From the IMG/VR virus record IMGVR_UViG_3300021962_000032: a DNA stretch of 64,000 nt. One strand, given 5' to 3'. Positions 1 to 64,000 of the stretch are shown here, piece by piece. The stretch comes from a virus. The notes beneath the pieces are model-generated. The model was given only the letters and a program-made list of their open reading frames with translations. It had not been told where the DNA came from and made no database searches. Positions within the stretch are counted from its first letter, which is position 1, and each line of letters begins with the position of its first letter. A program made the translations under genes and the position numbers.

Positions 1-3000
1 GACGGTGCAGATCCTTCCTGACAAGGTGCTTCAAAGAATACTTCTTTAGATGCTCCATTTTGAGTTCTTCCCTGAGAAAGTTGAGCACCAGATCTTGCTT
101 CTTTAGCAGATCCTAAGTTAGTAACTTGAGGTTTCTTGGAATTATTTATTGGATATGGCTTAATGCCACCCCCAACGTTTGGCTTACTTTTTGCTCCTAA
201 CTTAGCTGCATTTGAATCCGAATCCGTTTTTGCAACCATGTTATCAAAGAAACTTGCCCCACCAAATGAATTTACTGTTTGTTTTGGAATTACATATTCT
301 CCAGGTTGTAATGCAGTTAATTGTCTATCTGCAGTTCCTCCTGGCATATTCATACCAGTATTTTCTGTTACGGATCCTTGTGTAAAGAATGATGAAAAAT
401 CTTTTTTGGATCCAAATGCTCTTTGACCATAAGCCTCGGAAGTTCTTCCTTGCCTTTCCATTGAATTTGCTCTCATAGCACGGAGTTCATCTGCTTGTTG
501 TTGCATTACAGATTTTTTTATGGGTGCTAATGGAGTAGACGGTTTTGGTTGTATTGGTTTAATGGGTGGTACAGATGGAGCATCATTAGTCATTACAACT
601 GGTAAATTTGTTGCAGGATCTATTGTCGGAGGAAGTGGAGCAGATGAAATTGCTGGCGATTTTAATTCTCCACCACCTTGAAGTTTAACGATTCCACCAC
701 CTTGCATCATGTTAACTTTAGATGTTGTCAAATCTTTGGAACTTTTGCTCTGAATTTTACTAAGTTCTACTTTATTTTTTTGTGGAGATGCGGTATTCTC
801 TTTGGATGACATTATATCCCATATATCCTTTCCCAGTAAAGCAACATCAGCACCCATTGACACTGCCTCTGCAGCTGCTGGAATAACAGCACCAGCTCCC
901 GTTGCTGCTGCTCCAGAGGTTGCTATGGTTGTAGCTCCGGCACCAGCTCCCAACCCCGCCAAAGCAGCACCCCATTTATCTCCCCTTTCTGCCCTTGCAG
1001 CAGCATCAGCAGCACTTGCCGCAACACCCAATCCAGGAACCATTCTTCCACCAAATTTACCAAGTGCTCCACTAACTTTAAGCATCTTTGGATTTTGTGC
1101 CACTGAAGATAGCACACTTGAACCCTTTTTACTAACTACATTTGCTACGTTTTTAATATTTCCACCAATAAAATTAGCAGCATTTTTAGCTGTTTTGATT
1201 GGATTTATTTTTTTAGCAAATGCTTTAGCAGTGTTTACTCCAGTGTTAATTGAACTGACAGTATCATATATACCTCCCCAAAAACCTTTCTTTTTTTCTT
1301 TCGATTTATTAGTAATTTTTTCAAGATTACTTTTTATGTCATCGCCTTTAGATACTGCTTTTCCTGCAACTTTTTTTACAACATCTCTTTTTTTGATAGG
1401 TTCCTTTGATTTAAAAAATCCACCTATCCCAGATTTAACTTTATTAATTATTCCTCCACCAGCTTTCTTTTGTATTGCCGAAGTATCTATTTTTGGGGGA
1501 GGTGGAGCATCAGTAGTTGTTTTAACTGGCAAATTTGTTGCAGTATCTATTTTTGGGGGAGGAGGTGCTGCCAAAGGTGCAGAAGGTGTTGGTTTAAATG
1601 ATGTAGTAACATTTGACGATACTTTTGAGAGGTCAAATTTAGGCAATTCTTTTACTGGTGGAGTTGCAAAATTTAAATTACTTCCATAAGCCTTTTTAGG
1701 ATCTACTTTTAACTTACTTGCATCAATTTTTGGTAAATTATAATTAGATGCTCTTACCCCTAATGCACCCAATGTATCACCTTGCCTATCAAGTGATCTT
1801 GCTCTCATTGCACGAAGTTCTTTCAGGCTGTCTGATATTGATTGCCTTTTAGGTTTCTGATTATTTAAATTAGTATTTGGATTAAAAGCAATTTTTGTAA
1901 GATCTTTATTTTTTGATGTCTTACTTAATTGATAATTTGTTTTTATCGGTTTTAAATTTAATCCTAAATTGGGACCAAATGGATTTGGTTTCTTTTGTTC
2001 ATTGGTATTTTTAGATTTATCAAAATAATTTTTAAATGAATCATTAAGATTAAATGAATATTTTGATTTTTTAAAAATATCATTAGTATTAAAATTTTTA
2101 AATACTTTCTGAAGATTAAATGCTCTCAATCCATAAGCACTATTAGTTTCACCTTGCCTTTCTAAGGAATCTGCTCTCAATCCCCTTAAAGATCTAATTT
2201 GCTCACTAATGCTTCTTTCAACTAATCCTCCACCTTCTTTTTTCTTTATTCCCCCTTTTGGCTTACTTAATCCACCATTACTACCAGTACCAATTGGTTT
2301 TGGTCTCGCTATAATTGGTTTTGGAGCTGCTGGTTTAAACCCAACTGGTTTAGTTATTCCACCATTACTACCAGTACCAATTGGTTTTGAAAAAGATGGT
2401 TTCGGCACTGGTGGTGCTGCTAATCTTGCTTGCCTTGCTTTTTGTGCAGCATCATAATCCTTGTAATACTTACCATCAGAAGAAGAGTAGTATCTACCGA
2501 TAGAAGCAGCACCAGCTTGCCTTACTCTTGCTGCTGATGCCTTATCTGCTTTTAAATTTCTAATTTGAGCATCAGCACCACCAAAGAAAGATTGGAATCC
2601 TCTTTTAATTCCACCAAGCATACCACCACGACCTTGCCATTCTCTTTCCTTGGCAATATTCTCTGTAGTAAATCTTTTTCCTCTTCCAGTTTTAACTCCA
2701 CCACCTTCTTTGCTCAATATATCGAGTCGTTTTTGTGAAGTTAAATTTGCTAAACTTTGTTCCTTTGCTTGAGAATTTGCTTGATAAAAATCTGAAGATT
2801 TTACACCAGTAAATGGAGTTGCTTTTGGTTTTGGAGTTTTTAAATCTTTTGATACTTGATTAAACCTTCCTTGCATCCATCCACCAACAGATGCGCCAAG
2901 AGGACCTAAAGTATCAAGTCCTCTTTTAGCAATTTTAGCAGACAATCCTAAAGGACTATATTCCAATCCAGTTTTAATAGATCCCATTAAAGGAATCATT

Positions 3001-5837
3001 GGATTGAATTTTAAAATACTCCTTAACTTTGAACCAAATCCTTTCTTAGGTTCTCCAGTAATGTTTTTTGCTTTAGCATGTGCAGCATCTCTTGCTCCAG
3101 CAAACTTTGATTTGAATGGAGTATAACCTTTATTTCCTTTTGCCGGTGCTTTTGACTGTTTTCCATAATAAACTTTTTTAAATTGCTCATAAGTCATATC
3201 ACCAAATGCCACTTTCTCATGAAGTGAATTTTTTAGGTCTGGGTTATCAAATATATCCCTAAATGCTTTTCTTGCGCCCTCATCAGAAGATCTTTTTTGC
3301 TTTGATCTACTTAAAATTTTATCTCTTTCTACCTTCTCTTTTGCTATTGCTTGTTCATAATCAGCCCTTTGCTCTGCACTCATTTCACCGAACTTAGTTG
3401 CAGCAGCAAGTTTTTTTATTTTTGATTGAGCTTTATTTGCTACATCTTCAATTTTTATATCAGGAGTTTTAACATCTTTTATTTTGTCTAGTACTTTTCC
3501 AGCTCCAAAAATCCTAAGTCCATTTACTGTAAGTGTTGATGATCCTTTTCCAGCCCGTTCTCTTACGGACTTCATGTAAGCATCATTAGTTTTTACTGGA
3601 GGTAGTTTTGGTTTAGTTGACTTGTCTGGACCAGTATGGATTTTGTTTAATTTTGCTAATAATTTCTTTTCATATGCACCTTCACCATACTTTTTATTAT
3701 ATGAAGATATTGTACTTTTCTTTGTTGTTTGTAATAACTCTTGATATCTTTGATTTGCATATGCAGCATCTCCACCTACAATTCCACCACCAGCAAATCC
3801 CTCAACTATGCCTCCATTAAAGAATCCTGGAAGACGTTTTCCAGATTTTGTTTTTAATTGATCAGAACTAACTTTATTTGCTTTTCTTCCAGACAATAAA
3901 GAAGGTATACTGATTCCAGTTTTTTCAAATATATTAAGTTGATCCTCTTGAGTTACTACTGCTTCTCCCCTTTTAGCAGCAACAACTGTTTCTTCTCCAG
4001 ATTTTTTTCCAGAAAAGAAAGATGCCATTGCACCAATTGGACCACCAAATTTTTCTAAAAAGTTTCCTGATGATAACTGTTTTTGATCTTTTTCAGTTAA
4101 TATTGCATCACCAGTTCTTAATTTTAATAACCTATCATCCTTTCCTGCTCCAGAAACTGGGAGACCATGATCACCACCAATTTTTTTACTTTGTAGTAAT
4201 GGTGATAACAATGGTGCGAATGCTCCAAGACCTGGGACAGCACCCATTAGTCCCATAGTTAATGGATTAATTAATCCACCCTTAGCATATCCCGCACCTT
4301 TATCCTTTTTTTCTTGTTTTGATTTTTTAGAATCTTTAACGTTCTTGCCAACTCCCTCAGAAGTTTTTTGTACAATCGTTCCTATTAATCCAGGAATTCC
4401 ACCAGCTGCCTGGAGTTTGGGATCCTTATCCCCACCTTTTTTTGTTATTGATTGTATTGGACCTGCAAGAAGTTTAAAAAGATCTAATGATTTTAGACCA
4501 TTCATTAAAAATTCAGAGGCACCAGCAAGACCCTTAAATCCAATAGTTAAAGGTAAAGTTGCTACATCTAAAGATTTTTTTAATCCCTTTCCTAAGAAGT
4601 CAGTTGCTCCGGAAGCAACTTTTCCTACTGCCTTAGCACCTTTTCCAAATGCTTTGGCACCATGCTTACCTGCCTCAAATGCCATTCCCAAAGGAGTGAA
4701 TTTGAGTGCCTTTCCAAGACCACCGATAATACCACCATCGGCATAAGATTCTACATCTTGCTTATCATCTTTCTTTTTTCCACTTTGGGATATAGCAACT
4801 GCCCCCGCAGTTACAGCTCCAGCAGCAAGAGCAACTCGACCCCATTTACTCTTTGCTAAAACTGCAATTAATTTTCCTGTAGCAAATACTGCCTTTACTG
4901 CTAATTTTACTACAAGTTTGCCAATTGTTCTTGCAAATCCACCGAGCTTGGTTCCAAATAACAAATAAGATCCAACAATTAATACCCAATGATCTGTTAA
5001 AAATTTAACAATAGTATTAAACGTCTGTCTATTTTTTGGATCTTTCATCCAATCCATAAACATCGTAAATGCTTTACCAAGTAAAGTAAATACAATGAAT
5101 CGTTTTATTCTATCAAAAAGATCTTGAAAGGGAGATAGTAAATTTTTAGCAGTACTTACTATTTCTTTGATTCCACTTCCTTTCTCTAATTTATTTTCCG
5201 CGTCTTCTCTTCCAGATTTTTCACGACCTCTTCGTTCCCTTTCAGAATCTTTTTTTCTCAAAGAAAACTGATCTTTAAGTGTTGAAAAAATAGATCCTAA
5301 AGTAGAATCAATCTTGGTTAATTTTTTTCCAAGAATTTCACAACAACCTTCTTTTTTAATCTTTTGTTTTTTCTCCTTTACCTCGACAGTTTTTTTCTTT
5401 GGTTGGGGGAGAAGAGGAACCGTTGGTGTTGCTTGTGGTGGAGATGCAGATGGTGCCTCAGTAGCAGGAGATTGTTGTTGCTTTTGAACAAAAGTTGATA
5501 ATGTAGTAACTTTTGTATTTGCTCTGGGAGTAGTAGATTTTGGTGTTTTTTTGGTATTTTTATTAGATACTTTTTGAGTTTTTGGTTTTGCTTTTGCCCT
5601 TTTCTTTTCTGTCTGAAACTTTATATTCTTATCTTCTTTTCTTACTCTTTTTAACTCTTCTGTTATTAATGATACTTCTTCAGAAGAAAACTTGCCGTCA
5701 GACATTCTGGCAGCAAGTGCAGCTTCTTTTAAAGATCTAAAATAATCTTCATGAGACAACTCCAAATCATCTTGGAGTCCCAACAATGAAACAATTCTAC
5801 TATCTACTAATTGTGTTGTTGGGTTAGAATCAGCCAT
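1..5837 (-). CDS. Very large (>1945 aa) tail/baseplate-hub protein, tape-measure (gp29)-like; 3' end lies outside the window
   Basis: ATG at 5837 (MADSNPTTQLVDSRIVSLLGLQDD...) overlaps the gp51 stop. The frame was open at every spot check down to base 1 (...NGASKEVFFEAPCQEGSAP). Ala/Gly/Lys-rich with YADGG/YAKGG/LQGGG motifs; follows gp26-gp51. Probably absent from the ORF track because no stop lies in the window. Confidence 0.7.
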   Translation of the reverse strand, partial: MADSNPTTQLVDSRIVSLLGLQDDLELSHEDYFRSLKEAALAARMSDGKFSSEEVSLITEELKRVRKEDKNIKFQTEKKRAKAKPKTQKVSNKNTKKTPKSTTPRANTKVTTLSTFVQKQQQSPATEAPSASPPQATPTVPLLPQPKKKTVEVKEKKQKIKKEGCCEILGKKLTKIDSTLGSIFSTLKDQFSLRKKDSERERRGREKSGREDAENKLEKGSGIKEIVSTAKNLLSPFQDLFDRIKRFIVFTLLGKAFTMFMDWMKDPKNRQTFNTIVKFLTDHWVLIVGSYLLFGTKLGGFARTIGKLVVKLAVKAVFATGKLIAVLAKSKWGRVALAAGAVTAGAVAISQSGKKKDDKQDVESYADGGIIGGLGKALKFTPLGMAFEAGKHGAKAFGKGAKAVGKVASGATDFLGKGLKKSLDVATLPLTIGFKGLAGASEFLMNGLKSLDLFKLLAGPIQSITKKGGDKDPKLQAAGGIPGLIGTIVQKTSEGVGKNVKDSKKSKQEKKDKGAGYAKGGLINPLTMGLMGAVPGLGAFAPLLSPLLQSKKIGGDHGLPVSGAGKDDRLLKLRTGDAILTEKDQKQLSSGNFLEKFGGPIGAMASFFSGKKSGEETVVAAKRGEAVVTQEDQLNIFEKTGISIPSLLSGRKANKVSSDQLKTKSGKRLPGFFNGGIVEGFAGGGIVGGDAAYANQRYQELLQTTKKSTISSYNKKYGEGAYEKKLLAKLNKIHTGPDKSTKPKLPPVKTNDAYMKSVRERAGKGSSTLTVNGLRIFGAGKVLDKIKDVKTPDIKIEDVANKAQSKIKKLAAATKFGEMSAEQRADYEQAIAKEKVERDKILSRSKQKRSSDEGARKAFRDIFDNPDLKNSLHEKVAFGDMTYEQFKKVYYGKQSKAPAKGNKGYTPFKSKFAGARDAAHAKAKNITGEPKKGFGSKLRSILKFNPMIPLMGSIKTGLEYSPLGLSAKIAKRGLDTLGPLGASVGGWMQGRFNQVSKDLKTPKPKATPFTGVKSSDFYQANSQAKEQSLANLTSQKRLDILSKEGGGVKTGRGKRFTTENIAKEREWQGRGGMLGGIKRGFQSFFGGADAQIRNLKADKASAARVRQAGAASIGRYYSSSDGKYYKDYDAAQKARQARLAAPPVPKPSFSKPIGTGSNGGITKPVGFKPAAPKPIIARPKPIGTGSNGGLSKPKGGIKKKEGGGLVERSISEQIRSLRGLRADSLERQGETNSAYGLRAFNLQKVFKNFNTNDIFKKSKYSFNLNDSFKNYFDKSKNTNEQKKPNPFGPNLGLNLKPIKTNYQLSKTSKNKDLTKIAFNPNTNLNNQKPKRQSISDSLKELRAMRARSLDRQGDTLGALGVRASNYNLPKIDASKLKVDPKKAYGSNLNFATPPVKELPKFDLSKVSSNVTTSFKPTPSAPLAAPPPPKIDTATNLPVKTTTDAPPPPKIDTSAIQKKAGGGIINKVKSGIGGFFKSKEPIKKRDVVKKVAGKAVSKGDDIKSNLEKITNKSKEKKKGFWGGIYDTVSSINTGVNTAKAFAKKINPIKTAKNAANFIGGNIKNVANVVSKKGSSVLSSVAQNPKMLKVSGALGKFGGRMVPGLGVAASAADAAARAERGDKWGAALAGLGAGAGATTIATSGAAATGAGAVIPAAAEAVSMGADVALLGKDIWDIMSSKENTASPQKNKVELSKIQSKSSKDLTTSKVNMMQGGGIVKLQGGGELKSPAISSAPLPPTIDPATNLPVVMTNDAPSVPPIKPIQPKPSTPLAPIKKSVMQQQADELRAMRANSMERQGRTSEAYGQRAFGSKKDFSSFFTQGSVTENTGMNMPGGTADRQLTALQPGEYVIPKQTVNSFGGASFFDNMVAKTDSDSNAAKLGAKSKPNVGGGIKPYPINNSKKPQVTNLGSAKEARSGAQLSQGRTQNGASKEVFFEAPCQEGSAP

Positions 5838-6012
5838 TACCTCTTCCAGTCTTTGCCTCTAATTCCTGCTGTTCCAGATGATCTTCAAGTAACATTACAT
5901 AAATGTCCCTTTCCCAAGGCATCATATTTTCAATCTCTGTCAAAGAATATTTATGGAACTGCATCAAGGCAAAATTTAATCTGAAGTAATTCTCCAGATC
6001 CATGTGAGACAT
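5830..6012 (-). CDS. gp51: Baseplate hub assembly catalyst gp51
   Basis: LENYFRLNFALMQFHKYSLTEIENMMPWERDIY signature; directly after gp26. Confidence 0.9.
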   Translation of the reverse strand: MSHMDLENYFRLNFALMQFHKYSLTEIENMMPWERDIYVMLLEDHLEQQELEAKTGRGNG

Positions 6013-6014
6013 GG

Positions 6015-6737
6015 CTATGCGAAAAAACTTGAAAGTCCTTCTAATACAATTTCACTTTCTACTTTTGTCTTTGGATTTTTAATTTTTAATTTATGAGAAA
6101 GTTTAGGCATAGTTTCAAAGAAAGTTTCAATTTGTTTAAATTGAATTGAATTCATATCTTCAAGAAATTCAACTAATTCTTTCTTCGTTACATCGGAAGA
6201 ATCCCAAACCTCTTCTGATGTATAAATTCTATCAATACAAGAAGCAATTAAATCAAATGATTGATCTACATTAGTTCTTTGATTGACATCAAAATTTGAT
6301 TTAATAAATTCATCCAATGAAGGATATTTCATTTCCATTGTAATACTGTCATCAACTTTTATTTGACGAGAGTGCTTTTCGTTGGTATTTACTTTAATAT
6401 CATCAATGGCAATTTTAACCGGAATTTCAGTAACCTGATCGTCTGGTGCGATGATATTAACTTCCAATTCTTCTCCTACAGATTTTCCACGAATATTTAA
6501 AAATAGATATTCAATATCAAATGTAGGTAGAGTTTCTACCTTGACATTTTTAGGTGACTCGATACAATTTTTAATTACTGTTTTAATTGCTGTAGTAATT
6601 TGTTTTGTGTCTTCCGTTTCTAATGCAAGAACAAGTAATTTTTCTTCCTTGACTAAGAATGGTCTGTAAGTAACCGTCTCTTCTGTTGAAGGAAGAATTA
6701 GTTCATAAGTCGGGGTACTAATTTTAGGTAAAGGCAT
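6015..6737 (-). CDS. gp26: Baseplate hub subunit gp26
   Basis: MPLPKI..PTYEL.LPST...YRPFLVKEEK, FDIEYLFLNIRGKSVGE, FFETMPKL, LEGLSSFF. Confidence 0.92.
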   Translation of the reverse strand: MPLPKISTPTYELILPSTEETVTYRPFLVKEEKLLVLALETEDTKQITTAIKTVIKNCIESPKNVKVETLPTFDIEYLFLNIRGKSVGEELEVNIIAPDDQVTEIPVKIAIDDIKVNTNEKHSRQIKVDDSITMEMKYPSLDEFIKSNFDVNQRTNVDQSFDLIASCIDRIYTSEEVWDSSDVTKKELVEFLEDMNSIQFKQIETFFETMPKLSHKLKIKNPKTKVESEIVLEGLSSFFA

Positions 6738-6770
6738 GATCTTTTATGCAAATCAGTTATAGTATATATA

Positions 6771-7592
6771 TCAATAATTTGTATCGTCTAATCCAAAAGT
6801 TTCTAAAGCTCCACCACCCACCTTTCTTAAAGTATCAAATATAGTTTCACTTTCAGTTGTAGCAAATGGATTAAAGTAAGCAAATGGATCAGTTACTACG
6901 CGATTGTTTCTCAATTTACCAACTATTCCATAGTTATATTCTCTATAAACATTATATCTTGTGTAACTAAAAGTAACCGTACATTTTAGTAATTGTGAAG
7001 AATCATAGGATACAGGCATAGCTTGGATTGTTAATGGATATGCCTGTAAGAAGTTGTATTGCAAATATGTTCCCAGATAATCTCTTTCAAACTTATTAAT
7101 GTAAATATCAGTTTGGTAGTTTTTTGGAAATTCAAATCGGTAAAAATAATTTGATTTTGTACTATCTGGTCTACCATCGGTTAATCCAGTAACGGATTCA
7201 TTTGCGATGTGACCTATCCAATTCTCAAAGAACCAAATTATTTCATGACTCTTTCCACCATCCGCTCCGTTATGATCAACATAAAAAGTAAAATCAGCTT
7301 CCATAAACTGCCTTCTATATGGATGCTTCTCCGTAACTCCAGTATAATCACTTGTAATTTCATTAGTTACTAAAGAAGATCCGGGCAATGATGCCTCACA
7401 GCAAAGTAAAGATATATTTTCAACAGCAGTCGTAAATTCATACCCTCTTTGAGAAATCCAATCTCTTGATTTTTGAGTGGGATAAAACCAACACTGATAA
7501 AAAGAAGTTAATGCGGGCTTTTGAAATATGTCTCTTAATCGGTATGCCTTTGAAGCAGATTTAATTGGTTGAAGATTTTTATTTTGTGCCAT
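6771..7592 (-). CDS. Tail tube initiator-like protein (gp54/gp19 fold)
   Basis: LLCCEASLPG, FFENW, AYPLTI and LLKCTVTFSY motifs; position between gp26 and gp4. Confidence 0.6.
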   Translation of the reverse strand: MAQNKNLQPIKSASKAYRLRDIFQKPALTSFYQCWFYPTQKSRDWISQRGYEFTTAVENISLLCCEASLPGSSLVTNEITSDYTGVTEKHPYRRQFMEADFTFYVDHNGADGGKSHEIIWFFENWIGHIANESVTGLTDGRPDSTKSNYFYRFEFPKNYQTDIYINKFERDYLGTYLQYNFLQAYPLTIQAMPVSYDSSQLLKCTVTFSYTRYNVYREYNYGIVGKLRNNRVVTDPFAYFNPFATTESETIFDTLRKVGGGALETFGLDDTNY

Positions 7593-7593
7593 T

Positions 7594-7601
7594 TATAAAT
7601 A
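7594..7601 (+). promoter_or_regulatory. T4-type late promoter TATAAATA for gp4
   Basis: Exact TATAAATA about 22 nt upstream of the gp4 start. Confidence 0.7.
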
Positions 7602-7623
7602 TAAAAAGCTTTATATAATATGT

Positions 7624-8079
7624 ATGCGAAGTAATGAAGGAAAATATCATCAAGGAAAATTTCATCCAAGAAACCCAGAAAAATACAAGGGTGATGTAAA
7701 CAATATTATATACAGATCTTCATGGGAATTAAAGTTCATGAGATACTGTGATAGAAAAGAAGATATACTTGAATGGGGAAGTGAAGAATTTTTCATTCCA
7801 TATTTTGACCCAACTACAGAAAGAGTTCGTAGATACTTTCCAGATTTTTATATGAAAATTAAAGAATCAAGTGGAACGACCGTTAGGTATATTGTTGAAG
7901 TAAAACCAAAAAAGCAAACAATTAAACCACAAAGAACAGTAAAAAAAAGAAATAAAACCTACATTAATGAGGTGTTGACATATGAAAAAAATAAAGCTAA
8001 ATGGAAAGCAGCAGAGCAATTTTGCGAAGACAGATTGATCAAGTTTATGATAATTACGGAAGATGAACTTGGTCTATAA
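7624..8079 (+). CDS. gp4: Head completion protein gp4
   Basis: P.NPEKYKGD..NIIYRSSWE, WGSEE..IPY, RYFPDF, EVKP, F.IITEDEL. Confidence 0.93.
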   Translation: MRSNEGKYHQGKFHPRNPEKYKGDVNNIIYRSSWELKFMRYCDRKEDILEWGSEEFFIPYFDPTTERVRRYFPDFYMKIKESSGTTVRYIVEVKPKKQTIKPQRTVKKRNKTYINEVLTYEKNKAKWKAAEQFCEDRLIKFMIITEDELGL

Positions 8080-8082
8080 ATA
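8075..8082 (+). promoter_or_regulatory. T4-type late promoter TATAAATA for gp48-gp53
   Basis: Exact TATAAATA upstream of 8117. Confidence 0.7.
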
Positions 8083-8116
8083 TAATTACGAACAACCACC
8101 AATCTAAACCTTCCTC

Positions 8117-9409
8117 ATGTCTTGGACTGAAAATAAAGATTCATCTGGAAAAGTTACCTCATATAGTCAAAGAACACCAGGAGGAACAAGTGAAAATCCA
8201 TGGACAGTAAACGCAAAATTAGATGGATCTCAAGAAATTGTAGATAAATCTGGAAAGGTGATTGCAACAAGAACTGCAGATCAAAAAGATTTTCAAGCAA
8301 AAGATAATAGCTGGAATCAACTTGATCAAAATACAAAGAGTGCTATATCAACTTCTACAAGAGATAACACTTATAAATTAATACAAGACAGAGGAACAGC
8401 AGAACAAAAAGAATCAATTAAGCAAAAAGAACAATATAAATCTGCCACAAATACTCTTGATTCGCAAATAGAATCTGATAAAGGATATAGAGCAACTGAT
8501 GATGCATCAAGTGGAGTTGCTGCATTTTTTCCCGTTGGAAAAACTTTTAATGGTAGATTACAATATCCACTACAAATGTCCGATCAACAAGATAAAATTA
8601 AATTTACTGCGGTTGAAATTGAAAAAGGACAATTTAATGCCCCAACAAGTGCGGGTGGAGTAAGTAGTTTTTCAAGTCCCAATGTTACATATAAAAAAGT
8701 TGACAGCTCAATTTATATGGCAATACAAGGACCAATAAGTGATACAAATACTGCCCAATGGGGTGAAGGAAAACTATCTGCTATCGACGCTTTTGTATTT
8801 AACGCATCAAGAGAGATGATGAGTAAAGAGGGTGGGCAAGGTGCTGGTGATATGATAGGAGATCTTTTTAAAAATTTAGATGCCAGTCAACAAGAACTTA
8901 AAGATTATCTTGCTGGACAAGCAGCATCTATTCCTGATATCTTATCAAGAACAAAAACAAAAGTTTTAAACCCAAACCTTGAGCTGCTTTTTCAAGGACC
9001 ACAATTAAGACCATTTCAGTTTAGTTTTAAAATGAGTGCGAGGGATGAGGATGAAGCTACTGCAATTAAATTCATCATTAAATATTTCAAAAGGCACATG
9101 GCTGTAAGAAAGGATAATACTGCATTATTTTTAAAAGCACCACATGTTTTTACGATTCAATATTTAAAAGGCAGTGAAATACATCCGTCAATGAATTTAA
9201 TCAGTCCAGAACCATCGGGTGAAACAAAAGCTGCTGCATTAATTGCATGTTCAGTTAATTACACTCCCTTAGGAAATTATGCCACATATAATGATAGTGC
9301 GGGAACTATGGTTTGTTATGAATTAAATATGCAATTCCAAGAAATTGAACCTCTTTATGATACCGATTATACAGAAGGATTCGGAAAAGATCACTTAATA
9401 GGTTACTAA
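8117..9409 (+). CDS. gp48: Baseplate tail tube cap gp48
   Basis: LNPNLELLFQGPQLRPFQFSFKM, IIKYFK..M, VNYTP.G.YATY, FQEIEPLY. Confidence 0.85.
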   Translation: MSWTENKDSSGKVTSYSQRTPGGTSENPWTVNAKLDGSQEIVDKSGKVIATRTADQKDFQAKDNSWNQLDQNTKSAISTSTRDNTYKLIQDRGTAEQKESIKQKEQYKSATNTLDSQIESDKGYRATDDASSGVAAFFPVGKTFNGRLQYPLQMSDQQDKIKFTAVEIEKGQFNAPTSAGGVSSFSSPNVTYKKVDSSIYMAIQGPISDTNTAQWGEGKLSAIDAFVFNASREMMSKEGGQGAGDMIGDLFKNLDASQQELKDYLAGQAASIPDILSRTKTKVLNPNLELLFQGPQLRPFQFSFKMSARDEDEATAIKFIIKYFKRHMAVRKDNTALFLKAPHVFTIQYLKGSEIHPSMNLISPEPSGETKAAALIACSVNYTPLGNYATYNDSAGTMVCYELNMQFQEIEPLYDTDYTEGFGKDHLIGY

Positions 9410-9410
9410 A

Positions 9411-10196
9411 ATGAGTAGAAACTATTTTCAACAAATCCCAGATTTTGAATATATTGTAAGAGGTCCAGATAAAATAGGAATATCTGATTATGTTAAAGTT
9501 AAAAATCTTTTTACAAGAGTTAGATTGAGAGATGACATTTATCAGGAAGTTACTTTCTTTGATAGATATACAATCAAAGGTGATGATAGACCAGATATTA
9601 TAGCAAATGAAATTTATAAGGACCCAAATTTAGATTGGGTGATATTACTATGCAATAATATTATTGATTACTATTCAGAGTGGCCTTTGTCTGAAAAAAA
9701 CTTTGAGAATTATTTACTGGAGAAATATGGAAACTATGAAGCATTATATGATATCCATCATTATGAATCCCGTGAGGTTAAAGATACTGCAGGAAATATT
9801 CTAATTCCAGAAGGAACTATAATCTCGGATAAATTTATTGATTTAGATAGACAAACTGTAGAAAGACAACAAACTGGAGTCACTCCACTTGGAGAACCTA
9901 TCTTTCAAAATGTAATCATAGACAATCCAAATTATTTAAAATTAAAACAATATTATTTCAATTTTTATGATCCCGATTTGCAACAAGATGTTGTATACAC
10001 AGATGTTGTAAAAGAAATTACAAACTATCAATATGAAGTTAGATTGCAAGAAGAAAAAAGATTAATATATGTTTTAAAACCATCTTATTTAAATATCATA
10101 TTCAACGATATTGATGAATCACTTGAATACAAAAAAGGTTCTGGTCAGTTTGTGACCAGAACCTTGAAGAGAGTAACTAATTTTGATGTTGATTAA
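9411..10196 (+). CDS. gp53: Baseplate wedge protein gp53
   Basis: YFQQIPDFEY, KNLF.R, GDDRPD, LDWVILL.NNI...EWP, IHHYE. Confidence 0.9.
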   Translation: MSRNYFQQIPDFEYIVRGPDKIGISDYVKVKNLFTRVRLRDDIYQEVTFFDRYTIKGDDRPDIIANEIYKDPNLDWVILLCNNIIDYYSEWPLSEKNFENYLLEKYGNYEALYDIHHYESREVKDTAGNILIPEGTIISDKFIDLDRQTVERQQTGVTPLGEPIFQNVIIDNPNYLKLKQYYFNFYDPDLQQDVVYTDVVKEITNYQYEVRLQEEKRLIYVLKPSYLNIIFNDIDESLEYKKGSGQFVTRTLKRVTNFDVD

Positions 10197-11141
10197 TCAA
10201 TCATCAAGAAGACCTTGGAACTTGCGAAGATAATCATCTTCATCTTCATCTTCTGCATCAGTTTGTTTTGCAGGAGCAACATCCTTACTCTTCTTGTAAG
10301 AATTCTCAAGTTCCCTCAGGACATCTTCTTCACTGGTTTTCTTGGGGGCATAAGATTCATACTCCTCTTCCTCTTCATGAGTAGATGACTTAGGAGCAAC
10401 ACGATTGATGCCAAGAACATAATTCATGCGCTTCTCAAGTTCCTCGTAGGACTTAAACTGATCGGGAGCAAGAATGGCAGAAAGAGAATACTCCTTCTTC
10501 CAAATTGCTTCCATTGCTTCGTCATCTTCAAGAAGAGGACCAGCAGAATCAAACTCGGACTTATCGTAGTTCCAGTAACCTTCAACCTTACGAATCTTGA
10601 GACGGAAGTTTGCACCACTCCAGAAATCAAAAGGATTGATTGGTTCTTCATCTTCAAACTCTGGTTGCATTGCATTCAGGATCTTATCAAAGATCTTTTT
10701 ACCATACTTGAAGAGAAATACTTTACCTTCATTCTGAGGATTTGCGGGATCTTTTACAACGTAGATGTTGCTGTAGTAGGACAGTTTACGCTTTTGCTTA
10801 CGGACTGTTTCCTGATCTTTAGGATCGCCAGTGTTCCAAAGACCACGATTGAGTTTTGCAACGGGATCTTCTTTGCTAATTGTGGTGAGAGAATTTTCGA
10901 TGTACCATCCACCAGGACCTTGGAATCCATGAGAGTACATCTTCACCCAAGGAAGATCTTCATCGGGGGGAGCAGGAAGGAATCGGATAACGGCAGAACC
11001 AACACCGTCCTTACCCATTGCAGGTTTCCAGAGACGATCATCAGTACCATTTCCACTATTCAGTTTTTCAACTTCTTTCACCAGTTTTTCGGTGAGAGAA
11101 CCAAGAGAAGATTGCTTTTTGAGTTTAGAAAAATCAGACAT
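10197..11141 (-). CDS. gp32: Single-stranded DNA-binding protein gp32
   Basis: AVIRFLPAP, HGFQGPGGWYIENSLTT, KRKLSYYSNIYVVKDP, NPFDFW.GANF.LK; acidic tail. Confidence 0.97.
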   Translation of the reverse strand: MSDFSKLKKQSSLGSLTEKLVKEVEKLNSGNGTDDRLWKPAMGKDGVGSAVIRFLPAPPDEDLPWVKMYSHGFQGPGGWYIENSLTTISKEDPVAKLNRGLWNTGDPKDQETVRKQKRKLSYYSNIYVVKDPANPQNEGKVFLFKYGKKIFDKILNAMQPEFEDEEPINPFDFWSGANFRLKIRKVEGYWNYDKSEFDSAGPLLEDDEAMEAIWKKEYSLSAILAPDQFKSYEELEKRMNYVLGINRVAPKSSTHEEEEEYESYAPKKTSEEDVLRELENSYKKSKDVAPAKQTDAEDEDEDDYLRKFQGLLDD

Positions 11142-11184
11142 GTGTTTTACGGATTGTTTGAGATTTGGCCTTTACGACGACTTT

Positions 11185-11213
11185 ATCCTACCAGTGGCAA
11201 GAAGGGATGTCAA
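11185..11213 (-). promoter_or_regulatory. Sigma70-type promoter for gp32
   Basis: TTGACA-N17-TAGGAT on the minus strand. Confidence 0.7.
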
Positions 11214-11542
11214 GCCCTCTTTAAAACATCTTTCATGACTTTAATCATGGATTCCATATTATTAAAAATGACACCAATATCTATATTCTCTTGCATTCCC
11301 ATCATCACTGCTTGCCTTTGAATTTTTTCTTTAAATTCAATTGCTTCTGGGTCATCAGAAAGAGATAATCTGGTATATAAAATTCTTTGCTTTTCAAGAA
11401 GTTTTTCAAGTAATCCAACATGGAACTTTTTTTCGTCCAAAGTCATTGTTGGGAATTTAAAAATATTTTTATAGATATCTTCCTGGAGAATTGTAATCTC
11501 AGTCATTTCTGCTCGTACAATTTCCGAATTAAAAAAACTCAC
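11210..11542 (-). CDS. Conserved cyanophage protein (DUF1825-like)
   Basis: FFNSEIV...LLEKQRILYTRLSLSDDPEA. Confidence 0.75.
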   Translation of the reverse strand: MSFFNSEIVRAEMTEITILQEDIYKNIFKFPTMTLDEKKFHVGLLEKLLEKQRILYTRLSLSDDPEAIEFKEKIQRQAVMMGMQENIDIGVIFNNMESMIKVMKDVLKRA

Positions 11543-12135
11543 TTGATAAACTCCTTAATTATATTTTTGTACTTATCCATGTCAATATGTATAAAAGGAG
11601 AATACTTTTCTATCTTCATGGAAGTAAATTCCCATATTGGATCGATAAGATTCTTGTCATAATTTGATTTGTATTTTAAAACCCTGTTGAGAATAACAAG
11701 CGTTTCTAATGAAACTTTTCCAGATAGATAAAGTTTAATTATACGTGGATGTTTAGATCCGATGACTTTAAAGTTGGAAACAAAATCTCCATCAGAAAAT
11801 ATAACATCCAACTCTTCTTTGAAGATGTAAGTTAAAGATTGAAGTTTCTTTTGCCAGTTCTTATAGTTCTGCTCTCCATTCTTAATGATTTCCCCAATCC
11901 ATAAGGTCTGGGGATCATCACAAGATGCAAAATTGGCAACAAAAAAGTTTTTAATTTCTTCTTCAGTTTTTGTTCTGGACATTTTTTCAAACCAGAACCT
12001 GTCTTTTCGATTGTAAAAAGATTGCAAAGAAGCTTTCACTTTACCATTGTATTTGTGAAAATCATATTTTTTCTGAGTAAAGTGATTCTTAATTGCAATA
12101 TAAGTCCTATAACATTCTAACGGATTAAGATTCAA
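11539..12135 (-). CDS. gp59: Helicase loader gp59
   Basis: Y..YIAIKNHFT...YDFHKYNGK, RKDRFWFEK, SLETLVIL, KYSPF. Confidence 0.9.
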   Translation of the reverse strand: MNLNPLECYRTYIAIKNHFTQKKYDFHKYNGKVKASLQSFYNRKDRFWFEKMSRTKTEEEIKNFFVANFASCDDPQTLWIGEIIKNGEQNYKNWQKKLQSLTYIFKEELDVIFSDGDFVSNFKVIGSKHPRIIKLYLSGKVSLETLVILNRVLKYKSNYDKNLIDPIWEFTSMKIEKYSPFIHIDMDKYKNIIKEFIK

Positions 12136-12398
12136 AATACCAATCGTGCTTTAGAGGTTTTCTTTAGAAAATTGAGATGAATTGCTTCGCATTTAATCTT
12201 TTCTTTCAATGGTTTTGAAAGAAGTTTTGGAACTGATTCCAAATCAATTTTATTTCTATCGCAGAAATAAATGATAGCATCAATGTAAGAAACTTTTTCT
12301 TCTTGAACAACTTTCTCAATTTCTTGAGCAAACCTGGACGGACAATAAAATTTTTCTTGTAATACTTTTTTAAGTTCTTGCTTTACTTCTTTGTCCAT
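12132..12398 (-). CDS. gp33: Late-transcription coactivator gp33 (alternative start 12443)
   Basis: FAQEIEKVV...SYIDAI...SKPLKEKIKCEA..LNFLK. Confidence 0.9.
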   Translation of the reverse strand: MDKEVKQELKKVLQEKFYCPSRFAQEIEKVVQEEKVSYIDAIIYFCDRNKIDLESVPKLLSKPLKEKIKCEAIHLNFLKKTSKARLVF

Positions 12399-12429
12399 GG
12401 TGTCTTTTATATTTAAATTTAAGAAGTTA

Positions 12430-13128
12430 TCAAACACGCTCATAATCCATTACCTTATCATTGACAAATTTTTTGATATACTTAAGCAACAGATTAAAAT
12501 ATTTTTTCTTATCGTACTCTTCATAAACACGAAGTTCACCGTCTCGGCAACCCATAATGATAACAAATTTCTTAACAGAAAGACCTGTCAATTCATGAAG
12601 CATACATGCATACGCACAACATTGGACGAAATAATCTTCAATCCATTTTCTTGGTTTTGGATACTTTGAGGTTTTAAAGTCAATTATTGCTAATTCTGGT
12701 ATTCCGTTATCTCCAGTATATTCTCCGATACAATCGGTGGTTCCAGCAATTCCAAGGGATGAACTATAAAGGGAACCTTCAAGTGCGTGAATATTATTTA
12801 TATTATTCAAAGCAGGAACCATAATCTGAAATAGCATTTCAGACATTGGAAGAACATCAGAATTGCAATCAAGATTTCTTAGGTATTGCTCAGTAAGTGT
12901 ATGAGCATCTGTTCCAATAGAAGTAGATTCTTTACAGATACGATTTGCTTCTTTTTCCCCTACCTTCTCTCTCCACTCAGCAAACTTTTCTTTATTATAA
13001 TGGCTGGTGACAGAAGTAATCGACACCAGCCTTTGGAGATTTTCTTGTTCTGGGATTTTATAATATCGAATTCCATCTATAGTTTCCCTTTTAAGTTGGG
13101 GAAGATTCAAATCAACGTGTGTAAACAT
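12430..13128 (-). CDS. PD-(D/E)XK exonuclease
   Basis: SITSV, GT..H, AGTTDCI, IIDFKTS, YFVQ..AYA. Confidence 0.85.
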   Translation of the reverse strand: MFTHVDLNLPQLKRETIDGIRYYKIPEQENLQRLVSITSVTSHYNKEKFAEWREKVGEKEANRICKESTSIGTDAHTLTEQYLRNLDCNSDVLPMSEMLFQIMVPALNNINNIHALEGSLYSSSLGIAGTTDCIGEYTGDNGIPELAIIDFKTSKYPKPRKWIEDYFVQCCAYACMLHELTGLSVKKFVIIMGCRDGELRVYEEYDKKKYFNLLLKYIKKFVNDKVMDYERV

Positions 13129-13886
13129 TAAAGATCAAGCTCCGTTTTTTTAGTAAGGTATTCTTTAACAAGTCCAGATCTTACAATATCTTCAACTTCA
13201 AAATGAATCATTTCAAAAGAAGGCATTAACTGCAAGATTTTCATAAAATCATTAACTCCAGTTTTTTCATATTGCTTTGTAAGATCACTTTGTTTTGTAT
13301 CTCCACAGAACATGATCTTGGAGTGTTCACCGACTCTTGTAATTATACTATCAAGTTCGTGAAAATTCAAGTTTTGAAACTCATCCACAATAATAATTGC
13401 ATTGTCAAATGTCGTTCCACGGATGAAAGAAGTTGACCAAAAACTAATCGTTCCCTGTGTCTTTAGGTTTGCATAAAGCATTTCCTCTGCGGCTTCATCA
13501 AACACATCGAACATTGCTTTTACCATGTTCTTATATGGTATTTGATAAAGATCTGCTTTATCATCATGAGTTCCTGGAAGAAATCCAATTTCTCTCGTTG
13601 GAACCAATGATCTAATCAAGTAAATTTTTTCGTAAGGAGATCTTTCATCCAATACATCACAAAGAGCATTATAAAGTGTGATGAATGTTTTTCCTGTTCC
13701 AGCAGCACCATATGCTACAAGATTTTTATTCTCCTCATATGCATTGAACAATCGTTCTTGATTATCAGTTAAAGGGGAAATGTCTTTTAAAAGGTCTAAG
13801 TTAATTGGTTTTTTTCTTCTAAGTTGTTTGGGAGTAAGTCCAACTCCAACTTGGTTTTCTTGAGGTCCCCTTCTTTTTCTTGCCAT
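13128..13886 (-). CDS. phoH: PhoH-family ATPase
   Basis: GAAGTGKT, IGFLPG, FIRGTT, IIVDEFQN, GD..QSDL, DIVRSGLV. Confidence 0.96.
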   Translation of the reverse strand: MARKRRGPQENQVGVGLTPKQLRRKKPINLDLLKDISPLTDNQERLFNAYEENKNLVAYGAAGTGKTFITLYNALCDVLDERSPYEKIYLIRSLVPTREIGFLPGTHDDKADLYQIPYKNMVKAMFDVFDEAAEEMLYANLKTQGTISFWSTSFIRGTTFDNAIIIVDEFQNLNFHELDSIITRVGEHSKIMFCGDTKQSDLTKQYEKTGVNDFMKILQLMPSFEMIHFEVEDIVRSGLVKEYLTKKTELDL

Positions 13887-13894
13887 AGAGTTTC

Positions 13895-14146
13895 TTACCT
13901 TCTAATTTGATTTTTGGATCCAGCAGATTTTGCACTTTTATCAAGAACTTCCTTCCAACCTGGATGTTTATTTTCAAGCTTGTCTCTCCATTCACCAACC
14001 TCCCCCGCAGAAGGGCAAGTTGATGGATCGGACCAGTCCCGTGTCCATTCTGGGTTGGATGTTTTCCATTGATCCCAGTCATGGACACTCATTTCCACTT
14101 CTTTTTGCTCACCAGTTTTAGTGTTTATAACAGGATATGTTGCCAT
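13895..14146 (-). CDS. Conserved cyanomyovirus protein
   Basis: MATYPVIN.KTGEQKEV...W..W...NP.W; usual neighbour of phoH. Confidence 0.75.
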   Translation of the reverse strand: MATYPVINTKTGEQKEVEMSVHDWDQWKTSNPEWTRDWSDPSTCPSAGEVGEWRDKLENKHPGWKEVLDKSAKSAGSKNQIRR

Positions 14147-14165
14147 TTTCTAACAATAATGTGTA

Positions 14166-14840
14166 TCAATATTTATTATGCGTACTCCAGTCCAATGCTT
14201 CCGCAACATTGGGGAATTGTCCAGCAAAAATACATTGACATTCTTTAGCAATATCCATATGTTCCTGCTGTGTTCCGTTTGCAGAACGAAGTTGAATATA
14301 ATGAATCCAAGAACGACAAGAACCAGTCATGTAAATTCGTGTGGGAGTTGCAAGGGGAAGAATGAATCGAGCACATTCTTTAGCAATACCATCATCCAAC
14401 ATTTGCTTATACAGATCCATTCCCCGTTTGAAATAATCCTGATTCAACATTTCATATTTTTGGAGAATATAAGGATCTACATCATCAATACTATTCTGAC
14501 GATTCTTGGTATCCTGACGACGAAGTTCGGGAACAGGAATATCCCCAAGCAAGGAGCTATCAGCATACCTCTGTGAGAACTCCTGGAAGGTGAAGGAACG
14601 ATGCCGGAGAATCTGGGCAGCAATACCCCTGGTAGTGTTGATCTCAAGGGTCATGAAGGCATGTTCAAAGATGCTCCAGTGCTCATGCTTGATGCAATAC
14701 TTCAGCAATCCAGCAGAAGTATCGAAGTTCAGTTGATTGTTTGGGTTGCTGACACGGGCAATGTAAGAGATTACTTCTTGAGCATTCTGTTCAATCAGAT
14801 CTCCAGCACCTTGAGTAATAGCAATCAGTTTTGTATTCAT
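14166..14840 (-). CDS. thyX: Flavin-dependent thymidylate synthase
   Basis: HWSIFEH, QILRHRSFTFQEFSQRY, AKECARF.LP, RSWIHY. Confidence 0.97.
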   Translation of the reverse strand: MNTKLIAITQGAGDLIEQNAQEVISYIARVSNPNNQLNFDTSAGLLKYCIKHEHWSIFEHAFMTLEINTTRGIAAQILRHRSFTFQEFSQRYADSSLLGDIPVPELRRQDTKNRQNSIDDVDPYILQKYEMLNQDYFKRGMDLYKQMLDDGIAKECARFILPLATPTRIYMTGSCRSWIHYIQLRSANGTQQEHMDIAKECQCIFAGQFPNVAEALDWSTHNKY

Positions 14841-15025
14841 TCGTCAATCTCCCAACTATCTTTTTCCTTTTTGCGAAGTTTTTTAAGCTCTTTCATCATA
14901 TCCTTAATCTCCTGATATGCAACTTCGGGAGACATTTTATCAGATACTTCAAGTCCAACAATATATTGAACTTTATCTCCAAATCGAGCAAGTGCTCTTT
15001 CAAATTCAGTTAATGTTTCGTACAT
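14837..15025 (-). CDS. Hypothetical protein
   Basis: Tightly packed ORF overlapping the thyX start. Confidence 0.7.
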   Translation of the reverse strand: MYETLTEFERALARFGDKVQYIVGLEVSDKMSPEVAYQEIKDMMKELKKLRKKEKDSWEIDE

Positions 15026-15027
15026 TT

Positions 15028-15177
15028 TTAATCCTCCTCGTAGTATTCAATGTCATCATCAAGATCTGGTGGAAGAAAAGTTTGAAAATCATTTGATTCG
15101 GTTTTAACTTCTTCTTTAAGCATTGAAAGAAGAATTTCCATGTTTTCGATTATCCACGAAACCTTTTCGTTATCCAT
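15028..15177 (-). CDS. Small acidic hypothetical protein (49 aa)
   Basis: Read by hand: MDNEKVSWIIENMEILLSMLKEEV...YYEED; below the ORF-track cutoff. Confidence 0.6.
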   Translation of the reverse strand: MDNEKVSWIIENMEILLSMLKEEVKTESNDFQTFLPPDLDDDIEYYEED

Positions 15178-15201
15178 GAAATATATTTGTTCGACATGTA
15201 C

Positions 15202-15240
15202 ATTTTACACAAAAAAAGAGAGGGAGTCAAGTCCCTCTCT
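15202..15240 (-). terminator. Rho-independent terminator overlapping a sigma70 promoter
   Basis: AGAGAGGGAC-TTGA-CTCCCTCTC-T7 hairpin; TTGACT-N17-TAAAAT spans 15202-15230. Confidence 0.6.
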
Positions 15241-15246
15241 AATTTA

Positions 15247-15354
15247 TTAAGCAACTTGTGGTTGCTTTGCCATATTCAATTGTGCTTCTTTAAGTTTTTC
15301 GTCTTTTTCTTTTTTATCTTTAATAATCTGAAGAGGATTTAATTTGACAATCAT
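15247..15354 (-). CDS. Small basic protein (35 aa)
   Basis: MIVKLNPLQIIKDKKEKDEKLKEAQLNMAKQPQVA; ATGA overlap with the DUF4278 gene and GAGG SD. Confidence 0.55.
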   Translation of the reverse strand: MIVKLNPLQIIKDKKEKDEKLKEAQLNMAKQPQVA

Positions 15355-15509
15355 TTTGCCACCTCACCATTATTACAAGGACGATAAGCAATTCCACGAT
15401 ATGTATTTTGTGGATGTGCTGGTGCATGTGTTTTAGAATACCACTTACGATATTCTTCTTTAGGTGTGTCGGTATTATACTGACAACCTCTATAGGTTGC
15501 TTGTGACAT
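15351..15509 (-). CDS. DUF4278-family protein (52 aa)
   Basis: MSQATYRGCQY...NTYRGIAY with two YRG.xY motifs; AAGGAG SD; lies downstream of glutamine-riboswitch-like motifs. Confidence 0.8.
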   Translation of the reverse strand: MSQATYRGCQYNTDTPKEEYRKWYSKTHAPAHPQNTYRGIAYRPCNNGEVAK

Positions 15510-15540
15510 TAGGTTTTCTCCTTAGTTTTTAGGTTAAAGA

Positions 15541-15710
15541 GCGTTCCTTCAGTCGGCTTTTGCGTCTATTTTGCACTCCTTCGGAGATATTTGCTTCACT
15601 TCCCAAATCAAATCATTTCGGACCTGCTTTGGCAATGAGTGTGCATTAACCCGAGAAACAATCAATTGTGCTTGTAAACAAGTTAGAATGAGTGCTTCCA
15701 TAGATGAACG
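15541..15710 (-). ncRNA. Glutamine-riboswitch-like aptamer 2 (glnA/Downstream-peptide family), split by an internal ORF
   Basis: 5' half CGTTCA-TCTAT and 3' half ATAGA-CGCAAAAGCCGACTGAAGGAACG; CGTTC/GAACG and TCTAT/ATAGA pair. Confidence 0.65.
15549..15701 (-). CDS. 50-aa ORF nested in aptamer 2
   Basis: MEALILTCLQAQLIVSRVNAHSLPKQVRNDLIWEVKQISPKECKIDAKAD*; ATG lies in the 5' stem strand, TGA in the conserved CCGACTGAAGG. Confidence 0.6.
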   Translation of the reverse strand: MEALILTCLQAQLIVSRVNAHSLPKQVRNDLIWEVKQISPKECKIDAKAD

Positions 15711-15712
15711 AT

Positions 15713-15765
15713 CCGTTCCGAGTCGGCTTACTTCCGTTTGCTATTTGCGGATAGCAAATGAACGT
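15713..15765 (-). ncRNA. Glutamine-riboswitch-like aptamer 1 (glnA/Downstream-peptide family)
   Basis: CGTTCA-TTTGCTAT-ccgcaa-ATAGCAAA-CGGAAGTAAGCCGACTCGGAACG; outer stem CGTTC/GAACG and GGAAGTAA core. Confidence 0.75.
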
Positions 15766-15771
15766 AGAGGC

Positions 15772-15822
15772 ATTCTAATCCTCATTATTTATGTAGTCAA
15801 GTCAGTTTGTAACACTTGTTAC
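15772..15822 (-). promoter_or_regulatory. Sigma70 promoter with an upstream NtcA-like box
   Basis: TTGACT(15795-15800)-N17-TAGAAT(15772-15777); GTA-ACACTTGT-TAC at 15809-15822. Confidence 0.65.
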
Positions 15823-15824
15823 AA

Positions 15825-16151
15825 TTACCTTTCAATATAACTTAATGTATGATTAGTTGCGTAAAGTTGTTGGATGATTATATCACATCCAATTTTTGGT
15901 TGGCAATCACCACAAGTATAAACATCACATGCTGCCTTTCCTTCTTCTGGCCATGTGTGAATACTGATATGACTTTCTGAAAGCAAACAAATTACTGTAA
16001 CTCCCTGAGGATCAAACTTTTTATAAATCGTTTGACATACAGTTGCTCCACTTGCTGCTGCTGCATTTTCAAGTAGATCAATAAGAAAATGCTCATCGTT
16101 CAAAAGAACGAATGAGCATCCGTAGAGATTAAGTAAGTAATGCTTGCCCAT
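15825..16151 (-). CDS. speD: S-adenosylmethionine decarboxylase proenzyme
   Basis: GKHYLLNLYGC, F.PQGVT...LLSESHISIHTWPE, DVYTCG. Confidence 0.95.
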   Translation of the reverse strand: MGKHYLLNLYGCSFVLLNDEHFLIDLLENAAAASGATVCQTIYKKFDPQGVTVICLLSESHISIHTWPEEGKAACDVYTCGDCQPKIGCDIIIQQLYATNHTLSYIER

Positions 16152-16354
16152 TATTCTGGATTATTCTCCATATATTCATTTATAAGTTCGTCTATAATAT
16201 CTTCTCTTCCGTCGAGTTTATTTATTTCGTGTATATTTGACTTCTTAAATTTTTTAAGTTTCTTATATTTCTTAATCAATTTAACAACTTCAGCTTCATT
16301 AATAATCGCCTGAACGTTACTAACTTTTTCCTGTTTATTTAAAAATCCTTTCAT
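16151..16354 (-). CDS. Hypothetical protein
   Basis: Translationally coupled to its neighbours. Confidence 0.6.
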   Translation of the reverse strand: MKGFLNKQEKVSNVQAIINEAEVVKLIKKYKKLKKFKKSNIHEINKLDGREDIIDELINEYMENNPE

Positions 16355-16701
16355 CTCTTTTTCTTACTATCTGGTGATTTATATCCCCAGAGTTTGGGGT
16401 TAATTTTTCCGTATCCCCATCCAATATCTTGAATGACTCCTGTTCCAAATTTATCATAATATAAATCAAATATCTTAACTCTTGAACCTCTACAAAGATC
16501 CATGTAGATTTTATCGTCAAGCTTATACTTTATAATATAAGCATCTAATGGCCATGAAGGATCTTTCAATTGTTCCATGCTTGCTCTTTCAAGCAGTATG
16601 GTGCAACCATACTTGGAAGGTAAATTAGCTTTTTCTTCGGAAGACCATGATTCCATAGCAATATCTACCTCCAGGTTTGCATTCAAGACCGACCTCCCCA
16701 A
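16351..16701 (-). CDS. Conserved cyanophage hypothetical protein
   Basis: VKIFDLYYDKFG...WGYGKINPKLWG. Confidence 0.7.
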   Translation of the reverse strand: MGRSVLNANLEVDIAMESWSSEEKANLPSKYGCTILLERASMEQLKDPSWPLDAYIIKYKLDDKIYMDLCRGSRVKIFDLYYDKFGTGVIQDIGWGYGKINPKLWGYKSPDSKKKR

Positions 16702-17264
16702 GTAATTTCAGGATAAGCCTGAGATACAATCTCTCTCGTTATTTTGTATTTATCTTGCAATCTCTTATCCTTCACCAAAATCATAATTTGCGCTTCAAAA
16801 GGATGAAGTCCAGAAAGCATGTTAATAAACATTGTTTCCTTTCTCATCTGAGTAATTCCATTATTTCCACCTCTACAATAAATATAAAAATTCTGATACT
16901 CATTGCGAATGGAAGTTTTATTTTTATCTTCTACAAAATCTTCTGTTCCATAGTAACCACTAGTTTTTAAACCTTGATTTTTAGCTTTACTATTTACAAG
17001 ATCGGTGAGATTTCCACCAACAGAAGTTTGTTCATCTACTCCAGCATAAGGAACATCTCCTTCTGGAAGAATAGAAATTACGCTCTCATCAAAATTCATG
17101 ATAAGAATTGTGGTGAGAGCAGGGTTTTTATATGCTTGAAGTGTTTCTACTTTTTGTGCAACTGTCCTTTGCTTAGAAACTGCTTCAAGAATTTCATGCA
17201 TGAATGGATTTGGTTGTAATTTTGGTATGGACCATTCAATCTTCGTCTTCGTCTTCGTAGTCAT
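16683..17264 (-). CDS. Conserved T4-like phage protein
   Basis: NPFMHEIL, LPEGDVPY, RKETMFINML.GLHP.EA. Confidence 0.8.
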   Translation of the reverse strand: MTTKTKTKIEWSIPKLQPNPFMHEILEAVSKQRTVAQKVETLQAYKNPALTTILIMNFDESVISILPEGDVPYAGVDEQTSVGGNLTDLVNSKAKNQGLKTSGYYGTEDFVEDKNKTSIRNEYQNFYIYCRGGNNGITQMRKETMFINMLSGLHPFEAQIMILVKDKRLQDKYKITREIVSQAYPEITWGGRS

Positions 17265-17475
17265 AGTATTTTTCAGGGTAAAAATTTACAGCTAAGGTTT
17301 CATCTGGCAATATGTTTCCGTTTTCGTCAAGCATTTCTGGGTGTATGTTATGAGGTAATTTAAAAAACTTTTCGTTTAAAAAGTCCTTTGCTATCCATCC
17401 CACAATTCCTCCAAGGACAAAAAACATCAAGGTAAACATTATTGTAAATGTTACAATAAATGGCAGAGTTTCCAT
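17236..17475 (-). CDS. Membrane-anchored hypothetical protein
   Basis: N-terminal TM helix; HPEM.DENGN. Confidence 0.7.
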   Translation of the reverse strand: METLPFIVTFTIMFTLMFFVLGGIVGWIAKDFLNEKFFKLPHNIHPEMLDENGNILPDETLAVNFYPEKYYDYEDEDED

Positions 17476-17496
17476 GTTTTTTCCTCCAGTAGAGAG

Positions 17497-17697
17497 TTAC
17501 TTTTTTTTGATATTCAAACCGAAATCAAAATTTACTTGTATCTCTCTATTGAGGAGAGATATCACTTTTCCAAAACTAAAAGAAAAGGTTTTGGGTGCAG
17601 CAATCTCCCTCCTACTATTGTGACGTAACATTAACTCAAAACCACGATTAATATGTGGTTCTTTCTTATTTAGATGCCTTTTCTCATTATTAGACAT
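17497..17697 (-). CDS. Hypothetical protein
   Basis: INRGFELMLR motif; packed ORF. Confidence 0.6.
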   Translation of the reverse strand: MSNNEKRHLNKKEPHINRGFELMLRHNSRREIAAPKTFSFSFGKVISLLNREIQVNFDFGLNIKKK

Positions 17698-17700
17698 TAA

Positions 17701-17952
17701 TTAATTTACAATATTTTGTTCTTTTAAAAATTTTACAGTTTCAATACATCCACCCAAATAAACATCACCAGTATGATCATGCAAAATTACCTGAGGAAAA
17801 GATTTATTTTCACCAAATTCAATAATAAACTCTTCCTTAGTAAAATCGCAATCTAAAAAATGCACTGTATGATTTAGTTTAGATATTTCTAAGACCTTTT
17901 GAATTTTTTCACAATAAGGGCAACCATTTTTTGAATATACAGTAAATTTCAT
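17701..17952 (-). CDS. nrdC: Glutaredoxin (NrdC-like)
   Basis: CPYC, SFPQV, LGG. Confidence 0.9.
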   Translation of the reverse strand: MKFTVYSKNGCPYCEKIQKVLEISKLNHTVHFLDCDFTKEEFIIEFGENKSFPQVILHDHTGDVYLGGCIETVKFLKEQNIVN

Positions 17953-17981
17953 ATTTCAATTTGAAAGAAAACTTATTTAGT

Positions 17982-20231
17982 TCAATTGCATTTTAACTCA
18001 TTTGCTTGTTTCGTGCAAGCATATTCTCTCCACCATCGCATCGTTTCGTGATAAGAAACATGATGATATTGATTTGTCTCCCCTGTCCTAACTCCCATAG
18101 CATCAATATAACTCGATGGACATTGGTTCACATCTTCAACAAATAATGGACACATGTAAACTTTGGACAAATCTGAGTAAATGATTGTTTCAATTACAGG
18201 AACTCTAGCCCATTCTGGCCTAATTCCCAAATCTTTTCCGGAATAATTTAAATTAAATTCATCATCTGGATAATATGTTTCAATTATTTTCTGTGCATGT
18301 TTTCTACTTATCAAATAGATGCATCCAGACCAATCACACCAACATCTACTTCTAAGTCCTATAGAAAATGTATGATAATGTTCTCTAAGTAAACATAATT
18401 GAACACAACCCCAATCTTCTGGGATAGATTCAAAAAATTGTTTCCACGTAAAGTTCCAATATTTAACAGTATCAAATCCCAAATCATCTTCGCAAATTAT
18501 GGTATATAATTCGTCAGTTTCAGTTAACCATTTTTTAATAGTTTTTAAATGAGAAGTTACTGGTCCTCTACTTCCCATACTTAATCTATTAAGTAAATCT
18601 GATTTTATTACATGCTCATTATCATCATACTTCTTATAAATGTGCGGAGTAACTTTGGTAATTCCATATTGTTCAAATTTATCATAAAGTAAATCTCTTC
18701 GATCTTGAGTTTCTTCAATACTAATAAAATTCACAGAAGGAAACTCTTCAAACTTTTTCTTGTCATCATAAGGAACTCTATAAACATAACATAGATCTTC
18801 GGTATAAAATCCACTTAAAGTTTCATTAACAGCCTGTTTGATTCCGGGAAACCAATCATGCATTCCTTCTGGATAATAATCATGTCCCGCCAGTATTCCA
18901 CCGGGCTTAATTTTTGGCAACCAATTTTCAATGTCTTTCTTTGCATTTTCATAATCTTCAGATGCATCTAAAAATACAAAATCTAAAGATCGATCTTTGA
19001 ATTTTTTGGATGCATCTTCAGAACTAATTCTCAATGGAAAATAATTTTTTTCAACTGGTCGCATATTATTCAAAAACTTTTTATAAATTTCCGAATCCTC
19101 CCAAGTATCCACACAATAAAAATCAATATCCTTTTTTGAATTTGATATTTCTACAGCAAGATATGACGTGGATCTTCCTTTCCAACATCCGACCTCCACA
19201 AATTTACTTCCATTTGGGAACTCATTGGCAACTCTTGTGTATAGATTTTGATAAGAAAACCAATCTTCATCAAATAAATCATCTCTCTGCCAATAATGAT
19301 CTATTTTAATATCACGTTCAACATCATTATCTGGAAGATCTTTTTTTAAAGCATCTGATATTTTCTCAGATATTGTCATAATCCTACATTTCCACCAATT
19401 TAAAATTTCTTCTTGCTTCTTTTCTAATTTTTTAAAATTAGTCAAAAGAACTGTACATTCATGAACGGCTTCATTCCAATCAGAAACAAAAATCCATGGT
19501 GGGTTATTTTCATATTTGAAAGTGCTTTCTATTTCATGTGCAGGACCGGCAACGATTGGAATTGCACCACACATTGATGCTTCATACAATCTGTAACAAT
19601 CTAAAGTTGAATTACCTCTACCGCAAGGAACAAACACAGAATTTAAATACTTATCAATCATTTCATCTTTTGAGATGGTATGAACAGAATATGACTGTTT
19701 TGGTATTGCAGCAAAAGCCATTAGCATATCGTACCTATCAGCTTTTAGATCACCCATCCAAGACCAAGAATATTGCCTATCTTTTGGTTTTTTAAATTCA
19801 TTTAATGGGGTTGGCAACCTATCCATAAAATTAATTCCAGCTCCATTACAATAACCCAATGGAATATGAAAAGTATTTTCTGTGTAAGTATATCCTTTAT
19901 GATGATATTGCCTTAAAAATAAATTACAATATTTACCCAAAACATTAAATTCATTCAAATCTTCATGTTTGTATTCATCGGACAATGAAATTATTATCTT
20001 TGGATTTACTTTTTTTACAACATATAAAACATCATTCAAAGTATGTTTTCTGCAGTTAAAAACTAAAATATCATATTTGATTTCATTTATTGTATAAATT
20101 CCATCAACTACACTTAAAAATGATGCTATTTTATTTGCAGATAGTGGCATTAACGTATCTACAATATAATCAGTTTCCCAAATTTTTTCTTTATTTTCAT
20201 CCAAAAATAAAATACTAATATCTTCACTCAT
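17982..20231 (-). CDS. Three-domain protein: exostosin/GT47-like, class I SAM methyltransferase, GT25-like
   Basis: SVFVPCGRGN..DCYRLYEA..CGAIP; FVEVGCWKGRS..CVDTW..DFVFLDA..GGILAGHDY; GPVTSHL..ICEDDL..QL..YLISR. Confidence 0.75.
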   Translation of the reverse strand: MSEDISILFLDENKEKIWETDYIVDTLMPLSANKIASFLSVVDGIYTINEIKYDILVFNCRKHTLNDVLYVVKKVNPKIIISLSDEYKHEDLNEFNVLGKYCNLFLRQYHHKGYTYTENTFHIPLGYCNGAGINFMDRLPTPLNEFKKPKDRQYSWSWMGDLKADRYDMLMAFAAIPKQSYSVHTISKDEMIDKYLNSVFVPCGRGNSTLDCYRLYEASMCGAIPIVAGPAHEIESTFKYENNPPWIFVSDWNEAVHECTVLLTNFKKLEKKQEEILNWWKCRIMTISEKISDALKKDLPDNDVERDIKIDHYWQRDDLFDEDWFSYQNLYTRVANEFPNGSKFVEVGCWKGRSTSYLAVEISNSKKDIDFYCVDTWEDSEIYKKFLNNMRPVEKNYFPLRISSEDASKKFKDRSLDFVFLDASEDYENAKKDIENWLPKIKPGGILAGHDYYPEGMHDWFPGIKQAVNETLSGFYTEDLCYVYRVPYDDKKKFEEFPSVNFISIEETQDRRDLLYDKFEQYGITKVTPHIYKKYDDNEHVIKSDLLNRLSMGSRGPVTSHLKTIKKWLTETDELYTIICEDDLGFDTVKYWNFTWKQFFESIPEDWGCVQLCLLREHYHTFSIGLRSRCWCDWSGCIYLISRKHAQKIIETYYPDDEFNLNYSGKDLGIRPEWARVPVIETIIYSDLSKVYMCPLFVEDVNQCPSSYIDAMGVRTGETNQYHHVSYHETMRWWREYACTKQANELKCN

Positions 20232-20266
20232 AGTAAATCGATAGTTTTATTGATTTTTTATCTTAT

Positions 20267-21157
20267 TTATTCTTTAGATCTAAGCTTAGCATAATCAAAA
20301 ATCTTCTGCGGAACATTGATATCAAGTGCTTCTTCAAATCCCCTAAACCCCGGAGCAGAGTTTGCCTCACAGATTTTATATCCATCCTCATGAAATAAAA
20401 GATCAACACCGGCAATATCAAGATCAAGAACTTTAGCAACTTGAATTGCCAAAAGTTCCATCTGATCATCTACTTCTATACCTTCTCCCACTCCACCTCT
20501 GGATATATTCGCTTTAAAAGATCCATCAACTGATTTCCTTTGCATTGCACCAATTACTCTACCACCAACAACAATTACACGAATATCTCGTCCCCTCGAT
20601 TGATCAATATATTCTTGAACAATCATAGAACTTTTAAAATCTATTGATGAAATAAGTTCCGAAAGATCCTCAAATTGTTTTGCGTTCTCACAAAGGTAAA
20701 CTCCAGCACCATGAGATCCTGTGACAACTTTCATAACACAAGGAAACCCTACTTGCTTTTCAACCAAATCACTATTACTTGGAAAACGAGTAAGCATTGT
20801 TTTAGGAATAGGAAGTCCGGCCTGCCCAAAGATTTGCATGGCATACATCTTATCCTTTGCGGCTTCAATTGAATTTGAATTGGGAAGTGTAGGAACATTC
20901 AACCTTTCAAACTGACGAAGCACGGAAAGATTATAATATCCAGTGCTACTTCCTGTCCGAGCAAGAACTACATCGGGGAGAGCAACGGCATCATTAAGAT
21001 ATCGAATTGATTTCCTATCATCCCGAGAAACAATTAAATCAATTTCGTCCGCATAAACTACAGAAAAATCGATACCATACTTATTTGATTCTTCTATAAA
21101 TCGATCTCTCTCGTAAGTTTCCTTTGTGAGACGATTACATAACATCCAGAGTTTCAT
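20267..21157 (-). CDS. RimK-family ATP-grasp ligase
   Basis: KDKM, P.T, GSHGAGV, VQEYI..GRDIRV.VVG, FKANISRGG, AGVDLL, EANSAPGF.G.E. Confidence 0.88.
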   Translation of the reverse strand: MKLWMLCNRLTKETYERDRFIEESNKYGIDFSVVYADEIDLIVSRDDRKSIRYLNDAVALPDVVLARTGSSTGYYNLSVLRQFERLNVPTLPNSNSIEAAKDKMYAMQIFGQAGLPIPKTMLTRFPSNSDLVEKQVGFPCVMKVVTGSHGAGVYLCENAKQFEDLSELISSIDFKSSMIVQEYIDQSRGRDIRVIVVGGRVIGAMQRKSVDGSFKANISRGGVGEGIEVDDQMELLAIQVAKVLDLDIAGVDLLFHEDGYKICEANSAPGFRGFEEALDINVPQKIFDYAKLRSKE

Positions 21158-21186
21158 AAAAATATAAAAGTTTTACATAATTATAA

Positions 21187-21261
21187 TTATATGTCTTGTG
21201 CAATGGACAATACAAACATAAAAATCCCGAAGGCAATAAAGGTTGCGAGTATTAGGAGCAT
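21187..21261 (-). CDS. Hydrophobic micro-protein (24 aa)
   Basis: MLLILATFIAFGIFMFVLSIAQDI; read by hand. Confidence 0.3.
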   Translation of the reverse strand: MLLILATFIAFGIFMFVLSIAQDI

Positions 21262-21288
21262 AAAAAAGGAGTTCTTTTGGAACTCCTT
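21262..21288 (-). terminator. Rho-independent terminator after the psbD unit
   Basis: AAGGAGTTCC-AAAA-GAACTCCTT followed by a T tract. Confidence 0.7.
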
Positions 21289-21297
21289 TATTTATTT

Positions 21298-21432
21298 TCA
21301 ACTTTGTCCTTGGGAATAGACGGGTTGCAAAATGCCCCCATCTTGGTCATCATCATTATCGTGATCCTCATTGAGAATAACGATTAAAGCAAATACAAAG
21401 AGAACCAAGTATAGAATATACTGAGGGTTCAC
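21298..21432 (-). CDS. Small membrane protein (44 aa)
   Basis: GTG overlaps the psbD stop; TM helix then [11 protein letters not shown]. Confidence 0.55.
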
Positions 21433-22490
21433 AGTGCGTTACCTCTTGGCAGAACTTCCTCGGGGAACACAAAGTTCTCATGAGGTTGATCTACTGGTGC
21501 CATCCAAGCACGAAGACCTTCATTGAGTAGAATGTTCTTGGTGTAGAACGTTTCAAACTCAGGGTCCTCAGCAGCACGAATCTCCTGACTTACAAAGTCA
21601 TAAGCACGAAGATTCAAAGCCAGTCCGATAATCCCAATAGAAGAAGTCCAAAGACCCATAACGGGAACAAATAACATAAAGAAATGTAGCCAACGCTTAT
21701 TACTAAAGGCAATACCAAAAATCTGAGACCAGAACCTGTTTGCCGTAACCATAGAGTAAGTTTCCTCCTCTTGCGTCGGTTCAAATGCCTTGAACGTATT
21801 TGCTTGTTCACTATCTTCAAACAAAGTGTTTTCTACAGTTGCTCCGTGAATGGCACAGAGCAGTGCTCCACCCAGTATACCAGCAACTCCCATCATATGG
21901 AAGGGGTTGAGAGTCCAGTTGTGGAAACCCTGAAGGAACAGAAGGAACCTGAAGATTGCTGCGACTCCAAATGAGGGAGCAAAGAACCAACTGGATTGAC
22001 CCAGTGGATACATCAGGAATACGGAAACAAATACTGCAATAGGACCAGAGAATGCGATTGCGTTGTAAGGACGAATGCCTACAAGACGGGCAATCTCAAA
22101 TTGCCGAAGCATGAATCCAATTAGAGCGAAAGCTCCGTGGAGTGCCACAAAAGGCCAGAGTCCCCCAAGTTGGAACCACCTGACGATATCCCCTTGAGCC
22201 TCAGGACCCCAGAGAAGCAGAAGAGAATGACCCATAGAATCTGCTGGAGTAGAAACTGCCGCAGTAAGAAAGTTTGCACCCTCCAGATAGGAACTTGCCA
22301 ACCCGTGAGTATACCAACTCGTAACGAAAGTTGTCCCAGTAAGCCAACCACCAAGAGCAAGATAAGCAGTGGGAAAAAGAAGAAGTCCAGACCAGCCAAC
22401 AAAAACGAAACGATCTCTCTTAAGCCAGTCGTCCAAGACATCGAACCACCCCCTTTGTGAATTTGATTGTGTGAGCGTAGATGAAACCAT
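21429..22490 (-). CDS. psbD: Photosystem II D2 protein
   Basis: [21 protein letters not shown] ... [10 protein letters not shown]. Confidence 0.99.
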
Positions 22491-22516
22491 AGCCTCCTCA
22501 TTGATTTAACATATTT

Positions 22517-22545
22517 ATGTTAACACTTCTTAACAAAGAAGTCAA
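22517..22545 (-). promoter_or_regulatory. psbD promoter with an HLR1-like repeat
   Basis: TTGACT-N17-TAACAT, an overlapping CATAAATA, and GTTAAGAA-GT-GTTAACAT. Confidence 0.55.
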
Positions 22546-22558
22546 TGGGTATTAGTGC

Positions 22559-22681
22559 TCATCCCCAATAAATCTGACCGAGAGTGAACAGAACAAATAC
22601 AAGGATCGTAAATATCATCATACCTATGCCTGCCCAGATTACCCAGGGTTCCATAGGTTCGTGCTGAGGATTATGAGACAT
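22559..22681 (-). CDS. Small membrane protein (40 aa)
   Basis: MSHNPQHEPMEPWVIWAGIGMMIFTILVFVLFTLGQIYWG; read by hand. Confidence 0.5.
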   Translation of the reverse strand: MSHNPQHEPMEPWVIWAGIGMMIFTILVFVLFTLGQIYWG

Positions 22682-22707
22682 AAAAAAAGAGGGTTGTTAT
22701 ACCCTCT
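22682..22707 (-). terminator. psbA terminator
   Basis: AAGAGGGTATAACAACCCTCTTTTTTT. Confidence 0.7.
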
Positions 22708-22734
22708 TAATTATATCAGTTATTCAGTTTTATA

Positions 22735-23814
22735 TCAACCAATGGCAGGTGCAGTGAGAGCAACAGGAGTTGACTCAGCAGCAGCAAGGTCCAGAGGGAA
22801 GTTGTGAGCATTGCGCTCGTGCATTACCTCCATTCCCAGTCCAGCACGGTTCAGAACATCTGCCCAAGTGTTGAGCACACGACCCTGACCATCAATGATG
22901 CTCTGGTTGAAGTTGAAACCATTCAGGTTGAATGCCATGGTGCTAACACCAAGAGCAGTAAACCAGATGCCTACAACAGGCCAGGCAGCAAGGAAGAAGT
23001 GCAGTGAACGAGAGTTGTTGAACGAAGCATATTGGAAGATCAGACGACCGAAATACCCGTGAGCAGCAACAATGTTGTAGGTCTCTTCTTCTTGACCGAA
23101 CTTGTAACCATAGTTCTGAGATTCGGTTTCAGTAGTTTCACGAACCAGTGAAGAAGTCACCAGTGAACCGTGCATAGCACTGAAGAGTGAACCACCGAAC
23201 ACACCAGCAACTCCAAGCATGTGGAAGGGGTGCATCAGGATGTTATGTTCTGCTTGGAAGACAAGCATGTAGTTAAAGGTGCCAGAGATACCCAAAGGCA
23301 TCGCATCAGAGAAAGAACCTTGACCGAAAGGATAGACCAGGAATACAGCAGATGCGGCAGCAACAGGAGCACTGTAAGCAACGCAGATCCAAGGACGCAT
23401 ACCTAGACGGTAAGAAAGTTCCCATTCACGTCCCATATAAGCATAGATGCCGATGAGGAAGTGAAATACAACAAGTTGGAAAGGTCCACCGTTATAAAGC
23501 CATTCATCAAGAGATGCAGCTTCCCAAATGGGATAGAAGTGCAGACCAATCGCATTAGAAGAAGGAACAACGGCACCAGAGATGATGTTGTTTCCGTACA
23601 TTAGAGAACCAGCAACGGGTTCACGGATGCCGTCAATGTCCACAGGGGGAGCACCGATGAATGCGATAATGAAGCAAGTCGTGGCAGCAAGCAAACAAGG
23701 GATCATCAGCACACCAAACCAACCAACATAGATGCGGTTATTGGTAGAAGTAATCCAATTGCAGAACTGTTCCCAAGTATTCGATTGTCGTTGTTGTGAA
23801 ATTGTAGCAGTCAT
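22735..23814 (-). CDS. psbA: Photosystem II D1 protein (Glu130 form, no intron)
   Basis: [32 protein letters not shown]. Confidence 0.99.
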
Positions 23815-23827
23815 TGTTTTAAAAAAG

Positions 23828-23924
23828 TAGTAAGACCATCAGGGACATGGTGGAGTTACTATGCTCCCCGCACCCTCAGCGGGGATATGAGAGACGTATT
23901 TACCCTCCCTTAGGTCTCGGTTAA
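23828..23924 (-). ncRNA. PhotoRC-II-like structured psbA leader
   Basis: GAGACC...GTCTC, CCCCGC-TGAGGGT-GCGGGG and ACCAT-GTCCCTG-ATGGT hairpins with complementary AGGG/CCCT loops, directly upstream of psbA. Confidence 0.75.
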
Positions 23925-23971
23925 CGGGAGCACAATCTTTAAGAAACTTTACATTCCTTAACTTGTTGATG

Positions 23972-24005
23972 TATTTATAATAACACTGTCAGCAATCCCT
24001 GTCAA
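23972..24005 (-). promoter_or_regulatory. Composite early/late psbA promoter
   Basis: TTGACA-N17-TATTAT with TATAAATA (23972-23979) overlapping the -10 box. Confidence 0.75.
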
Positions 24006-24031
24006 TAGGTCCAATTGCCTAAGTGGCACAG

Positions 24032-24060
24032 TATAAATAGAAACCACCTTTTTATAAATA
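24032..24060 (+). promoter_or_regulatory. Two tandem T4 late promoters
   Basis: TATAAATA at 24032-24039 and 24053-24060. Confidence 0.65.
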
Positions 24061-24085
24061 TTTGAGTGTTATTTGGAGCACCGCA

Positions 24086-24199
24086 GTGGCAAAATCTGCA
24101 AACAAGGGCAAAAAAGGTTCTGCTGGCGGAAAGCAGTCAAAACAAAATTCTGGCAATGCTACTGCCAAGAAAGCAAAGAACGGTGGGAAGAAAAAATAG
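24086..24199 (+). CDS. Small Lys/Gly-rich basic protein (37 aa)
   Basis: GGAG SD then GTG: MAKSANKGKKGSAGGKQSKQNSGNATAKKAKNGGKKK. Confidence 0.6.
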   Translation: MAKSANKGKKGSAGGKQSKQNSGNATAKKAKNGGKKK

Positions 24200-24213
24200 T
24201 TTATTTAAATACT

Positions 24214-24633
24214 ATGATAATTGAAACATTAGAAGCAATTGGTATTTTAATTTCTATCGGTTCTTCATTAAAAGATCTCAAAGATAAATTCTTCAATTCC
24301 AAAAAAAGGAAAGAAATTGCAGAATGGACTTATGATCTTGGAAGTATCGTAGAAGATATAGCAATTCATTTAAATAAAAACGAATATCCCCATCAAACAT
24401 GTGCAAGAATGGCATATGTTGCTGATGTTTTTCCAGACGTTGTAGGTGATGCAATCACCTCAAAAGAAGAAAATCTTTTAAAAGAATTATTACAATCTGC
24501 CATAAATATCGAAAGAACTTTTGGGGAATACAGTTCTCTTGAGGAATTTGATAAAACAAGTTACATTCAAGAATTATATTCAATTTCTGGTTCTATTTTA
24601 GGTATTGCTGATTCACTAAAACATAAAAAATGA
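24214..24633 (+). CDS. Hypothetical protein (start revised from 24073)
   Basis: MIIETLEAIG...; the upstream extension overlaps the basic peptide gene. Confidence 0.65.
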   Translation: MIIETLEAIGILISIGSSLKDLKDKFFNSKKRKEIAEWTYDLGSIVEDIAIHLNKNEYPHQTCARMAYVADVFPDVVGDAITSKEENLLKELLQSAINIERTFGEYSSLEEFDKTSYIQELYSISGSILGIADSLKHKK

Positions 24634-24788
24634 ATACATTAACTGGTGGAGATGTTGTTTGGTCTGTTATTATTCTTCTTTCAGTCGGTTTAGCTGGAAC
24701 ATCTTGGGTAATCTATAAAGTTCTTATCTGGGATAATGAAGAAACTAATTCTTCCGATCATAATCATCATTCGTCTTCTGACCAATGA
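24630..24788 (+). CDS. Small membrane protein (52 aa)
   Basis: ATGA overlap; DVVWSVIILLSVGLAGTSWVIYKVL TM helix. Confidence 0.55.
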   Translation: MNTLTGGDVVWSVIILLSVGLAGTSWVIYKVLIWDNEETNSSDHNHHSSSDQ

Positions 24789-24884
24789 TGGTTTTTTTAA
24801 TGAAAACAGAAACGTCAGGAGCAAACTTCAACCACCAGAAGTTCGTTCTTCAATTCGTAGAGTTTGGAAAAAAGGAGCAAAAAA

Positions 24885-25241
24885 ATGTACGACTACAAAG
24901 TAAAAAGCATTAAAAGAGTTATTGACGGTGATACTGTTGAGGTTGAAATCGATTTAGGGTTTCATTTGACTCTTTGTGATAAAGTTCGTTTAGCAGGAGT
25001 CAATACTCCAGAAACAAGAACTACAAATCCAGAAGAAAAAGAAAAAGGTCTCAAATCCAAAGCATGGATGCAAGACCGTTTGAGTAATATTGAGGGTAAA
25101 GAGTTAATCGTAAAATTCGTAAAAGAAGAAAAGTACGGAAGATTACTGGGTTGGTTATATTTTGTTGGAGAACCTAATACCCTCAACGAACAATTAATTA
25201 ATGAAGGGTTAGCAGAACCTTATATGACTGATCAACTTTGA
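24885..25241 (+). CDS. Thermonuclease (SNase) family protein
   Basis: RVIDGDTVEV.IDLGF, VRLAGVNTPE, KYGRLLG, NEQLI.EGLA. Confidence 0.9.
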   Translation: MYDYKVKSIKRVIDGDTVEVEIDLGFHLTLCDKVRLAGVNTPETRTTNPEEKEKGLKSKAWMQDRLSNIEGKELIVKFVKEEKYGRLLGWLYFVGEPNTLNEQLINEGLAEPYMTDQL

Positions 25242-26398
25242 TCGAAATAAGAAGATTCTTCATAAGGAATTTCTGGCATATGTGAACTGAAGTCATCTAT
25301 TACATCATAAGAATTATCAATGTATTGATCTTCGTAAATTTCATTTTCAATAATGTCTTGATAGAAATTATGCCCTGGATGTTCTTCTACAAATCGATCA
25401 ATAACATCTGCAATTGAATTTCCATCATTTTCAGCGTTGTTATGAGGTCCAGAATTACCTGGAGGATCTTGATCTCCATTCCCCCATCCATTATTTCCTC
25501 CTTTACCTCCTCCATTATTAGGAGGATTTTCAGAATTATTATCTTGTCCTCCGTCATTTTTTGAATCACCTGGAGGTTGGTTTGATTCGGGGTCTTGTCC
25601 ATCTTGATGATTGCCTTTGCCTGGATTATCTGATGCTCCAGTTTCTCCATCCCAAGGTGAGTTTCCAACTTCTTTATCATTGCCAGGATTACCTCTGCCT
25701 GGATCCTCAGGGTCTTCGGGATCTTCTGGATCTTCAGGTTCCTCTGGATCTTCTGGATCTTCTGGATCTTCAGGTTCCTCTGGATCTTCTGGATCTTCAG
25801 GTTCCTCAGGATCTTCTGGATCTTCTGGATCTTCTGGATCTTCAGGTTCCTCTGGATCTTCTGGATCTTCTGGATCTTCTGGATCTTCTGGATCTTCAGG
25901 TTCCTCTGGATCTTCGGGAGGATCAACTGGTGGAACAGGGGGGTCCACGGGAGGATCAACTGGTGGAGTGGGGGGGTCTACAGGCGGTTCTTGTTCTGGT
26001 AGATCGCCAACAACAATGCTGTCGTCAACATTATTCCCACTCCCAAAAGATATAGTATCAGGATTAAAAGAGATTCCATTTGTCTGAACTGGTGTGATAT
26101 CTATTCCATAAGCTTTGAATGCTTCTGCTGGGGTGATGTTTCTCAAAATCACATTATCCCCAGAAGATCCAAAAGATTCCAATGCAGGATTAGAAAGATC
26201 TGTATCTGTCGTAACTTCAACTACACCAACATTACTTGATGGTGCAGTTTCTACTGGAGTGTTATCTACTCCCTCACCTACTGGTGTGTATCCACCAGGA
26301 AAACGAGCAGCATAACCAGGAGAATAGGGAGAAAGATCCTGTGCTTGCTGACTCGATTTTAAATTTTCATCACCTTGTAATGCTATTTGATCTTCCAT
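25232..26398 (-). CDS. Acidic low-complexity protein with a (PED/PEE)n tract and Gly/Asn-rich motifs
   Basis: 388 aa; PPVD repeats, 24 x PE(D/E), GNNGWGNGDQDPPGNSG. Confidence 0.75.
   Translation of the reverse strand: MEDQIALQGDENLKSSQQAQDLSPYSPGYAARFPGGYTPVGEGVDNTPVETAPSSNVGVVEVTTDTDLSNPALESFGSSGDNVILRNITPAEAFKAYGIDITPVQTNGISFNPDTISFGSGNNVDDSIVVGDLPEQEPPVDPPTPPVDPPVDPPVPPVDPPEDPEEPEDPEDPEDPEDPEDPEEPEDPEDPEDPEDPEEPEDPEDPEEPEDPEDPEDPEEPEDPEDPEDPEDPGRGNPGNDKEVGNSPWDGETGASDNPGKGNHQDGQDPESNQPPGDSKNDGGQDNNSENPPNNGGGKGGNNGWGNGDQDPPGNSGPHNNAENDGNSIADVIDRFVEEHPGHNFYQDIIENEIYEDQYIDNSYDVIDDFSSHMPEIPYEESSYFDQS
25703..25918. repeat. Coding 9-bp tandem repeat, about 24 units (CCAGAAGAT consensus on the minus strand)
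   Basis: Repeated ggatcttct / ggttcctct units. Confidence 0.95.
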
Positions 26399-26416
26399 GA
26401 TTTTTATGTTGTTTAG

Positions 26417-27049
26417 TTATTTATTTTTCATTCCCATTTCCCAGAGGTATCCCTCTGCTTTTCTACGTTTTGCCAGTCCAGGTTCCACTGATGTACCTGG
26501 ATTTCTGTACATATAAAGTACTTCTGGAACTTTATGCCATTGTTTATTTTTCAAAACAAATGAGATAGTTGCAAAATTTTTATTCCCGTAGAAGTTGGGT
26601 CCCATATTATAACAAAAGGAAAGAAGTGCTCCTTTTTGATTCTCACTCATTTCATTCCAAAATGGAATCTTTTGCAATGCTGGAAGATATTCTTTCTTTA
26701 AAGTTTTAGCAAAAAGTTCATCTGCTTCTTGCTGCGTAATTCTATCTCCAATTCTGAAGGAAGTTCCATTCAATCTCTTCGTAGAACCCCACCCAATTGT
26801 AATGGGCAATCCACCAGAAAGAGGATCGTAATATGCCTTCAATTCACATCCTTCAAACTGCTTTATCAAATCAACACCAGATTTTGGAAGATCGACAAGA
26901 TAATTTACCTTTGGTCCATCTCTATAAATTCTTGCAAACTCATCTAAGATTTCTTTATGAATTGATTTTTGCAAAAAATCCCATGCCTTCTTTTGATGCG
27001 GCAAACCCTTAAAGCTTTCTGCTGCATCTTCAAATCTTATGGTTTCCAT
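26417..27049 (-). CDS. GH24 lysozyme (endolysin)
   Basis: LIKQFEGC.LKAYYD...TIGWGST, ALLSF.YNMG, GL.KRR.AE. Confidence 0.9.
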   Translation of the reverse strand: METIRFEDAAESFKGLPHQKKAWDFLQKSIHKEILDEFARIYRDGPKVNYLVDLPKSGVDLIKQFEGCELKAYYDPLSGGLPITIGWGSTKRLNGTSFRIGDRITQQEADELFAKTLKKEYLPALQKIPFWNEMSENQKGALLSFCYNMGPNFYGNKNFATISFVLKNKQWHKVPEVLYMYRNPGTSVEPGLAKRRKAEGYLWEMGMKNK

Positions 27050-27714
27050 ACTCTACCCCATCCCGCATTCGGACCATCACATAACCAACGATACTTCAAA
27101 TCATTGACTTTGTAAATAGCACCCCTACCATTTGTCACGGGACCAGTATATCTGTCATTCCAAGATCCATACGGATCATTCACAACATAATCACCCGTGG
27201 GGGTTTTTCCAATTACAACAACCATATGTCCACCAGTAGGATATGACAATGATCCTCTATGCTTAACTCCAATTACAACTGGTCTTTGTTCTTTCAATTC
27301 CCTATCAAGATCTGCAAATCCTAAGTTATTTCTAAATTCGGAATTAAGTCCAAATGATTGAAGTGCTCTTGTCTGTGCTCCATGATCTGTAGTATCGCCA
27401 AAAGAAAATAATTTTCTCAAATATTGATCATCTCCCTTTGGACCTTTAAGAGTTCCTGGTTTGAAATATTCTAAGAACATTGCAGAGCATGAAGAATTGC
27501 ATGTTCTATTTGGTTGAGTAAAGTTGTCGGTTTGGGGAAACCAAGGAACATCTAATATTGCTTTTGCTATCTTTGTTCTAAAAATTCTAACCCAATTTGC
27601 TTGATCATCTAAAAACTCAGGTGGCAATTTTGATTCCAATTCATCAATTGCTGCCTTATGTTTTGGATTCTCTTCATCGTAATGCACGAAAAAATCATGC
27701 AGATCTATTTTCAT
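27037..27714 (-). CDS. C39-like cysteine peptidase / cell-wall hydrolase
   Basis: VPWFPQTDN..RTCNSS..AM, GGHMVVVIG, VNDPYG. Confidence 0.85.
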   Translation of the reverse strand: MKIDLHDFFVHYDEENPKHKAAIDELESKLPPEFLDDQANWVRIFRTKIAKAILDVPWFPQTDNFTQPNRTCNSSCSAMFLEYFKPGTLKGPKGDDQYLRKLFSFGDTTDHGAQTRALQSFGLNSEFRNNLGFADLDRELKEQRPVVIGVKHRGSLSYPTGGHMVVVIGKTPTGDYVVNDPYGSWNDRYTGPVTNGRGAIYKVNDLKYRWLCDGPNAGWGRVWKP

Positions 27715-27739
27715 TTTTTATATCTCAACAACCTACCCG

Positions 27740-27775
27740 TATTTATAAAAAAAGGAGGGAATAAACCCTCCTTTG
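27740..27775 (-). terminator. Terminator after peroxiredoxin, followed by late promoter TATAAATA (27740-27747)
   Basis: AAAGGAGGG-TTTATT-CCCTCCTTTTTT then ATAAATA. Confidence 0.65.
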
Positions 27776-27784
27776 TTTCATATT

Positions 27785-28303
27785 TCAAACAGAAACTGTT
27801 TGCCTTGATTTTACATATTCAAGGAGTTTGACTGGGGTTGTTTCTTCGTAAGGATCTTCAGTTGCGTCATCGCACTTACCCTTTTCAATAAACATTTTCT
27901 CGACAACCATATCATCAACTACCATTGCATAACGCCAAGACCTTTCACCAAATCCACAGTTATACTTACCAACAAGCATATCCATGTAATCGGTAAAATC
28001 TGCATTACCATCTGGAATCATTTTTACATTTTCAATACCGAGTTCTTTTGCCCAGGCATTCATGACAAATCCATCATTTACAGAAATGCAGTAGATGTCA
28101 TCGATACCTTGCTTCTTGAACTCATCATAAAGATCATCAAATCCAGGAAGTTGATAGTTAGTGCAAGTTGGAGTAAAAGCACCAGGAAGGCTAAAGATAA
28201 TTACTCTTTTGCCACCAATAACTTCTGATGTTTTTTTAGTTATGAATTCTCCGTTTTCACGGAAGACAAATTCATATTCAGCAAGACGCTTATTAGGTTC
28301 CAT
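27785..28303 (-). CDS. Peroxiredoxin (PRX5-like)
   Basis: FSLPGAFTPTC, CISVND.FVMNAW, PDGNADFT, RSWRYAM. Confidence 0.95.
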   Translation of the reverse strand: MEPNKRLAEYEFVFRENGEFITKKTSEVIGGKRVIIFSLPGAFTPTCTNYQLPGFDDLYDEFKKQGIDDIYCISVNDGFVMNAWAKELGIENVKMIPDGNADFTDYMDMLVGKYNCGFGERSWRYAMVVDDMVVEKMFIEKGKCDDATEDPYEETTPVKLLEYVKSRQTVSV

Positions 28304-28320
28304 AAATTACTCTCCTAATT

Positions 28321-28440
28321 TCAGAAAACACCTGGAATAATTTGTCCAGTGGTGAGATATGTGCCTACAGCAACGACGAAACCGAGCATTGCCAGGCGAG
28401 CATTGAGGATCTCTGCCTCAGGGGTGAATCCGAATTTCAT
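28321..28440 (-). CDS. hli: High-light inducible protein (39 aa)
   Basis: MKFGFTPEAEILNARLAMLGF...TGQIIPGVF; below the ORF-track cutoff. Confidence 0.93.
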   Translation of the reverse strand: MKFGFTPEAEILNARLAMLGFVVAVGTYLTTGQIIPGVF

Positions 28441-28637
28441 TTTGTTTCTCCTCTTTTAGTAGTGTTTTGAATAACAATAAATTTGTCTTTTTTTAAGGTG
28501 CCTGCGATGCAAACTTTAAGTTCATCATCGCTAGACCAATCGCATTCGTCTTGAAGTTGTTGAAGAGCAATTGTCAGATCTACTAACCAATTACTTTTAG
28601 ACATTACATTTTCTTCTGGTTCAAGATTTCCAATCAT
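28437..28637 (-). CDS. Hypothetical protein
   Basis: Packed between the two hli genes. Confidence 0.6.
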   Translation of the reverse strand: MIGNLEPEENVMSKSNWLVDLTIALQQLQDECDWSSDDELKVCIAGTLKKDKFIVIQNTTKRGETK

Positions 28638-28723
28638 CAGTAAGTTTCAGCAAGGTTCTCCACAGCATAGCATAGAGTCACTAAAAAAGCAACCGAAGTC
28701 ACTGTCCAAATAAGTTCAGTCAT
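28637..28723 (-). CDS. Hydrophobic micro-protein (28 aa)
   Basis: MTELIWTVTSVAFLVTLCYAVENLAETY; TGATG coupling at both ends. Confidence 0.55.
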   Translation of the reverse strand: MTELIWTVTSVAFLVTLCYAVENLAETY

Positions 28724-28926
28724 CAGAAGATTCCGAAGAAGAGCTTACCAGTGATAGCATAAGAAATAGCACCAGCAATAATGCCGACCATTGCCCAACG
28801 TCCATTATACATCTCGGTAGTTTGCATAGGGGTCATAAGACCCTTGCGGTGATATTCCTGATAAACCATTTCAGGTTCCTTGGCCCACATATTTTGCTGA
28901 CCAAATTCATTCGTTGTTACTGTCAT
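28723..28926 (-). CDS. hli: High-light inducible protein (67 aa; start revised)
   Basis: MTVTTNEFGQQNMWAKEP...EMYNGRWAMVG. Confidence 0.92.
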   Translation of the reverse strand: MTVTTNEFGQQNMWAKEPEMVYQEYHRKGLMTPMQTTEMYNGRWAMVGIIAGAISYAITGKLFFGIF

Positions 28927-28932
28927 TGTAGT

Positions 28933-28983
28933 TTTGTAACGATTTACAACAATAGTATATAGGGTTTGTAAAGTTTTGTCAAG
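28933..28983 (-). promoter_or_regulatory. hli promoter with HLR1-like repeats
   Basis: TTGACA-N17-TATACT; TTGACAAA-AC-TTTACAAA and GTTGTAAA-TC-GTTACAAA. Confidence 0.65.
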
Positions 28984-29917
28984 AACCAATCTGTACGGGT
29001 TTCCTAACCTGCGTCTCAATCCAAGTATCAATTGATACTTTTGGAGACCATCCAAACGTATGGAGCATCTTTTTATTATCGGCAAGAGTTTCTCTGGATT
29101 CTCCAGGTCTTGCAGATATATTTACTTGATTATCCGAAATCATATTGGCAATTTCATTTACTGAATGATTTTTTCCAGTTCCAACATTATAAACCTGACC
29201 AAAAGTTCTTGGATCTGCAGTTGTTCCTTTAGAATATTTTGAACAAGACGCCATGATGTTTGCATTTACAACATCAGATACATGAGTGAAATCTCTACGT
29301 TGTTCACCATCTCCCACAATCGTCAGTGGTTCTCCATCTTCTGCTTGCCTCAGGAACAATCCAATTACAGGAGCATAGTGTCCCTTGAGTGGTTGACGTT
29401 CACCATAAACATTAAAGTATCTGAATATAATCGTTTCTAATCCATACAATTCATAATACATCTTACAGAGTTTTTCTCCCGCAACCTTTGATACTGAATA
29501 TGGATTTAAACAATCCTCAGTCATTGTTTCTATGCATGGAGGTTCATTTCTACCATACGCAGAAGATGTGGAGGAGTATATAACTCTCTTAACTCCTGCC
29601 TCTCTTGAACATTGAAGAACTGTGCAAGTACCGACACAATTAGTAGTTACTGCACGAATGGGATTTTCAATTGCAGGTTGAATTCTTGCCTCTGCGGCAA
29701 GATGAAATACTACATCAACATCATTGTAAAGAGGCCGAGTATTAATATAATCGGCAATATCAAATTTAGCATTAATCGCGCTTTCATTCCAGTAAAACTC
29801 CCCATTACATTCAGAACTCTCGTTGTCAATTACAACAACCTCATGACCCATTTCTAAAAGTTTATCTACAAGATTGGAACCAATAAAACCTGCTCCACCA
29901 GTTACTAATGCCTTCAT
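28979..29917 (-). CDS. NAD-dependent nucleotide-sugar epimerase/dehydratase
   Basis: VTGGAGFIG, YSVSK, RYFNVYG, RDFTHV. Confidence 0.93.
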   Translation of the reverse strand: MKALVTGGAGFIGSNLVDKLLEMGHEVVVIDNESSECNGEFYWNESAINAKFDIADYINTRPLYNDVDVVFHLAAEARIQPAIENPIRAVTTNCVGTCTVLQCSREAGVKRVIYSSTSSAYGRNEPPCIETMTEDCLNPYSVSKVAGEKLCKMYYELYGLETIIFRYFNVYGERQPLKGHYAPVIGLFLRQAEDGEPLTIVGDGEQRRDFTHVSDVVNANIMASCSKYSKGTTADPRTFGQVYNVGTGKNHSVNEIANMISDNQVNISARPGESRETLADNKKMLHTFGWSPKVSIDTWIETQVRKPVQIGS

Positions 29918-30000
29918 ATATTAAAAAGTAATCTGTTTTATGTAGTCAATAAAAAACCACCCCAAGAAGAGGTGGTTCCACTCAGATTATGAGTGATTTA

Positions 30001-31482
30001 TCAGAACGTGAACTTGGTCTGGATTACACCACCCCACTTGCTGCTGTCCTGATAACGCTGATTGTTTTCAACGTAGAACAGAGCAGGAGTGATGCTGATG
30101 TTGTCAGTAACTTGGAACTTGTAGAAGAACTCAAGCATCGTAGCATCAGATACACCAGCGGTTTCAGCAGAAGGTGCCTGTCCAACAGCAACACCAGCAG
30201 TGTTACCAGCAACAAACGCATCTGCCCACTGAAGACCAACGAACCAGGAATCCGAATCAGTTGCATCGGTAGCACCAGTAGTACCATTTACGAAGTTATA
30301 TCCGTAACCAGCACTGATGGAGGGAACCCAACCAGATTCAGAAGGTTGCCAATATGCGTTAAGAGCAATGGCATTGGATTCTTGACCATCTACAAGAGCA
30401 CCAGAGGCACCAAGGAGACCATTGTAGGTGCGAGGACGGGTGCCCTCAGAACCATAACGATAACCAGCACCAACACCCCAGTTAGATCCTTTGTAACCTA
30501 CCTGAGCAATGAAGTTCAGAGCACCTTCGGAATCAAAGACACCAGTGGAACTATCTTCACCATTCTCGGCAACATAGTTCAGACCAGCAACGAATCCACC
30601 TTTGCCAACATACTGAGCACCAACACCAGCACCAGTTGCCTTGTTATAGACACCAGGAGCACCAGCAACTTGGAAGAAGTCAAGGATTTCCGACTTATAA
30701 GCAGAAGGAACCCATGCCATCTCAGTGTTACGAACCTTAGGACCAGCAGTAATAGTCACACTATCACCCACAGGGAACTGATAGTAGAGACGATCAAGAA
30801 CAACATTGTCTCCAGTCAGAGCAGTAGTGTTGTCTGCCTTGTCCAGTTTGAACAGGGAAGACGAAGAACCGAAAGGATCACTGCTGAAGTTAGCAGAACG
30901 CAGACGAGTGCGAAGGAGATCACGACCAGTGAACGAAGTGTCAAAGTTCAGACGGACATCATAATTAAATGCGGTGTTGCCAACGTTTCCACCAGCATTA
31001 GTTTCAAGTCCAGGAACTCCACCCAGAACAAAGGTAGCCTCACCCTTCAGTTTGGTAGTGGTAGAGAACTGAGTTGCCTCAAGAACACCAACCTTTGCTT
31101 CCAAACCATCTACACGACCACGGAGAACAATCAGTTCTTCTTTGAATTCTGCCTGAAGTTTACGAAGCTCATCGGTGACTTCAGTTACACGATCGAGGCA
31201 AGCATTCAGCAGTGCTGCTGCTTCGTAACGAGTCATTGCCTTACCACCACCATAGGTGCCGTTAGGATAACCTGCTACGCAACCATAACGCTCAATAAGA
31301 TTAGTGAGTGCTTGATATGCCCAGTCGGTAGGTTGAACATCAGAGAATTGAGTAACGCTTGTTACCTGTTCAACAGAAGAGTACTTGCTGACATCCTCAA
31401 TATTGAGTTCTGCGGCAGTAGCAGCAGGAGCAACAAGACCCAAAGCAACAGGGACAAGCATCAGTTGTTTGAGAAAATTCAT
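30001..31482 (-). CDS. Som-type cyanobacterial porin (SLH domain plus OprB-like beta-barrel)
   Basis: Signal peptide; QFSDVQPTDWAYQAL..L.ERYGC.AGYPNG; QFSTTTKL.GE; C-terminal TKFTF. Confidence 0.93.
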   Translation of the reverse strand: MNFLKQLMLVPVALGLVAPAATAAELNIEDVSKYSSVEQVTSVTQFSDVQPTDWAYQALTNLIERYGCVAGYPNGTYGGGKAMTRYEAAALLNACLDRVTEVTDELRKLQAEFKEELIVLRGRVDGLEAKVGVLEATQFSTTTKLKGEATFVLGGVPGLETNAGGNVGNTAFNYDVRLNFDTSFTGRDLLRTRLRSANFSSDPFGSSSSLFKLDKADNTTALTGDNVVLDRLYYQFPVGDSVTITAGPKVRNTEMAWVPSAYKSEILDFFQVAGAPGVYNKATGAGVGAQYVGKGGFVAGLNYVAENGEDSSTGVFDSEGALNFIAQVGYKGSNWGVGAGYRYGSEGTRPRTYNGLLGASGALVDGQESNAIALNAYWQPSESGWVPSISAGYGYNFVNGTTGATDATDSDSWFVGLQWADAFVAGNTAGVAVGQAPSAETAGVSDATMLEFFYKFQVTDNISITPALFYVENNQRYQDSSKWGGVIQTKFTF

Positions 31483-31552
31483 AATCGATTAGAAAATAAT
31501 TTACTAAAGAAAAACGAGTTAAGTTTTGTTACGACTCAACTCGATGTATTTA

Positions 31553-31580
31553 TCATACAGGGTGCTTTTGAAATTGTCAA
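31553..31580 (-). promoter_or_regulatory. Sigma70 promoter of the porin gene
   Basis: TTGACA-N17-TATGAT with an overlapping GATAAATA. Confidence 0.6.
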
Positions 31581-32392
31581 GGGGTTGCCCGTTTTGCTCC
31601 AGATGGTTCGGTTATCCGACCCAAAAACGGATCATAATTAGTGATCGATTCAAGAGTCATTTCTGATCCTTTCTGAGACCAAAAATTTAAAAGTCCATCA
31701 TGAGAATTTTTATGGAAGATATCAATATGCTCTGGATGAATTGATGATCCCAATTTAAGATTATATAACAACAATGGACAAGCATAAGTGCATCCAGAGT
31801 TATAAATTAAATCATCTGCAACTGGACGAGGTTTAACTCCATTATCAAGTTTATATTTTTCCCCTCTTACATGATATTTCAATAACTTTTGAGCATGGTG
31901 CCTTGTAATTACATAACAAGCGGTAGAAAAATCATTAACAAATCTCGTATGAATTGGAACATATATATCCCCAGTGCAAATAATTGCGAGTTGAATTATG
32001 TCCCAAGCATAAGGTGCCCTTGAAATAAAATCTTTCCAAGAAAAATTCCAAAATTTTGCAATATCAATGTTGCAATCATCTTCCATAATGACTGCGTAAG
32101 GACTATCGGAAGTTTCATACCAATGTTTTATAGCTTTAAGATGAGAAGTAACACATCCAACTTCACCAGAAGTCATCAGTTCTGGGTAAGTTCCTTTAAT
32201 AATATCACTTAAATCATCTTCTCTACCGTCATAAGCGGAGATACGAGTATAATCTACAATATTCCAATAATCAAATTGAGTTTTCATATAATCCCATCTC
32301 TCTGGTTGCCCATCAAGATTAATGCAGTAAATGGGACCAAACCCATTGAGCTTATATGCAGATTTATTTTTTTCAGTTCTGTCTATATTCAT
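31577..32392 (-). CDS. Glycosyltransferase family 25
   Basis: YCINL....ER, RISAYDG, GEVGCVTSH, IMEDD. Confidence 0.85.
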   Translation of the reverse strand: MNIDRTEKNKSAYKLNGFGPIYCINLDGQPERWDYMKTQFDYWNIVDYTRISAYDGREDDLSDIIKGTYPELMTSGEVGCVTSHLKAIKHWYETSDSPYAVIMEDDCNIDIAKFWNFSWKDFISRAPYAWDIIQLAIICTGDIYVPIHTRFVNDFSTACYVITRHHAQKLLKYHVRGEKYKLDNGVKPRPVADDLIYNSGCTYACPLLLYNLKLGSSIHPEHIDIFHKNSHDGLLNFWSQKGSEMTLESITNYDPFLGRITEPSGAKRATP

Positions 32393-33516
32393 GATACGTT
32401 AATAGTACTTTTCATTTTTTTAAAGTTTTCTCTTAAAACAATATCCTCCTTATTTCCAGATTCTCTAATAATAAATCTTTGCTTTGCAACTTCTGTACTG
32501 TTTTTAATATGATGTTCTCCAGTAAGAATTGCTAGATGTGCATAATAAAAATCTTGCGTTTCATCTCGATTTGGACTAAAAATATAATGAGTAGACCAAG
32601 GATATTGTCTTGAATATTTTGGAAGCGTGACCCACTTAATCATTTTGTTTATATCAATATCATCATCATGATACCAATAATAATCACTCAATTTGAGAGA
32701 TTTTTCAACAGTGTATCTGGAAATATTTTTAGATTCCATATTAATAGAATCTTTTTGTTGATTGATCATTCCTTCAATAATTTCATCAATAGAATACTTA
32801 GAAACAAAATATTCATCAATATCTAAATTTAACACAAATTCAGAATTATATACAAATTTATATTTCAAATATTGAAGTCCAACTATTTTACAAAAATCAG
32901 AATCCCATGGTGGACCATGTACTCCCCATCTCATTGGCCAATCAACTATCACCAATTCATAATTATTAGATTGCAAATAATTTTCTATATCTTCACAAGT
33001 ATATTTGTCTGTATTATTGGAGAACAAAACAAATCCATCAATACCATAAACTTCATTGTGATATTGAACCCAGTTTAACATCCATTCTTTTGGATCATTT
33101 TTAAACATTGTGAACAATACTTTTTTATTTGAAAACTTATGTATGAATGATTCTTCAATTTCAATTTTCAATGGATCTTCATTTTTATATTTCAAATAGA
33201 TATGAGTTGCATCTTTAGATATTTTTCCAATGGCAAGACCAGACCTATCAAGATCATAAAAAGTCAAACTTATATCATTTTGACCATCCGTGATTATTAC
33301 GTTATCTTTTATAAAGTCAGAAAGATTTAAAAAAGGAGGAGCTGTAATAACAAGAGTATCCTCTATTTTCAAAACACCAGAAAATAAAGTATCATAATCA
33401 TATGTTTCATCAAATGTCTTACCAAAAGACATACCATAATTTTCTTTTGGTTGCATTGTTTTTCTCAATACACCCCAAGAACTTGGAATAGTAACAAATT
33501 TTGGACAAACAACCAT
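32389..33516 (-). CDS. GT-A glycosyltransferase-like (GT92/GT2-like)
   Basis: TMFKND...WVQYH...GIDGF, LNLDIDEY. Confidence 0.6.
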   Translation of the reverse strand: MVVCPKFVTIPSSWGVLRKTMQPKENYGMSFGKTFDETYDYDTLFSGVLKIEDTLVITAPPFLNLSDFIKDNVIITDGQNDISLTFYDLDRSGLAIGKISKDATHIYLKYKNEDPLKIEIEESFIHKFSNKKVLFTMFKNDPKEWMLNWVQYHNEVYGIDGFVLFSNNTDKYTCEDIENYLQSNNYELVIVDWPMRWGVHGPPWDSDFCKIVGLQYLKYKFVYNSEFVLNLDIDEYFVSKYSIDEIIEGMINQQKDSINMESKNISRYTVEKSLKLSDYYWYHDDDIDINKMIKWVTLPKYSRQYPWSTHYIFSPNRDETQDFYYAHLAILTGEHHIKNSTEVAKQRFIIRESGNKEDIVLRENFKKMKSTINVS

Positions 33517-33517
33517 A

Positions 33518-34150
33518 TCAATCTCCTGCGGGTCTTACATCATACACCAAATGCTCTGACATGTAAATCTCACCATTTGCATTATGTATAGATTCTAACA
33601 TTGTATAATCCTCAAAAGAAGAACTAGTGAATTTAACTCCGGTCCTATTCAAAAAAGATCTACTTACACAAAACGATATTCCAACAAAATTTTGCGCCAC
33701 TTGATTCATTCCATAAGGAGGAATAATCACTGTCCTATTATTCTTTCTATCATCATGAATCATTCTAAAAATACAGCAATCAAAAGAAGTATATTGAATT
33801 TCTTCTATCAATTTATCAATGTAAGTTTCTCTTAAAGTATCGTCGTCATCGACAAATCCAATCCAATCATATTCATTATCAATTAAAGAAATCAAATAAT
33901 TTCTAACTCTACCAGCATTTCCAGTTGGTCTTTCAACTGCAGGATTATGATCAAAATCACCTAACCTATCTTTAATAAAAACATAATGTATTCTGCTGTC
34001 ATTCAATAAAATACCTTTATCAAATTCACTTTCACAAATGCCATCCAATCCAACCCAAGCTTCCCATTCATTATTAATTTGATTTACTAAAGAATTCAAA
34101 GTATCTGTTAATGTTTTTCTGCCTACACTAGGAACAATAAAATTAATCAT
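33518..34150 (-). CDS. GT2-like glycosyltransferase
   Basis: FIVPSVGR, AG.VRN, WIGFVDDDD. Confidence 0.75.
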   Translation of the reverse strand: MINFIVPSVGRKTLTDTLNSLVNQINNEWEAWVGLDGICESEFDKGILLNDSRIHYVFIKDRLGDFDHNPAVERPTGNAGRVRNYLISLIDNEYDWIGFVDDDDTLRETYIDKLIEEIQYTSFDCCIFRMIHDDRKNNRTVIIPPYGMNQVAQNFVGISFCVSRSFLNRTGVKFTSSSFEDYTMLESIHNANGEIYMSEHLVYDVRPAGD

Positions 34151-34158
34151 AATAGTTT

Positions 34159-34821
34159 CTACAAAATATAATCATAAGTAATGCTATTTACATGATAAGT
34201 AACGTAATTTGATATATGAATTTTAGCTCCAGCATTTTGCAAATCCTTCAAGAATTTATAATCTTCTCTAATGTCATTCACAAATTTCACTCCACTATTC
34301 TTCAAAAATTGTTTGTTAACACAAAAAGAAATTCCAACTTGATTTTCAATAATTTCATTAACTCCGAGAGGAGGTATAAGTTTTTCCCCACCAGCATCAT
34401 ATCTCATTCTAAAAACACAACAATCAAATTGTTTAGTTTGAGTTTCTAGGTAAAAAGTATCAACATAATAATTACTTACAGTGTCATCGTCATCTAAAAA
34501 TGCAATCCATTCGTTTGATGAATTGATCTTGGAAATTATCCAATTTCTAACAAGACCTGCATTAGATTTAGAATATCCTTCCCCCCAATCTCCTACAACT
34601 CCCAATTTATTTTCAGAAAATAAATAAGTAACTCGTTTATCATCAAACAAAAAATTTTGATCAACTTGCTTTTTAGAAAGTCCATCAAATCCGACAAAAG
34701 CTTTCCAATCTGGAATCTTTGGTCTAAACATAGCACCTTGATTAATCAAAGATTTAACAGACCTCATTATAGTTGGTCTTCCTATCGAAGGAATTACAAA
34801 ATCAATCATTTTACTCTCCAA
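34159..34821 (-). CDS. GT2-like glycosyltransferase (paralog of 33518..34150)
   Basis: FVIPSIGR, AGLVRN, WIAFLDDDD. Confidence 0.75.
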   Translation of the reverse strand: MESKMIDFVIPSIGRPTIMRSVKSLINQGAMFRPKIPDWKAFVGFDGLSKKQVDQNFLFDDKRVTYLFSENKLGVVGDWGEGYSKSNAGLVRNWIISKINSSNEWIAFLDDDDTVSNYYVDTFYLETQTKQFDCCVFRMRYDAGGEKLIPPLGVNEIIENQVGISFCVNKQFLKNSGVKFVNDIREDYKFLKDLQNAGAKIHISNYVTYHVNSITYDYIL

Positions 34822-34823
34822 AT

Positions 34824-35570
34824 TTACATAGATCTTTTTTGAATTAAATTTAAAATATCACTGTCTTCTTCTTGTTCTTCTCTTGGAGCATATAATGCTC
34901 TTGTTCTTTCTTCTACCTTGCCGACAGGATCTGTCAAATAGTATATAGCTAAACTTTTTCTATACTCATTTTCTGGACATGTCAAATGATTAGGAAGTCC
35001 GTGCCAAGAATTTTGTGTGGTATCAAATAAAATAGCTCTATTGTAAATACATTCTACCACCCTTTCCTTTTTTAATGGTCTATTTGTATCTTGATTATGA
35101 GACCATAATTCCAATCCACCACCCCAAGATATATTCCAATCCTTAGACAAATAAATTATAAGATTTAGTTTTCTTTGTAAGTTTAACTTTGGGTGAATAG
35201 AATAATCTTTATGCACATTTAAATTTCCACCCCTCCCATGCATATGCCATCCACCACCATGAAGTCCATAATCTGGATAAAGATTCTGTATTCCTGTTAT
35301 TTCTTTAACAAACTCTACAAATTGCTGAGAGCAAAAATACTGAAATAGTGAATATGTATTTTTAGGAAATTTACTCCAATCCTGTATTGTTCTTTTATTT
35401 TCTAGTGGATTATCATAGCAATACCAACGATCATCATTAAACTCAAAAAATTCACCAGATACTTTTTCAGCAATATCTTCTGGAAGAAAATTTTCAATTA
35501 CATGGTGATCGTATGGTGCATTAAATGAGGTTATATTTTTTCTTACAGTATTCAGATTCAGTCCTTTCAT
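34824..35570 (-). CDS. 2OG-Fe(II) oxygenase
   Basis: LHGGG.H, H.D, LNLIIYL..DW...WGG.LELW, NRA.LF, SWHG, RKS. Confidence 0.88.
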   Translation of the reverse strand: MKGLNLNTVRKNITSFNAPYDHHVIENFLPEDIAEKVSGEFFEFNDDRWYCYDNPLENKRTIQDWSKFPKNTYSLFQYFCSQQFVEFVKEITGIQNLYPDYGLHGGGWHMHGRGGNLNVHKDYSIHPKLNLQRKLNLIIYLSKDWNISWGGGLELWSHNQDTNRPLKKERVVECIYNRAILFDTTQNSWHGLPNHLTCPENEYRKSLAIYYLTDPVGKVEERTRALYAPREEQEEDSDILNLIQKRSM

Positions 35571-36237
35571 AATACTCTTTATTTTTATTTGATACGTTTG
35601 TTGTTACGGAATAATCACTTGGAAATCTATTTGAAATCAATATATCATTATACAGTATTGGCATTCCATAATCAAGTTTCATTCCATAATAAAAATCAAC
35701 GTCCATATAAAAAGTCAAAGATGGATCGAATCTTCTTGTAACTTCCTTCTTAAAGGCAACCACAGAAGGAGAACTAATCGTATTAACTCCATCTAAAAGT
35801 TTATCATTAAACTCTGGGTAAAAATCCCAATAAAAAGAATTCCCATGATCAGCAGTATGGTTACATCCATTAAGTAACCACATTTTATCACTTTCACTTA
35901 GAGCATCATAAATCTTTTGAAGTGCCTCATCATCATAAAAAAAATCATCTTGAAACATTATTTTTATAATGTCTCCAGAACACATATCAATGGCCCTATT
36001 GGTATTTGCAGGACCATTTCCTTTGTCATTTTTATTTTTAGAATAACAAAAATTAATTCGATCTTCAAATTCACCTACCTTATCAAAAATTTCATTGTCT
36101 TCACTATGGTCAGATATTACAACTTCAAAATCTTTGAAGGTCTGTATCTCTATAGTTCTAAGGAGATCATCAAGAAATTCAGAACCTTTTCCGTAAGATT
36201 CAAATGTGGGAATTGCAATAGAAACTTTTGGAGTCAT
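35521..36237 (-). CDS. GT2 glycosyltransferase
   Basis: VSIAIPT, EVVISDHS, FQDDF. Confidence 0.85.
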   Translation of the reverse strand: MTPKVSIAIPTFESYGKGSEFLDDLLRTIEIQTFKDFEVVISDHSEDNEIFDKVGEFEDRINFCYSKNKNDKGNGPANTNRAIDMCSGDIIKIMFQDDFFYDDEALQKIYDALSESDKMWLLNGCNHTADHGNSFYWDFYPEFNDKLLDGVNTISSPSVVAFKKEVTRRFDPSLTFYMDVDFYYGMKLDYGMPILYNDILISNRFPSDYSVTTNVSNKNKEYYERTESEYCKKKYNLI

Positions 36238-36869
36238 TTTTTTAAAAAACTATAATCAACACTTTTTTCCATTATATCAGAATAATCATTTCTTTGCCAG
36301 GCCAAATGAGGTCTAAGTAAATATGTTTCACATTTTGAATGTATACTTGAATATATTACATCTAATGGCGACCTCATTTGAGAAACATTATCTATAATCA
36401 TATCATAAAGTGAATTATCAATCGCATAACAATGTGTTGTATATATTTGTCTTATTTTATATACATTTTCCGAAACCTTTATTGGCTCGTTATGCTTGGG
36501 CATATAAACATTATTAAAAGAATGATTGCCACCAAAATACAACATATCCCACTTTGGCAATTGACTTTCGTATTCAAAAAATAATTGATTCAAATTTTTA
36601 TCAAATTCAACATCATCTTCAAGAATCAATACGTTTTTTAGATTATCCTTCTTTGCTTTTTTTATTACTTTTAAATGTGATAGTATACAACCCAATTCCC
36701 CAGGTTTTAAATTTGTATTCACATTTTGAATTTTTCCATCAATTGCAGTTATTCTTTCAACTTGCAAATTATGCTTTTCAAACTCATTTCTAGATTCTTT
36801 CCATCTATCAAATCGTTTATCCAAATTAATGCAAAAAATTTTTTCAAAATAATCATTTAATGTTTTCAT
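36234..36869 (-). CDS. GT25 glycosyltransferase
   Basis: CINLDKR.DRW, GELGCILSH, LILEDD. Confidence 0.88.
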   Translation of the reverse strand: MKTLNDYFEKIFCINLDKRFDRWKESRNEFEKHNLQVERITAIDGKIQNVNTNLKPGELGCILSHLKVIKKAKKDNLKNVLILEDDVEFDKNLNQLFFEYESQLPKWDMLYFGGNHSFNNVYMPKHNEPIKVSENVYKIRQIYTTHCYAIDNSLYDMIIDNVSQMRSPLDVIYSSIHSKCETYLLRPHLAWQRNDYSDIMEKSVDYSFLKK

Positions 36870-37672
36870 ATTGAAACCCATTCCTTTAAAATTCGATCTT
36901 CTATCTTCCAATCAGAATATGCAGATCCAAACCATTTTTTGGGGGATATTGTAAGTTTACTCTTAGAAAGCCAAGAACCCCACCAACTAAAAGAACTATT
37001 AGCTATAATATGATAATCGCAGCATGTCATTAAACATAAATCAAAATCTACAGAATTATCTTGAGAAATAATAAATCTATCTCCATCAAAAAAACTTTGT
37101 TCTCTACACCATTGAGGATCATCTGTAAAAACAATTATCGGGCATTCTTGGGGAAGGAGTGAAATTGCCTCATCATAATATTCTAACGAACAAATTGGAT
37201 GATGATTTGGAAACTCCGAATAGTCAGTCCTACGAATGTGTAAAGATATTACATCTTGTCCAGAATAAAATTCAGCAAGAAATTTAGTCGCATCCAATAA
37301 AAGATGTTCATCAAAAGAAAAATCTTTTCGTATTTCATTTTCAATGTGTTTAAAATATTTTTCAGATTGAAAGTAACCATCAAGATCTATATTGTCAGGA
37401 CACGTTTCAAATAAATCCTCATCAAAATTTAATGTTGATTCTTTTAATTTTGTATTATTTGTAGTAATAATGACATTTTCTTTTCCCAAGTTAAATACAT
37501 CATAAATGTCACAATTAGAATCACGGACTTTTGAATCTTTGGTTCCAAAGTTTTCTTTTGGAGGAATACAAAAATCATAACCATGTTTTCTCGCAATCCC
37601 TTTTAAAGAAGCGTATTGAAACATTTGATTTCCAAGTCGTCCATAATTTCCAAGATAATTGAATGATATCAT
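36866..37672 (-). CDS. GT11 alpha-1,2-fucosyl/colitosyl-transferase
   Basis: GRLGNQMFQYA, GYFQSEKYF, HIRRTDY, IIANSSFSWWG. Confidence 0.9.
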   Translation of the reverse strand: MISFNYLGNYGRLGNQMFQYASLKGIARKHGYDFCIPPKENFGTKDSKVRDSNCDIYDVFNLGKENVIITTNNTKLKESTLNFDEDLFETCPDNIDLDGYFQSEKYFKHIENEIRKDFSFDEHLLLDATKFLAEFYSGQDVISLHIRRTDYSEFPNHHPICSLEYYDEAISLLPQECPIIVFTDDPQWCREQSFFDGDRFIISQDNSVDFDLCLMTCCDYHIIANSSFSWWGSWLSKSKLTISPKKWFGSAYSDWKIEDRILKEWVSI

Positions 37673-37692
37673 TTTTTATATGTTTTACAATT

Positions 37693-38493
37693 TTACAAAA
37701 AGTAATTTGTATAGATAAAATCTTCTCCCGTTGGATATTTTTTTAATCTATCAAAATTATCATATACTGCCTCAAGTTTAGATTTATATATTTCCTCAGA
37801 AACATCAAATTCTTCAGATAACTGAATTATTCCATCGGTGTTAAAATATTCACCAATATCTGGCGCTCCTTTATATACAGGAATGGTTCCCGTAGCAAAA
37901 CAATCTAATATCTTCTCAGTAAAAAATCCATCATAAGATCCATTTTCAATAGCAACAGAAAACATGTAGTCACAAAGACCTTCTTCTTTATTTTCTATTT
38001 CATTAAATCCCCTTCCATAAAGATCTACTTGGTCTCCTATTTTTTCAACCCATTTCAATCTTTCAATATGACCCTCACACATTTTTTTGTTTGAAGAGAT
38101 CATAGAAATCATTTTAGTTTTTTCATACACTTTTGGATTTTTAATCCAAGTTGAAGAAGTTAAACACCATTTAAATCTAGAATCAATTTTAGTCAATTCT
38201 TTACTGTTAGTAAAAATGGATTCAAATACTTCAAAATATTTTTCATAATTGGATCTAACATCTTGATAAATTCCTGGAGTAATGTATTTTGATTCTAATA
38301 ACCATCCATATTTTTTCTTAGAATTTTTATGCGAAAATGCTTGCCTTAAAGAATCATCAATATAAAAACTAATATCGGATGATTCATCAAAAACCCATTC
38401 AATATATTTTGACTTTTTTCCGTGTGTAGAATAACCTAAATTTCCTCCAGTCAAATGAGTAAAATTATTACCGTATAAATTAAATTTTATCAT
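37693..38493 (-). CDS. GT10-like glycosyltransferase
   Basis: YMFSVAIEN....FFTEKI.D.F..GTIPVY.G. Confidence 0.75.
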   Translation of the reverse strand: MIKFNLYGNNFTHLTGGNLGYSTHGKKSKYIEWVFDESSDISFYIDDSLRQAFSHKNSKKKYGWLLESKYITPGIYQDVRSNYEKYFEVFESIFTNSKELTKIDSRFKWCLTSSTWIKNPKVYEKTKMISMISSNKKMCEGHIERLKWVEKIGDQVDLYGRGFNEIENKEEGLCDYMFSVAIENGSYDGFFTEKILDCFATGTIPVYKGAPDIGEYFNTDGIIQLSEEFDVSEEIYKSKLEAVYDNFDRLKKYPTGEDFIYTNYFL

Positions 38494-38542
38494 AGTTATA
38501 TTTAATATAAAGTTTTTAAAACGATTTTAATATCCATTCCTA

Positions 38543-39244
38543 TTATTTCAACTTATTAAAATTTCTAAGTTTTTCATTCATCTCTTCACTCGCTATTTCA
38601 AATGGTTTATTTTTCATTTTTAAACACTTGCATGTGGAATTAATATTAATGGAAAAATCGTATTTTTCTCTTACTTCTTTAGACCAACTAACATCCTCAC
38701 CTCCACCCCAAGATAATTTTTCATCTAAAGGAAACTCAATCATTACATGCTTTTTTGCAATCCAATATGATCCAGAAATATATTGATACTTTGATAAATG
38801 AGTAATATCATAAGAAAATATACATTCCCTACTTGGGTTTACAATATCATCCATTTCGTTAAGATTGTGTGGCCAGATTACCCAATCACGCCACCTAGTA
38901 TTATCTGCATTAAGAAGTACGTTCGTACAAACTTTAAATTCTTCACCAAAACTTAAATATCCTTCATACCAATTATCTTCCAAAGCAATGTAGTCATGCA
39001 TATAAACAATATTCTCATATTTTGCATTTTTAGTTATTAAATTTTTTTTTCTAGTTATCCATTTACTTTTAATGCTATCATCAAATGGCATCACTAAAGT
39101 ATTTTTTCTATCTACTTTACTATTTCCTATTACAATAATTTCATAATCTAAAGTTGAAATGTATTGTTTTTCTATGCTATCTATAACTAGATTTAAATTG
39201 TTATCAGAATTTCCATCTGTAATAATTCCAAAAGTAAATTTCAT
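38543..39244 (-). CDS. GT2-like glycosyltransferase
   Basis: WITRKKN, YMHDY, GEDV.WS. Confidence 0.65.
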   Translation of the reverse strand: MKFTFGIITDGNSDNNLNLVIDSIEKQYISTLDYEIIVIGNSKVDRKNTLVMPFDDSIKSKWITRKKNLITKNAKYENIVYMHDYIALEDNWYEGYLSFGEEFKVCTNVLLNADNTRWRDWVIWPHNLNEMDDIVNPSRECIFSYDITHLSKYQYISGSYWIAKKHVMIEFPLDEKLSWGGGEDVSWSKEVREKYDFSININSTCKCLKMKNKPFEIASEEMNEKLRNFNKLK

Positions 39245-39245
39245 T

Positions 39246-39905
39246 TTAATTACTAATTATATTTTTATTTTTTAACTCATTAATAATTAAAGGCATTGCA
39301 TTTTGAGATAAATGAATATGGTCCATAATATAATACGGATTTGTTGTTCCATCATTATTTAACATTTTTTCAAAAATAGATACAAACTGAAAGTTATTTT
39401 CTACACAAAGGTCAATTAGATATTGATTGAAAATTTTAGTTACGTTATTTCTTTCTATATTAGATCCATAAGAAGGTCCAGGTTCTTTAGTTTGAAAATC
39501 TATATATGGTTTTTTATCCGACCAAGATGCAATTGGACCCCAAATTAATATTTCCTTATTAAATTTTTTATAGTACAAAAGAGCATTTACATATCTAGAA
39601 ACACACTCACATACAACATCATTAATACTTCTGTTTTGTAAATTTGATTGCTTTATCAAGTGTGCTCTAATGTCAACTTCACCAAAGCAAAACATAAGTT
39701 TATCATTTTCATTTACACTTGGATTAAGTAATACAGATTCTATAATGGACTGTTTATTATGAAGTTGATAAGCAGTTGATGGTCCTATTCGATAAGATTC
39801 AAAATATGGAATTAAGTTTGATGCCCTATCCGGCCAAACTGGTTGCATCTTCTCTTCTCCACTGAAAACTGCAGAGTGACTATCTCCTATGCAGTGTATT
39901 TTCAT
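39246..39905 (-). CDS. SGNH/GDSL-like hydrolase
   Basis: IGDSH, GEVD.R, DHIH. Confidence 0.7.
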   Translation of the reverse strand: MKIHCIGDSHSAVFSGEEKMQPVWPDRASNLIPYFESYRIGPSTAYQLHNKQSIIESVLLNPSVNENDKLMFCFGEVDIRAHLIKQSNLQNRSINDVVCECVSRYVNALLYYKKFNKEILIWGPIASWSDKKPYIDFQTKEPGPSYGSNIERNNVTKIFNQYLIDLCVENNFQFVSIFEKMLNNDGTTNPYYIMDHIHLSQNAMPLIINELKNKNIISN

Positions 39906-40693
39906 ATTTTAAATCTTTTATTAACATATACTACATCTATTTCGCCAATTCCATTCCAACATTCATGGAAAATTGCACCAACAAGTTCAAAATTTTTACT
40001 CTCAAGATAAGAATGTAAAGAATGAAATTCTGTTCCATTCACATAATCATTTTCACCAAAACTAATTTCAGTTTGAATTGCCTTTACATTATCTAAAACA
40101 CCTTCACAACCTCTAAAAACCTCATTCTCATATCCTTGCACATCAACCCAGAGAATATCAGGAAAATTGATTTTATTACTTTCGCACCAATCATCTATTC
40201 TAACAACATCAACCACATGAGATCTAACCTGTCTTCCCCACTCTGGAATGTTTTTTTGCTCGACTACCAATAAAGATGATGATCCTGGATTTCCATCACT
40301 TATATAAAAATCCAATTTACAATTTTTTTCTCCAACCCCCTTTCCCACAACATTAATATTATTATAAGAATTAGAGACATTTAAACATGTATTATATGCT
40401 TCGGGATTTGCTTCAAATGCATATATTTCAGAATTTTTAAACCAAGTGCTAAATTCGATACTCTGATAGCAATCTCTACTACCAACATCAAAAATAGTTT
40501 TAACATCATCAAAGTTTATATATTTTGATATTATATCAATAAACTCAAAAGTCCAATAAGAATTACATGGATAACCTGTATGGTATATTTCTTCTGTGAC
40601 GTTAGAAATATATTTTTTATTATTTTCTATATCAGTTTCAATATTATGAAATTTGAATGGGTAAACTCTACCATACTTGCGAATGTCAAACAT
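39902..40693 (-). CDS. FkbM-family methyltransferase
   Basis: IFDVGS, YAFEANP, WVDVQGYE. Confidence 0.85.
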   Translation of the reverse strand: MFDIRKYGRVYPFKFHNIETDIENNKKYISNVTEEIYHTGYPCNSYWTFEFIDIISKYINFDDVKTIFDVGSRDCYQSIEFSTWFKNSEIYAFEANPEAYNTCLNVSNSYNNINVVGKGVGEKNCKLDFYISDGNPGSSSLLVVEQKNIPEWGRQVRSHVVDVVRIDDWCESNKINFPDILWVDVQGYENEVFRGCEGVLDNVKAIQTEISFGENDYVNGTEFHSLHSYLESKNFELVGAIFHECWNGIGEIDVVYVNKRFKI

Positions 40694-40696
40694 AAT

Positions 40697-42070
40697 TTAA
40701 ACCTCTCCCTTATAATGCTCTAAAAAATAATTTAAATCTTCTGGGGTTCCAATTCCCCACATACCTTCTTTATCAATCTCTTTGATGCGAATCTTTTTGC
40801 CATCAACAATTGCTTCATTAAATACTGGGCAAACATAATATTCATTGTTCACACGAATATCTTTCTCAATCATCTGCTCAGCATACTTCACATAATCAGA
40901 TCCTTTCTTCCAATAGTAAATACCTACCGTAGCGTGTTCAGAAATGGGCTTCTTCTCAGCAACTTCAGATACATAACCATCTTCACCAAGTTTAGCATAA
41001 GACCACTTTGGGTGAGTTGCAGGGAAGGTCACAATGCCACCATCTATCTCACCATTCTGGAAAGCATAGAGAGTTTCATTAGAGTTCCACTCAACAAACT
41101 GGTCAGAGTTTGCCATCACTAAAGGATCATCGTTATTGATAAACTCCTTTGCAAGAAGAGTAGTGCAACAAGCACCTTCCGTAAGTCCATCAACTTGAAC
41201 AATATTACATCCAGGAACAATCAGGGGAAGTAAATAATTAAGATTATACTTTTCATAATGTTCTTTCTGAACAATAAAGGTATAATTTGCTTTAATATTC
41301 AGATTTTCAACAACCACTTGAATCATTGGTTTGCCTTTAACTTCAATCAAAGGCTTAGGGAAAGTATATCCTTGACTGGCGAATCTGCTGCCAGCTCCTG
41401 CCATGGGAATAAGAACATTCATATTTTTACTTTCCCACGTAACTTTTTGTTTTGTCCCATTTAAAATTTTTTTAATGCGATCAATTTTTACTTGATTAAG
41501 ATCTTTGCGATTCTCTACAGGAACCAAATATGCCTTACTATCAAGAGCACCTTGACGACCAATATGACTATCCTCAACAATCACAGTATCTGCAGGGAGT
41601 GCTCCAAGAGCAGTCATGCATTTCCAATACATTGCTGGGAATGGTTTGTTACGAACAACGTCCTCATTAGAGACGTACATATCTACAAATTCCAGAAGAC
41701 CAAGACGCAAAAGAATAATCTTTACAGTATTCCGAATACTGTTAGATGCAACAGCAATCTTATATCCCGCATCTACAAGTTGTTGAAAGTACCCCATCAA
41801 CTCATAGTCCTTTGCAACACAGTCATTAAAGATTTTAAGTGTCTCTTCTTGCTTATCTTTCCAAATTTTATCATAAAGATCTACAGGAAGACCTTTGTGC
41901 TTGGTCAAGAGTTCTAATTTTGCTTTAGTGGGGAGACCATCATAAATGCTCACATGCTCATCTTTATTGATAGCATATTGTTGTCCAAGTGCTTTATTTA
42001 ATGCTTCATAATGATAATCTTTACTATCAATAAGAACACCATCTAAATCAAAGATAACTAATTTGGTCAT
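40697..42070 (-). CDS. HAD phosphatase fused to a sugar nucleotidyltransferase
   Basis: FDLDGVL, KPFP, EDS..G; PMAGAGSRF....PKPLI, EKKPIS, GTPEDL. Confidence 0.88.
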   Translation of the reverse strand: MTKLVIFDLDGVLIDSKDYHYEALNKALGQQYAINKDEHVSIYDGLPTKAKLELLTKHKGLPVDLYDKIWKDKQEETLKIFNDCVAKDYELMGYFQQLVDAGYKIAVASNSIRNTVKIILLRLGLLEFVDMYVSNEDVVRNKPFPAMYWKCMTALGALPADTVIVEDSHIGRQGALDSKAYLVPVENRKDLNQVKIDRIKKILNGTKQKVTWESKNMNVLIPMAGAGSRFASQGYTFPKPLIEVKGKPMIQVVVENLNIKANYTFIVQKEHYEKYNLNYLLPLIVPGCNIVQVDGLTEGACCTTLLAKEFINNDDPLVMANSDQFVEWNSNETLYAFQNGEIDGGIVTFPATHPKWSYAKLGEDGYVSEVAEKKPISEHATVGIYYWKKGSDYVKYAEQMIEKDIRVNNEYYVCPVFNEAIVDGKKIRIKEIDKEGMWGIGTPEDLNYFLEHYKGEV

Positions 42071-42864
42071 ATTACTTTCCAGTGCTTTAAATACAGGTCT
42101 TTAGTGTCATGATCTTTACAATCACCAGCAAACCAATTTTTAGGTGCTATAACATTTATACTATCAGCTAACCAAGCCCCCCACCAACCAAAAGTGCTAT
42201 TACAAATAATGTGATGAGTACATTGAGAAAGAAGATATAAATCCATGTAGGCATCCCCAACCTCAGATACAGAAAATCTATCTTCATCGAACATCTTTTG
42301 TTGCATACACCATTCCGGATCATCCGAAAAAACATATACAGGAAGATCCTTATCAAATTCAGACAATGCCTTTTCGTAATATGAGTTTGGTTGCACTGGA
42401 TGATTTGGATTTTTCAGAAAATCATTTCTTCTTATGTGTATTCCAATGCAATCACTGTTATGCATCTCGGCAACAATTGGTTCACATGCATTTTGAATTT
42501 CTCTTTTAAATTGGAAATCTTCATTTCTCAATTCCCCCTCAATGTGCTTAAAATACTTCTGACTCTGAAAAAATCCAACATAATTAATATCTTGCTCTGG
42601 AGGATTTTCAAATAAATCCTCATCAAAATGAAAAAATCGTTCGACAAGATTTCCATAATCAGTCATCGAACGTTTACATTTAATATCAAATGCCTCATCA
42701 ATATTGCTAAAGAGATCTTGGTAATAATGCTTACCAAAAACCTCTGTCGGAGGAATACAAAATATTCTTTTATGCTTAATGGACATTGACTTTACAAATG
42801 CATATTGAAACATTTGATTTCCAAGATGCCCATTATTGCCAAGATGATTAATAGAAAAACTCAT
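42067..42864 (-). CDS. GT11 alpha-1,2-fucosyl/colitosyl-transferase
   Basis: GHLGNQMFQYA, FQSQKYF, HIRRND, NSTFGWWGAWL. Confidence 0.9.
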   Translation of the reverse strand: MSFSINHLGNNGHLGNQMFQYAFVKSMSIKHKRIFCIPPTEVFGKHYYQDLFSNIDEAFDIKCKRSMTDYGNLVERFFHFDEDLFENPPEQDINYVGFFQSQKYFKHIEGELRNEDFQFKREIQNACEPIVAEMHNSDCIGIHIRRNDFLKNPNHPVQPNSYYEKALSEFDKDLPVYVFSDDPEWCMQQKMFDEDRFSVSEVGDAYMDLYLLSQCTHHIICNSTFGWWGAWLADSINVIAPKNWFAGDCKDHDTKDLYLKHWKVI

Positions 42865-42866
42865 AA

Positions 42867-44030
42867 TTACTGCAATTTACTTAAGATTTTATCAAGAAGT
42901 TTTAACTCTTTATTTCCAATAAAATGATTATTCCCCAAGTATATCCCATTCTCATGAATAGTGTCAACATCAAGATTACTCTTCATTGTTGTAATTTTAT
43001 AATGATTTAAGTATGGCTGCTTTAGTAAATTTCCACCAATTATAGGTCTATGTTCTATTCCATATATTGGACATAATGCTTTAAATTGATCGGAGATAGT
43101 TTTATCTTTAAAAATTAAAGGAAAGCAAAAACTACTTAATCTATTTGAATTAATAGGAACATAAACTTTACTGCAATGATTTGAAAGAATCTTTACAAAT
43201 TTTTCATAGTTTTCATTTCTCCGTTCAATCATACTATCAAGTCGTTTGAGTTGGGACAATCCCAATACAGCTCCCAACTCATGATTTCTAAAATTATAAC
43301 CATCAGTTACGAAAAGAAATTCTTTGTTTAAATCCGAATAAGTTTCATAATAAACATCCCTATTATCAGATTCTCTTGCTAAACCATGACTTCTCTTCAA
43401 ACGCATCATGTCATAAATTCTATGATCGTTTGTGCAGATCATTCCACCTTCAATAGTTGACATGTGATGTCCAAAGTAAAAACTAAAGGTTGCACCCAAA
43501 CTATCAGATCCAACTTTAGTTCCATCAGGATTCAGACAACCATGAGATTCACAAACATCATCAAGGAACAAAGCATTTGGAAAGATCTCTTTATACCTCT
43601 CAACTGGTGCTGGGAACCCCATCAAGTGCGTGGTAAAGACCATCTTGATATCAGAATGCTTCTGAGCAATAAACTTAAGATCTTGCTCGCAATAAGTAAA
43701 GGTATTAATGTTTACGTCACAGAATATTGGTTGGAATCCAAGTTGAAATACTGGATTGACATTGGTTACCCATGTGCAAGCAGGAACAACTACCTTATCA
43801 CCATCCCTTAGTCCATAGATTTCTTTGACTGCTGCGATCAAAAGATAGTTGGCAGTGCTTCCAGAAGAAACATAAAGAGAATACTTTGAACCAACCCACT
43901 TAGACCAAGCAGATTCAAATTCTCTAACTTTAAGTCCATTTGTAAACCTATCGGAGGTCATACAGAACTTTGCCATTCGGACTCTATCCATAAGAGTCAT
44001 GTTATCTTTCATTAATGGCCACTTATGCAT
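42867..44030 (-). CDS. PLP-dependent DegT-fold enzyme, ColD-like GDP-4-keto-6-deoxy-D-mannose 3-dehydratase
   Basis: SSGSTAN, DDVCESHG, FSFYFGHHMSTIEGG (His at the Lys position), GYNFR. Confidence 0.75.
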   Translation of the reverse strand: MHKWPLMKDNMTLMDRVRMAKFCMTSDRFTNGLKVREFESAWSKWVGSKYSLYVSSGSTANYLLIAAVKEIYGLRDGDKVVVPACTWVTNVNPVFQLGFQPIFCDVNINTFTYCEQDLKFIAQKHSDIKMVFTTHLMGFPAPVERYKEIFPNALFLDDVCESHGCLNPDGTKVGSDSLGATFSFYFGHHMSTIEGGMICTNDHRIYDMMRLKRSHGLARESDNRDVYYETYSDLNKEFLFVTDGYNFRNHELGAVLGLSQLKRLDSMIERRNENYEKFVKILSNHCSKVYVPINSNRLSSFCFPLIFKDKTISDQFKALCPIYGIEHRPIIGGNLLKQPYLNHYKITTMKSNLDVDTIHENGIYLGNNHFIGNKELKLLDKILSKLQ

Positions 44031-44952
44031 TGCAATTCTCCAAATACCAATTATAAGTTTTTTCTAAACCTTCTTCCAGTTCTATAGAATGTTTCCATCC
44101 AAGATTATATAGTTTATCCACATTTAAAAGTTTTCTTGGAGTTCCATTGGGTTTGGTTGTATCCCAAGCAATGTCCCCTTCATATCCAACAACCTTAGCA
44201 ATAGTTTTTGCCAATTCTTTAATTGTAATATCTTTGCCAGTACCAACATTAATAATTTCTGGTCTATCGTAATTTTCCATAAGAAAAAGGCAGGCATCCG
44301 CAAGATCATCTACATGTAAAAATTCCCTGAAAGGTGATCCATCTCCCCACATAAGAGGAATTTCACCAGATTCTTTTGCCTTATGAAACTTAGTAATAAA
44401 TCCAGGAAGAACGTGAGAGGTCTCTGGATTAAAGTTATCATTAGGCCCATAAAGATTTGTTGGCATTAATGAAATAGCATTAAACCCATATTGCTCAGTA
44501 TATGCTTGACACATTTTAATTCCTGCAATTTTAGCAAGAGCATATCCATCATTTGTCGGTTCAAGAGGACCCGTCATCAACTGATCTTCAGTAATTGGTT
44601 GAGTTGCAAACTTAGGATAGATACAAGAAGAACCAAGAAACAGAAGTTTCTTAACACCAAAGTTATAAGAACTTTGAATAATATTGGTTTGGATTTGAAG
44701 ATTCTCAGTTAAAAAATCTGCCTTATAGTTTTTATTCGCCATAATGCCACCAACTCTAGCGGCAGCAAGAAAAACATATTCGGGTTCTTCTGAGCACAAA
44801 TACCTTTCAGTTTCATCTTGATCTGTGAAATCTACATCATCCCTAGTTCCTTTGATGATGTTTGTATATCCATTTTTTTCAAGATTTCTAACAATTGCTC
44901 TGCCAACCATTCCATAAGCACCAGCAACTAAAATTTTAGAATCATGTTTCAT
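44023..44952 (-). CDS. fcl: GDP-L-fucose synthase / ColC-like epimerase-reductase
   Basis: GAYGMVG, AAARVGGI, FLGSSCIYP, YALAK, PTNLYGP.DNF, REFLHVDD. Confidence 0.92.
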   Translation of the reverse strand: MKHDSKILVAGAYGMVGRAIVRNLEKNGYTNIIKGTRDDVDFTDQDETERYLCSEEPEYVFLAAARVGGIMANKNYKADFLTENLQIQTNIIQSSYNFGVKKLLFLGSSCIYPKFATQPITEDQLMTGPLEPTNDGYALAKIAGIKMCQAYTEQYGFNAISLMPTNLYGPNDNFNPETSHVLPGFITKFHKAKESGEIPLMWGDGSPFREFLHVDDLADACLFLMENYDRPEIINVGTGKDITIKELAKTIAKVVGYEGDIAWDTTKPNGTPRKLLNVDKLYNLGWKHSIELEEGLEKTYNWYLENCNA

Positions 44953-45572
44953 TTTAAACTCCAATTTTCCCAAACCCAATTAAAGCACCAATCTTGACTA
45001 TGCGTTTTAGATAATTTTCTTCGTATATCAAGTAGCATCTTTTCAGAATTTTCATTTATATTATGGAATTGAATTTGAAAATTATTAATTTTAGTAGTTA
45101 AATTGTTATCAAATATATTTTGCATAATATCATATTCTGCACCTTCAACATTAATCTTTAGCAAATCAATATTATCAACTCCAGTTTCATCATAGGCATC
45201 GTTAAAAGATTTAATTTTTACCTTTTCAATAACTAAGTTATCTACATTTTCAATGGATCTTGGAGATACCAAATAAGATGCGTCATCAGATATAGCTAAT
45301 TCAAGTTCTTCTGTTTTTCCACCAACTCCATAATCAAATACTCTAATTTTTTCATTATTTTCAAATTTACTTTTAATTAAAGAAGAAAATTTTGGCAAAG
45401 GTTCAAAGACATAAATGTTAGATTTATATTTTGAATATATTTTATTAGAGTAATCTCCTTCATATCCACCCAAATCAAAAACAACCGAATTTGAATTTAG
45501 TCGATATGAAATTCTGAGGGTTTTATCCCCTTCGGCTGCCCACCATTCATCAATTTCCTGTCTCATTTTCAC
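44949..45572 (-). CDS. FkbM-family methyltransferase
   Basis: [18 protein letters not shown]. Confidence 0.85.
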
Positions 45573-46563
45573 ACATCTCCTTTACAAGTTCATCAAAAGA
45601 AATCTTAGGCTCCCATCCAAGTTTCTGTTTTGCCTTAGTAGCATCACCCAATAAGGTCTCTACTTCAGCAGGTCGAAAATATTTAGGATCCACAATTACA
45701 CGTACTAATCCAGAATTCTTATCAATTCCAATTTCATTACCATAAACATCAACCTGCCATTCAATATCCATTCCAAAGTAAGGTGCTGATCTCTCTACAA
45801 ATTCACGAACCGAGTACTGTTTTCCAGTAGCAATCACGAAGTCATCAGGTTCATCTTGTTGAAGCATTAACCACATTGCCTCAACATAATCTTTTGCGTG
45901 TCCCCAATCACGAAGAGCATTCAGATTACCCAGTTTAAGCACCGTTTGCTTACCCTCAGACATTGCTTTGAAACCTCTGGTAATCTTACGAGTAACAAAT
46001 GTTTCCCCACGACGAGGAGATTCATGATTAAAAAGAATCCCCGTGCAAGCATACATTCCATATGCCTCACGATAGTTTTTGACAATCCAATAACCATAGA
46101 TCTTAGCAACACCATAAGGACTCCTGGGATAGAAAGGAGTTGTTTCTGTTTGAGGAATCTCTTGAACCTTGCCGTAAAGTTCTGAAGTAGATGCCTGATA
46201 GATACGAACATCATTCTCCATTCCAAGAATACGAACTGCCTCAAGAATGCGAAGTGTTCCAAGGGAATCAACTTGCCCAGTATATTCAGGTATTTCAAAA
46301 GATACCTTTACATGACTCTGGGCACCAAGATTATAAATCTCATTTGGTTTAACTTTCTGAATTACCCTTATAAGATTGGTAGAATCAGTAAGGTCACCGT
46401 AATGGAGATGAATAAAATTATAGATGTGGTCAATACGATGAGTGTTAATAAGGGATGCTCTCCTGATAATCCCATGAACCTCATAACCTTTTTCAAGCAA
46501 TAGTTCAGCGAGATACGATCCATCTTGCCCCGTGATTCCTGTAATTAGTGCAATTTTTTTCAT
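45550..46563 (-). CDS. gmd: GDP-mannose 4,6-dehydratase
   Basis: [48 protein letters not shown]. Confidence 0.97.
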
Positions 46564-46564
46564 A

Positions 46565-46936
46565 TCAAATTCTTCCAAAATCATCTTCCAATCTAACTAT
46601 GTCTTCTTCTTTACAAATTCCTCTTTGGATTTCTATAAAAACCAATCCATCATTTCCTGATGTTGCCCTATGTATATTTTTAGGGGGGATGTGAAATCTA
46701 TCCCCCAACGCACAGTTTCTGATTTTAAATCCATCATTAATTACACCAGAACCCTCAACAATAACCCAATCTTCCCATCTATAATTATGATATTGAAGAG
46801 AGAATGATTTATTTGGATTTAAAGTTATTTTTTTTACTTTATAAGTTTCAGATTCAACTAAAGTTTCAAAAGAACCCCACGGCCTTTCTTCATGCATAAA
46901 TTTATTCTCAACTATAAACTCTTTCAAGATCCTCAT
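46565..46936 (-). CDS. Stand-alone cupin, type II phosphomannose isomerase (ManC C-terminal domain); real start probably further downstream
   Basis: ERPWG, SLQYH..R.E.W, HR, IEIQ.G...[13 protein letters not shown]. Confidence 0.85.
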
Positions 46937-47120
46937 TTAAACAATCAATTAAAATTTCATAATCATCCAAAGGATCTCCGGAGAAAACTACACCTTCATT
47001 TTCATAAAATCTACGAAGTTTTTTAAACAATTTTGGATTTTTAACATCCAAATATATTTCACCAGAAGCTGCCGACTTTAAGGTGCTGATGTCTTTTTTA
47101 AATTTTTCCGCAATAGTCAT
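46908..47120 (-). CDS. Conserved cyanophage hypothetical protein
   Basis: LDVKNPKLFKKLRRFYENEGV.FSGDPLDDY. Confidence 0.7.
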   Translation of the reverse strand: MTIAEKFKKDISTLKSAASGEIYLDVKNPKLFKKLRRFYENEGVVFSGDPLDDYEILIDCLNEDLERVYS

Positions 47121-47179
47121 TTTAACTCAGATTTACAATTATAGAGTAACTGCAATTATACAGCGATCCAAATAAAAAA

Positions 47180-47722
47180 TCAAGCAAGGGTCACGGTAAC
47201 AGTTCCACCCCTTCTCCATGCAATTGGATATTTATTATCGTAGTCATATACAACAGTCCAATAATTACTGCTAACTGGTAAAGCACCAGCATCTCTCAAC
47301 TGAGCCCAAGTTGCAGCAGCACTATTATTAGATATTCCAGAAAGAATATTTTGAGCAGTTCCATTTCCTTGATCATACCAAAGATCAAAAGAATATCCCG
47401 TTGATGGATGAGAACTAGTATTTTGTGATCTCCAAGAAAGGTACTCACATAAAGTTGCGTTAGTAAACGGTGATATAATTCCTGCCTTTGTTCCCACAAA
47501 AGCAGTTCCACTCTCGTAAGTAGGAACCCAACCACTTCCTGGACCTATAACAACATTACCATTAGCAATATCTCTTGTTAATACTTGGGTTATGGTTTTT
47601 CCTTGTATAGTATCCAAAGATCCAACAGGACCAGTTCCTAATATTCCAGTAAAAGTCATTTCAACTCGGAACAATGTACCTATTGCACCAGATCCACCAA
47701 ATGTAAAGGTTGCGGTAGCCAT
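47180..47722 (-). CDS. Hypothetical beta-rich protein, possibly structural
   Basis: Gly/Thr-rich; late-promoter-like ATAAATA upstream. Confidence 0.6.
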   Translation of the reverse strand: MATATFTFGGSGAIGTLFRVEMTFTGILGTGPVGSLDTIQGKTITQVLTRDIANGNVVIGPGSGWVPTYESGTAFVGTKAGIISPFTNATLCEYLSWRSQNTSSHPSTGYSFDLWYDQGNGTAQNILSGISNNSAAATWAQLRDAGALPVSSNYWTVVYDYDNKYPIAWRRGGTVTVTLA

Positions 47723-47756
47723 TTTATTATTAAGTAATTACTTTTGTTTTATTTAT

Positions 47757-48788
47757 TTATCTAACGTGATGTCCCCCAAACATATACCTCATACCGTTTA
47801 AAACCTTGGCAGCGAAAGTACCCAGATTGCGACTATTAAATCTTTCATAAAGCGCAGTGGTAATGACAGGAGCGGGAACCCCCAGATCCACAGCAGCATT
47901 AACCGTCCACCGACCCTCACCGCTGTCGGATACCCCTCCAGAGAACTTAGAAAGTCCCTTGTCACTCCGTAGCACAGCAGCAGTAAGATCGAGTAACCAA
48001 CTGCCAACCACACTACCACGACGCCATAACTCAGCAACCTCAGAAACGTCAATATCATAGCAATAACTTTCTGGATCTGCCATTGGAGCAACTTCTGCAT
48101 CTCCCTCTCTGACATATTGTGCTCCGTTGTTGGCATTCTTGATGATGTTGAATCCTTCGGCATATGCCTGCATAATACCATATTCAATACCATTATGCAC
48201 CATCTTCACAAAATGTCCTGCTCCTGGACCACCACAATGCAACCAACCATGCTCTGCAGATGTTATGTCCGTGTCATGCTCAGTCCTTGGGGCAGAGTTG
48301 ATTCCTGGGGCAAGGGCATTAAAAATGCGCGAACAAGTGGCGACTGCAGTATTTCCGCCCCCAACCATAAGACAGTATCCACGATCCAGACCGTAAACAC
48401 CCCCAGAAGTGCCACAATCAATATATTGGATACCCATCTTTGCCAGACGTTCTGCTCTTTTCCGACTGTCTTTAAAATTGCTATTGCCATGATCAATAAT
48501 AATATCTCCTTCACCACAATATCGTAGTAACTCATTGATTGTCTCCTCTACTGTTTCTGCTGGAACAACCATTTGAAAAATTCCTGGTTGTTCCATTCCC
48601 TTATTACTTTTAACTACTTTAACAAGATTTTCGATGCTTGTAGAAATTCCAGAAACATATCCTTTCTCATATGCCTCATTTGCTTTTTCATAATTTCTAC
48701 GATATCCCCAAACTTCGATACCTGCTTTCATCATACGACGGGACATTCCTTCTCCCATCCGACCCAATCCAATTAATCCTACTTTCAT
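47757..48788 (-). CDS. gnd: 6-phosphogluconate dehydrogenase
   Basis: GLIGLGRMG, IDCGTSGG, GHFVKMVHNGIEYG, DSGEGRW, MFGGH. Confidence 0.97.
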   Translation of the reverse strand: MKVGLIGLGRMGEGMSRRMMKAGIEVWGYRRNYEKANEAYEKGYVSGISTSIENLVKVVKSNKGMEQPGIFQMVVPAETVEETINELLRYCGEGDIIIDHGNSNFKDSRKRAERLAKMGIQYIDCGTSGGVYGLDRGYCLMVGGGNTAVATCSRIFNALAPGINSAPRTEHDTDITSAEHGWLHCGGPGAGHFVKMVHNGIEYGIMQAYAEGFNIIKNANNGAQYVREGDAEVAPMADPESYCYDIDVSEVAELWRRGSVVGSWLLDLTAAVLRSDKGLSKFSGGVSDSGEGRWTVNAAVDLGVPAPVITTALYERFNSRNLGTFAAKVLNGMRYMFGGHHVR

Positions 48789-48995
48789 CTAACCCTCCCA
48801 GGTTTCGTAAATATTTTTAAAATAAACATCAACTTTATTTAAATCATCTAAATGAATGTCACAAGTATAGTTATGATCATCGCACCACTGCAATGCAATC
48901 TCATGAAATTTTTGTTCTGCCATGACTTTTTCAACTCCATAGGTTCTTGCAAATGAAGACATTATAAAGTCCCAGCATTGCCGTTTACCTTTCAT
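48789..48995 (-). CDS. Hypothetical protein
   Basis: Packed ORF. Confidence 0.65.
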   Translation of the reverse strand: MKGKRQCWDFIMSSFARTYGVEKVMAEQKFHEIALQWCDDHNYTCDIHLDDLNKVDVYFKNIYETWEG

Positions 48996-49207
48996 TGATT
49001 TTCTATCTCTTTAAGATAATCAATCCACCATTGTGGATCTTTTTGCATTTTCCAATTTGGAACTTCTAATCCTCTCTCAAAATACCATTTCCAAATTGCC
49101 TCATCTATTATTTCAGAAACTTCAATCCGCTTCATCCTCTTCATCAACATCTCCATATGCGTTTTCCACATAGGGTCCGTGTGGTCGTTTGGCATCTTCT
49201 CTGACAT
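48992..49207 (-). CDS. Hypothetical protein
   Basis: Packed ORF; start uncertain. Confidence 0.55.
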   Translation of the reverse strand: MSEKMPNDHTDPMWKTHMEMLMKRMKRIEVSEIIDEAIWKWYFERGLEVPNWKMQKDPQWWIDYLKEIENQ

Positions 49208-49313
49208 AATTGACTTCGGATACGCTAGATGACAACCATAAAGACACTTTCATAATTATGTAGATAACTGCAAGAGGTAAGAAGCAGAGAGAAAGAATAA
49301 TTGCATGATTCAT
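49122..49313 (-). CDS. Small membrane protein
   Basis: N-terminal TM helix and acidic tail. Confidence 0.6.
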   Translation of the reverse strand: MNHAIILSLCFLPLAVIYIIMKVSLWLSSSVSEVNYVREDAKRPHGPYVENAYGDVDEEDEAD

Positions 49314-49510
49314 TCTTCAATCTCCCAACATTTTTCAAATTTATACCTTAGTTCATTGATTTTCATTTCTTCCATAAAGGTTAAAATGTGCTGATTGATT
49401 TCTCTTTCTTCTTGAGTAAAATCTAACCTATATTTATTTTTTAGAGAAATAATTCTAGCCATGTCATCAACAAAGCTAGTTGGCATATCTAAAAACTGCT
49501 CGTAGGTCAT
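49310..49510 (-). CDS. Hypothetical protein
   Basis: ATGA overlaps with neighbours. Confidence 0.65.
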   Translation of the reverse strand: MTYEQFLDMPTSFVDDMARIISLKNKYRLDFTQEEREINQHILTFMEEMKINELRYKFEKCWEIEE

Positions 49511-49758
49511 ATAAGTTTTTGTTCCTTTAGATATTGAAGAGTTTCTTTAAGGCCACCAATATGCTTATATCCAATTGCAACCTGAGGGAATGACGCATTC
49601 ATACCAAATTCAGATTCAAATTGCTTTTTATTAAAATCTTTTTGATATTTATATTCCAAATAAGAAATTTTAACACTATCCAAGAGCATTCTTGCTCTTT
49701 CGCATTCTTGACAATTATCTTTGGAATACAGCACTGCTTGCATTAAATTAGGTTCCAT
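49507..49758 (-). CDS. Glutaredoxin-like protein
   Basis: CQEC, FPQV, HIGG. Confidence 0.85.
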   Translation of the reverse strand: MEPNLMQAVLYSKDNCQECERARMLLDSVKISYLEYKYQKDFNKKQFESEFGMNASFPQVAIGYKHIGGLKETLQYLKEQKLI

Positions 49759-49760
49759 AC

Positions 49761-49895
49761 TTATTTGTGATTATATCTCTCAGGATGTTTCATACTATCT
49801 ATCATAAAATAAGTTAGTGGTGCAGTGATAAATCCACTAATAACAATCATAATATATGTGTGATTTGAAAGCCAATGTGCAAATACTTTAATCAT
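49761..49895 (-). CDS. Small membrane protein (44 aa)
   Basis: Read by hand: MIKVFAHWLSNHTYIMIVISGFITAPLTYFMIDSMKHPERYNHK. Confidence 0.45.
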   Translation of the reverse strand: MIKVFAHWLSNHTYIMIVISGFITAPLTYFMIDSMKHPERYNHK

Positions 49896-50118
49896 CTTTC
49901 GGAAAGTCGTTTTCTAAATCTTGTTGCCTTTTTGCCCATGTAGTTCCACCTTCTTGCCCTCTACATGGATTAACACAGGTATCATCCCCAAGATTATTGC
50001 AGACAAGACCCGCAAGGTCTAATTCATTTCCAGGTTTTCCAGTTGCCCAAACGTGCTTCCCGTTCAACCAAACAGCACCGCATTTAGGGCAACTTTTAGT
50101 GGTAAGTTCATTTTCCAT
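49888..50118 (-). CDS. Cys-rich conserved cyanophage protein
   Basis: CPKCGA.WLNG.H.W.TG...DLAGLVCN..CVNP. Confidence 0.75.
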   Translation of the reverse strand: MENELTTKSCPKCGAVWLNGKHVWATGKPGNELDLAGLVCNNLGDDTCVNPCRGQEGGTTWAKRQQDLENDFPKDD

Positions 50119-50359
50119 TGAATTCTTTCTCCCAATTTTTTTGAGGTAAATTTAAATCTCTTTGAAGTTTTCTTTGCATTCTTTTCATTTGAATCTTAAT
50201 GAAAAAGTACCTCAATTGAAGATCGAGATAAGTAAATAACTTTAAAGTTTCATCGACTCCAGCATATGCAATTAATATTCCCAGAATAATCAATAGAAAA
50301 TATAGACCTATAAAATTGTCGGGCATAAAAAACTCCCCAGTTAAGTGTTCATGTATCAA
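50108..50359 (-). CDS. Small membrane protein
   Basis: TM helix; IAYAG...YLDLQLR. Confidence 0.65.
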   Translation of the reverse strand: MIHEHLTGEFFMPDNFIGLYFLLIILGILIAYAGVDETLKLFTYLDLQLRYFFIKIQMKRMQRKLQRDLNLPQKNWEKEFNGK

Positions 50360-50640
50360 GTATCATCATCCAGTTCATCTTCATATGTAGATGGTTCTTC
50401 AAATAGTTCATCGAGTTTTTGCTTTTGAATTCTTTCTGAAAGTTCAGAATAATCTTCATCGGTAAATCTTACTACCATTAGCAAATCTCCTTTTTTAACT
50501 CCTTTCATTTCTGGATGATTTTTAACTTTAGGATTCTGTTGATATCCATGAAGTTCTCTCATAATAATAACGCCATGAATAAACATTGATAGTATAATCA
50601 GTAACAAAACAAGAAAGGGCAAGTAATAACGGAAATCCAT
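50356..50640 (-). CDS. DUF2973-like membrane protein
   Basis: TM helix; HPEM...GD.LMVVRF. Confidence 0.65.
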   Translation of the reverse strand: MDFRYYLPFLVLLLIILSMFIHGVIIMRELHGYQQNPKVKNHPEMKGVKKGDLLMVVRFTDEDYSELSERIQKQKLDELFEEPSTYEDELDDDT

Positions 50641-50645
50641 TATAC

Positions 50646-50795
50646 TTACCCAGAAATTCTATTTACGATACAAACTACGCCATGGGCATAGAAGAAAAGA
50701 AGAACAGATCCTATACAGGCACTTATCAAAGTTGCAGTTTTATTATGCTTATCAATAGCCTTATCAATAAGTTTTTGAACTTCTGATTCGTTCAT
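50646..50795 (-). CDS. Small membrane protein (49 aa)
   Basis: Read by hand: MNESEVQKLIDKAIDKHNKTATLISACIGSVLLFFYAHG... Confidence 0.55.
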   Translation of the reverse strand: MNESEVQKLIDKAIDKHNKTATLISACIGSVLLFFYAHGVVCIVNRISG

Positions 50796-50894
50796 TTAAA
50801 CACTCAATAAACGTCATTATAATAGTTATAAAATATTTGACTTCAAAAGTCAACTTTATGTGAATTTCAACAACATGATTAAGTAATTATTAAA

Positions 50895-50979
50895 CGGAGA
50901 GGGTGGGATTTGAACCCACGGATGCTTTCACATCGCTGGTTTTCAAGACCAGTGCCATAAACCACTCGACCACCTCTCC
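50895..50979 (-). tRNA. tRNA-Ser(UGA)
   Basis: GGAGAGG acceptor; anticodon loop CTTGAAA; long variable arm; GGTTCAAATCC. Confidence 0.95.
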
Positions 50980-50984
50980 AAGAT

Positions 50985-51236
50985 TTAACGGATTTCAAAA
51001 TCCAATTTACGAACTTTTCGTGCTTTTCTTGCTTCTTGGAATGCAAGATCCTGATCGGACAACAATCTTTGTTCTTTTTTTGAAGGTTTTGCACCATTGA
51101 TCATAACCACTTGTGTTAAATCAACAGCAGAAACTTTGTCATCACGAACTTCCATTTTATTGGAACATCCGCAAACCTGTATTTTTGGTGAACTTATTAT
51201 TTCCGTATTGCAGGACTTGCATCTAACAACTAACAT
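50985..51236 (-). CDS. Zn-binding hypothetical protein
   Basis: CKSC...CGCSN; RKVRKLDFEIR. Confidence 0.75.
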   Translation of the reverse strand: MLVVRCKSCNTEIISSPKIQVCGCSNKMEVRDDKVSAVDLTQVVMINGAKPSKKEQRLLSDQDLAFQEARKARKVRKLDFEIR

Positions 51237-51277
51237 TTTACTAATATCTTAACATTATATTCATATCTTATATATGA

Positions 51278-51349
51278 TGGGAAATGTCGGACTTGAACCA
51301 ACGACTTACTGCGTGTAAAGCAGTCACTCTACCACTGAGTTAATCTCCC
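51278..51349 (-). tRNA. tRNA-Val(UAC)
   Basis: Cloverleaf; CTGC-TTTACAC-GCAG. Confidence 0.93.
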
Positions 51350-51351
51350 GA

Positions 51352-51560
51352 ACAGTGGTGAGTGTCCACCACTTGCACCAGACACTTGATGCGATTTTCA
51401 CCGTGTTAGAGGACGGCAAATAAAAGGTTTCCAGTAGCCTTTCTTATCTCCCATAAGGAAGATGTAGGTATCGAACCTACAAAGGATAGTCCCTTAAGGA
51501 ACTACTGGGAATTCCACCCAGAACCAATATGAAAGAATCGAACATTTCCAACCCTTTCAA
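51352..51560 (-). ncRNA. Unassigned structured RNA (multibranch with T-loop hairpin and kissing hairpins)
   Basis: At least eight hairpins or long-range helices fill the spacer between two tRNAs; see findings. Confidence 0.65.
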
Positions 51561-51633
51561 CTGGGGCGGCAGGGATCGAACCTGCGACCTAGATGTTAAC
51601 AGCATCCCGCTACTACCGCTGAGCTACACCCCA
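51561..51633 (-). tRNA. tRNA-Asn(GUU)
   Basis: Cloverleaf; GATG-CTGTTAA-CATC. Confidence 0.95.
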
Positions 51634-51953
51634 TTATGTTGTTCATGATGTATTTCTCGATGGCAGTTAGCACATACGAGAATACATTTATCTGCTTCTG
51701 CCTTCTGCTTTTCAATGGCAACGGTGGTTCCAAGGTTTTTAGATTTTTTAGTTGTGGGATCGAGATGATGGAACTCTAAGGCAGAGATACATTTATCATA
51801 TCCACAACGTTCACACTTACCACCTTTATATTCTACTAAAAGAAGTTTGTTTTTCTTACGTCTTTTAATGACACTTGCTTTGTTTGCTTCTTTACGATCA
51901 GAATACGTTCTATTTTCTTTAGGCATTTGGCAGAAGTTTGATTGTTCTACCAT
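51624..51953 (-). CDS. HNH endonuclease (free-standing)
   Basis: GGKCERCGY...LEFHHLDP...KCILVCANCHREIH; TATAAATA at 51954-51961. Confidence 0.9.
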   Translation of the reverse strand: MVEQSNFCQMPKENRTYSDRKEANKASVIKRRKKNKLLLVEYKGGKCERCGYDKCISALEFHHLDPTTKKSKNLGTTVAIEKQKAEADKCILVCANCHREIHHEQHNGV

Positions 51954-51964
51954 TATTTATAAAA

Positions 51965-52170
51965 TGTGTGGGTGGTGAGATTCTGTCATACTCACAACTG
52001 GAAGGTCTCACTGACAACGTAATTATTCCAGCACTTTTAGGTTCCTTGGCATTGGATTCTGTAACTCTGGTCTCCCAGTTTTACAGCGGGCACCACCCCT
52101 ACCTTACTATACAATATCCAGTGCTTGACCACATAGATTTTTCTGTCACACCCTTTGGAAATCCGTCGAT
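51965..52170 (-). ncRNA. manA-like structured RNA motif
   Basis: GGGTGTGACAGAAAAATCTATGTGGTC start; GGGTGGTG/CACCACCC helix; CTGTAA..CTGG-GAGA-CCAG..TTACAG; tRNA-adjacent. Family assigned from memory. Confidence 0.6.
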
Positions 52171-52177
52171 CTCCAAG

Positions 52178-52249
52178 AGCGGGGTATCGGAATCGAACCG
52201 ACGACATCTAACTTGGAAGGATAGCGTTCTACCGCTGAACTAACCCCGC
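52178..52249 (-). tRNA. tRNA-Gly(UCC)
   Basis: Cloverleaf; anticodon loop CTTCCAA. Confidence 0.93.
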
Positions 52250-52250
52250 A

Positions 52251-52366
52251 AATAAGAAAAGCAGATGCATATTGTGAATTTAAAATCCACGGACTTCATA
52301 CTTTTCTCTTTTTCAAGTAGGTTTACTGTTGCTTACCCTTAAAACCCACTACAAAATGGATAAGCA
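52251..52366 (-). ncRNA. Unassigned pseudoknotted RNA preceding tRNA-Gly
   Basis: TGCTTATCC/GGGTAAGCA stem whose loop AGTGGGTTT pairs with downstream AAACCTACT; second long hairpin. Confidence 0.5.
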
Positions 52367-52373
52367 GAAGACA

Positions 52374-52402
52374 ATCATATCACACATTGATAAGATTGTC
52401 AA
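52374..52402 (-). promoter_or_regulatory. Sigma70 promoter inside the tRNA cluster
   Basis: TTGACA-N17-TATGAT. Confidence 0.7.
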
Positions 52403-52403
52403 G

Positions 52404-52476
52404 TGGAGAATAGGGGACTTGAACCCCTTACCTTGGCCTTGCAAAGACCCTGCTCTACCAAATGAGCTAATTCCCC
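52404..52476 (-). tRNA. tRNA-Ala(UGC)
   Basis: GGGGAAT acceptor with G3:U70; anticodon loop TTTGCAA. Confidence 0.95.
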
Positions 52477-52552
52477 TGGCGACTCAGGTTGGGGTCGAAC
52501 CAACGACCGACTGCTTAGAAGGCAGTTGCTCTATCCACTGAGCTACTGAGTC
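52477..52552 (-). tRNA. tRNA-Arg(UCU) with encoded CCA
   Basis: Cloverleaf; CTGC-CTTCTAA-GCAG. Confidence 0.95.
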
Positions 52553-52567
52553 ATTTGCCATGAGATA

Positions 52568-52596
52568 ATAATACCAGATTGTCCTGGTGCTGTCAA
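52568..52596 (-). promoter_or_regulatory. Sigma70 promoter of the tRNA operon
   Basis: TTGACA-N17-TATTAT. Confidence 0.7.
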
Positions 52597-53186
52597 GGGT
52601 CTTCGTTGACCCAAGGTGCTCTCAACCTCATTTCCCCACCAAGAAGATCTTGAGCATTGCTCCCGTCTGGTGGTTTCTCTGAGTATATAGGCTTGTTATC
52701 TGGAGGTTCTAATCCAAGTTTTTTAACTTCCTTATTATAATCAGATATTGCCATATCAACATCTCTCTTAACCTTATAATCAAGAAGTTCAGGAGTTTCT
52801 ATAATTTTTTTGTTGATCTGATATTTAATTTCATCAGTTACTGGGTTTTTTCTTACCCATTTTTTATTCAAAAGATCCTGACATGCGGCAAATAGTTTCC
52901 ATAAGATAACTTTATTTTCCAAAAACTTTGGGTTTTTAGTCAGTTCCACATCTACCGCATTTACAAATTCATCCAAAAATTTATAAAATTCTTCTTCATT
53001 AATTTTTTCAAACAGAGTATTTAATTTTGATCTCTCAACAAACCGATCAACCTCATAATAAAGTTGATACAATTCAGTTTCAGTTACTTGAACTCCATAT
53101 CTTTTTAACCAAAGAATAATACCATTCACAGCAGCAACTAATATTGCCGAAGCAGCACTTTGTTTTCCTAAAAGATTAATTCTCAT
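52593..53186 (-). CDS. Hypothetical protein
   Basis: Start revised to MRINLLG; C-terminal LGGEMRLRAPWV. Confidence 0.7.
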   Translation of the reverse strand: MRINLLGKQSAASAILVAAVNGIILWLKRYGVQVTETELYQLYYEVDRFVERSKLNTLFEKINEEEFYKFLDEFVNAVDVELTKNPKFLENKVILWKLFAACQDLLNKKWVRKNPVTDEIKYQINKKIIETPELLDYKVKRDVDMAISDYNKEVKKLGLEPPDNKPIYSEKPPDGSNAQDLLGGEMRLRAPWVNEDP

Positions 53187-53496
53187 TTTTCTTTTTGTAT
53201 TCCTCAAGTGCTTTATCAAGCACTCTCTTTATTCTATATTTAAGCAGATCAATATCTTTGACAATATAATCATTAATAAATTCAATATCCAAAGCTAACT
53301 GAAGTTCATCAAGGAAATTAAAAACTTTTTCTTCATCCAATCCAGGAACCCAAGCAATCAGAGCAATAGTTGTTCTTAAAATAACTCCAAGTTTTGCATA
53401 ATGTTTTATATCTCTTTGCTCCTTTCCAAATTTAAAATGAACGATATTAAATTTGGCAGTATCATCAAATATTTTTATCTTGTCCTTCCATCCCAT
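53176..53496 (-). CDS. Hypothetical protein
   Basis: Packed ORF. Confidence 0.7.
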   Translation of the reverse strand: MGWKDKIKIFDDTAKFNIVHFKFGKEQRDIKHYAKLGVILRTTIALIAWVPGLDEEKVFNFLDELQLALDIEFINDYIVKDIDLLKYRIKRVLDKALEEYKKKNEN

Positions 53497-53770
53497 TTAA
53501 ATAGTCCTCCAACGCATCGTCCAAAGCTTGTTTTGGGTCTGTCCTATTGATCACTGGCCTCATTTTTTTGCTATCAAAAGTTAAAGTTGGAGTTACTGAC
53601 CCGTCCGATTCCAATTTTAATTTTGCTCCGAACGGAGTTCCTTTTGGTTGAATATTCACTTGATTATGTGCTTCTAAAGTTATAGATCCACTTTCATCCT
53701 CGACTTTTAATAATTTAGTTTTTGCAAGTATATCTATAACTTCTTCTGGATTTTCTGGAAGATTTTCCAT
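53465..53770 (-). CDS. Hypothetical protein
   Basis: Packed ORF. Confidence 0.7.
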   Translation of the reverse strand: MENLPENPEEVIDILAKTKLLKVEDESGSITLEAHNQVNIQPKGTPFGAKLKLESDGSVTPTLTFDSKKMRPVINRTDPKQALDDALEDYLNGMEGQDKNI

Positions 53771-54214
53771 TTACTTTACTTTCATAAAATGAAAATGTCC
53801 TTCATATAAATCTTTTCCCCAAAGAAATCTACCATTTTTTATGTGATATCCACCATCTTTAGAATAATAATTTTCACCATCAAATTTTATAGAAGTCAAT
53901 ACATACATGTTTTTAGATGGAATTGTATGTTTTGATTCCGCAATCCAATATCCATTAGAAAAAATAAACTCAACATCAAATCCATCAATTGTAGCAATTA
54001 TCTTATTATCAAATTCCTTTAATTCTAAAACACTTTTTCTATATGGATTTTTAGGACTTTCTGTTGCATACCAACTCTTTGAAAAAATATCACCTTCTGG
54101 GGTTTCTTCAAATTGCACATATATGTGTGCCCATTGTTGGGGATGACTCAACGCTTGAATTCTATTGTGATATAAACCTAATAGTTTTTTCTTAAAATCA
54201 ATCAATTTAGACAT
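53771..54214 (-). CDS. cpeT: T-type phycobiliprotein lyase (CpeT/CpcT-like)
   Basis: G.Y.NR.QA.SHP..WAHI, PYR, SKD.GY....G..LWG. Confidence 0.75.
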   Translation of the reverse strand: MSKLIDFKKKLLGLYHNRIQALSHPQQWAHIYVQFEETPEGDIFSKSWYATESPKNPYRKSVLELKEFDNKIIATIDGFDVEFIFSNGYWIAESKHTIPSKNMYVLTSIKFDGENYYSKDGGYHIKNGRFLWGKDLYEGHFHFMKVK

Positions 54215-54242
54215 AAAAAAGGGGGGAGATTGCTCTCCCCCT
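54215..54242 (-). terminator. Rho-independent terminator
   Basis: GGGGAGA-GCAA-TCTCCCCCC followed by a T tract. Confidence 0.7.
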
Positions 54243-54247
54243 ATTTA

Positions 54248-54880
54248 TCAAACTTCAGTAAGGATTAGTTTTTTGGAATAACCATAAGCAAAATCAGTCC
54301 TTGCTCCATGATGACCCCAACGGATCCACTTACTTGCAAGACGCATGTAATGATGAATTGATCCACCAGGAGTTTTCATATAAGGCTCAATCATCTTCCA
54401 ATCACCTTCATGCAGCATATAGTCAAGTTGTGCATCCAGTGATGAAGGATTGGCACCAATACGAGCAGCATGTCTTCCAAGTCCATAGAAACGAGGAGCA
54501 TTGGTCCATTGGATAAGACCATACCCCCCACCACAGTTAGGATAGGAAGTTCGGGCACCACCTTCACAAATGTTAGGAATGAAGGTAGATTCCTGTCGAA
54601 TATTGCCCATAATGGTAGCTAGGGCGTTTTTGTCAGTGATTCCACGATCTTGAAGGAATTGTAATGTTTTGATTTCATTACTGTTACATCCTGTACAAAT
54701 TAACCTTTTCACTTTAGGTTTTTCGGGAGCAACCTCTTTGGTCGTTGTCTCCTGAATTTTGCTTTCTTCAATTGGTGGACTATATTGTGAAGTAGCAAAA
54801 CTCGGTGTTGGCAATGTTGCCGCTGATGTCGCAACCGCACCAAAAAGAGATACGGCTACACTTGTAAGGTTTTTACGCAT
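54248..54880 (-). CDS. Secreted phage tail-type lysozyme (Phage_lysozyme2-like)
   Basis: Signal peptide; ATIMGNIRQES, GGYGLIQWT..R, QLDYM..E. Confidence 0.8.
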   Translation of the reverse strand: MRKNLTSVAVSLFGAVATSAATLPTPSFATSQYSPPIEESKIQETTTKEVAPEKPKVKRLICTGCNSNEIKTLQFLQDRGITDKNALATIMGNIRQESTFIPNICEGGARTSYPNCGGGYGLIQWTNAPRFYGLGRHAARIGANPSSLDAQLDYMLHEGDWKMIEPYMKTPGGSIHHYMRLASKWIRWGHHGARTDFAYGYSKKLILTEV

Positions 54881-54889
54881 TTAGTTAAA

Positions 54890-54956
54890 TAGAACTCTAC
54901 ATCCGTATAGAAGGGGGGTACACCCTTTTCTCAAAGGGCACCTTCCACGGCTCTAA
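54890..54956 (-). promoter_or_regulatory. Structured 5' leader of the lysozyme gene
   Basis: Nested helices AGAGC/GTTCT, CCGT/ACGG, GGAAGG/CCTTCT, CCCTTT-GAGA-AAAGGG. Confidence 0.5.
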
Positions 54957-55031
54957 ATCAAATCAATGACTCATAATAAAAAACCTGCCTTTCGACAGGT
55001 GTACACATAATAAGTGATTATTTAGTATTTG

Positions 55032-55268
55032 TCAATCCCACGGATCTTTGATGTCAATCTCCTGCTCTTCCGTCCATCCCTGTTCCTTTAGATCATTTTC
55101 AATACAGATGTAAGGAATTTCATCTTCTCCGCAGGGAATATTAATCCACTCAGAAAATTCTGCAGCAAGTGCTTTTGCATTGCGATGACGATCTGCATCA
55201 TGAAGAAGTTGAATTTTTTTGATTGCCCATTCACGAACCTCAAGAACGGGTTCAGTCACAATTTCCAT
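55032..55268 (-). CDS. Hypothetical protein (start revised)
   Basis: MEIVTEPVLEVREWA...AEFSEWI. Confidence 0.6.
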   Translation of the reverse strand: MEIVTEPVLEVREWAIKKIQLLHDADRHRNAKALAAEFSEWINIPCGEDEIPYICIENDLKEQGWTEEQEIDIKDPWD

Positions 55269-55689
55269 AGTAATCTTTTCGGAAGTACCTTGAGAGGATG
55301 TTGCTATTGTAGTAGGCAGGTTCTCCGTTGTCAAGGGATTCGGTGAGGACTCCGTTGAGAAAAAGTTGTCTGGTCTCCTCAAAATTTGTTCTTCCTCTGG
55401 ATCGGTGAAGAGAAAGTATAGATCGTTTAAAATTCTCTTTACCATACTTTTCAATATCCTCTTTAAGTTCTGGGCAAGATCCATAATACTTTTTCCAATC
55501 AGATTCTGATTTTACTTTTCTTTTTTTGCCCTTAGGTGTTCTAAAAGACCAAAAATATTTTCTACCAATGTATTTTTTATGATTTGAAATATTTTCAATA
55601 AGATAAACAAAACCAAAATAATCTTGAATATTATCTGACTCAAAAATTTCTCCATTATAAATCCACGGATTAGTATAACTGCAACTCAT
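55252..55689 (-). CDS. GIY-YIG endonuclease (T4 endonuclease II-like)
   Basis: FGFVYLIEN...KKYIGRK, ESDWKKYYGS, FKR.IL, YYNSNI. Confidence 0.85.
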   Translation of the reverse strand: MSCSYTNPWIYNGEIFESDNIQDYFGFVYLIENISNHKKYIGRKYFWSFRTPKGKKRKVKSESDWKKYYGSCPELKEDIEKYGKENFKRSILSLHRSRGRTNFEETRQLFLNGVLTESLDNGEPAYYNSNILSRYFRKDYYGNCD

Positions 55690-55691
55690 TA

Positions 55692-56522
55692 TTATTGAAA
55701 TTTATTTTTAATTTTAGAAATTATATATTTAGCAGAAGATTCTGGACTCAAATAGTTTTTATAATATTCAATTCCTTCAGTTTGTTTTATGTCCATATTA
55801 CTTTGAAGAATATTTTGAATATATTCATCAGTAACCTGATTCCAATTATTAACAAAGTAAGCTGGAGAATTTTTATAATACCAAACGTCTATGTTTTCAG
55901 ATGTAATTACTACACATCCAGAAGCAAATGCTTCTGCATATCTAAATGTTTCTTTACTCAATCCATTAGGAACTAAACATATTTTCGTATCTGAGAGTGT
56001 TTTTACATAATTATCAATACCCATTCCAGCTCTAAATTTATTGTTAAAATTAATATGATAATTTCCACGTAAATTATTAGTTACATAATGATAAAAACTT
56101 TCTCTGTGTCCAATTTGCCCAGAAAAGAAAACATCTATTGATCTTTCGGATATTTTTTTACTATTATTAAATTCAACTATAGATTTCCCACTAGAATTAT
56201 AACCCAAACTAAAATTAAATACTTTAGAATTATCAGATTTATTATAGTGATAATTTCTAAAGATCATATCAAAATTTTCATATAATTTATCATTATAATA
56301 TTCCTCATTTCCAACATGAATTGCAATTTTTTTAATATTTTTTGCCTTCACTTCTTTAAGTTTAAGCAAAAATTCTTCCATCAAATTTATATCCAAATCT
56401 AAATCTGGATGAATGAAGAAAAGATAATAACTATCATCCAATTCATTTTTTAAATGTTCCGTAATAATGTTTGTATGCGATATTTCACAATAATGTGATG
56501 GGAGCGAATTTTTAACTAACAT
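55692..56522 (-). CDS. Exostosin/GT47-like glycosyltransferase
   Basis: R.IDVFFSGQ, TKICLVP.G..ETFRYAEAF..GCVVI. Confidence 0.65.
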   Translation of the reverse strand: MLVKNSLPSHYCEISHTNIITEHLKNELDDSYYLFFIHPDLDLDINLMEEFLLKLKEVKAKNIKKIAIHVGNEEYYNDKLYENFDMIFRNYHYNKSDNSKVFNFSLGYNSSGKSIVEFNNSKKISERSIDVFFSGQIGHRESFYHYVTNNLRGNYHINFNNKFRAGMGIDNYVKTLSDTKICLVPNGLSKETFRYAEAFASGCVVITSENIDVWYYKNSPAYFVNNWNQVTDEYIQNILQSNMDIKQTEGIEYYKNYLSPESSAKYIISKIKNKFQ

Positions 56523-56564
56523 AAAATTTCAATATAAATTTGCAAAATATTTTCCGTTAATTCA

Positions 56565-56720
56565 TCAGTACAATTGCAACTCATTTACATAGTCCATTGC
56601 TTTGTTCAGATATTTATGGGCAAGTTCTTTCTCTTGCCATGTCTTATGTTCAGAATCTAATTGATGCTTAAGATTATTCAACCTTGCCTTTAATTCAAAG
56701 ATGTCGTTATAGTGAACCAT
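56565..56720 (-). CDS. Hypothetical protein
   Basis: KELAHKYLNK..D motif. Confidence 0.6.
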   Translation of the reverse strand: MVHYNDIFELKARLNNLKHQLDSEHKTWQEKELAHKYLNKAMDYVNELQLY

Positions 56721-56748
56721 ATAAAAAAATACTCTACTATAGTTATAC

Positions 56749-56778
56749 AAAAAAAAGAGGGTCTGTGAAGACCCTCTA
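56749..56778 (-). terminator. Rho-independent terminator
   Basis: AGAGGGTCT-TCAC-AGACCCTCT followed by a T tract. Confidence 0.75.
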
Positions 56779-56800
56779 GTAAGCAGTTTTGGAAGTGGTT

Positions 56801-58141
56801 TCAGTTATTGGAATAATACTTATCTGGATTTTCCTGTTTAGATGATGATTTTTCTTTATTATACTTCCCTACAACATTTCTAATAGTTTGCCTATCTCCA
56901 AGTTCCTTTGCCCTTTTTGACCTTTCTTCTTTACTTCTTCTTGGTGGCATAGATTCCTCAACAATACTCTCTCTCCACTCTTCACTCATGTTTGCCATAA
57001 TAACTAAAGCATCTTCATTCGTATCTGCATACCCTTCAGCAACCAGATACTCAAGAATATAATCAAACAGATCATCTCTCTCTTCTACTTGCTCAGAAAG
57101 GATTTCTTCTGCAAGCAATTCAAAATTTTCTGCAATTTCACCGACTTCATAATCAGTCAATCCTTCCATGATCTCATATGCTTCCTCATAAGTTTCTGCA
57201 AGACCCTTATCAATAATATCCTCAAGCATCAATTCAGCAATTACATCATAAGCCTCACCAAATCCTCTTGCAGCATTTCTAAATGCTCTCTGAGATTTAT
57301 TCATTGGCTTTCCAGCCTTTGTGGATCCACCACTTTTACCTGCTGCTGGAAGTGCAGTTCCCTTAGATCCTTCACGACCGATTGAACCACTTTTAGAGGA
57401 TACGCCACCAGAAGATGCTGCTTCTTTGCGTCCTGCTCCAGCACCTCTATATGCGGTGCTTCTTGCTGATTTAATTGCTTCCTTTGCGGCAGCCTTTACA
57501 CTCTTACCAACAACTTCTTTACGACCAGAACCTTCACCTCTATATGGTTTTGGTTCTCTTTTTGGTTCTTCTCTTTCTGGTGCTGCTGCTTTTGGATGTG
57601 CCTTTTTGGGTTCAACCTTGGATGCTGCTTTTGAAGCAAGTTCGGATCCCTTACGAAGACCCTTGGCAAGTGCAGATCTACCTCTATTAAACAGTTCCTT
57701 ACCCTTTGAAAGGATTCCCTTAATTGCTTTTTTGGCAGCAGCTTTAACTGCGGGTGCCTTTTCTCTTACCTTTGAAACTACTACTTTACCTGCTTTTTTA
57801 GCAGCAGCTTTAATTTCTGGTGCCTTTTCTTTTGCTTTTGCAACTGCTGCTTTACCAATTCTTTTTGCAGCACCCTTTACTCTTTCAATTCTTTCTGCCT
57901 TTCTCTTTGCCTCGGGATCTTCAGTATCATGCCCAAAAGTTACCTTTGCTTCTTCAATATACTCGACACACTCATCAATATCAAATGACCCCTCAAGAAT
58001 AACTTCTTCTACGATCTCATCAAGTTCATTATCGCTAAATTCGTCAAGAACTTGATAATTTTCTTCTGCATGAAGCATTTCTTCTCTAAGTTCTTCATTA
58101 TATACAGCAGAGTATGCTTCAATAAGTTCCTTATAATCCAT
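56801..58141 (-). CDS. Late-expressed protein with acidic ends and a Lys/Ala-rich core (probable internal head protein)
   Basis: L.EAY.AVY N-terminus; DLFDYILEYLVAEGYADT..AL.IMANMSEEW; TATAAATA at 58165-58172. Confidence 0.7.
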   Translation of the reverse strand: MDYKELIEAYSAVYNEELREEMLHAEENYQVLDEFSDNELDEIVEEVILEGSFDIDECVEYIEEAKVTFGHDTEDPEAKRKAERIERVKGAAKRIGKAAVAKAKEKAPEIKAAAKKAGKVVVSKVREKAPAVKAAAKKAIKGILSKGKELFNRGRSALAKGLRKGSELASKAASKVEPKKAHPKAAAPEREEPKREPKPYRGEGSGRKEVVGKSVKAAAKEAIKSARSTAYRGAGAGRKEAASSGGVSSKSGSIGREGSKGTALPAAGKSGGSTKAGKPMNKSQRAFRNAARGFGEAYDVIAELMLEDIIDKGLAETYEEAYEIMEGLTDYEVGEIAENFELLAEEILSEQVEERDDLFDYILEYLVAEGYADTNEDALVIMANMSEEWRESIVEESMPPRRSKEERSKRAKELGDRQTIRNVVGKYNKEKSSSKQENPDKYYSNN

Positions 58142-58201
58142 ATTCGTATTAAAGAATTTATAGGTATTTATAAAAAAGGGGAGTTACCTCCCCACAAGTC
58201 A

Positions 58202-58870
58202 TTAAAAATTAGATCGAGTAAACACTATAATCTTATCGTTATTATATTTACCTAATGAAGATTGATTATGATATAAGTCAATAAAGAGCATTTCGTCAAA
58301 ATATACATCATGCCCATATTGTTTTACTTCATATACATACCTTTCTTCATCAAAATCTCTATTAATATCTTCAATAATTAAAAAAGCTCCTGGATTCAAA
58401 TAATCAATGGAGTTTCTAATAAGTCGTATTTGATCCCAAAATAAATGACTGGCATCATCTATCAATACATCAAATTTACATTTACATTTTAAAAATGATT
58501 CTTTAATAGATTCTTCATATGAAGTATGCATATAATTATAAATTACATTTCGTAATTTATCTTTTTTTGCATTTTTTAAATGTTCTTCACTTCCATCCCA
58601 AGCGTATATTTTAGCTTTTATAAAATACTCCCTCCACATCTTTATGGATGCATTACATAAAATTCCAATCTCACCAAAATTTATTTTACTATACTTGAGA
58701 TTTGAAAATAAAGTCGAATAAAATGGCGTATATGAATGCCTATAAACAGAATCATAGTACTCACAACTAGTATCATTATATGGCGTTTTATCTGTGCCAT
58801 ATTTAGATCCTATTTCACAAAGATCTGTTTTACTATCAAATAAATTTACTGATAAATGACTTACGTTCAT
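58202..58870 (-). CDS. Class I SAM-dependent methyltransferase
   Basis: YGTDK, HSY..Y, EIGI, FDVLIDDASH, IIEDI. Confidence 0.8.
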   Translation of the reverse strand: MNVSHLSVNLFDSKTDLCEIGSKYGTDKTPYNDTSCEYYDSVYRHSYTPFYSTLFSNLKYSKINFGEIGILCNASIKMWREYFIKAKIYAWDGSEEHLKNAKKDKLRNVIYNYMHTSYEESIKESFLKCKCKFDVLIDDASHLFWDQIRLIRNSIDYLNPGAFLIIEDINRDFDEERYVYEVKQYGHDVYFDEMLFIDLYHNQSSLGKYNNDKIIVFTRSNF

Positions 58871-60045
58871 AGTTTAAATCCAGCAAGAGAATCTTTTTTG
58901 AAATCTTGCTTAATTCCACCAACCACATAAGATTCAACTTCTGTTTCCTGAGGAGCAACCTGAAGACCTTTGGAAGAAATCCAATGTTGCGTCCAAGGTA
59001 GAGGATTATTATTTGCAGCAATATCATAAACTGGTTTAAGACCTATTGCCTTTATCCTACGATTAGCAATCCATTCCACATACTGCTGAAGAAGTTTATC
59101 ATTAAGTCCAATCATACTACCATCTTTGAACAGATAATCTGCCCATTTCTTTTCTTCATTTACAGCACGATCAAACATTGCATAAACCCATTCTTCCTCT
59201 TCTTTAGCAATCTGACGCATTTCTGGATCATCACCTTCTCTCCACTTATTCAAAATATTTTGAGTGATCGCAAGATGTTGATTTTCGTCTCTTGCAATCA
59301 AGGAAATAATCTTGGCAGATCCTTCCATAAGTTTCAGTTCACCAAAAGCAAAGGAGCAAGCAAAAGAAACATAGAAACGAATACCTTCAAGGATATTCAC
59401 GTTTGCAACTGCTCGATATAACTTTCTTTTCAATTCTTTTCTATCAAACTTTCCAGCAACGTGACCTTCTCTTGCAAGTTCCCACATTGATCCAGCATCA
59501 TACTGATGAGCATGGTTAATAAAATCATCATAAGATTCGGTAACGCTCTTAGCACGTTCCAGAATACGTTGATCAGTAATAATCTTATCAAACACCTCAG
59601 AGGGATCTGAATAGATGTTCTTAATGATGTATGTGTATGAACGTGAGTGAATCATTTCCATAAATCCCCACACTTCCATACATGCTTCCAATTCAGGAAG
59701 AGAGCAATAAGGAATAAATGCCATTCCAGGACCACGACCCTGAACAGAATCAAGCATAATCTGATACTTCAGATTAGAAGTATAGATGTGTTTCTGCTCA
59801 GAACGAAGGGTTTGGTAATCTCCACGATCCTTCTGGAGAGACACTTCTTCAGGTCTCCAGAAGTATCCAAGTTGTTGAGTAGTTAGTTTATCAAAGATGG
59901 GATATTTGTATGAATCATATCTCTGAATTCCAAGTGGTTGACCAAAGAACATGGGTTGTTTTTTGGTATCAACTTGTTCAGTATTAAAAACAGTTGCTCC
60001 TCTAATTGAGGTCTCATTTTCAGAAACTTTGAAATCGTACTGCAT
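58867..60045 (-). CDS. nrdB: Class Ia ribonucleotide reductase beta subunit
   Basis: FWRPEEV, LDSVQGR, EMIHSRSY, EGIRFYVSF, RDENQH, QETEVESY. Confidence 0.97.
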   Translation of the reverse strand: MQYDFKVSENETSIRGATVFNTEQVDTKKQPMFFGQPLGIQRYDSYKYPIFDKLTTQQLGYFWRPEEVSLQKDRGDYQTLRSEQKHIYTSNLKYQIMLDSVQGRGPGMAFIPYCSLPELEACMEVWGFMEMIHSRSYTYIIKNIYSDPSEVFDKIITDQRILERAKSVTESYDDFINHAHQYDAGSMWELAREGHVAGKFDRKELKRKLYRAVANVNILEGIRFYVSFACSFAFGELKLMEGSAKIISLIARDENQHLAITQNILNKWREGDDPEMRQIAKEEEEWVYAMFDRAVNEEKKWADYLFKDGSMIGLNDKLLQQYVEWIANRRIKAIGLKPVYDIAANNNPLPWTQHWISSKGLQVAPQETEVESYVVGGIKQDFKKDSLAGFKL

Positions 60046-60083
60046 TTCCTTTTCCTCGTTTGTTAGAATTTGATTTAACATAA

Positions 60084-62378
60084 TTAGATTTTGCAACTTT
60101 CACAATCTTCTTCAATAGAAAGAAGTTCATCAAGTAAAGATCCCAGTGTCTCTTGCTTTTCTTCTACTTCATCAGTTTTTAAATCATGAGTATTTTGATA
60201 ATACGATGTTTTCCACCCATACTTATATGTTGTCAGGAAATCATTAACAATCACCGAAGTGGGAACTTCATTGTCATCATAATTTTCTGGGTTGTATGAC
60301 CAGTTACCTGAAATTGCTTGGTCAAAATATTTTTGCATCATAGCAACAACATTAATATAACCACGATTGGAATCCATCTCCCAGAGAAGAGTGTAATTGT
60401 TTTTAAGGCTTCCATATTGAGGGACAATCTGCTTAAGTGGACCCTTCTTCGATTTTTTAACGGACAAGTAATCCCGTGGAGGTTCGATTCCGTTTGTGGC
60501 ATTTGACACAACGGAACTGCTCTCCGATGGCATCTGTGCGGACAGTGTTGAGTGCCTGAGACCGTGAGCCAAGATGGATGCTCTAAGATTTTCCCAATCA
60601 TGTTGTAATGCGAGTGAAGAGATTTCGTCTACGTCTGTCTTATAGGTATCAATTGGAAGGATTCCATCCGAATACTTGGTGCGACCAAAGTATTCGCAGT
60701 GACCTTTTTCTTTTGCGAGTTGATTGGATGCTTTCAAAAGATAATACTGGAATGATTCAGACAGTCCGTTTACGGCATCCCATGCCTCCTGTGAGTCGTA
60801 TTTAAACCCAAGCTTCGCAAGGTAATGAGCAAGACCAATAAAACCGATTCCAAGGGATCTCCGTGCCTTTGTGGCAATTTCAGCAACCTTAACTGGATAC
60901 TGCTGATAATCAATCAATTCCTCAAGACCACGAACTGAAAGTTCACAAAGTTCTTCAAGTTCTTCATCCGACTTTACTTTACCAACATTAATTGCAGAGA
61001 GAATACAAAGTGCAATTTCACCACTCGTATCATCAATATGTTGAATTGGATGCGTTGGAAGAGTGATTTCTTGGCACAGATTACTCATCTCAATTTTATC
61101 CTTGAAGGACGAATGAGTATTACAGTGGTCAATATTCATAATGTAGATACGACCCGTTTCAGCACGTTCTTTGAGGAGGCTAAGAATAAGTTCCTGTGCC
61201 TTAATACTTTTCGACGGAATGGACGAATTGTTCTCATATTGAACGTATAAATCGTCAAATGCGTCTGTTCCGAAAGAATCATATAGTCCAGGTACATCAT
61301 GTGGGGAGAAAAGTGTGATCTCACCGTCCTGAATAAATCTTTCGTAGAAGAGTTTACTGATTTGAATGCTGTAGTCAAGTTTACGAACACGATTATCCTC
61401 CGTACCCTTATTATTCTTAAGAACCAGAATGTCTTCTATTTCTTGGTGCCAGATTGGGAAGTGGACAGTCGCTGATCCACCTCGGATGCCATTTTGAGTG
61501 CAGCATCGGACAGTTGCTTCAAACTTTTTGAGGAAAGGGACAACACCAGTGTGTTGAACTTCTCCACCTCGGATCTTACTGTTGATGCCCCTGATTCGAC
61601 CTGCGTTGATACCAATTCCTGCTCTTTGAGCAACATACCTGCCAATTGCCATATCAGAGCTGAAGATGCTGTCAAGGGTGTCATCAACATCAACAAGAAC
61701 GCAACTCGCAAATTGTCGAAGTGGGGTTCTAACACCCGCCATGATTGGTGTAGGAATGTTGATTTTGTGCTTTGAGATTGCGTCATAGTACCTCTTAACG
61801 TATGACATACGGGTTTCCTTTGGATACTCTGCAAAGATAGTCAGAGCAATCATGATATACATGAACTGAGGAGTTTCATATACTCCACCACCACTTCTAT
61901 CCTGAACCAAATATTTATCAACTACTTGACGAAGACCTGCATAAGTGAATAAGAAGTCACGATCATGATCAATGTAGTTATTTGCTTTCTGAATTTCTTC
62001 CTTTGAATATTTGGTAAAAATATCTGCATCATATACTTCAGAACTCACACAATTGTAAATATGTGTCTCAAGATCAGGAAGTTCATTCATTCTTCCATAA
62101 ATCTGCTTGCGAACAGAAAACAGAAGAAGACGAGCGGCAACATATTGATAGTTTGGATGGTCCAAATCAATCAAATCACTTGCACTACGAATTAGAATTT
62201 CTTGAATTTCTTGAGTAGAAATTCCGTCATAAAATTGAATCCCAGAAGTCATTTCCACTTGACTTGCAGAAACTCCAGAAAGATTTTTACATGCCTCATT
62301 CACCATCAAATGCATTTTGTCCAGATCAAGAGATTCAATTAGTCCACTTCTCTTGACGACTTTGGTTCCGTTGCTCAT
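60084..62378 (-). CDS. nrdA: Class Ia ribonucleotide reductase alpha subunit
   Basis: ATP cone, PTPIMAG, SCVL, SNLCQEI, MPSESSS, C-terminal CESCKI; no intein. Confidence 0.98.
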   Translation of the reverse strand: MSNGTKVVKRSGLIESLDLDKMHLMVNEACKNLSGVSASQVEMTSGIQFYDGISTQEIQEILIRSASDLIDLDHPNYQYVAARLLLFSVRKQIYGRMNELPDLETHIYNCVSSEVYDADIFTKYSKEEIQKANNYIDHDRDFLFTYAGLRQVVDKYLVQDRSGGGVYETPQFMYIMIALTIFAEYPKETRMSYVKRYYDAISKHKINIPTPIMAGVRTPLRQFASCVLVDVDDTLDSIFSSDMAIGRYVAQRAGIGINAGRIRGINSKIRGGEVQHTGVVPFLKKFEATVRCCTQNGIRGGSATVHFPIWHQEIEDILVLKNNKGTEDNRVRKLDYSIQISKLFYERFIQDGEITLFSPHDVPGLYDSFGTDAFDDLYVQYENNSSIPSKSIKAQELILSLLKERAETGRIYIMNIDHCNTHSSFKDKIEMSNLCQEITLPTHPIQHIDDTSGEIALCILSAINVGKVKSDEELEELCELSVRGLEELIDYQQYPVKVAEIATKARRSLGIGFIGLAHYLAKLGFKYDSQEAWDAVNGLSESFQYYLLKASNQLAKEKGHCEYFGRTKYSDGILPIDTYKTDVDEISSLALQHDWENLRASILAHGLRHSTLSAQMPSESSSVVSNATNGIEPPRDYLSVKKSKKGPLKQIVPQYGSLKNNYTLLWEMDSNRGYINVVAMMQKYFDQAISGNWSYNPENYDDNEVPTSVIVNDFLTTYKYGWKTSYYQNTHDLKTDEVEEKQETLGSLLDELLSIEEDCESCKI

Positions 62379-63343
62379 ATTTTTTTCCAGTTGATAAACT
62401 TAAGTTTTGCTTCTAATCCTTGATAAGTACTACATTCTACCATATTCTGAACATTCAGTCCAGATAAAACCATATCATTAATGTCCTTTTCTTCAACTCC
62501 AGTGTCCCATATCACTACCTTATCTCCCATGTCGATTGTTTTGGAGATTCTGTTGACGATTTCTCGATTGCGTGGTTCGTTATCATAAATGTAAACAACA
62601 CTGCTCCAACCAAACGAGCTAATATCAATATCGGCCCCACACATAGCAACAGAGTTTTTAATAAAGGTCGAGTCGAAAGGTCCTTCAGTAATGTAAATTG
62701 TTTCATCTGAATTTACTTCATCAAGTCCGTAAATTTTTGGTGCATCTTCGTCCAGCATAATGGTAATGTATTTTACCTGACTTGGACCGATAGCTCTCCC
62801 CTGAAATCCAATTAATTTCTTTTTATAAAAAAGTGGTATGATAATTCTCTCCTCATCATAATTTGTATTATCAAAGGTTTGTTGAAGAGAATTAGTCCAC
62901 TTTTTAAAATTGGGGGTGTAATAAAATTTATATGGGTTTAGATTTCTACTTTTTAGATATTCATTTGCCCTATCATTTTCAGATGCTTTTGGAAGATCTA
63001 CAGTTTCACGAAACTCTGGCTTTTCAAATTCAAACTTAGGATCTTCTGTTTGAAAATTCTTCCCGCTTACTCCACTTTTATACTTTTCAAATACATATTG
63101 TTTATGAAGATTTGCATCAATATCCTTTAAAAAATTATTAAAGGACATATTAACTCCACAATTATGGCATTTGTAGTTTGTATTATTTTTGATTTGGTAA
63201 AGGTATCCTCTTGCCTTATTTTTATTCTTCTGGGAATCTCCGCAAATAGGACAACGGAAGTTATAAAGATTACTCTTTACTCTTTTAAATTTTTGAAATT
63301 TAGATCCAAGAAAATTGATGTATTTGACATCAATAAAATCCAT
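62375..63343 (-). CDS. gp61: DNA primase gp61
   Basis: FRCPICGDS, KCHNC, GFQGR, TEGPFDS, YDNEPRN, KDINDM. Confidence 0.96.
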   Translation of the reverse strand: MDFIDVKYINFLGSKFQKFKRVKSNLYNFRCPICGDSQKNKNKARGYLYQIKNNTNYKCHNCGVNMSFNNFLKDIDANLHKQYVFEKYKSGVSGKNFQTEDPKFEFEKPEFRETVDLPKASENDRANEYLKSRNLNPYKFYYTPNFKKWTNSLQQTFDNTNYDEERIIIPLFYKKKLIGFQGRAIGPSQVKYITIMLDEDAPKIYGLDEVNSDETIYITEGPFDSTFIKNSVAMCGADIDISSFGWSSVVYIYDNEPRNREIVNRISKTIDMGDKVVIWDTGVEEKDINDMVLSGLNVQNMVECSTYQGLEAKLKFINWKKI

Positions 63344-63366
63344 AACGAAAGTCCATATCTCTGGAC

Positions 63367-63395
63367 ATTCTACACGACTGGACGATCTCTGTCAA
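63367..63395 (-). promoter_or_regulatory. Sigma70 promoter for primase-nrdAB
   Basis: TTGACA-N17-TAGAAT. Confidence 0.7.
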
Positions 63396-63521
63396 TCAAC
63401 CCCTTTCGATGCAGCAGGATGAAATGATGGATGTCCACTTAACTACAGAATTAGTAAATTTTTGAAGATAATATGTCGATACTTTAGTATTATCTTTTAT
63501 CTTTAAATATTCTTTTTTCAT
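63396..63521 (-). CDS. Small hypothetical protein (41 aa)
   Basis: Read by hand: MKKEYLKIKD...TNSVVKWTSII. Confidence 0.45.
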   Translation of the reverse strand: MKKEYLKIKDNTKVSTYYLQKFTNSVVKWTSIISSCCIERG

Positions 63522-63553
63522 CGGAACTGATGCCCGAAATTTAATAATATTTA

Positions 63554-63985
63554 TTATTTCTTCGTCTCTATTCTATAATTTGGTTGATTATCTGGCGTCA
63601 AAATATCTACAACCATACCAGATTGAGAAAATACAAAACTTATAATAATTACTGCTCCAGCAATTATCCAACGAAACTTAATAAGGTCTTCTATTTTTAG
63701 TTCTAATTTTTGAATTCTTTCTACGACTGCCTTGTGATCATCCTTATTTTCAGTTTTTAATTCATCAAGTTGTTTGGCAAAATTCTCATCATTCTTAATT
63801 GTCTGATCAATTCTTTCATCATGCTTACTAAGAATTGTAGCAATTTTATTATTTGCTTCAGATATTTTATCAACAGCTACTTCTAATTTATCCATCATTT
63901 GTCTAGATAAATCTTCGTAAATGTTGAACTTTGCTTCCAAAACATCTAATTTTGAAAGGTCTGACCTTCTTAATTGGAACGGCAT
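63554..63985 (-). CDS. Coiled-coil protein with a C-terminal TM helix
   Basis: SRQMMDKLE.AV.KISE..N.IA.IL.KHDER; FRWII.GA. Confidence 0.7.
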   Translation of the reverse strand: MPFQLRRSDLSKLDVLEAKFNIYEDLSRQMMDKLEVAVDKISEANNKIATILSKHDERIDQTIKNDENFAKQLDELKTENKDDHKAVVERIQKLELKIEDLIKFRWIIAGAVIIISFVFSQSGMVVDILTPDNQPNYRIETKK

Positions 63986-64000
63986 CTTACATACTACCAA

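What the first reader, a model, noticed from the sequence alone, without database searches (positions are those of the whole stretch)
15541..15765. Tandem glutamine-riboswitch-like aptamers, the second with a complete 50-codon ORF inside its loop
Seen (minus strand): aptamer 1 is CGTTCA-[TTTGCTAT/ATAGCAAA]-CG-GAAGTAAGCCGACTCG-GAACG. A few nt later aptamer 2 begins CGTTCA-TCTAT and only closes ~130 nt downstream as ATAGA-CG-CAAAAGCCGACTGAAG-GAACG. The ATG of a 50-aa ORF (MEALILTC...KIDAKAD) lies in the 5' strand of the TCTAT/ATAGA stem, and its TGA lies inside the conserved CCGACTGAAGG core, so the ORF precisely replaces the hairpin loop. Established: glnA and Downstream-peptide RNAs are glutamine riboswitches, glnA often in tandem, found upstream of DUF4278 genes in cyanobacteria and their phages. 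Inference: aptamer folding and translation of the nested ORF are mutually exclusive. Glutamine binding would bury this start codon and change DUF4278 expression, while ribosomes would melt the aptamer. That would be a ligand- and ribosome-coupled switch that covariance searches would miss because of the insertion.
Basis: partly seen in the sequence, partly recalled or inferred. Interest (0 to 1): 0.85.

Follow-up and report, generated by a model that had tools for sequence, protein, structure and literature searches.

The report
Genes nested inside phage glutamine riboswitches
In this cyanophage and hundreds of relatives, a small protein-coding gene sits inside a hairpin loop of a glutamine-sensing RNA switch, so sensor folding and translation of that gene cannot happen together; I found no description of this layout, and standard searches miss these phage riboswitches.

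Summary
On the minus strand, a promoter is followed by glutamine aptamer 1 (Rfam RF01739, 31.3 bits). Three bases later comes a second aptamer whose 5' half (15710-15700) and 3' half (15569-15541) are separated by a 50-codon ORF.

S-PM2 and S-CREM1 carry the same second aptamer with an ordinary short hairpin (33.3-33.5 bits). The ORF is a real gene: pN/pS is 0.18 in its interior. Synonymous sites are about 7-fold less variable where it overlaps the aptamer core.

In IMG/VR, 87 of 115 assessable copies of this aptamer core carry a nested ORF of about 47-66 codons. The closing helix P2 co-varies with ORF type. Aptamer 1 is nested too in 51 of 122 distinct cases, and model phage P-SSM4 has both aptamers nested.

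All 176 distinct nested aptamers have an ATG within 18 nt of the first helix strand, and 158 have at least one start-codon base inside P2. In 175 the stop lies in or within 12 nt of the aptamer's 3' half. Mutual exclusion of folding and translation therefore follows from geometry. Glutamine dependence and its direction are inferred. Aptamer 2 lacks the ligand-contacting G23.

The parts
15809..15822 (-). NtcA-box-like palindrome GTA-N8-TAC upstream of the -35 hexamer
   Evidence: Read directly. The same motif appears upstream in S-PM2 and DSL-LC03. Binding was not tested.
15772..15800 (-). Sigma-70-type promoter, TTGACT-17-TAGAAT, placing the transcript start next to aptamer 1
   Evidence: 10 of 12 consensus matches. 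Relatives have equivalent TATAAT boxes just upstream of the first CGTTCA.
15714..15764 (-). Aptamer 1: complete glutamine-type aptamer with canonical junction ACGGAAGUA but no GAA before the P1 3' strand
   Evidence: RF01739 hit at 15710-15766, 31.3 bits, E 9e-5. Homologous aptamers score 34.2-35.6 bits.
15700..15710 (-). Aptamer 2, 5' half: P1 5' strand CGTTC, A, and P2 5' strand TCTAT holding the A and T of the start codon
   Evidence: Invariant in 84 loci. Matches the start of the ORF-less aptamer 2 of S-PM2 and S-CREM1.
15549..15701 (-). Nested 50-codon gene (phrog_504 family; two-helix, two-Cys small protein)
   Evidence: pN/pS 0.18 in codons 5-44. Codon-position entropy pattern. phrog_504 E 2.5e-5. 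AF2 model with two helices, pLDDT 87.
15690..15695 (-). 5' strand of the P2 extension (GCACTC), pairing with 15573-15578
   Evidence: Four of the six pairs are in the RNAalifold consensus, with pair types GU 23, GC 13, AU 11, AC 2 at the variable pair. Present in the MFE fold.
15573..15578 (-). 3' strand of the P2 extension (GAGTGC)
15541..15569 (-). Aptamer 2, 3' half: P2 3' strand ATAGA, variant junction CGCAAAAG, mini-P3 region, GAA, P1 3' strand GGAACG, C60. It encodes the last seven codons and the TGA of the nested gene
   Evidence: Identical by eye over 24 nt to the S-PM2 aptamer 2, which scores 33.3 bits. Synonymous variability is 0.09 here against 0.67 in the ORF interior.
15518..15541 (-). 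Predicted hairpin pairing CTCTTTA (starting at C60) with the Shine-Dalgarno TAAGGAG of the downstream gene
   Evidence: Present in the MFE and centroid folds. Same logic as proposed for gifB (PMC6212724). Not tested.
15351..15509 (-). DUF4278 / IF17-like small protein gene (52 aa)
   Evidence: Pfam PF14105 at 20.9 bits, below the 25.3 cut-off, E 4.7e-4. phrog_5049 E 1.8e-10.
15247..15354 (-). 35-codon ORF overlapping the DUF4278 stop (ATGA overlap)
   Evidence: Coding status not tested.
15217..15240 (-). Intrinsic-terminator-like hairpin and T run ending the roughly 550-nt unit

Best explanation
A short early-type transcript (about 15765 to 15215, minus strand) starts with two glutamine-riboswitch aptamers ahead of an IF17-like (DUF4278) gene. 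The second aptamer is split. Its P2 hairpin loop holds a translated 50-codon gene. The start codon of that gene lies in the 5' strand of P2. Its last seven codons and its stop are the aptamer's conserved 3' core. Shown: the gene is under protein-level selection, both aptamer halves are under RNA-level selection, and the helix that closes across the gene co-varies in relatives. Consequence of geometry: when P1 and P2 are formed the start codon is buried, and a ribosome finishing the gene must unzip P2, the junction and the P1 3' strand. Inferred mechanism: on a fresh transcript the start codon is free until the 3' half is made about 150 nt later, so the nested protein is made first or at low glutamine. 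When glutamine is high the aptamer pair closes, shuts off further initiation on the nested gene, and releases C60 and the anti-Shine-Dalgarno strand, as proposed for gifB, so the IF17-like protein is made. One mRNA would then choose between two small proteins according to nitrogen status, with ribosomes and ligand competing for the same RNA.
For: Architecture.
ORF-less homologues with the same halves score as RF01739: S-PM2 33.3 bits and S-CREM1 33.5 bits; L131 34.6 and L112 35.4.
Coding: pN/pS 0.18 with pS 0.67 in codons 5-44; second-position entropy near 0 against third-position 0.5-1.8; an in-frame codon indel; 195 protein clusters; a stand-alone homologue exists.
RNA constraint: pS 0.09 in codons 45-50 and 0.15 in codons 1-4.
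Long-range helix: RNAalifold consensus and MFE fold. P2 co-varies across 70 distinct strand pairs, with 6.44 contiguous pairs against 4.01 +/- 0.21 for shuffled partners, and three or more pair types at positions 3-5. The stems of L211 and L212 are wholly different but both perfect.
Generality: 87 of 115 assessable aptamer-2 cores are nested; 51 of 122 distinct aptamer-1 instances are nested; P-SSM4 has both nested and P-SSM2 one.
Geometry: 176 of 176 have an ATG within 18 nt of CGTTCA, 158 have at least one start-codon base in the contiguous stem, and 175 of 176 have the stop in the core, in P2, or within 12 nt before it.
On-switch logic and C60/anti-SD: PMC6212724 and PMC11477058. The SD hairpin is predicted here.
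Against: No ligand-binding, structure-probing, Ribo-seq or reporter data exist for any nested aptamer.
Aptamer 2 lacks G23 and two further junction bases, so its own glutamine binding is doubtful.
In the window's type the cis linchpin pairs would be G.G and C.C.
All phage aptamers score at or just below the Rfam gathering score.
The window's transcript does not fold unusually well (z -1.63).
Within the ORF50 clade P1 and P2 never vary, so covariation comes only from more distant relatives.
A decayed variant (L209, L210) keeps the ORF and the DUF4278 gene with the ORF stop overlapping the SD. That fits co-expression or coupling rather than a reciprocal choice.
The terminating ribosome would also cover the anti-SD strand, which could switch the downstream gene on rather than off.
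Confidence: 0.6

Rival explanations
1. Passenger gene. The P2 loop of the aptamer tolerates any insert, and a small gene has lodged there for compactness. It is transcribed with the operon, but its translation has no regulatory link to the aptamer. The riboswitch still only controls the DUF4278 gene.
For: P2 length is variable in the family, and cyanobacterial aptamers with 60-108 nt between the strands exist. A stand-alone homologue shows the protein does not need the aptamer. A variant without the 3' half keeps both genes.
Against: A passenger would be expected to carry its own ribosome-binding site anywhere in the loop. Instead all 176 distinct nested aptamers, covering several unrelated ORF families and both aptamer positions, have an ATG within 18 nt of CGTTCA, and 158 place at least one start-codon base in the P2 5' strand, with no Shine-Dalgarno apparent where read by eye. 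175 stop in or next to the 3' half.
Confidence: 0.2
2. Interlocked sensor. The two aptamers are not independent. The ligand-sensing unit is composite. It uses aptamer 1's 5' strand, P2 and canonical junction (G23 at 15734). It also uses aptamer 2's canonical GAAGGAACG 3' strand and C60 (15541). The whole nested gene then lies inside the sensor. This refines the best explanation rather than replacing it.
For: Canonical features are split. The ACGGAAGUA junction is only in aptamer 1, and the GAA plus GGAACGC strand is only in aptamer 2. Aptamer 1 N23 and aptamer 2 N60 are Watson-Crick in 147 of 147 distinct tandems, while the cis pairs are G.G and C.C in 70. The P1 strands of both aptamers are identical, and the MFE fold pairs aptamer 1's 3' strand with aptamer 2's 5' strand.
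Against: The covariation has only two states and largely follows clades. Only one independent change lies on well-supported branches, against 10 on the best tree. L211-type phages have a fully canonical, self-contained nested aptamer 2. No structural precedent is known to me.
Confidence: 0.3
3. Relic. A gene insertion destroyed aptamer 2. The two halves persist because the 5' half now serves as the gene's initiation region, and the 3' half encodes its C-terminus and the anti-SD strand.
For: Aptamer 2's junction deviates from the family consensus at ligand-contacting positions. Rfam does not detect it.
Against: The same deviant junction occurs in intact ORF-less aptamers, so it predates or is independent of nesting. 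P2 complementarity is maintained by compensatory change across ORF families. Synonymous sites are frozen exactly over the aptamer core. A protein C-terminus alone would not fix third positions.
Confidence: 0.07
4. Not a gene. The 130-nt insert is structured non-coding RNA and the open frame is incidental.
For: The insert is closed by helices and has some internal pairing in predicted folds.
Against: pN/pS is 0.18 with near-saturated synonymous change. Variation shows three-base periodicity. Indels are in frame. The frame is open in every one of 176 distinct nested aptamers. There is a PHROG family and 45 clusters at the 50% identity level. Internal helices show little covariation.
Confidence: 0.03

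Closest known systems
Glutamine riboswitch, type 1 (glnA RNA, Rfam RF01739), single or tandem, upstream of gifB / DUF4278 genes
   Same: P1 CGUUC/GAACG, a P2 hairpin, a junction of ACGGAAGUA type, a GAAGGAACGC 3' strand, tandem arrangement, a DUF4278 gene downstream, and an anti-SD strand starting at C60.
   Different: A whole translated gene lies in the P2 loop, with its start in P2 and its stop in the core. Aptamer 2 lacks G23. Cis linchpin pairs are impossible in the window's type. Scores sit at or below the gathering score. The split copies are invisible to the covariance model.
Riboswitch leaders with a small ORF whose translation shapes the leader: Salmonella mgtA/mgtL (own knowledge), M. 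tuberculosis B12 and M-box switches with uORFs (PMC11260477, PMC12810186; titles and abstracts seen)
   Same: A ligand-sensing RNA and a translating ribosome act on one leader, and ribosome position changes the RNA structure.
   Different: In those cases the ORF lies in the expression platform, downstream of the aptamer or beside it, and is usually a short sensor peptide. Here a conserved 47-69-aa protein gene is enclosed by the aptamer's own helices and overlaps its binding core.
Group I introns carrying homing-endonuclease ORFs in peripheral loops (review PMC3984707, listed; details from own knowledge)
   Same: A protein gene is looped out of a hairpin of a functional folded RNA. The ORF ends can extend into core elements. 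Translation and RNA folding can interfere.
   Different: That RNA is a ribozyme and the ORF is a mobility gene. There is no ligand sensing and no downstream gene under control.
Dual-function RNAs (RNAIII/hld, SgrS/SgrT; own knowledge)
   Same: A regulatory RNA that also encodes a small protein.
   Different: Those are trans-acting base-pairing RNAs, and the ORF is not inside a metabolite-binding aptamer.

Membership tests
Glutamine riboswitch RF01739, aptamer 1 (15764-15714) | Covariance-model score at or above the gathering score (35 bits) | tested here: not met
   31.3 bits, E 9e-5 in a local search. Orthologous aptamers in relatives score 34.2-35.6 and 45 bits.
Glutamine riboswitch RF01739, aptamer 1 | P1, a P2 hairpin, and the ACGGAAGUA junction with G22 and G23 | tested here: met
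   The alignment to the model shows all of these. It lacks the GAA before GGAACG.
Glutamine riboswitch RF01739, aptamer 2 (15710-15700 plus 15569-15541) | Covariance-model match | tested here: not met
   No hit at E<=10 on the native sequence. A search of a loop-deleted sequence could not be run with these tools. ORF-less orthologues with the same halves score 33.3-35.4 bits.
Glutamine riboswitch RF01739, aptamer 2 | P1 and P2 helices supported by comparative data | tested here: met
   P2 covariation across 70 distinct strand pairs. L211 and L212 have different perfect stems. P1 never varies, so it is uninformative.
Glutamine riboswitch RF01739, aptamer 2 | Ligand-contacting G22/G23 and the G23-C60 linchpin | tested here: not met
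   The junction reads CGCAAAAG, with C at position 23, and C60 is C, so the cis pair would be C.C. A Watson-Crick partner exists only in aptamer 1.
Glutamine riboswitch (either aptamer) | Selective binding of L-glutamine and ligand-dependent gene control | not testable with these tools
   Needs in-line probing, ITC and reporters.
Glutamine riboswitch | Association with DUF4278 / IF17-like genes | tested here: met
   The downstream ORF matches PF14105 weakly (20.9 bits, cut-off 25.3) and phrog_5049 at 1.8e-10. The association is documented in PMC6212724.
DUF4278 (PF14105), gene 15509-15351 | Pfam score at or above the gathering score | tested here: not met
   20.9 bits against 25.3. The gene has YRG repeats by eye and sits in the expected context, so it is best called DUF4278-like.
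phrog_504, nested gene 15701-15549 | Profile match | tested here: met
   E 2.5e-5 over residues 6-48. The same family matches the nested ORFs of DSL-LC03, S-SRM01 and DSL-LC02, and nothing in S-PM2 or S-CREM1.
Leader-peptide or uORF-controlled attenuators | A short sensor ORF whose translation rate, not its product, is the signal | tested here: not met
   The nested product is under purifying selection along its length and has stand-alone homologues, so the protein itself matters.

The most novel reading that the evidence does not exclude
Cyanomyoviruses widely use a previously unrecognised riboswitch design in which one or two protein genes live inside the aptamers. Ligand and ribosome compete for the same RNA. 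A single short mRNA makes the nested two-Cys proteins when glutamine is low or the transcript is new, and the IF17-like glutamine-synthetase inhibitor when glutamine is high. In the window's type the two aptamers are additionally interlocked, exchanging linchpin partners across the nested gene.
Probability: 0.35. Interest if true: 0.92.

Novelty: new variant of a known kind. Interest (0 to 1): 0.86.

Why it matters
1. I found no description of a conserved protein gene enclosed by the helices of a metabolite-binding aptamer and overlapping its core. If it is functional, it is a new way to couple ligand sensing to translation, and a compact way to get two outputs from one leader.

2. It changes the count of phage riboswitches. 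A 2017 survey found glutamine aptamers in only two cyanophage genomes and concluded that phages rarely use riboswitches (PMC5473149). Here the model phage P-SSM4 has two aptamers that Rfam cannot see, and three quarters of the sampled IMG/VR copies are nested.

3. It assigns a regulatory context (nitrogen status, next to an IF17-like gene) to small hypothetical proteins. These include phrog_504 for the window's gene, and T4-GC 429 and 430 for the two nested ORFs of P-SSM4.

4. It gives a clean experimental system of about 270 nt for studying competition between ribosome and ligand.

Tried and rejected
Natural ORF-less orthologues were used instead.
- Covariation inside the ORF50 clade is uninformative, because P1 and P2 are invariant. 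The G/A versus C/T association at the extension pair is not significant by eye.
- hhalign between the aptamer-1 ORF family and ORF50 gave no homology (probability 0.4%), although both share a two-Cys pattern.
- Pfam finds nothing for ORF50. Foldseek against PDB gives no hit at E<=0.001. ESM Atlas returns only unnamed clusters below 0.9. The protein's function stays unknown.
One was recovered from metagenome contigs.
It was rerun without them.
- A genome-contig scan for canonical 3' halves found 104 short and 13 longer spacings in cellular genomes. Read by eye, none looked like a phage-style nested ORF. Only the first 120 rows were seen.
- Ames and Breaker 2011 is not held, so prior mention there cannot be excluded.

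Full report
**What the window is.** Rfam finds manA and PhotoRC-II RNAs and six tRNAs. The neighbouring genes are speD- and thyX-like by eye. The closest DNA relatives are Kyanoviridae (T4-like cyanomyoviruses) from fresh and estuarine water: DSL-LC03, S-SRM01, DSL-LC02 and S-CREM1, and also S-PM2.

**The observation.** On the minus strand, a sigma-70-type promoter (TTGACT-17-TAGAAT, 15800-15772) places the transcript start next to 15765.
- Aptamer 1 runs from 15764 to 15714. It matches Rfam Glutamine RF01739 over the whole model at 31.3 bits (gathering score 35, local E 9e-5).
- After a 3-nt linker comes CGTTCA-TCTAT (15710-15700). The ATG of a 50-codon ORF (15701..15549) uses the last two bases of TCTAT.
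- About 130 nt later come ATAGA (15569-15565), a junction CGCAAAAG, GCCGAC, TGA (15551-15549), then AGGAACGC.
- The DUF4278-like gene follows at 15509-15351. It scores 20.9 bits on Pfam, below the cut-off, and 1.8e-10 on phrog_5049.
- A terminator-like hairpin lies at 15240-15217.
- Rfam reports nothing for the second aptamer even at E<=10.

**Is the second element an aptamer?** S-PM2 and S-CREM1 have the same tandem in the same place, but with an ordinary short hairpin in aptamer 2. Their 3' halves are the same as the window's. The S-PM2 half is identical by eye over 24 nt. These ORF-less copies score 33.3 and 33.5 bits, and two IMG/VR copies score 34.6 and 35.4 bits. That is as good as aptamer 1. 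The window's two halves are therefore homologous to the two halves of a recognised glutamine-type aptamer.

**Is the ORF a gene?** Three GenBank phages and at least 280 IMG/VR contigs encode it. A protein search gives 195 clusters.
- In 49 distinct sequences, second codon positions are almost invariant while third positions vary freely.
- Nei-Gojobori proportions for codons 5-44 are pS 0.67 and pN 0.12, a ratio of 0.18.
- Length changes are whole codons.
- The product matches phrog_504. AlphaFold2 predicts two helices (residues 2-20 and 25-38, pLDDT 87) with Cys8 and Cys43.
- Its function remains unknown.
- A stand-alone homologue without aptamer halves exists beside what looks like an HNH-type gene.

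**Are the halves under RNA-level selection?** Synonymous variability falls from 0.67 in the interior to 0.09 in codons 45-50, which overlap the aptamer core, and to 0.15 in codons 1-4. The untranslated CGTTCATCT is invariant in 84 loci, while the neighbouring linker varies.

**Does the RNA close across the gene?** RNAalifold on the 49 sequences returns P1, P2 and a 4-bp extension as the consensus. The window's MFE fold contains P2 and the extension. Within this clade the helices do not vary, so I looked further afield.
Of these, 27 have a short hairpin, 1 has a 49-nt spacing, 5 are cut by contig ends, and 87 have a 144-201-nt spacing.
- Each distinct long-spaced sequence listed holds an ORF of 47-66 codons from very different sequence families, marine as well as freshwater. 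Most read the core as D-A-K-A-D-stop.
- The P2 strands differ between families and stay complementary. Examples are TCTAT/ATAGA, TCCCA/TGGGA, TCCTTA/TAAGGA and TCTTAT/ATAAGA.
- Over 70 distinct strand pairs the mean contiguous pairing is 6.44, against 4.01 +/- 0.21 for shuffled partners (maximum 4.64 in 2000 shuffles). Three or more pair types occur at positions 3, 4 and 5. Relatedness inflates such tests.
- Another lineage has a fully canonical aptamer 2 (ACGGAAGUA ... GAAGGAACGC) closed by perfect 10-bp or 13-bp P2 stems of different sequence around a homologous ORF.

**Generality.** Aptamer 1 is also split in 51 of 122 distinct instances. The inserts are a 62-68-aa marine family whose stop lies in the core or in the P2 3' strand, and a 66-69-aa freshwater family that looks to have a signal peptide.
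- P-SSM4 has both aptamers nested (PSSM4_169.2 and 169.3, annotated hypothetical, T4-GC 429 and 430). Rfam finds no glutamine aptamer there.
- P-SSM2 has aptamer 2 nested, with the ORF unannotated in one record.
- P-SSM3, P-RSM3, P-RSM4, S-TIM4 and P-TIM40 carry tblastn-detectable homologues of a marine nested ORF. Their aptamer context was not inspected.
- Across 176 distinct nested aptamers, every one has an ATG within 18 nt of CGTTCA. At least one start-codon base lies in the contiguous P2 stem in 158. The stop lies in the core in 139, in the P2 3' strand in 8, within 12 nt before it in 28, and further away in 1.
- In a sample of cellular genomes, 104 canonical 3' halves had short hairpins. 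By eye, none of the 13 longer spacings looked like a phage-type nested gene.

**How it probably works.**
- Shown: the gene is real, the split aptamer is real, the start codon is buried in P2, and the stop is in the core.
- Established knowledge: an initiating 30S subunit needs the start region single-stranded, and a terminating ribosome covers roughly a dozen bases beyond the stop. Glutamine aptamers upstream of gifB act as on-switches in which ligand-induced pairing of G23 with C60 is thought to melt a helix that masks the ribosome-binding site (PMC6212724; PMC11477058).
- In the window, C60 (15541) is the first base of CTCTTTA, which is predicted to pair with the TAAGGAG of the DUF4278 gene.
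- Inference: the nested gene is translated while the aptamer is open, that is on new transcripts or at low glutamine. Ribosomes on it keep the aptamer open. Glutamine-stabilised closure blocks further initiation and turns on the IF17-like gene.
- The opposite polarity is not excluded. The terminating ribosome would also cover the anti-SD strand, giving translational coupling. A decayed variant (L209, L210) simply overlaps the ORF stop with the SD.

**A complication.** Aptamer 2 has C where G23 should be, and its junction is two bases shorter. In the window's type the cis linchpins would be G.G in aptamer 1 and C.C in aptamer 2. Yet aptamer 1 N23 pairs with aptamer 2 N60 in 147 of 147 distinct tandems (G-C in 79, C-G in 68), and aptamer 2 N23 pairs with aptamer 1 N60 in 138 of 147. 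The canonical junction is in aptamer 1 and the canonical 3' strand is in aptamer 2. The pair may therefore act as one interlocked sensor that spans the nested gene. On a tree of the ORF interiors the two sites change together 10 times, but only once on well-supported branches. This remains a lead.

**Literature.** Searches of the held library found the glnA and Downstream-peptide description (PMC2864571), the gifB work, the S-CREM1 annotation and a survey reporting glutamine aptamers in only two cyanophage genomes (PMC5473149). None mentions genes inside the aptamers. Ames and Breaker 2011 is not held.

**Verdict.** The structural interpretation is supported and generalised. The regulatory mechanism is plausible but untested. 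I classify it as a new variant of a known riboswitch class, of high interest.

Noticed in passing
window 15734 and 15541 (also 15562 and 15713); loci L001-L216: The linchpin positions of the two aptamers are complementary only crosswise. Aptamer 1 N23 and aptamer 2 N60 are Watson-Crick in 147 of 147 distinct tandems, while the cis pairs are G.G and C.C in 70 of them. This suggests strand- or linchpin-swapped tandem aptamers.
   Followed up: partly
L215 (P-SSM4) 452-881; L017, L047 and others about 1235-1490: Aptamer 1 also carries nested genes in many phages. There are two unrelated-looking families of 62-69 aa, and the freshwater one looks to have a signal peptide. P-SSM4 has both aptamers nested and no Rfam glutamine hit.
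   Followed up: partly
window 15809-15822: GTA-N8-TAC, an NtcA-box-like palindrome centred about 50 nt upstream of the inferred start. The same motif appears upstream in S-PM2 and DSL-LC03.
   Followed up: no
L209 and L210, about 1150-1375: A decayed variant. Aptamer 1 and the 3' half of aptamer 2 are lost, the 5' half and the nested ORF are kept, and the ORF stop TAG overlaps the Shine-Dalgarno of the DUF4278 gene.
   Followed up: partly
window 15247-15354; L004 1609-1755: The 35-codon ORF overlapping the DUF4278 stop resembles, by eye, the C-terminal half of the single longer S-CREM1 protein (a shared KLKEAQL motif). The two window ORFs may therefore be a split form of one protein, or the S-CREM1 protein a fused form.
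   Followed up: no
window about 15727-15722 and 15557-15552; L046, L063, L082, L062, L003: The bases inside the mini-P3 region vary. Aptamer 1 has GCCGAC, GACGAC or GACAAC, and aptamer 2 has GCCGAC, GTTGAC, GAAGAC or GGTGAC. In some phages CAAC in aptamer 1 faces GTTG in aptamer 2, which could be a loop-loop contact.
   Followed up: no
window 15706-15718: The P1 3' strand of aptamer 1 and the P1 5' strand of aptamer 2 form a GAACG-GAT-CGTTC hairpin in the MFE fold. This alternative to both P1 helices is built into every tandem with this linker.
   Followed up: no
L337 601-747: A stand-alone homologue of the nested protein family, next to what looks like an HNH-type gene on a 52-kb metagenome contig, with no aptamer halves around it.
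   Followed up: partly
window 51965-52175, 23851-23942, 50895-52552: manA RNA (103.5 bits), PhotoRC-II RNA (74.5 bits) and six tRNA genes.
   Followed up: no

What the first reader, a model, noticed from the sequence alone, without database searches (positions are those of the whole stretch)
51352..51560. Unassigned ~210-nt highly structured RNA between tRNA-Asn and tRNA-Val, with a T-loop and a perfect kissing-loop pair
Seen (minus strand, 5' to 3'): hairpin TGAAAGGGTTGGA/TTCGATTCTTTCA; a multibranch domain where CCAGTAG can pair with CTACTGG, in competition with local hairpins CTGGG/CCCAG and TAGTTCC/GGGACTA; CCTTT/AAAGG enclosing a tRNA T-arm mimic TGTAGG-TTCGATA-CCTACA and TCTTCC-TTAT-GGGAGA; then TTTGCCGT/ACGGTGAA; and two adjacent hairpins GCATCA-AGTGTC-TGGTGC and AGTGGTG-GACACT-CACCACT whose 6-nt loops are exact reverse complements. 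No ORF explains it. Inference: one or two stable ncRNAs released by tRNA processing, analogous to the unexplained stable RNAs in the T4 tRNA cluster; possibly a tRNA mimic or a decoy for host anti-phage nucleases. I cannot match it to a named family.
Basis: partly seen in the sequence, partly recalled or inferred. Interest (0 to 1): 0.75.

Follow-up and report, generated by a model that had tools for sequence, protein, structure and literature searches.

The report
Sealed tRNA mimic in cyanophage tRNA array
The 211-base gap between two tRNA genes of this cyanobacterial virus holds three separate, conserved, folded RNA modules, the central one a tRNA look-alike with its amino-acid end sealed by a loop and no usable anticodon; the family is in no RNA database I could search and its function is unknown.

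Summary
The tRNA-Asn/tRNA-Val spacer (51350-51560, minus strand) folds far better than shuffles (z -4.8) and has no Rfam match.

It is three modules that related phages mix and match, not one RNA:
- H0, a 13-bp hairpin after tRNA-Asn.
- A 102-nt five-helix core (51425-51526).
- A three-hairpin module 'a' (51354-51420) with two mutually complementary loops.

About 100 IMG/VR and metagenome contigs carry the core, always inside same-strand tRNA arrays. P1, P3, P4 and P5 show compensatory changes. The core is 93-96% identical where the neighbouring tRNAs are 72-90%.

The core derives from a tRNA-Ser(GCU)/next-tRNA junction. It keeps the anticodon-like arm (G33, Y37, so non-decoding), a long variable arm and a canonical T arm. 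The acceptor is sealed as a 7-bp hairpin.

Closest analogues are YrlA and T4 RNAs C/D, but it is a member of neither.

Module 'a' has over 50 variants and also occurs in the isolate S-SRM01. Its loop complementarity holds in 35 of 35 copies, but a 1-nt linker argues against an intramolecular kiss.

Function is inferred (tRNA mimic or decoy), not shown. This scan found the same family earlier on other genomes.

The parts
51561..51633 (-). tRNA-Asn(GUU), upstream neighbour. Its 3' end defines the start of the spacer.
   Evidence: ARAGORN; Rfam tRNA 55.3 bits.
51530..51559 (-). Module H0: 13-bp hairpin with loop AAAUGU, directly after the tRNA.
   Evidence: Seen in sequence and flagged as a stem of 13 pairs. 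Twenty distinct versions carry compensatory swaps (G-C/A-U, A-U/G-C, A-U/U-A, U-A/C-G). It also occurs in contigs without the core and in S-SRM01.
51425..51526 (-). Core: sealed, tRNA-derived five-helix RNA. P1 is 51522-51526 with 51425-51429.
   Evidence: Model R1 scores 129 bits, E 5e-34, as the only copy in the window. About 100 contigs carry it. 98% of cells are paired against 40-52% for slid controls, and 8 pairs have changes on both sides with 0 of 500 shuffles reaching that. P1 is seen as GC/CG/UA, GC/AU and UA/AU/GC.
51505..51521 (-). P2: 5-bp stem plus 7-nt loop UGGAAUU. It has anticodon-arm geometry, but G at position 33 and a pyrimidine at position 37.
   Evidence: Invariant in nearly all copies. 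ARAGORN reads it as the anticodon arm, 'Phe GAA', in contigs such as L004.
51487..51504 (-). P3: 7-bp stem with a variable tetraloop (GUUA, UUAA, UUCG and others). It stands in for the long variable arm of a class-II tRNA.
   Evidence: C-G/U-A compensatory changes at two pairs. Colinear with the variable arm of tRNA-Ser(GCU).
51464..51480 (-). P4: canonical T arm, 5 bp plus loop UUCGAUA.
   Evidence: Together with the next 7 nt it is identical (24 of 24) to the T arm and 3' acceptor strand of a genuine tRNA-Ser(GCU) in L052. Two compensatory pairs in L118.
51446..51463 (-). P5: sealed acceptor-like hairpin, AUCUUCC-UUAU-GGGAGAU, 7 bp, with a G.U at the 3:70-equivalent pair.
   Evidence: 99.7% paired, with one compensatory pair. 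The same layout is found at genuine tRNA-Ser(GCU)-GUAU-tRNA-Ile(GAU) junctions in L091 and L174.
51430..51445 (-). J5/1: conserved 16-nt single strand AAGAAAGGCUACUGGA, resembling positions 8-9 plus the D-loop of the downstream tRNA, with UGG.
   Evidence: Nearly invariant columns 84-99 of A1. The derivation is inferred from the tRNA-Ile D-arm at the L091 and L174 junctions.
51397..51420 (-). Module a, hairpin H1: 8-bp stem with conserved loop CCUCUAAY.
   Evidence: Three pairs with changes on both sides.
51375..51392 (-). Module a, hairpin HA: 6-bp stem with loop AGUGUC (51381-51386).
   Evidence: Three pairs with changes on both sides, and an invariant loop apart from U to C at loop position 5.
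51354..51373 (-). Module a, hairpin HB: 7-bp stem with loop GACACU (51361-51366), complementary to the HA loop. It ends 4 nt before tRNA-Val.
   Evidence: Four pairs with changes on both sides. The loop-loop helix is pairable in 35 of 35 copies (UG 28, UA 6, CG 1; GC 34, GU 1).
51278..51349 (-). tRNA-Val(UAC), downstream neighbour. RNase P cleavage at its 5' end would set the 3' end of module a (inference).
   Evidence: ARAGORN; Rfam tRNA 68.2 bits.
52374..52402 (-). Sigma-70-type promoter TTGACA-17-TATGAT, the likely start of the transcript that runs through the finding.
   Evidence: 11 of 12 consensus match with a TG extension, and no convincing terminator before the finding. This is a consensus match only.

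Best explanation
The spacer encodes three separate small structured RNAs that are co-transcribed with the tRNA array: H0, the core and module a. The enzymes that free the neighbouring tRNAs should cut them out.

The core is a tRNA relic turned into something new. It arose from the junction of a class-II tRNA-Ser(GCU) and the next tRNA. From the first tRNA it keeps the anticodon-like arm, long variable arm, T arm and 3' acceptor strand. From the second it keeps the 5' acceptor strand and a D-loop-like strand. These now fold into a closed molecule: the acceptor is sealed by a tetraloop, and a new helix P1 joins the two ends. It therefore shows the T-arm/acceptor minihelix and probably the elbow of a tRNA, but it cannot decode (G33, Y37) or be charged as it stands.

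Most likely mechanism (inferred): it acts in trans as a non-decoding tRNA mimic that engages proteins or ribozymes which recognise tRNA shape. RNase P is the prime candidate, because the 7-bp sealed stem on a 5-bp T stem is the substrate geometry that RNase P cuts in M. smegmatis YrlA. Other candidates are the CCA-adding enzyme, T-loop modification enzymes and host tRNA-targeting nucleases. The RNA would serve as a decoy or sponge.

Confidence by layer: about 0.9 for the anatomy, conservation and tRNA-junction origin; about 0.3-0.35 for the trans-acting mimic or decoy role.
For: Shown:
- Structure well above chance and no known family.
- An insertion relative to S-SM2 and Bellamy, where tRNA-Asn and tRNA-Val are 3-4 nt apart.
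- The core is present in about 75 IMG/VR and 24 metagenome contigs, always in same-strand tRNA arrays, with a tRNA sometimes starting 3-4 nt after P1.
- The five-helix model is 98% paired, with 8 compensatory pairs.
- P1, a helix absent from any tRNA, is kept through four different Watson-Crick combinations.
- The P3 and P5 loops vary freely (including UUCG), while the P2 loop, T loop and J5/1 are invariant.
- Core identity is 93-96%, against 72-90% for true tRNAs in the same contigs and about 60% for its flanks.
- No divergent, low-scoring cores appear in 873 kb retrieved independently of the core.
- Origin: a 24 of 24 match to the T arm and acceptor strand of a real tRNA-Ser(GCU), colinear from the anticodon arm onward. 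Real Ser(GCU)-GUAU-Ile(GAU) junctions are the only other model hits, at 30-34 bits.
- Modularity: different 5' and 3' partners. S-SRM01 has H0 and module a but no core.
- Co-transcription: promoters at 52596 and 52402, with no terminator before the finding.
- Weak expression hint: metatranscriptome X20 contigs cover 51426-51528, one at depth 68.

Precedent (PMC4201824): YrlA has the order V-T-acceptor stem-loop-D, and the one YrlA with a 7-bp sealed stem is cut by RNase P and receives CCA in vivo.
Against: - No transcript ends, abundance, binding partner or phenotype has been measured. The metatranscriptome evidence comes from contigs in one run and cannot exclude DNA carry-over.
- P2 never varies, so its pairing is unproven.
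- An alternative closing helix, GUUCU/AGAAC, is 98.5% pairable although it shows no covariation.
- The family is tight, with no distant members. The high identity could therefore reflect recent spread rather than constraint, and loci were largely found with core-derived patterns (ascertainment).
- Arrays without the core (S-SM2, Bellamy, S-SRM01) evidently work, so the core is not needed for tRNA expression.
- No isolate in the phage collection carries the core.
Confidence: 0.45

Rival explanations
1. Cis-acting punctuation only. The modules are processing and stability signals of the polycistronic tRNA transcript. They provide tRNA-like cut sites and protective hairpins that help separate or stabilise neighbouring tRNAs, and they have no role once released.
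For: They always lie inside tRNA arrays, with borders that abut tRNAs. Module a usually ends 4-6 nt before a tRNA, and H0 always follows one. The 7-bp sealed stem on a T arm is an RNase P substrate geometry by the YrlA precedent.
Against: Related arrays process tRNA-Asn and tRNA-Val when they are 3-4 nt apart, with no such modules. Near-total invariance of the P2 loop and the 16-nt J5/1, and conservation above that of the tRNAs themselves, exceed what a cut site needs. The core also occurs behind its own promoter-like sequence in about 13 contigs.
Confidence: 0.2
2. Neutral relic. The core is debris of a deletion or recombination between two tRNA genes that hitch-hikes with tRNA cassettes, and its folds are leftovers of tRNA arms.
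For: Clear tRNA-junction ancestry. The distribution is narrow and shallow, with no distant relatives.
Against: It is more conserved than the functional tRNAs beside it. There are compensatory changes in four helices, including P1, which no tRNA possessed. The patterned constraint, with free tetraloops and frozen junctions, and retention in at least five different sequence contexts also argue against neutrality.
Confidence: 0.1
3. Selfish or mobile cassette. The high identity across diverged arrays reflects recent horizontal spread, for example co-conversion with the HNH homing endonuclease or a recombination hot spot, and not RNA function.
For: The core is about 94% identical where the tRNAs are 72-82%. 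It has many insertion contexts with sharp borders. An HNH gene lies 70 nt upstream in the window and in 54 loci. T4 segB sets a precedent for homing within a tRNA cluster.
Against: tRNA-Asn, which lies between the HNH gene and the core, is among the least conserved elements (72%). Many core-bearing arrays have no room for an HNH gene next to it. There are no target-site duplications or long terminal repeats. The 4-5 nt terminal complementarity covaries, which a protein-recognised end would not do.
Confidence: 0.1
4. One continuous ~210-nt RNA whose 3' domain is locked by an intramolecular kissing-loop pair.
For: In the window and in about 14 contigs the three parts are contiguous in the same order. 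The loops are exact complements here and pairable in 35 of 35 copies.
Against: Each part occurs without the others. The two hairpins are separated by 1 nt, so a coaxial 6-bp loop-loop helix could not be bridged within one molecule (geometric inference). Loop variation is one-sided only.
Confidence: 0.05

Closest known systems
YrlA (Y RNA-like A, Rfam RF02553) of bacteria and some phages (Chen et al. 2014, PMC4201824)
   Same: A tRNA mimic with the module order variable stem, T arm, acceptor-like stem sealed by a loop, then D-like region. The authors note that dimeric tRNA junctions imitate it. The M. smegmatis form, with a 7-bp sealed stem, is cut by RNase P and receives CCA.
   Different: The core scores nothing with the YrlA model. 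It has no Ro-binding helix or GNCGAAN0-1G motif and no D stem-loop. It has an extra anticodon-like arm (P2) and a short closing helix. No Ro/TROVE gene is found in five core-bearing phage contigs or among the window's large ORFs.
Phage T4 small stable RNAs C and D (species 1 and 2; rnaC, rnaD)
   Same: Unexplained small RNAs lying directly against a tRNA in the tRNA cluster of a T4-type phage, in a cluster that also holds a homing endonuclease. rnaC ends in a canonical T arm closed by its own 5' and 3' ends, so it too is tRNA-derived.
   Different: No sequence or structure homology: model R1 gives at most 12 bits, on the T arm only, with filters off. The T4 RNAs have open ends in the ordinary tRNA topology, not a sealed acceptor.
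tRNA-like domain of tmRNA, especially two-piece tmRNA from permuted genes in cyanobacteria (my own knowledge)
   Same: A T arm plus acceptor stem, a single-stranded D-loop analogue containing GG in place of a D arm, a helix leading away from the tRNA-like part, and permuted gene order with the 3' acceptor strand upstream of the 5' strand. G.U at the 3:70-equivalent pair.
   Different: There is no mRNA-like tag frame or pseudoknots, and a tRNA can follow 3-4 nt after the core. ARAGORN finds no tmRNA. The intervening loop is only 4 nt, and G.U is replaced in 3 of 41 copies.
   Same: One RNA carries two loops that are complementary to each other but cannot pair within the molecule, so they pair between molecules to build rings.
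   Different: No homology and no Rfam hit. Multimerisation of module a is untested. The context is a tRNA array, not a packaging motor.
manA RNA (RF01745)
   Same: A multi-stem cyanophage RNA of unknown function that sits in the same tRNA array of this window (51965-52175, 103.5 bits).
   Different: The finding does not match the manA model even at E<=10, and the architectures differ.

Membership tests
tRNA (RF00005) | Cloverleaf whose acceptor stem is formed by the 5' and 3' ends, detectable by tRNA models | tested here: not met
   No ARAGORN or Rfam tRNA call in 51350-51560, even at E<=10. The 3' acceptor strand pairs with a downstream strand instead.
tRNA (RF00005) | Canonical T arm (5 bp, 7-nt loop UUCRANY) | tested here: met
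   GUAGG-UUCGAUA-CCUAC, identical to that of a real tRNA-Ser(GCU) in L052.
tRNA (RF00005) | Anticodon loop with U33 and purine 37 | tested here: not met
   The P2 loop UGGAAUU or UGGAACU has G at position 33 and U or C at position 37 in all copies.
YrlA (RF02553) | Reaches the family's covariance-model threshold (69 bits) | tested here: not met
   The only YrlA match is 15.3 bits, E 5.9, at 51522-51612, lying on tRNA-Asn and H0 and not on the core.
YrlA (RF02553) | Module order V, T arm, sealed acceptor-like stem-loop, D stem-loop | tested here: inconclusive
   P3, P4 and P5 fit that order, but the D position is a 16-nt single strand, not a stem-loop.
YrlA (RF02553) | Ro-binding helix with the GNCGAAN0-1G motif | tested here: not met
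   No occurrence in 51278-51640.
YrlA (RF02553) | Encoded next to a Ro60/Rsr (TROVE) gene | tested here: not met
   PF05731 is absent from five core-bearing contigs, three of them 100% complete, while controls were positive. None of the window's 10 ORFs of 380 aa or more is TROVE. Smaller ORFs and the rest of the genome were not searched.
T4 rnaC / rnaD | Sequence and structure homology to the T4 RNAs | tested here: not met
   R1 with filters off on the T4 cluster gives at most 11.7 bits on true tRNAs and 5 bits on the rnaC T arm.
T4 rnaC / rnaD | Small RNA abutting a tRNA in the tRNA cluster of a T4-type phage | tested here: met
   Stability of the cyanophage RNAs has not been measured.
tmRNA | tRNA-like domain plus a tag reading frame | tested here: not met
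   ARAGORN finds no tmRNA, standard or permuted. There is no room for a tag where a tRNA follows at +3 or +4.
manA RNA (RF01745) | Match to the family model | tested here: not met
   manA matches only 51965-52175, and nothing in the finding matches at E<=10.

The most novel reading that the evidence does not exclude
The sealed tRNA mimic is an RNA-based counter-measure. Released in tRNA-like amounts from the phage tRNA operon, it would occupy host factors that recognise tRNA shape, such as tRNA-targeting defence nucleases or RNase P, and so protect the phage's own tRNA supply. Alternatively, after RNase P opens its 7-bp sealed stem and CCA is added (as in M. smegmatis YrlA), it would become a two-piece tRNA-like molecule with a chargeable G3.U70 acceptor end. 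Separately, module a would assemble between molecules through its two complementary loops, as phi29 pRNA does.
Probability: 0.15. Interest if true: 0.88.

Novelty: new variant of a known kind. Interest (0 to 1): 0.62.

Why it matters
Phage tRNA arrays are usually read as codon-supply or anti-defence tRNA sets, and their spacers are ignored. Here the spacers hold conserved RNA modules, and one of them is more conserved than the tRNAs themselves.

The core shows how a tRNA-tRNA junction can evolve into a sealed tRNA mimic. Chen et al. suspected the same route for YrlA, so the core is an independent natural example of tRNA mimicry without Ro.

It also revives the 50-year-old question of what the T4 cluster RNAs C and D do, in a second phage lineage. 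Module a is present in a culturable phage (S-SRM01), so at least part of the system can be tested directly.

In practice, ARAGORN sometimes annotates the core as tRNA-Phe(GAA), which inflates phage tRNA counts.

Tried and rejected
- Rfam at gathering and at E<=10 gave nothing for the finding.
- blastn (distant mode) of the 209 nt against 50,697 phage records gave no match. With a consensus-like copy as query, only module a of S-SRM01 matched.
- The genome search 'own': no genome is held for this window.
- The cellular-genome pattern scan gave one hit (L120) with no model match and no tRNAs, so it is a chance match.
- Alternative helices tested: CCAGYRG/CUAYUGG and CCUUU/AAAGG are rejected. GUUCU/AGAAC is pairable but has no covariation, and I keep it only as a possible alternative state.
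- The weak R1 hit at 30980-31033 (12 bits) lies inside the porin ORF and lacks P3 to P5, so it is a chance match.
- The Ro/TROVE search was negative, and so was the YrlA motif search (an earlier attempt failed on pattern syntax).
- The T4 RNAs are not homologous.
- Supplements of the IMG/VR structured-RNA screen (PMC10690425) are not held. I cannot exclude that the motif is among its 8,495 unnamed candidates.
- The S-CREM1 paper lists only Rfam families.
- Metatranscriptomes X19, X21 and X22 gave no cover over the finding. That is not evidence of absence.
- The palindrome GGAAUUCC in P2 was considered as a dimerisation site. It is broken in the UGGAACU variants, so I dropped it.
- Pairing of the module-a loops with the anticodon loop of the downstream tRNA was considered. 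The downstream tRNA differs between contigs, so I dropped it.

Full report
**Setting.** The window is a T4-like cyanophage assembled from a marine or estuarine metagenome. It carries nrdA and nrdB upstream of a minus-strand tRNA array, the same synteny as Synechococcus phages S-SM2 and Bellamy. Rfam finds PhotoRC-II and manA RNAs in it. The array reads, 5' to 3' on the minus strand:
- promoter at 52596
- tRNA-Arg and tRNA-Ala
- promoter at 52402
- a structured leader
- tRNA-Gly
- manA RNA
- a 109-aa HNH gene whose stop lies inside tRNA-Asn
- tRNA-Asn
- the finding
- tRNA-Val
- an 83-aa ORF
- tRNA-Ser

In S-SM2 and Bellamy, tRNA-Asn and tRNA-Val are 3-4 nt apart, so the 211 nt are an insertion.

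**Observation.** The stretch folds at -74.3 kcal/mol, z = -4.77 against dinucleotide shuffles. No Rfam family matches, even at E<=10. Only short, unconserved ORFs overlap it.

**Homologues and modularity.** blastn found nothing in 50,697 phage records. An exact 24-mer from the T-arm region found 60 IMG/VR contigs. Two further patterns and a metagenome scan raised this to about 100 contigs. Aligning the neighbourhoods shows a sharply bounded core of about 102 nt. Its 5' partner varies: the H0 hairpin, a short hairpin after tRNA-Gly, a TTGACA-17-TAACAT promoter-like sequence, or other sequence. Its 3' partner varies too: module a as in the window, two other recurrent modules, or a tRNA starting 3-4 nt later. 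All copies lie in same-strand tRNA arrays. Module a is commoner than the core. It usually sits 4-6 nt upstream of a tRNA and mostly occurs without a core. The isolate S-SRM01 has tRNA-Asn, H0, an unrelated 100-nt spacer, module a and tRNA-Thr, all unannotated, and no core. The finding is therefore three modules.

**Core structure.** On a MAFFT alignment of 39 distinct cores, the five-helix model (P1 to P5) is 98% paired against 42-52% when partners are slid. P1 and P3 show compensatory changes. With the divergent L118, L119 and L091 added, 8 pairs in P1, P3, P4 and P5 change on both sides, and 0 of 500 shuffles reach that. That second alignment was fitted to the model. P1 appears as GGUU/AACC, CGUU/AACG, CAUU/AAUG and UGUU/AACA. 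P2 is invariant, so its pairing is untested. The P3 and P5 tetraloops vary freely, including UUCG. The P2 loop, the T loop, the J3/4 strand and the 16-nt J5/1 strand are frozen.

**Origin.** The T arm plus the following 7 nt are identical to those of a genuine tRNA-Ser(GCU) in L052. The best tRNA match of the core is tRNA-Ser(GCU), colinear as follows:
- anticodon arm to P2
- long variable arm to P3
- T arm to P4
- 3' acceptor strand to the 5' strand of P5

In some contexts ARAGORN calls the core a 90-nt class-II 'tRNA-Phe(GAA)', with P2 as the anticodon arm. That loop has G33 and a pyrimidine at 37. The only other model hits anywhere are real tRNA-Ser(GCU)-GUAU-tRNA-Ile(GAU) junctions at 30-34 bits. 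There...AUCCUCC-GUAU-GGGAGAU... reproduces P5, and the tRNA-Ile D-loop (UUGG) corresponds to the UGG of J5/1. The core is thus a fused tRNA junction that has gained a closing helix.

**Constraint.** Within the same contigs, the core is 93-96% identical while tRNA-Asn, Gly, Val, Ser, Arg, Leu and Thr are 72-90% and the core's flanks are about 60%. Retrieval by core patterns biases this comparison. Even so, 873 kb retrieved through module a contain no intermediate-scoring cores. The family is therefore tight: under strong constraint, recently spread, or both.

**Module a and H0.** Module a's three hairpins have 10 pairs with changes on both sides (62 cells, 0 of 500 shuffles). The loop-loop helix AGUGUC/GRCACU is pairable in 35 of 35 copies, with one-sided changes only (U.G, U-A, C-G; G-C, G.U). 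That is consistent with pairing but does not prove it. The duplex is worth about -6 kcal/mol. The two hairpins are 1 nt apart, so I infer that any 6-bp kiss must form between molecules, as in phi29 pRNA (my own knowledge), or belong to an alternative fold. H0 shows several compensatory swaps around a conserved AAAUGU loop, and it occurs without the core.

**Expression.** Two strong promoter matches and no convincing terminator imply co-transcription with the tRNAs. In one metatranscriptome (X20), contigs cover 51426-51528, which is the core. One has depth 68 and continues into a relative's downstream module, while the contig over the HNH region has depth 2. Contigs cannot prove transcription or ends.

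**Comparison with known systems.** YrlA shares the order V, T, sealed acceptor, D. The M. smegmatis form, with a 7-bp sealed stem, is cleaved by RNase P and receives CCA (PMC4201824). P5 here is 7 bp on a 5-bp T stem, so RNase P recognition is a concrete prediction. The core nevertheless fails the YrlA model and lacks the Ro-binding motif. Core-bearing phages lack a TROVE gene. T4 rnaC and rnaD occupy the same kind of place, next to a tRNA in a cluster with a homing endonuclease. rnaC also carries a canonical T arm, but they are not homologous. The papers I could read do not describe these modules. The unnamed candidates of the IMG/VR screen could not be checked.

**Verdict.** This is a real, conserved family of tRNA-array RNAs that is undescribed as far as I could check, with a sealed tRNA-junction-derived mimic at its centre. 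Its function remains inferred. Earlier follow-ups in this scan reached the same reading on other genomes. I reached the sealed-mimic and tRNA-junction reading from this window's own data before reading those follow-ups. One of those notes did supply the YrlA paper (PMC4201824) and another the GUUCU/AGAAC helix.

Noticed in passing
window 51965-52175 (-): A full-length manA RNA (RF01745, 103.5 bits) sits inside the tRNA array, directly after tRNA-Gly and ahead of a small HNH gene. It is not upstream of any sugar or photosynthesis gene, which fits a free-standing RNA better than a cis-regulator.
   Followed up: partly
window 51624-51953 (-): A 109-aa HNH endonuclease ORF whose last codons and stop lie inside the 5' end of tRNA-Asn. 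The same HNH plus tRNA-Asn pair occurs in S-WAM2 (78% nt identity) and in 54 fetched loci (up to 90% nt identity).
   Followed up: partly
window 52250-52402 (-): A promoter (TTGACA-17-TATGAT) followed by a structured leader of about 125 nt ahead of tRNA-Gly. It is 99% identical in L006 and partly conserved in L178 and L025. It looks like another unassigned module of the array.
   Followed up: partly
L004:3501-3590 and similar contigs (L005, L016, L029, L031, L032, L041, L051, L061): ARAGORN annotates the core plus 17 upstream nt as a 90-nt 'tRNA-Phe(GAA)', with two A.C mismatches in the acceptor, G33 and Y37. This is an annotation pitfall that inflates phage tRNA counts.
   Followed up: yes
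L009, L010, L015, L020, L025 and others, about 85-180 nt 3' of the core: ARAGORN calls a 'tRNA-His(AUG)' after a recurrent module that starts GUAGGUGCCAAAACC. The anticodon is unusual, so this may be another tRNA-like non-tRNA.
   Followed up: no
L004, L012, L026, L047 and about 25 others, immediately 3' of the core; also 5' of the core in L118 and L119: A second recurrent module ('b') with two hairpins, CCUAAG-loop-CUUAGG and GGGG-AYUUGAUCA-CCCC. It is the commonest 3' partner of the core (30 of 75) and is the sequence joined to the core in metatranscriptome X20.
   Followed up: no
L228 (S-SRM01, MW015081.1 184119-184780): Four tRNA genes (Arg, Asn, Thr, Gly), H0 and module a are all unannotated in the deposited record of this isolate.
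   Followed up: yes
window 30001-31482 (-): A phage-encoded OprB-family porin with an SLH domain. S-SRM01 also has a 'porin' gene just after its tRNA array.
   Followed up: no
L253 (T4, NC_000866.4 70908-71046): T4 rnaC folds (z -4.6) with a canonical T arm, CCGGG-UUCGAAU-CCCGG, near its 3' end, closed by its termini. It looks like a tRNA with a large insertion. rnaD does not fold better than shuffles (z -0.8).
   Followed up: partly
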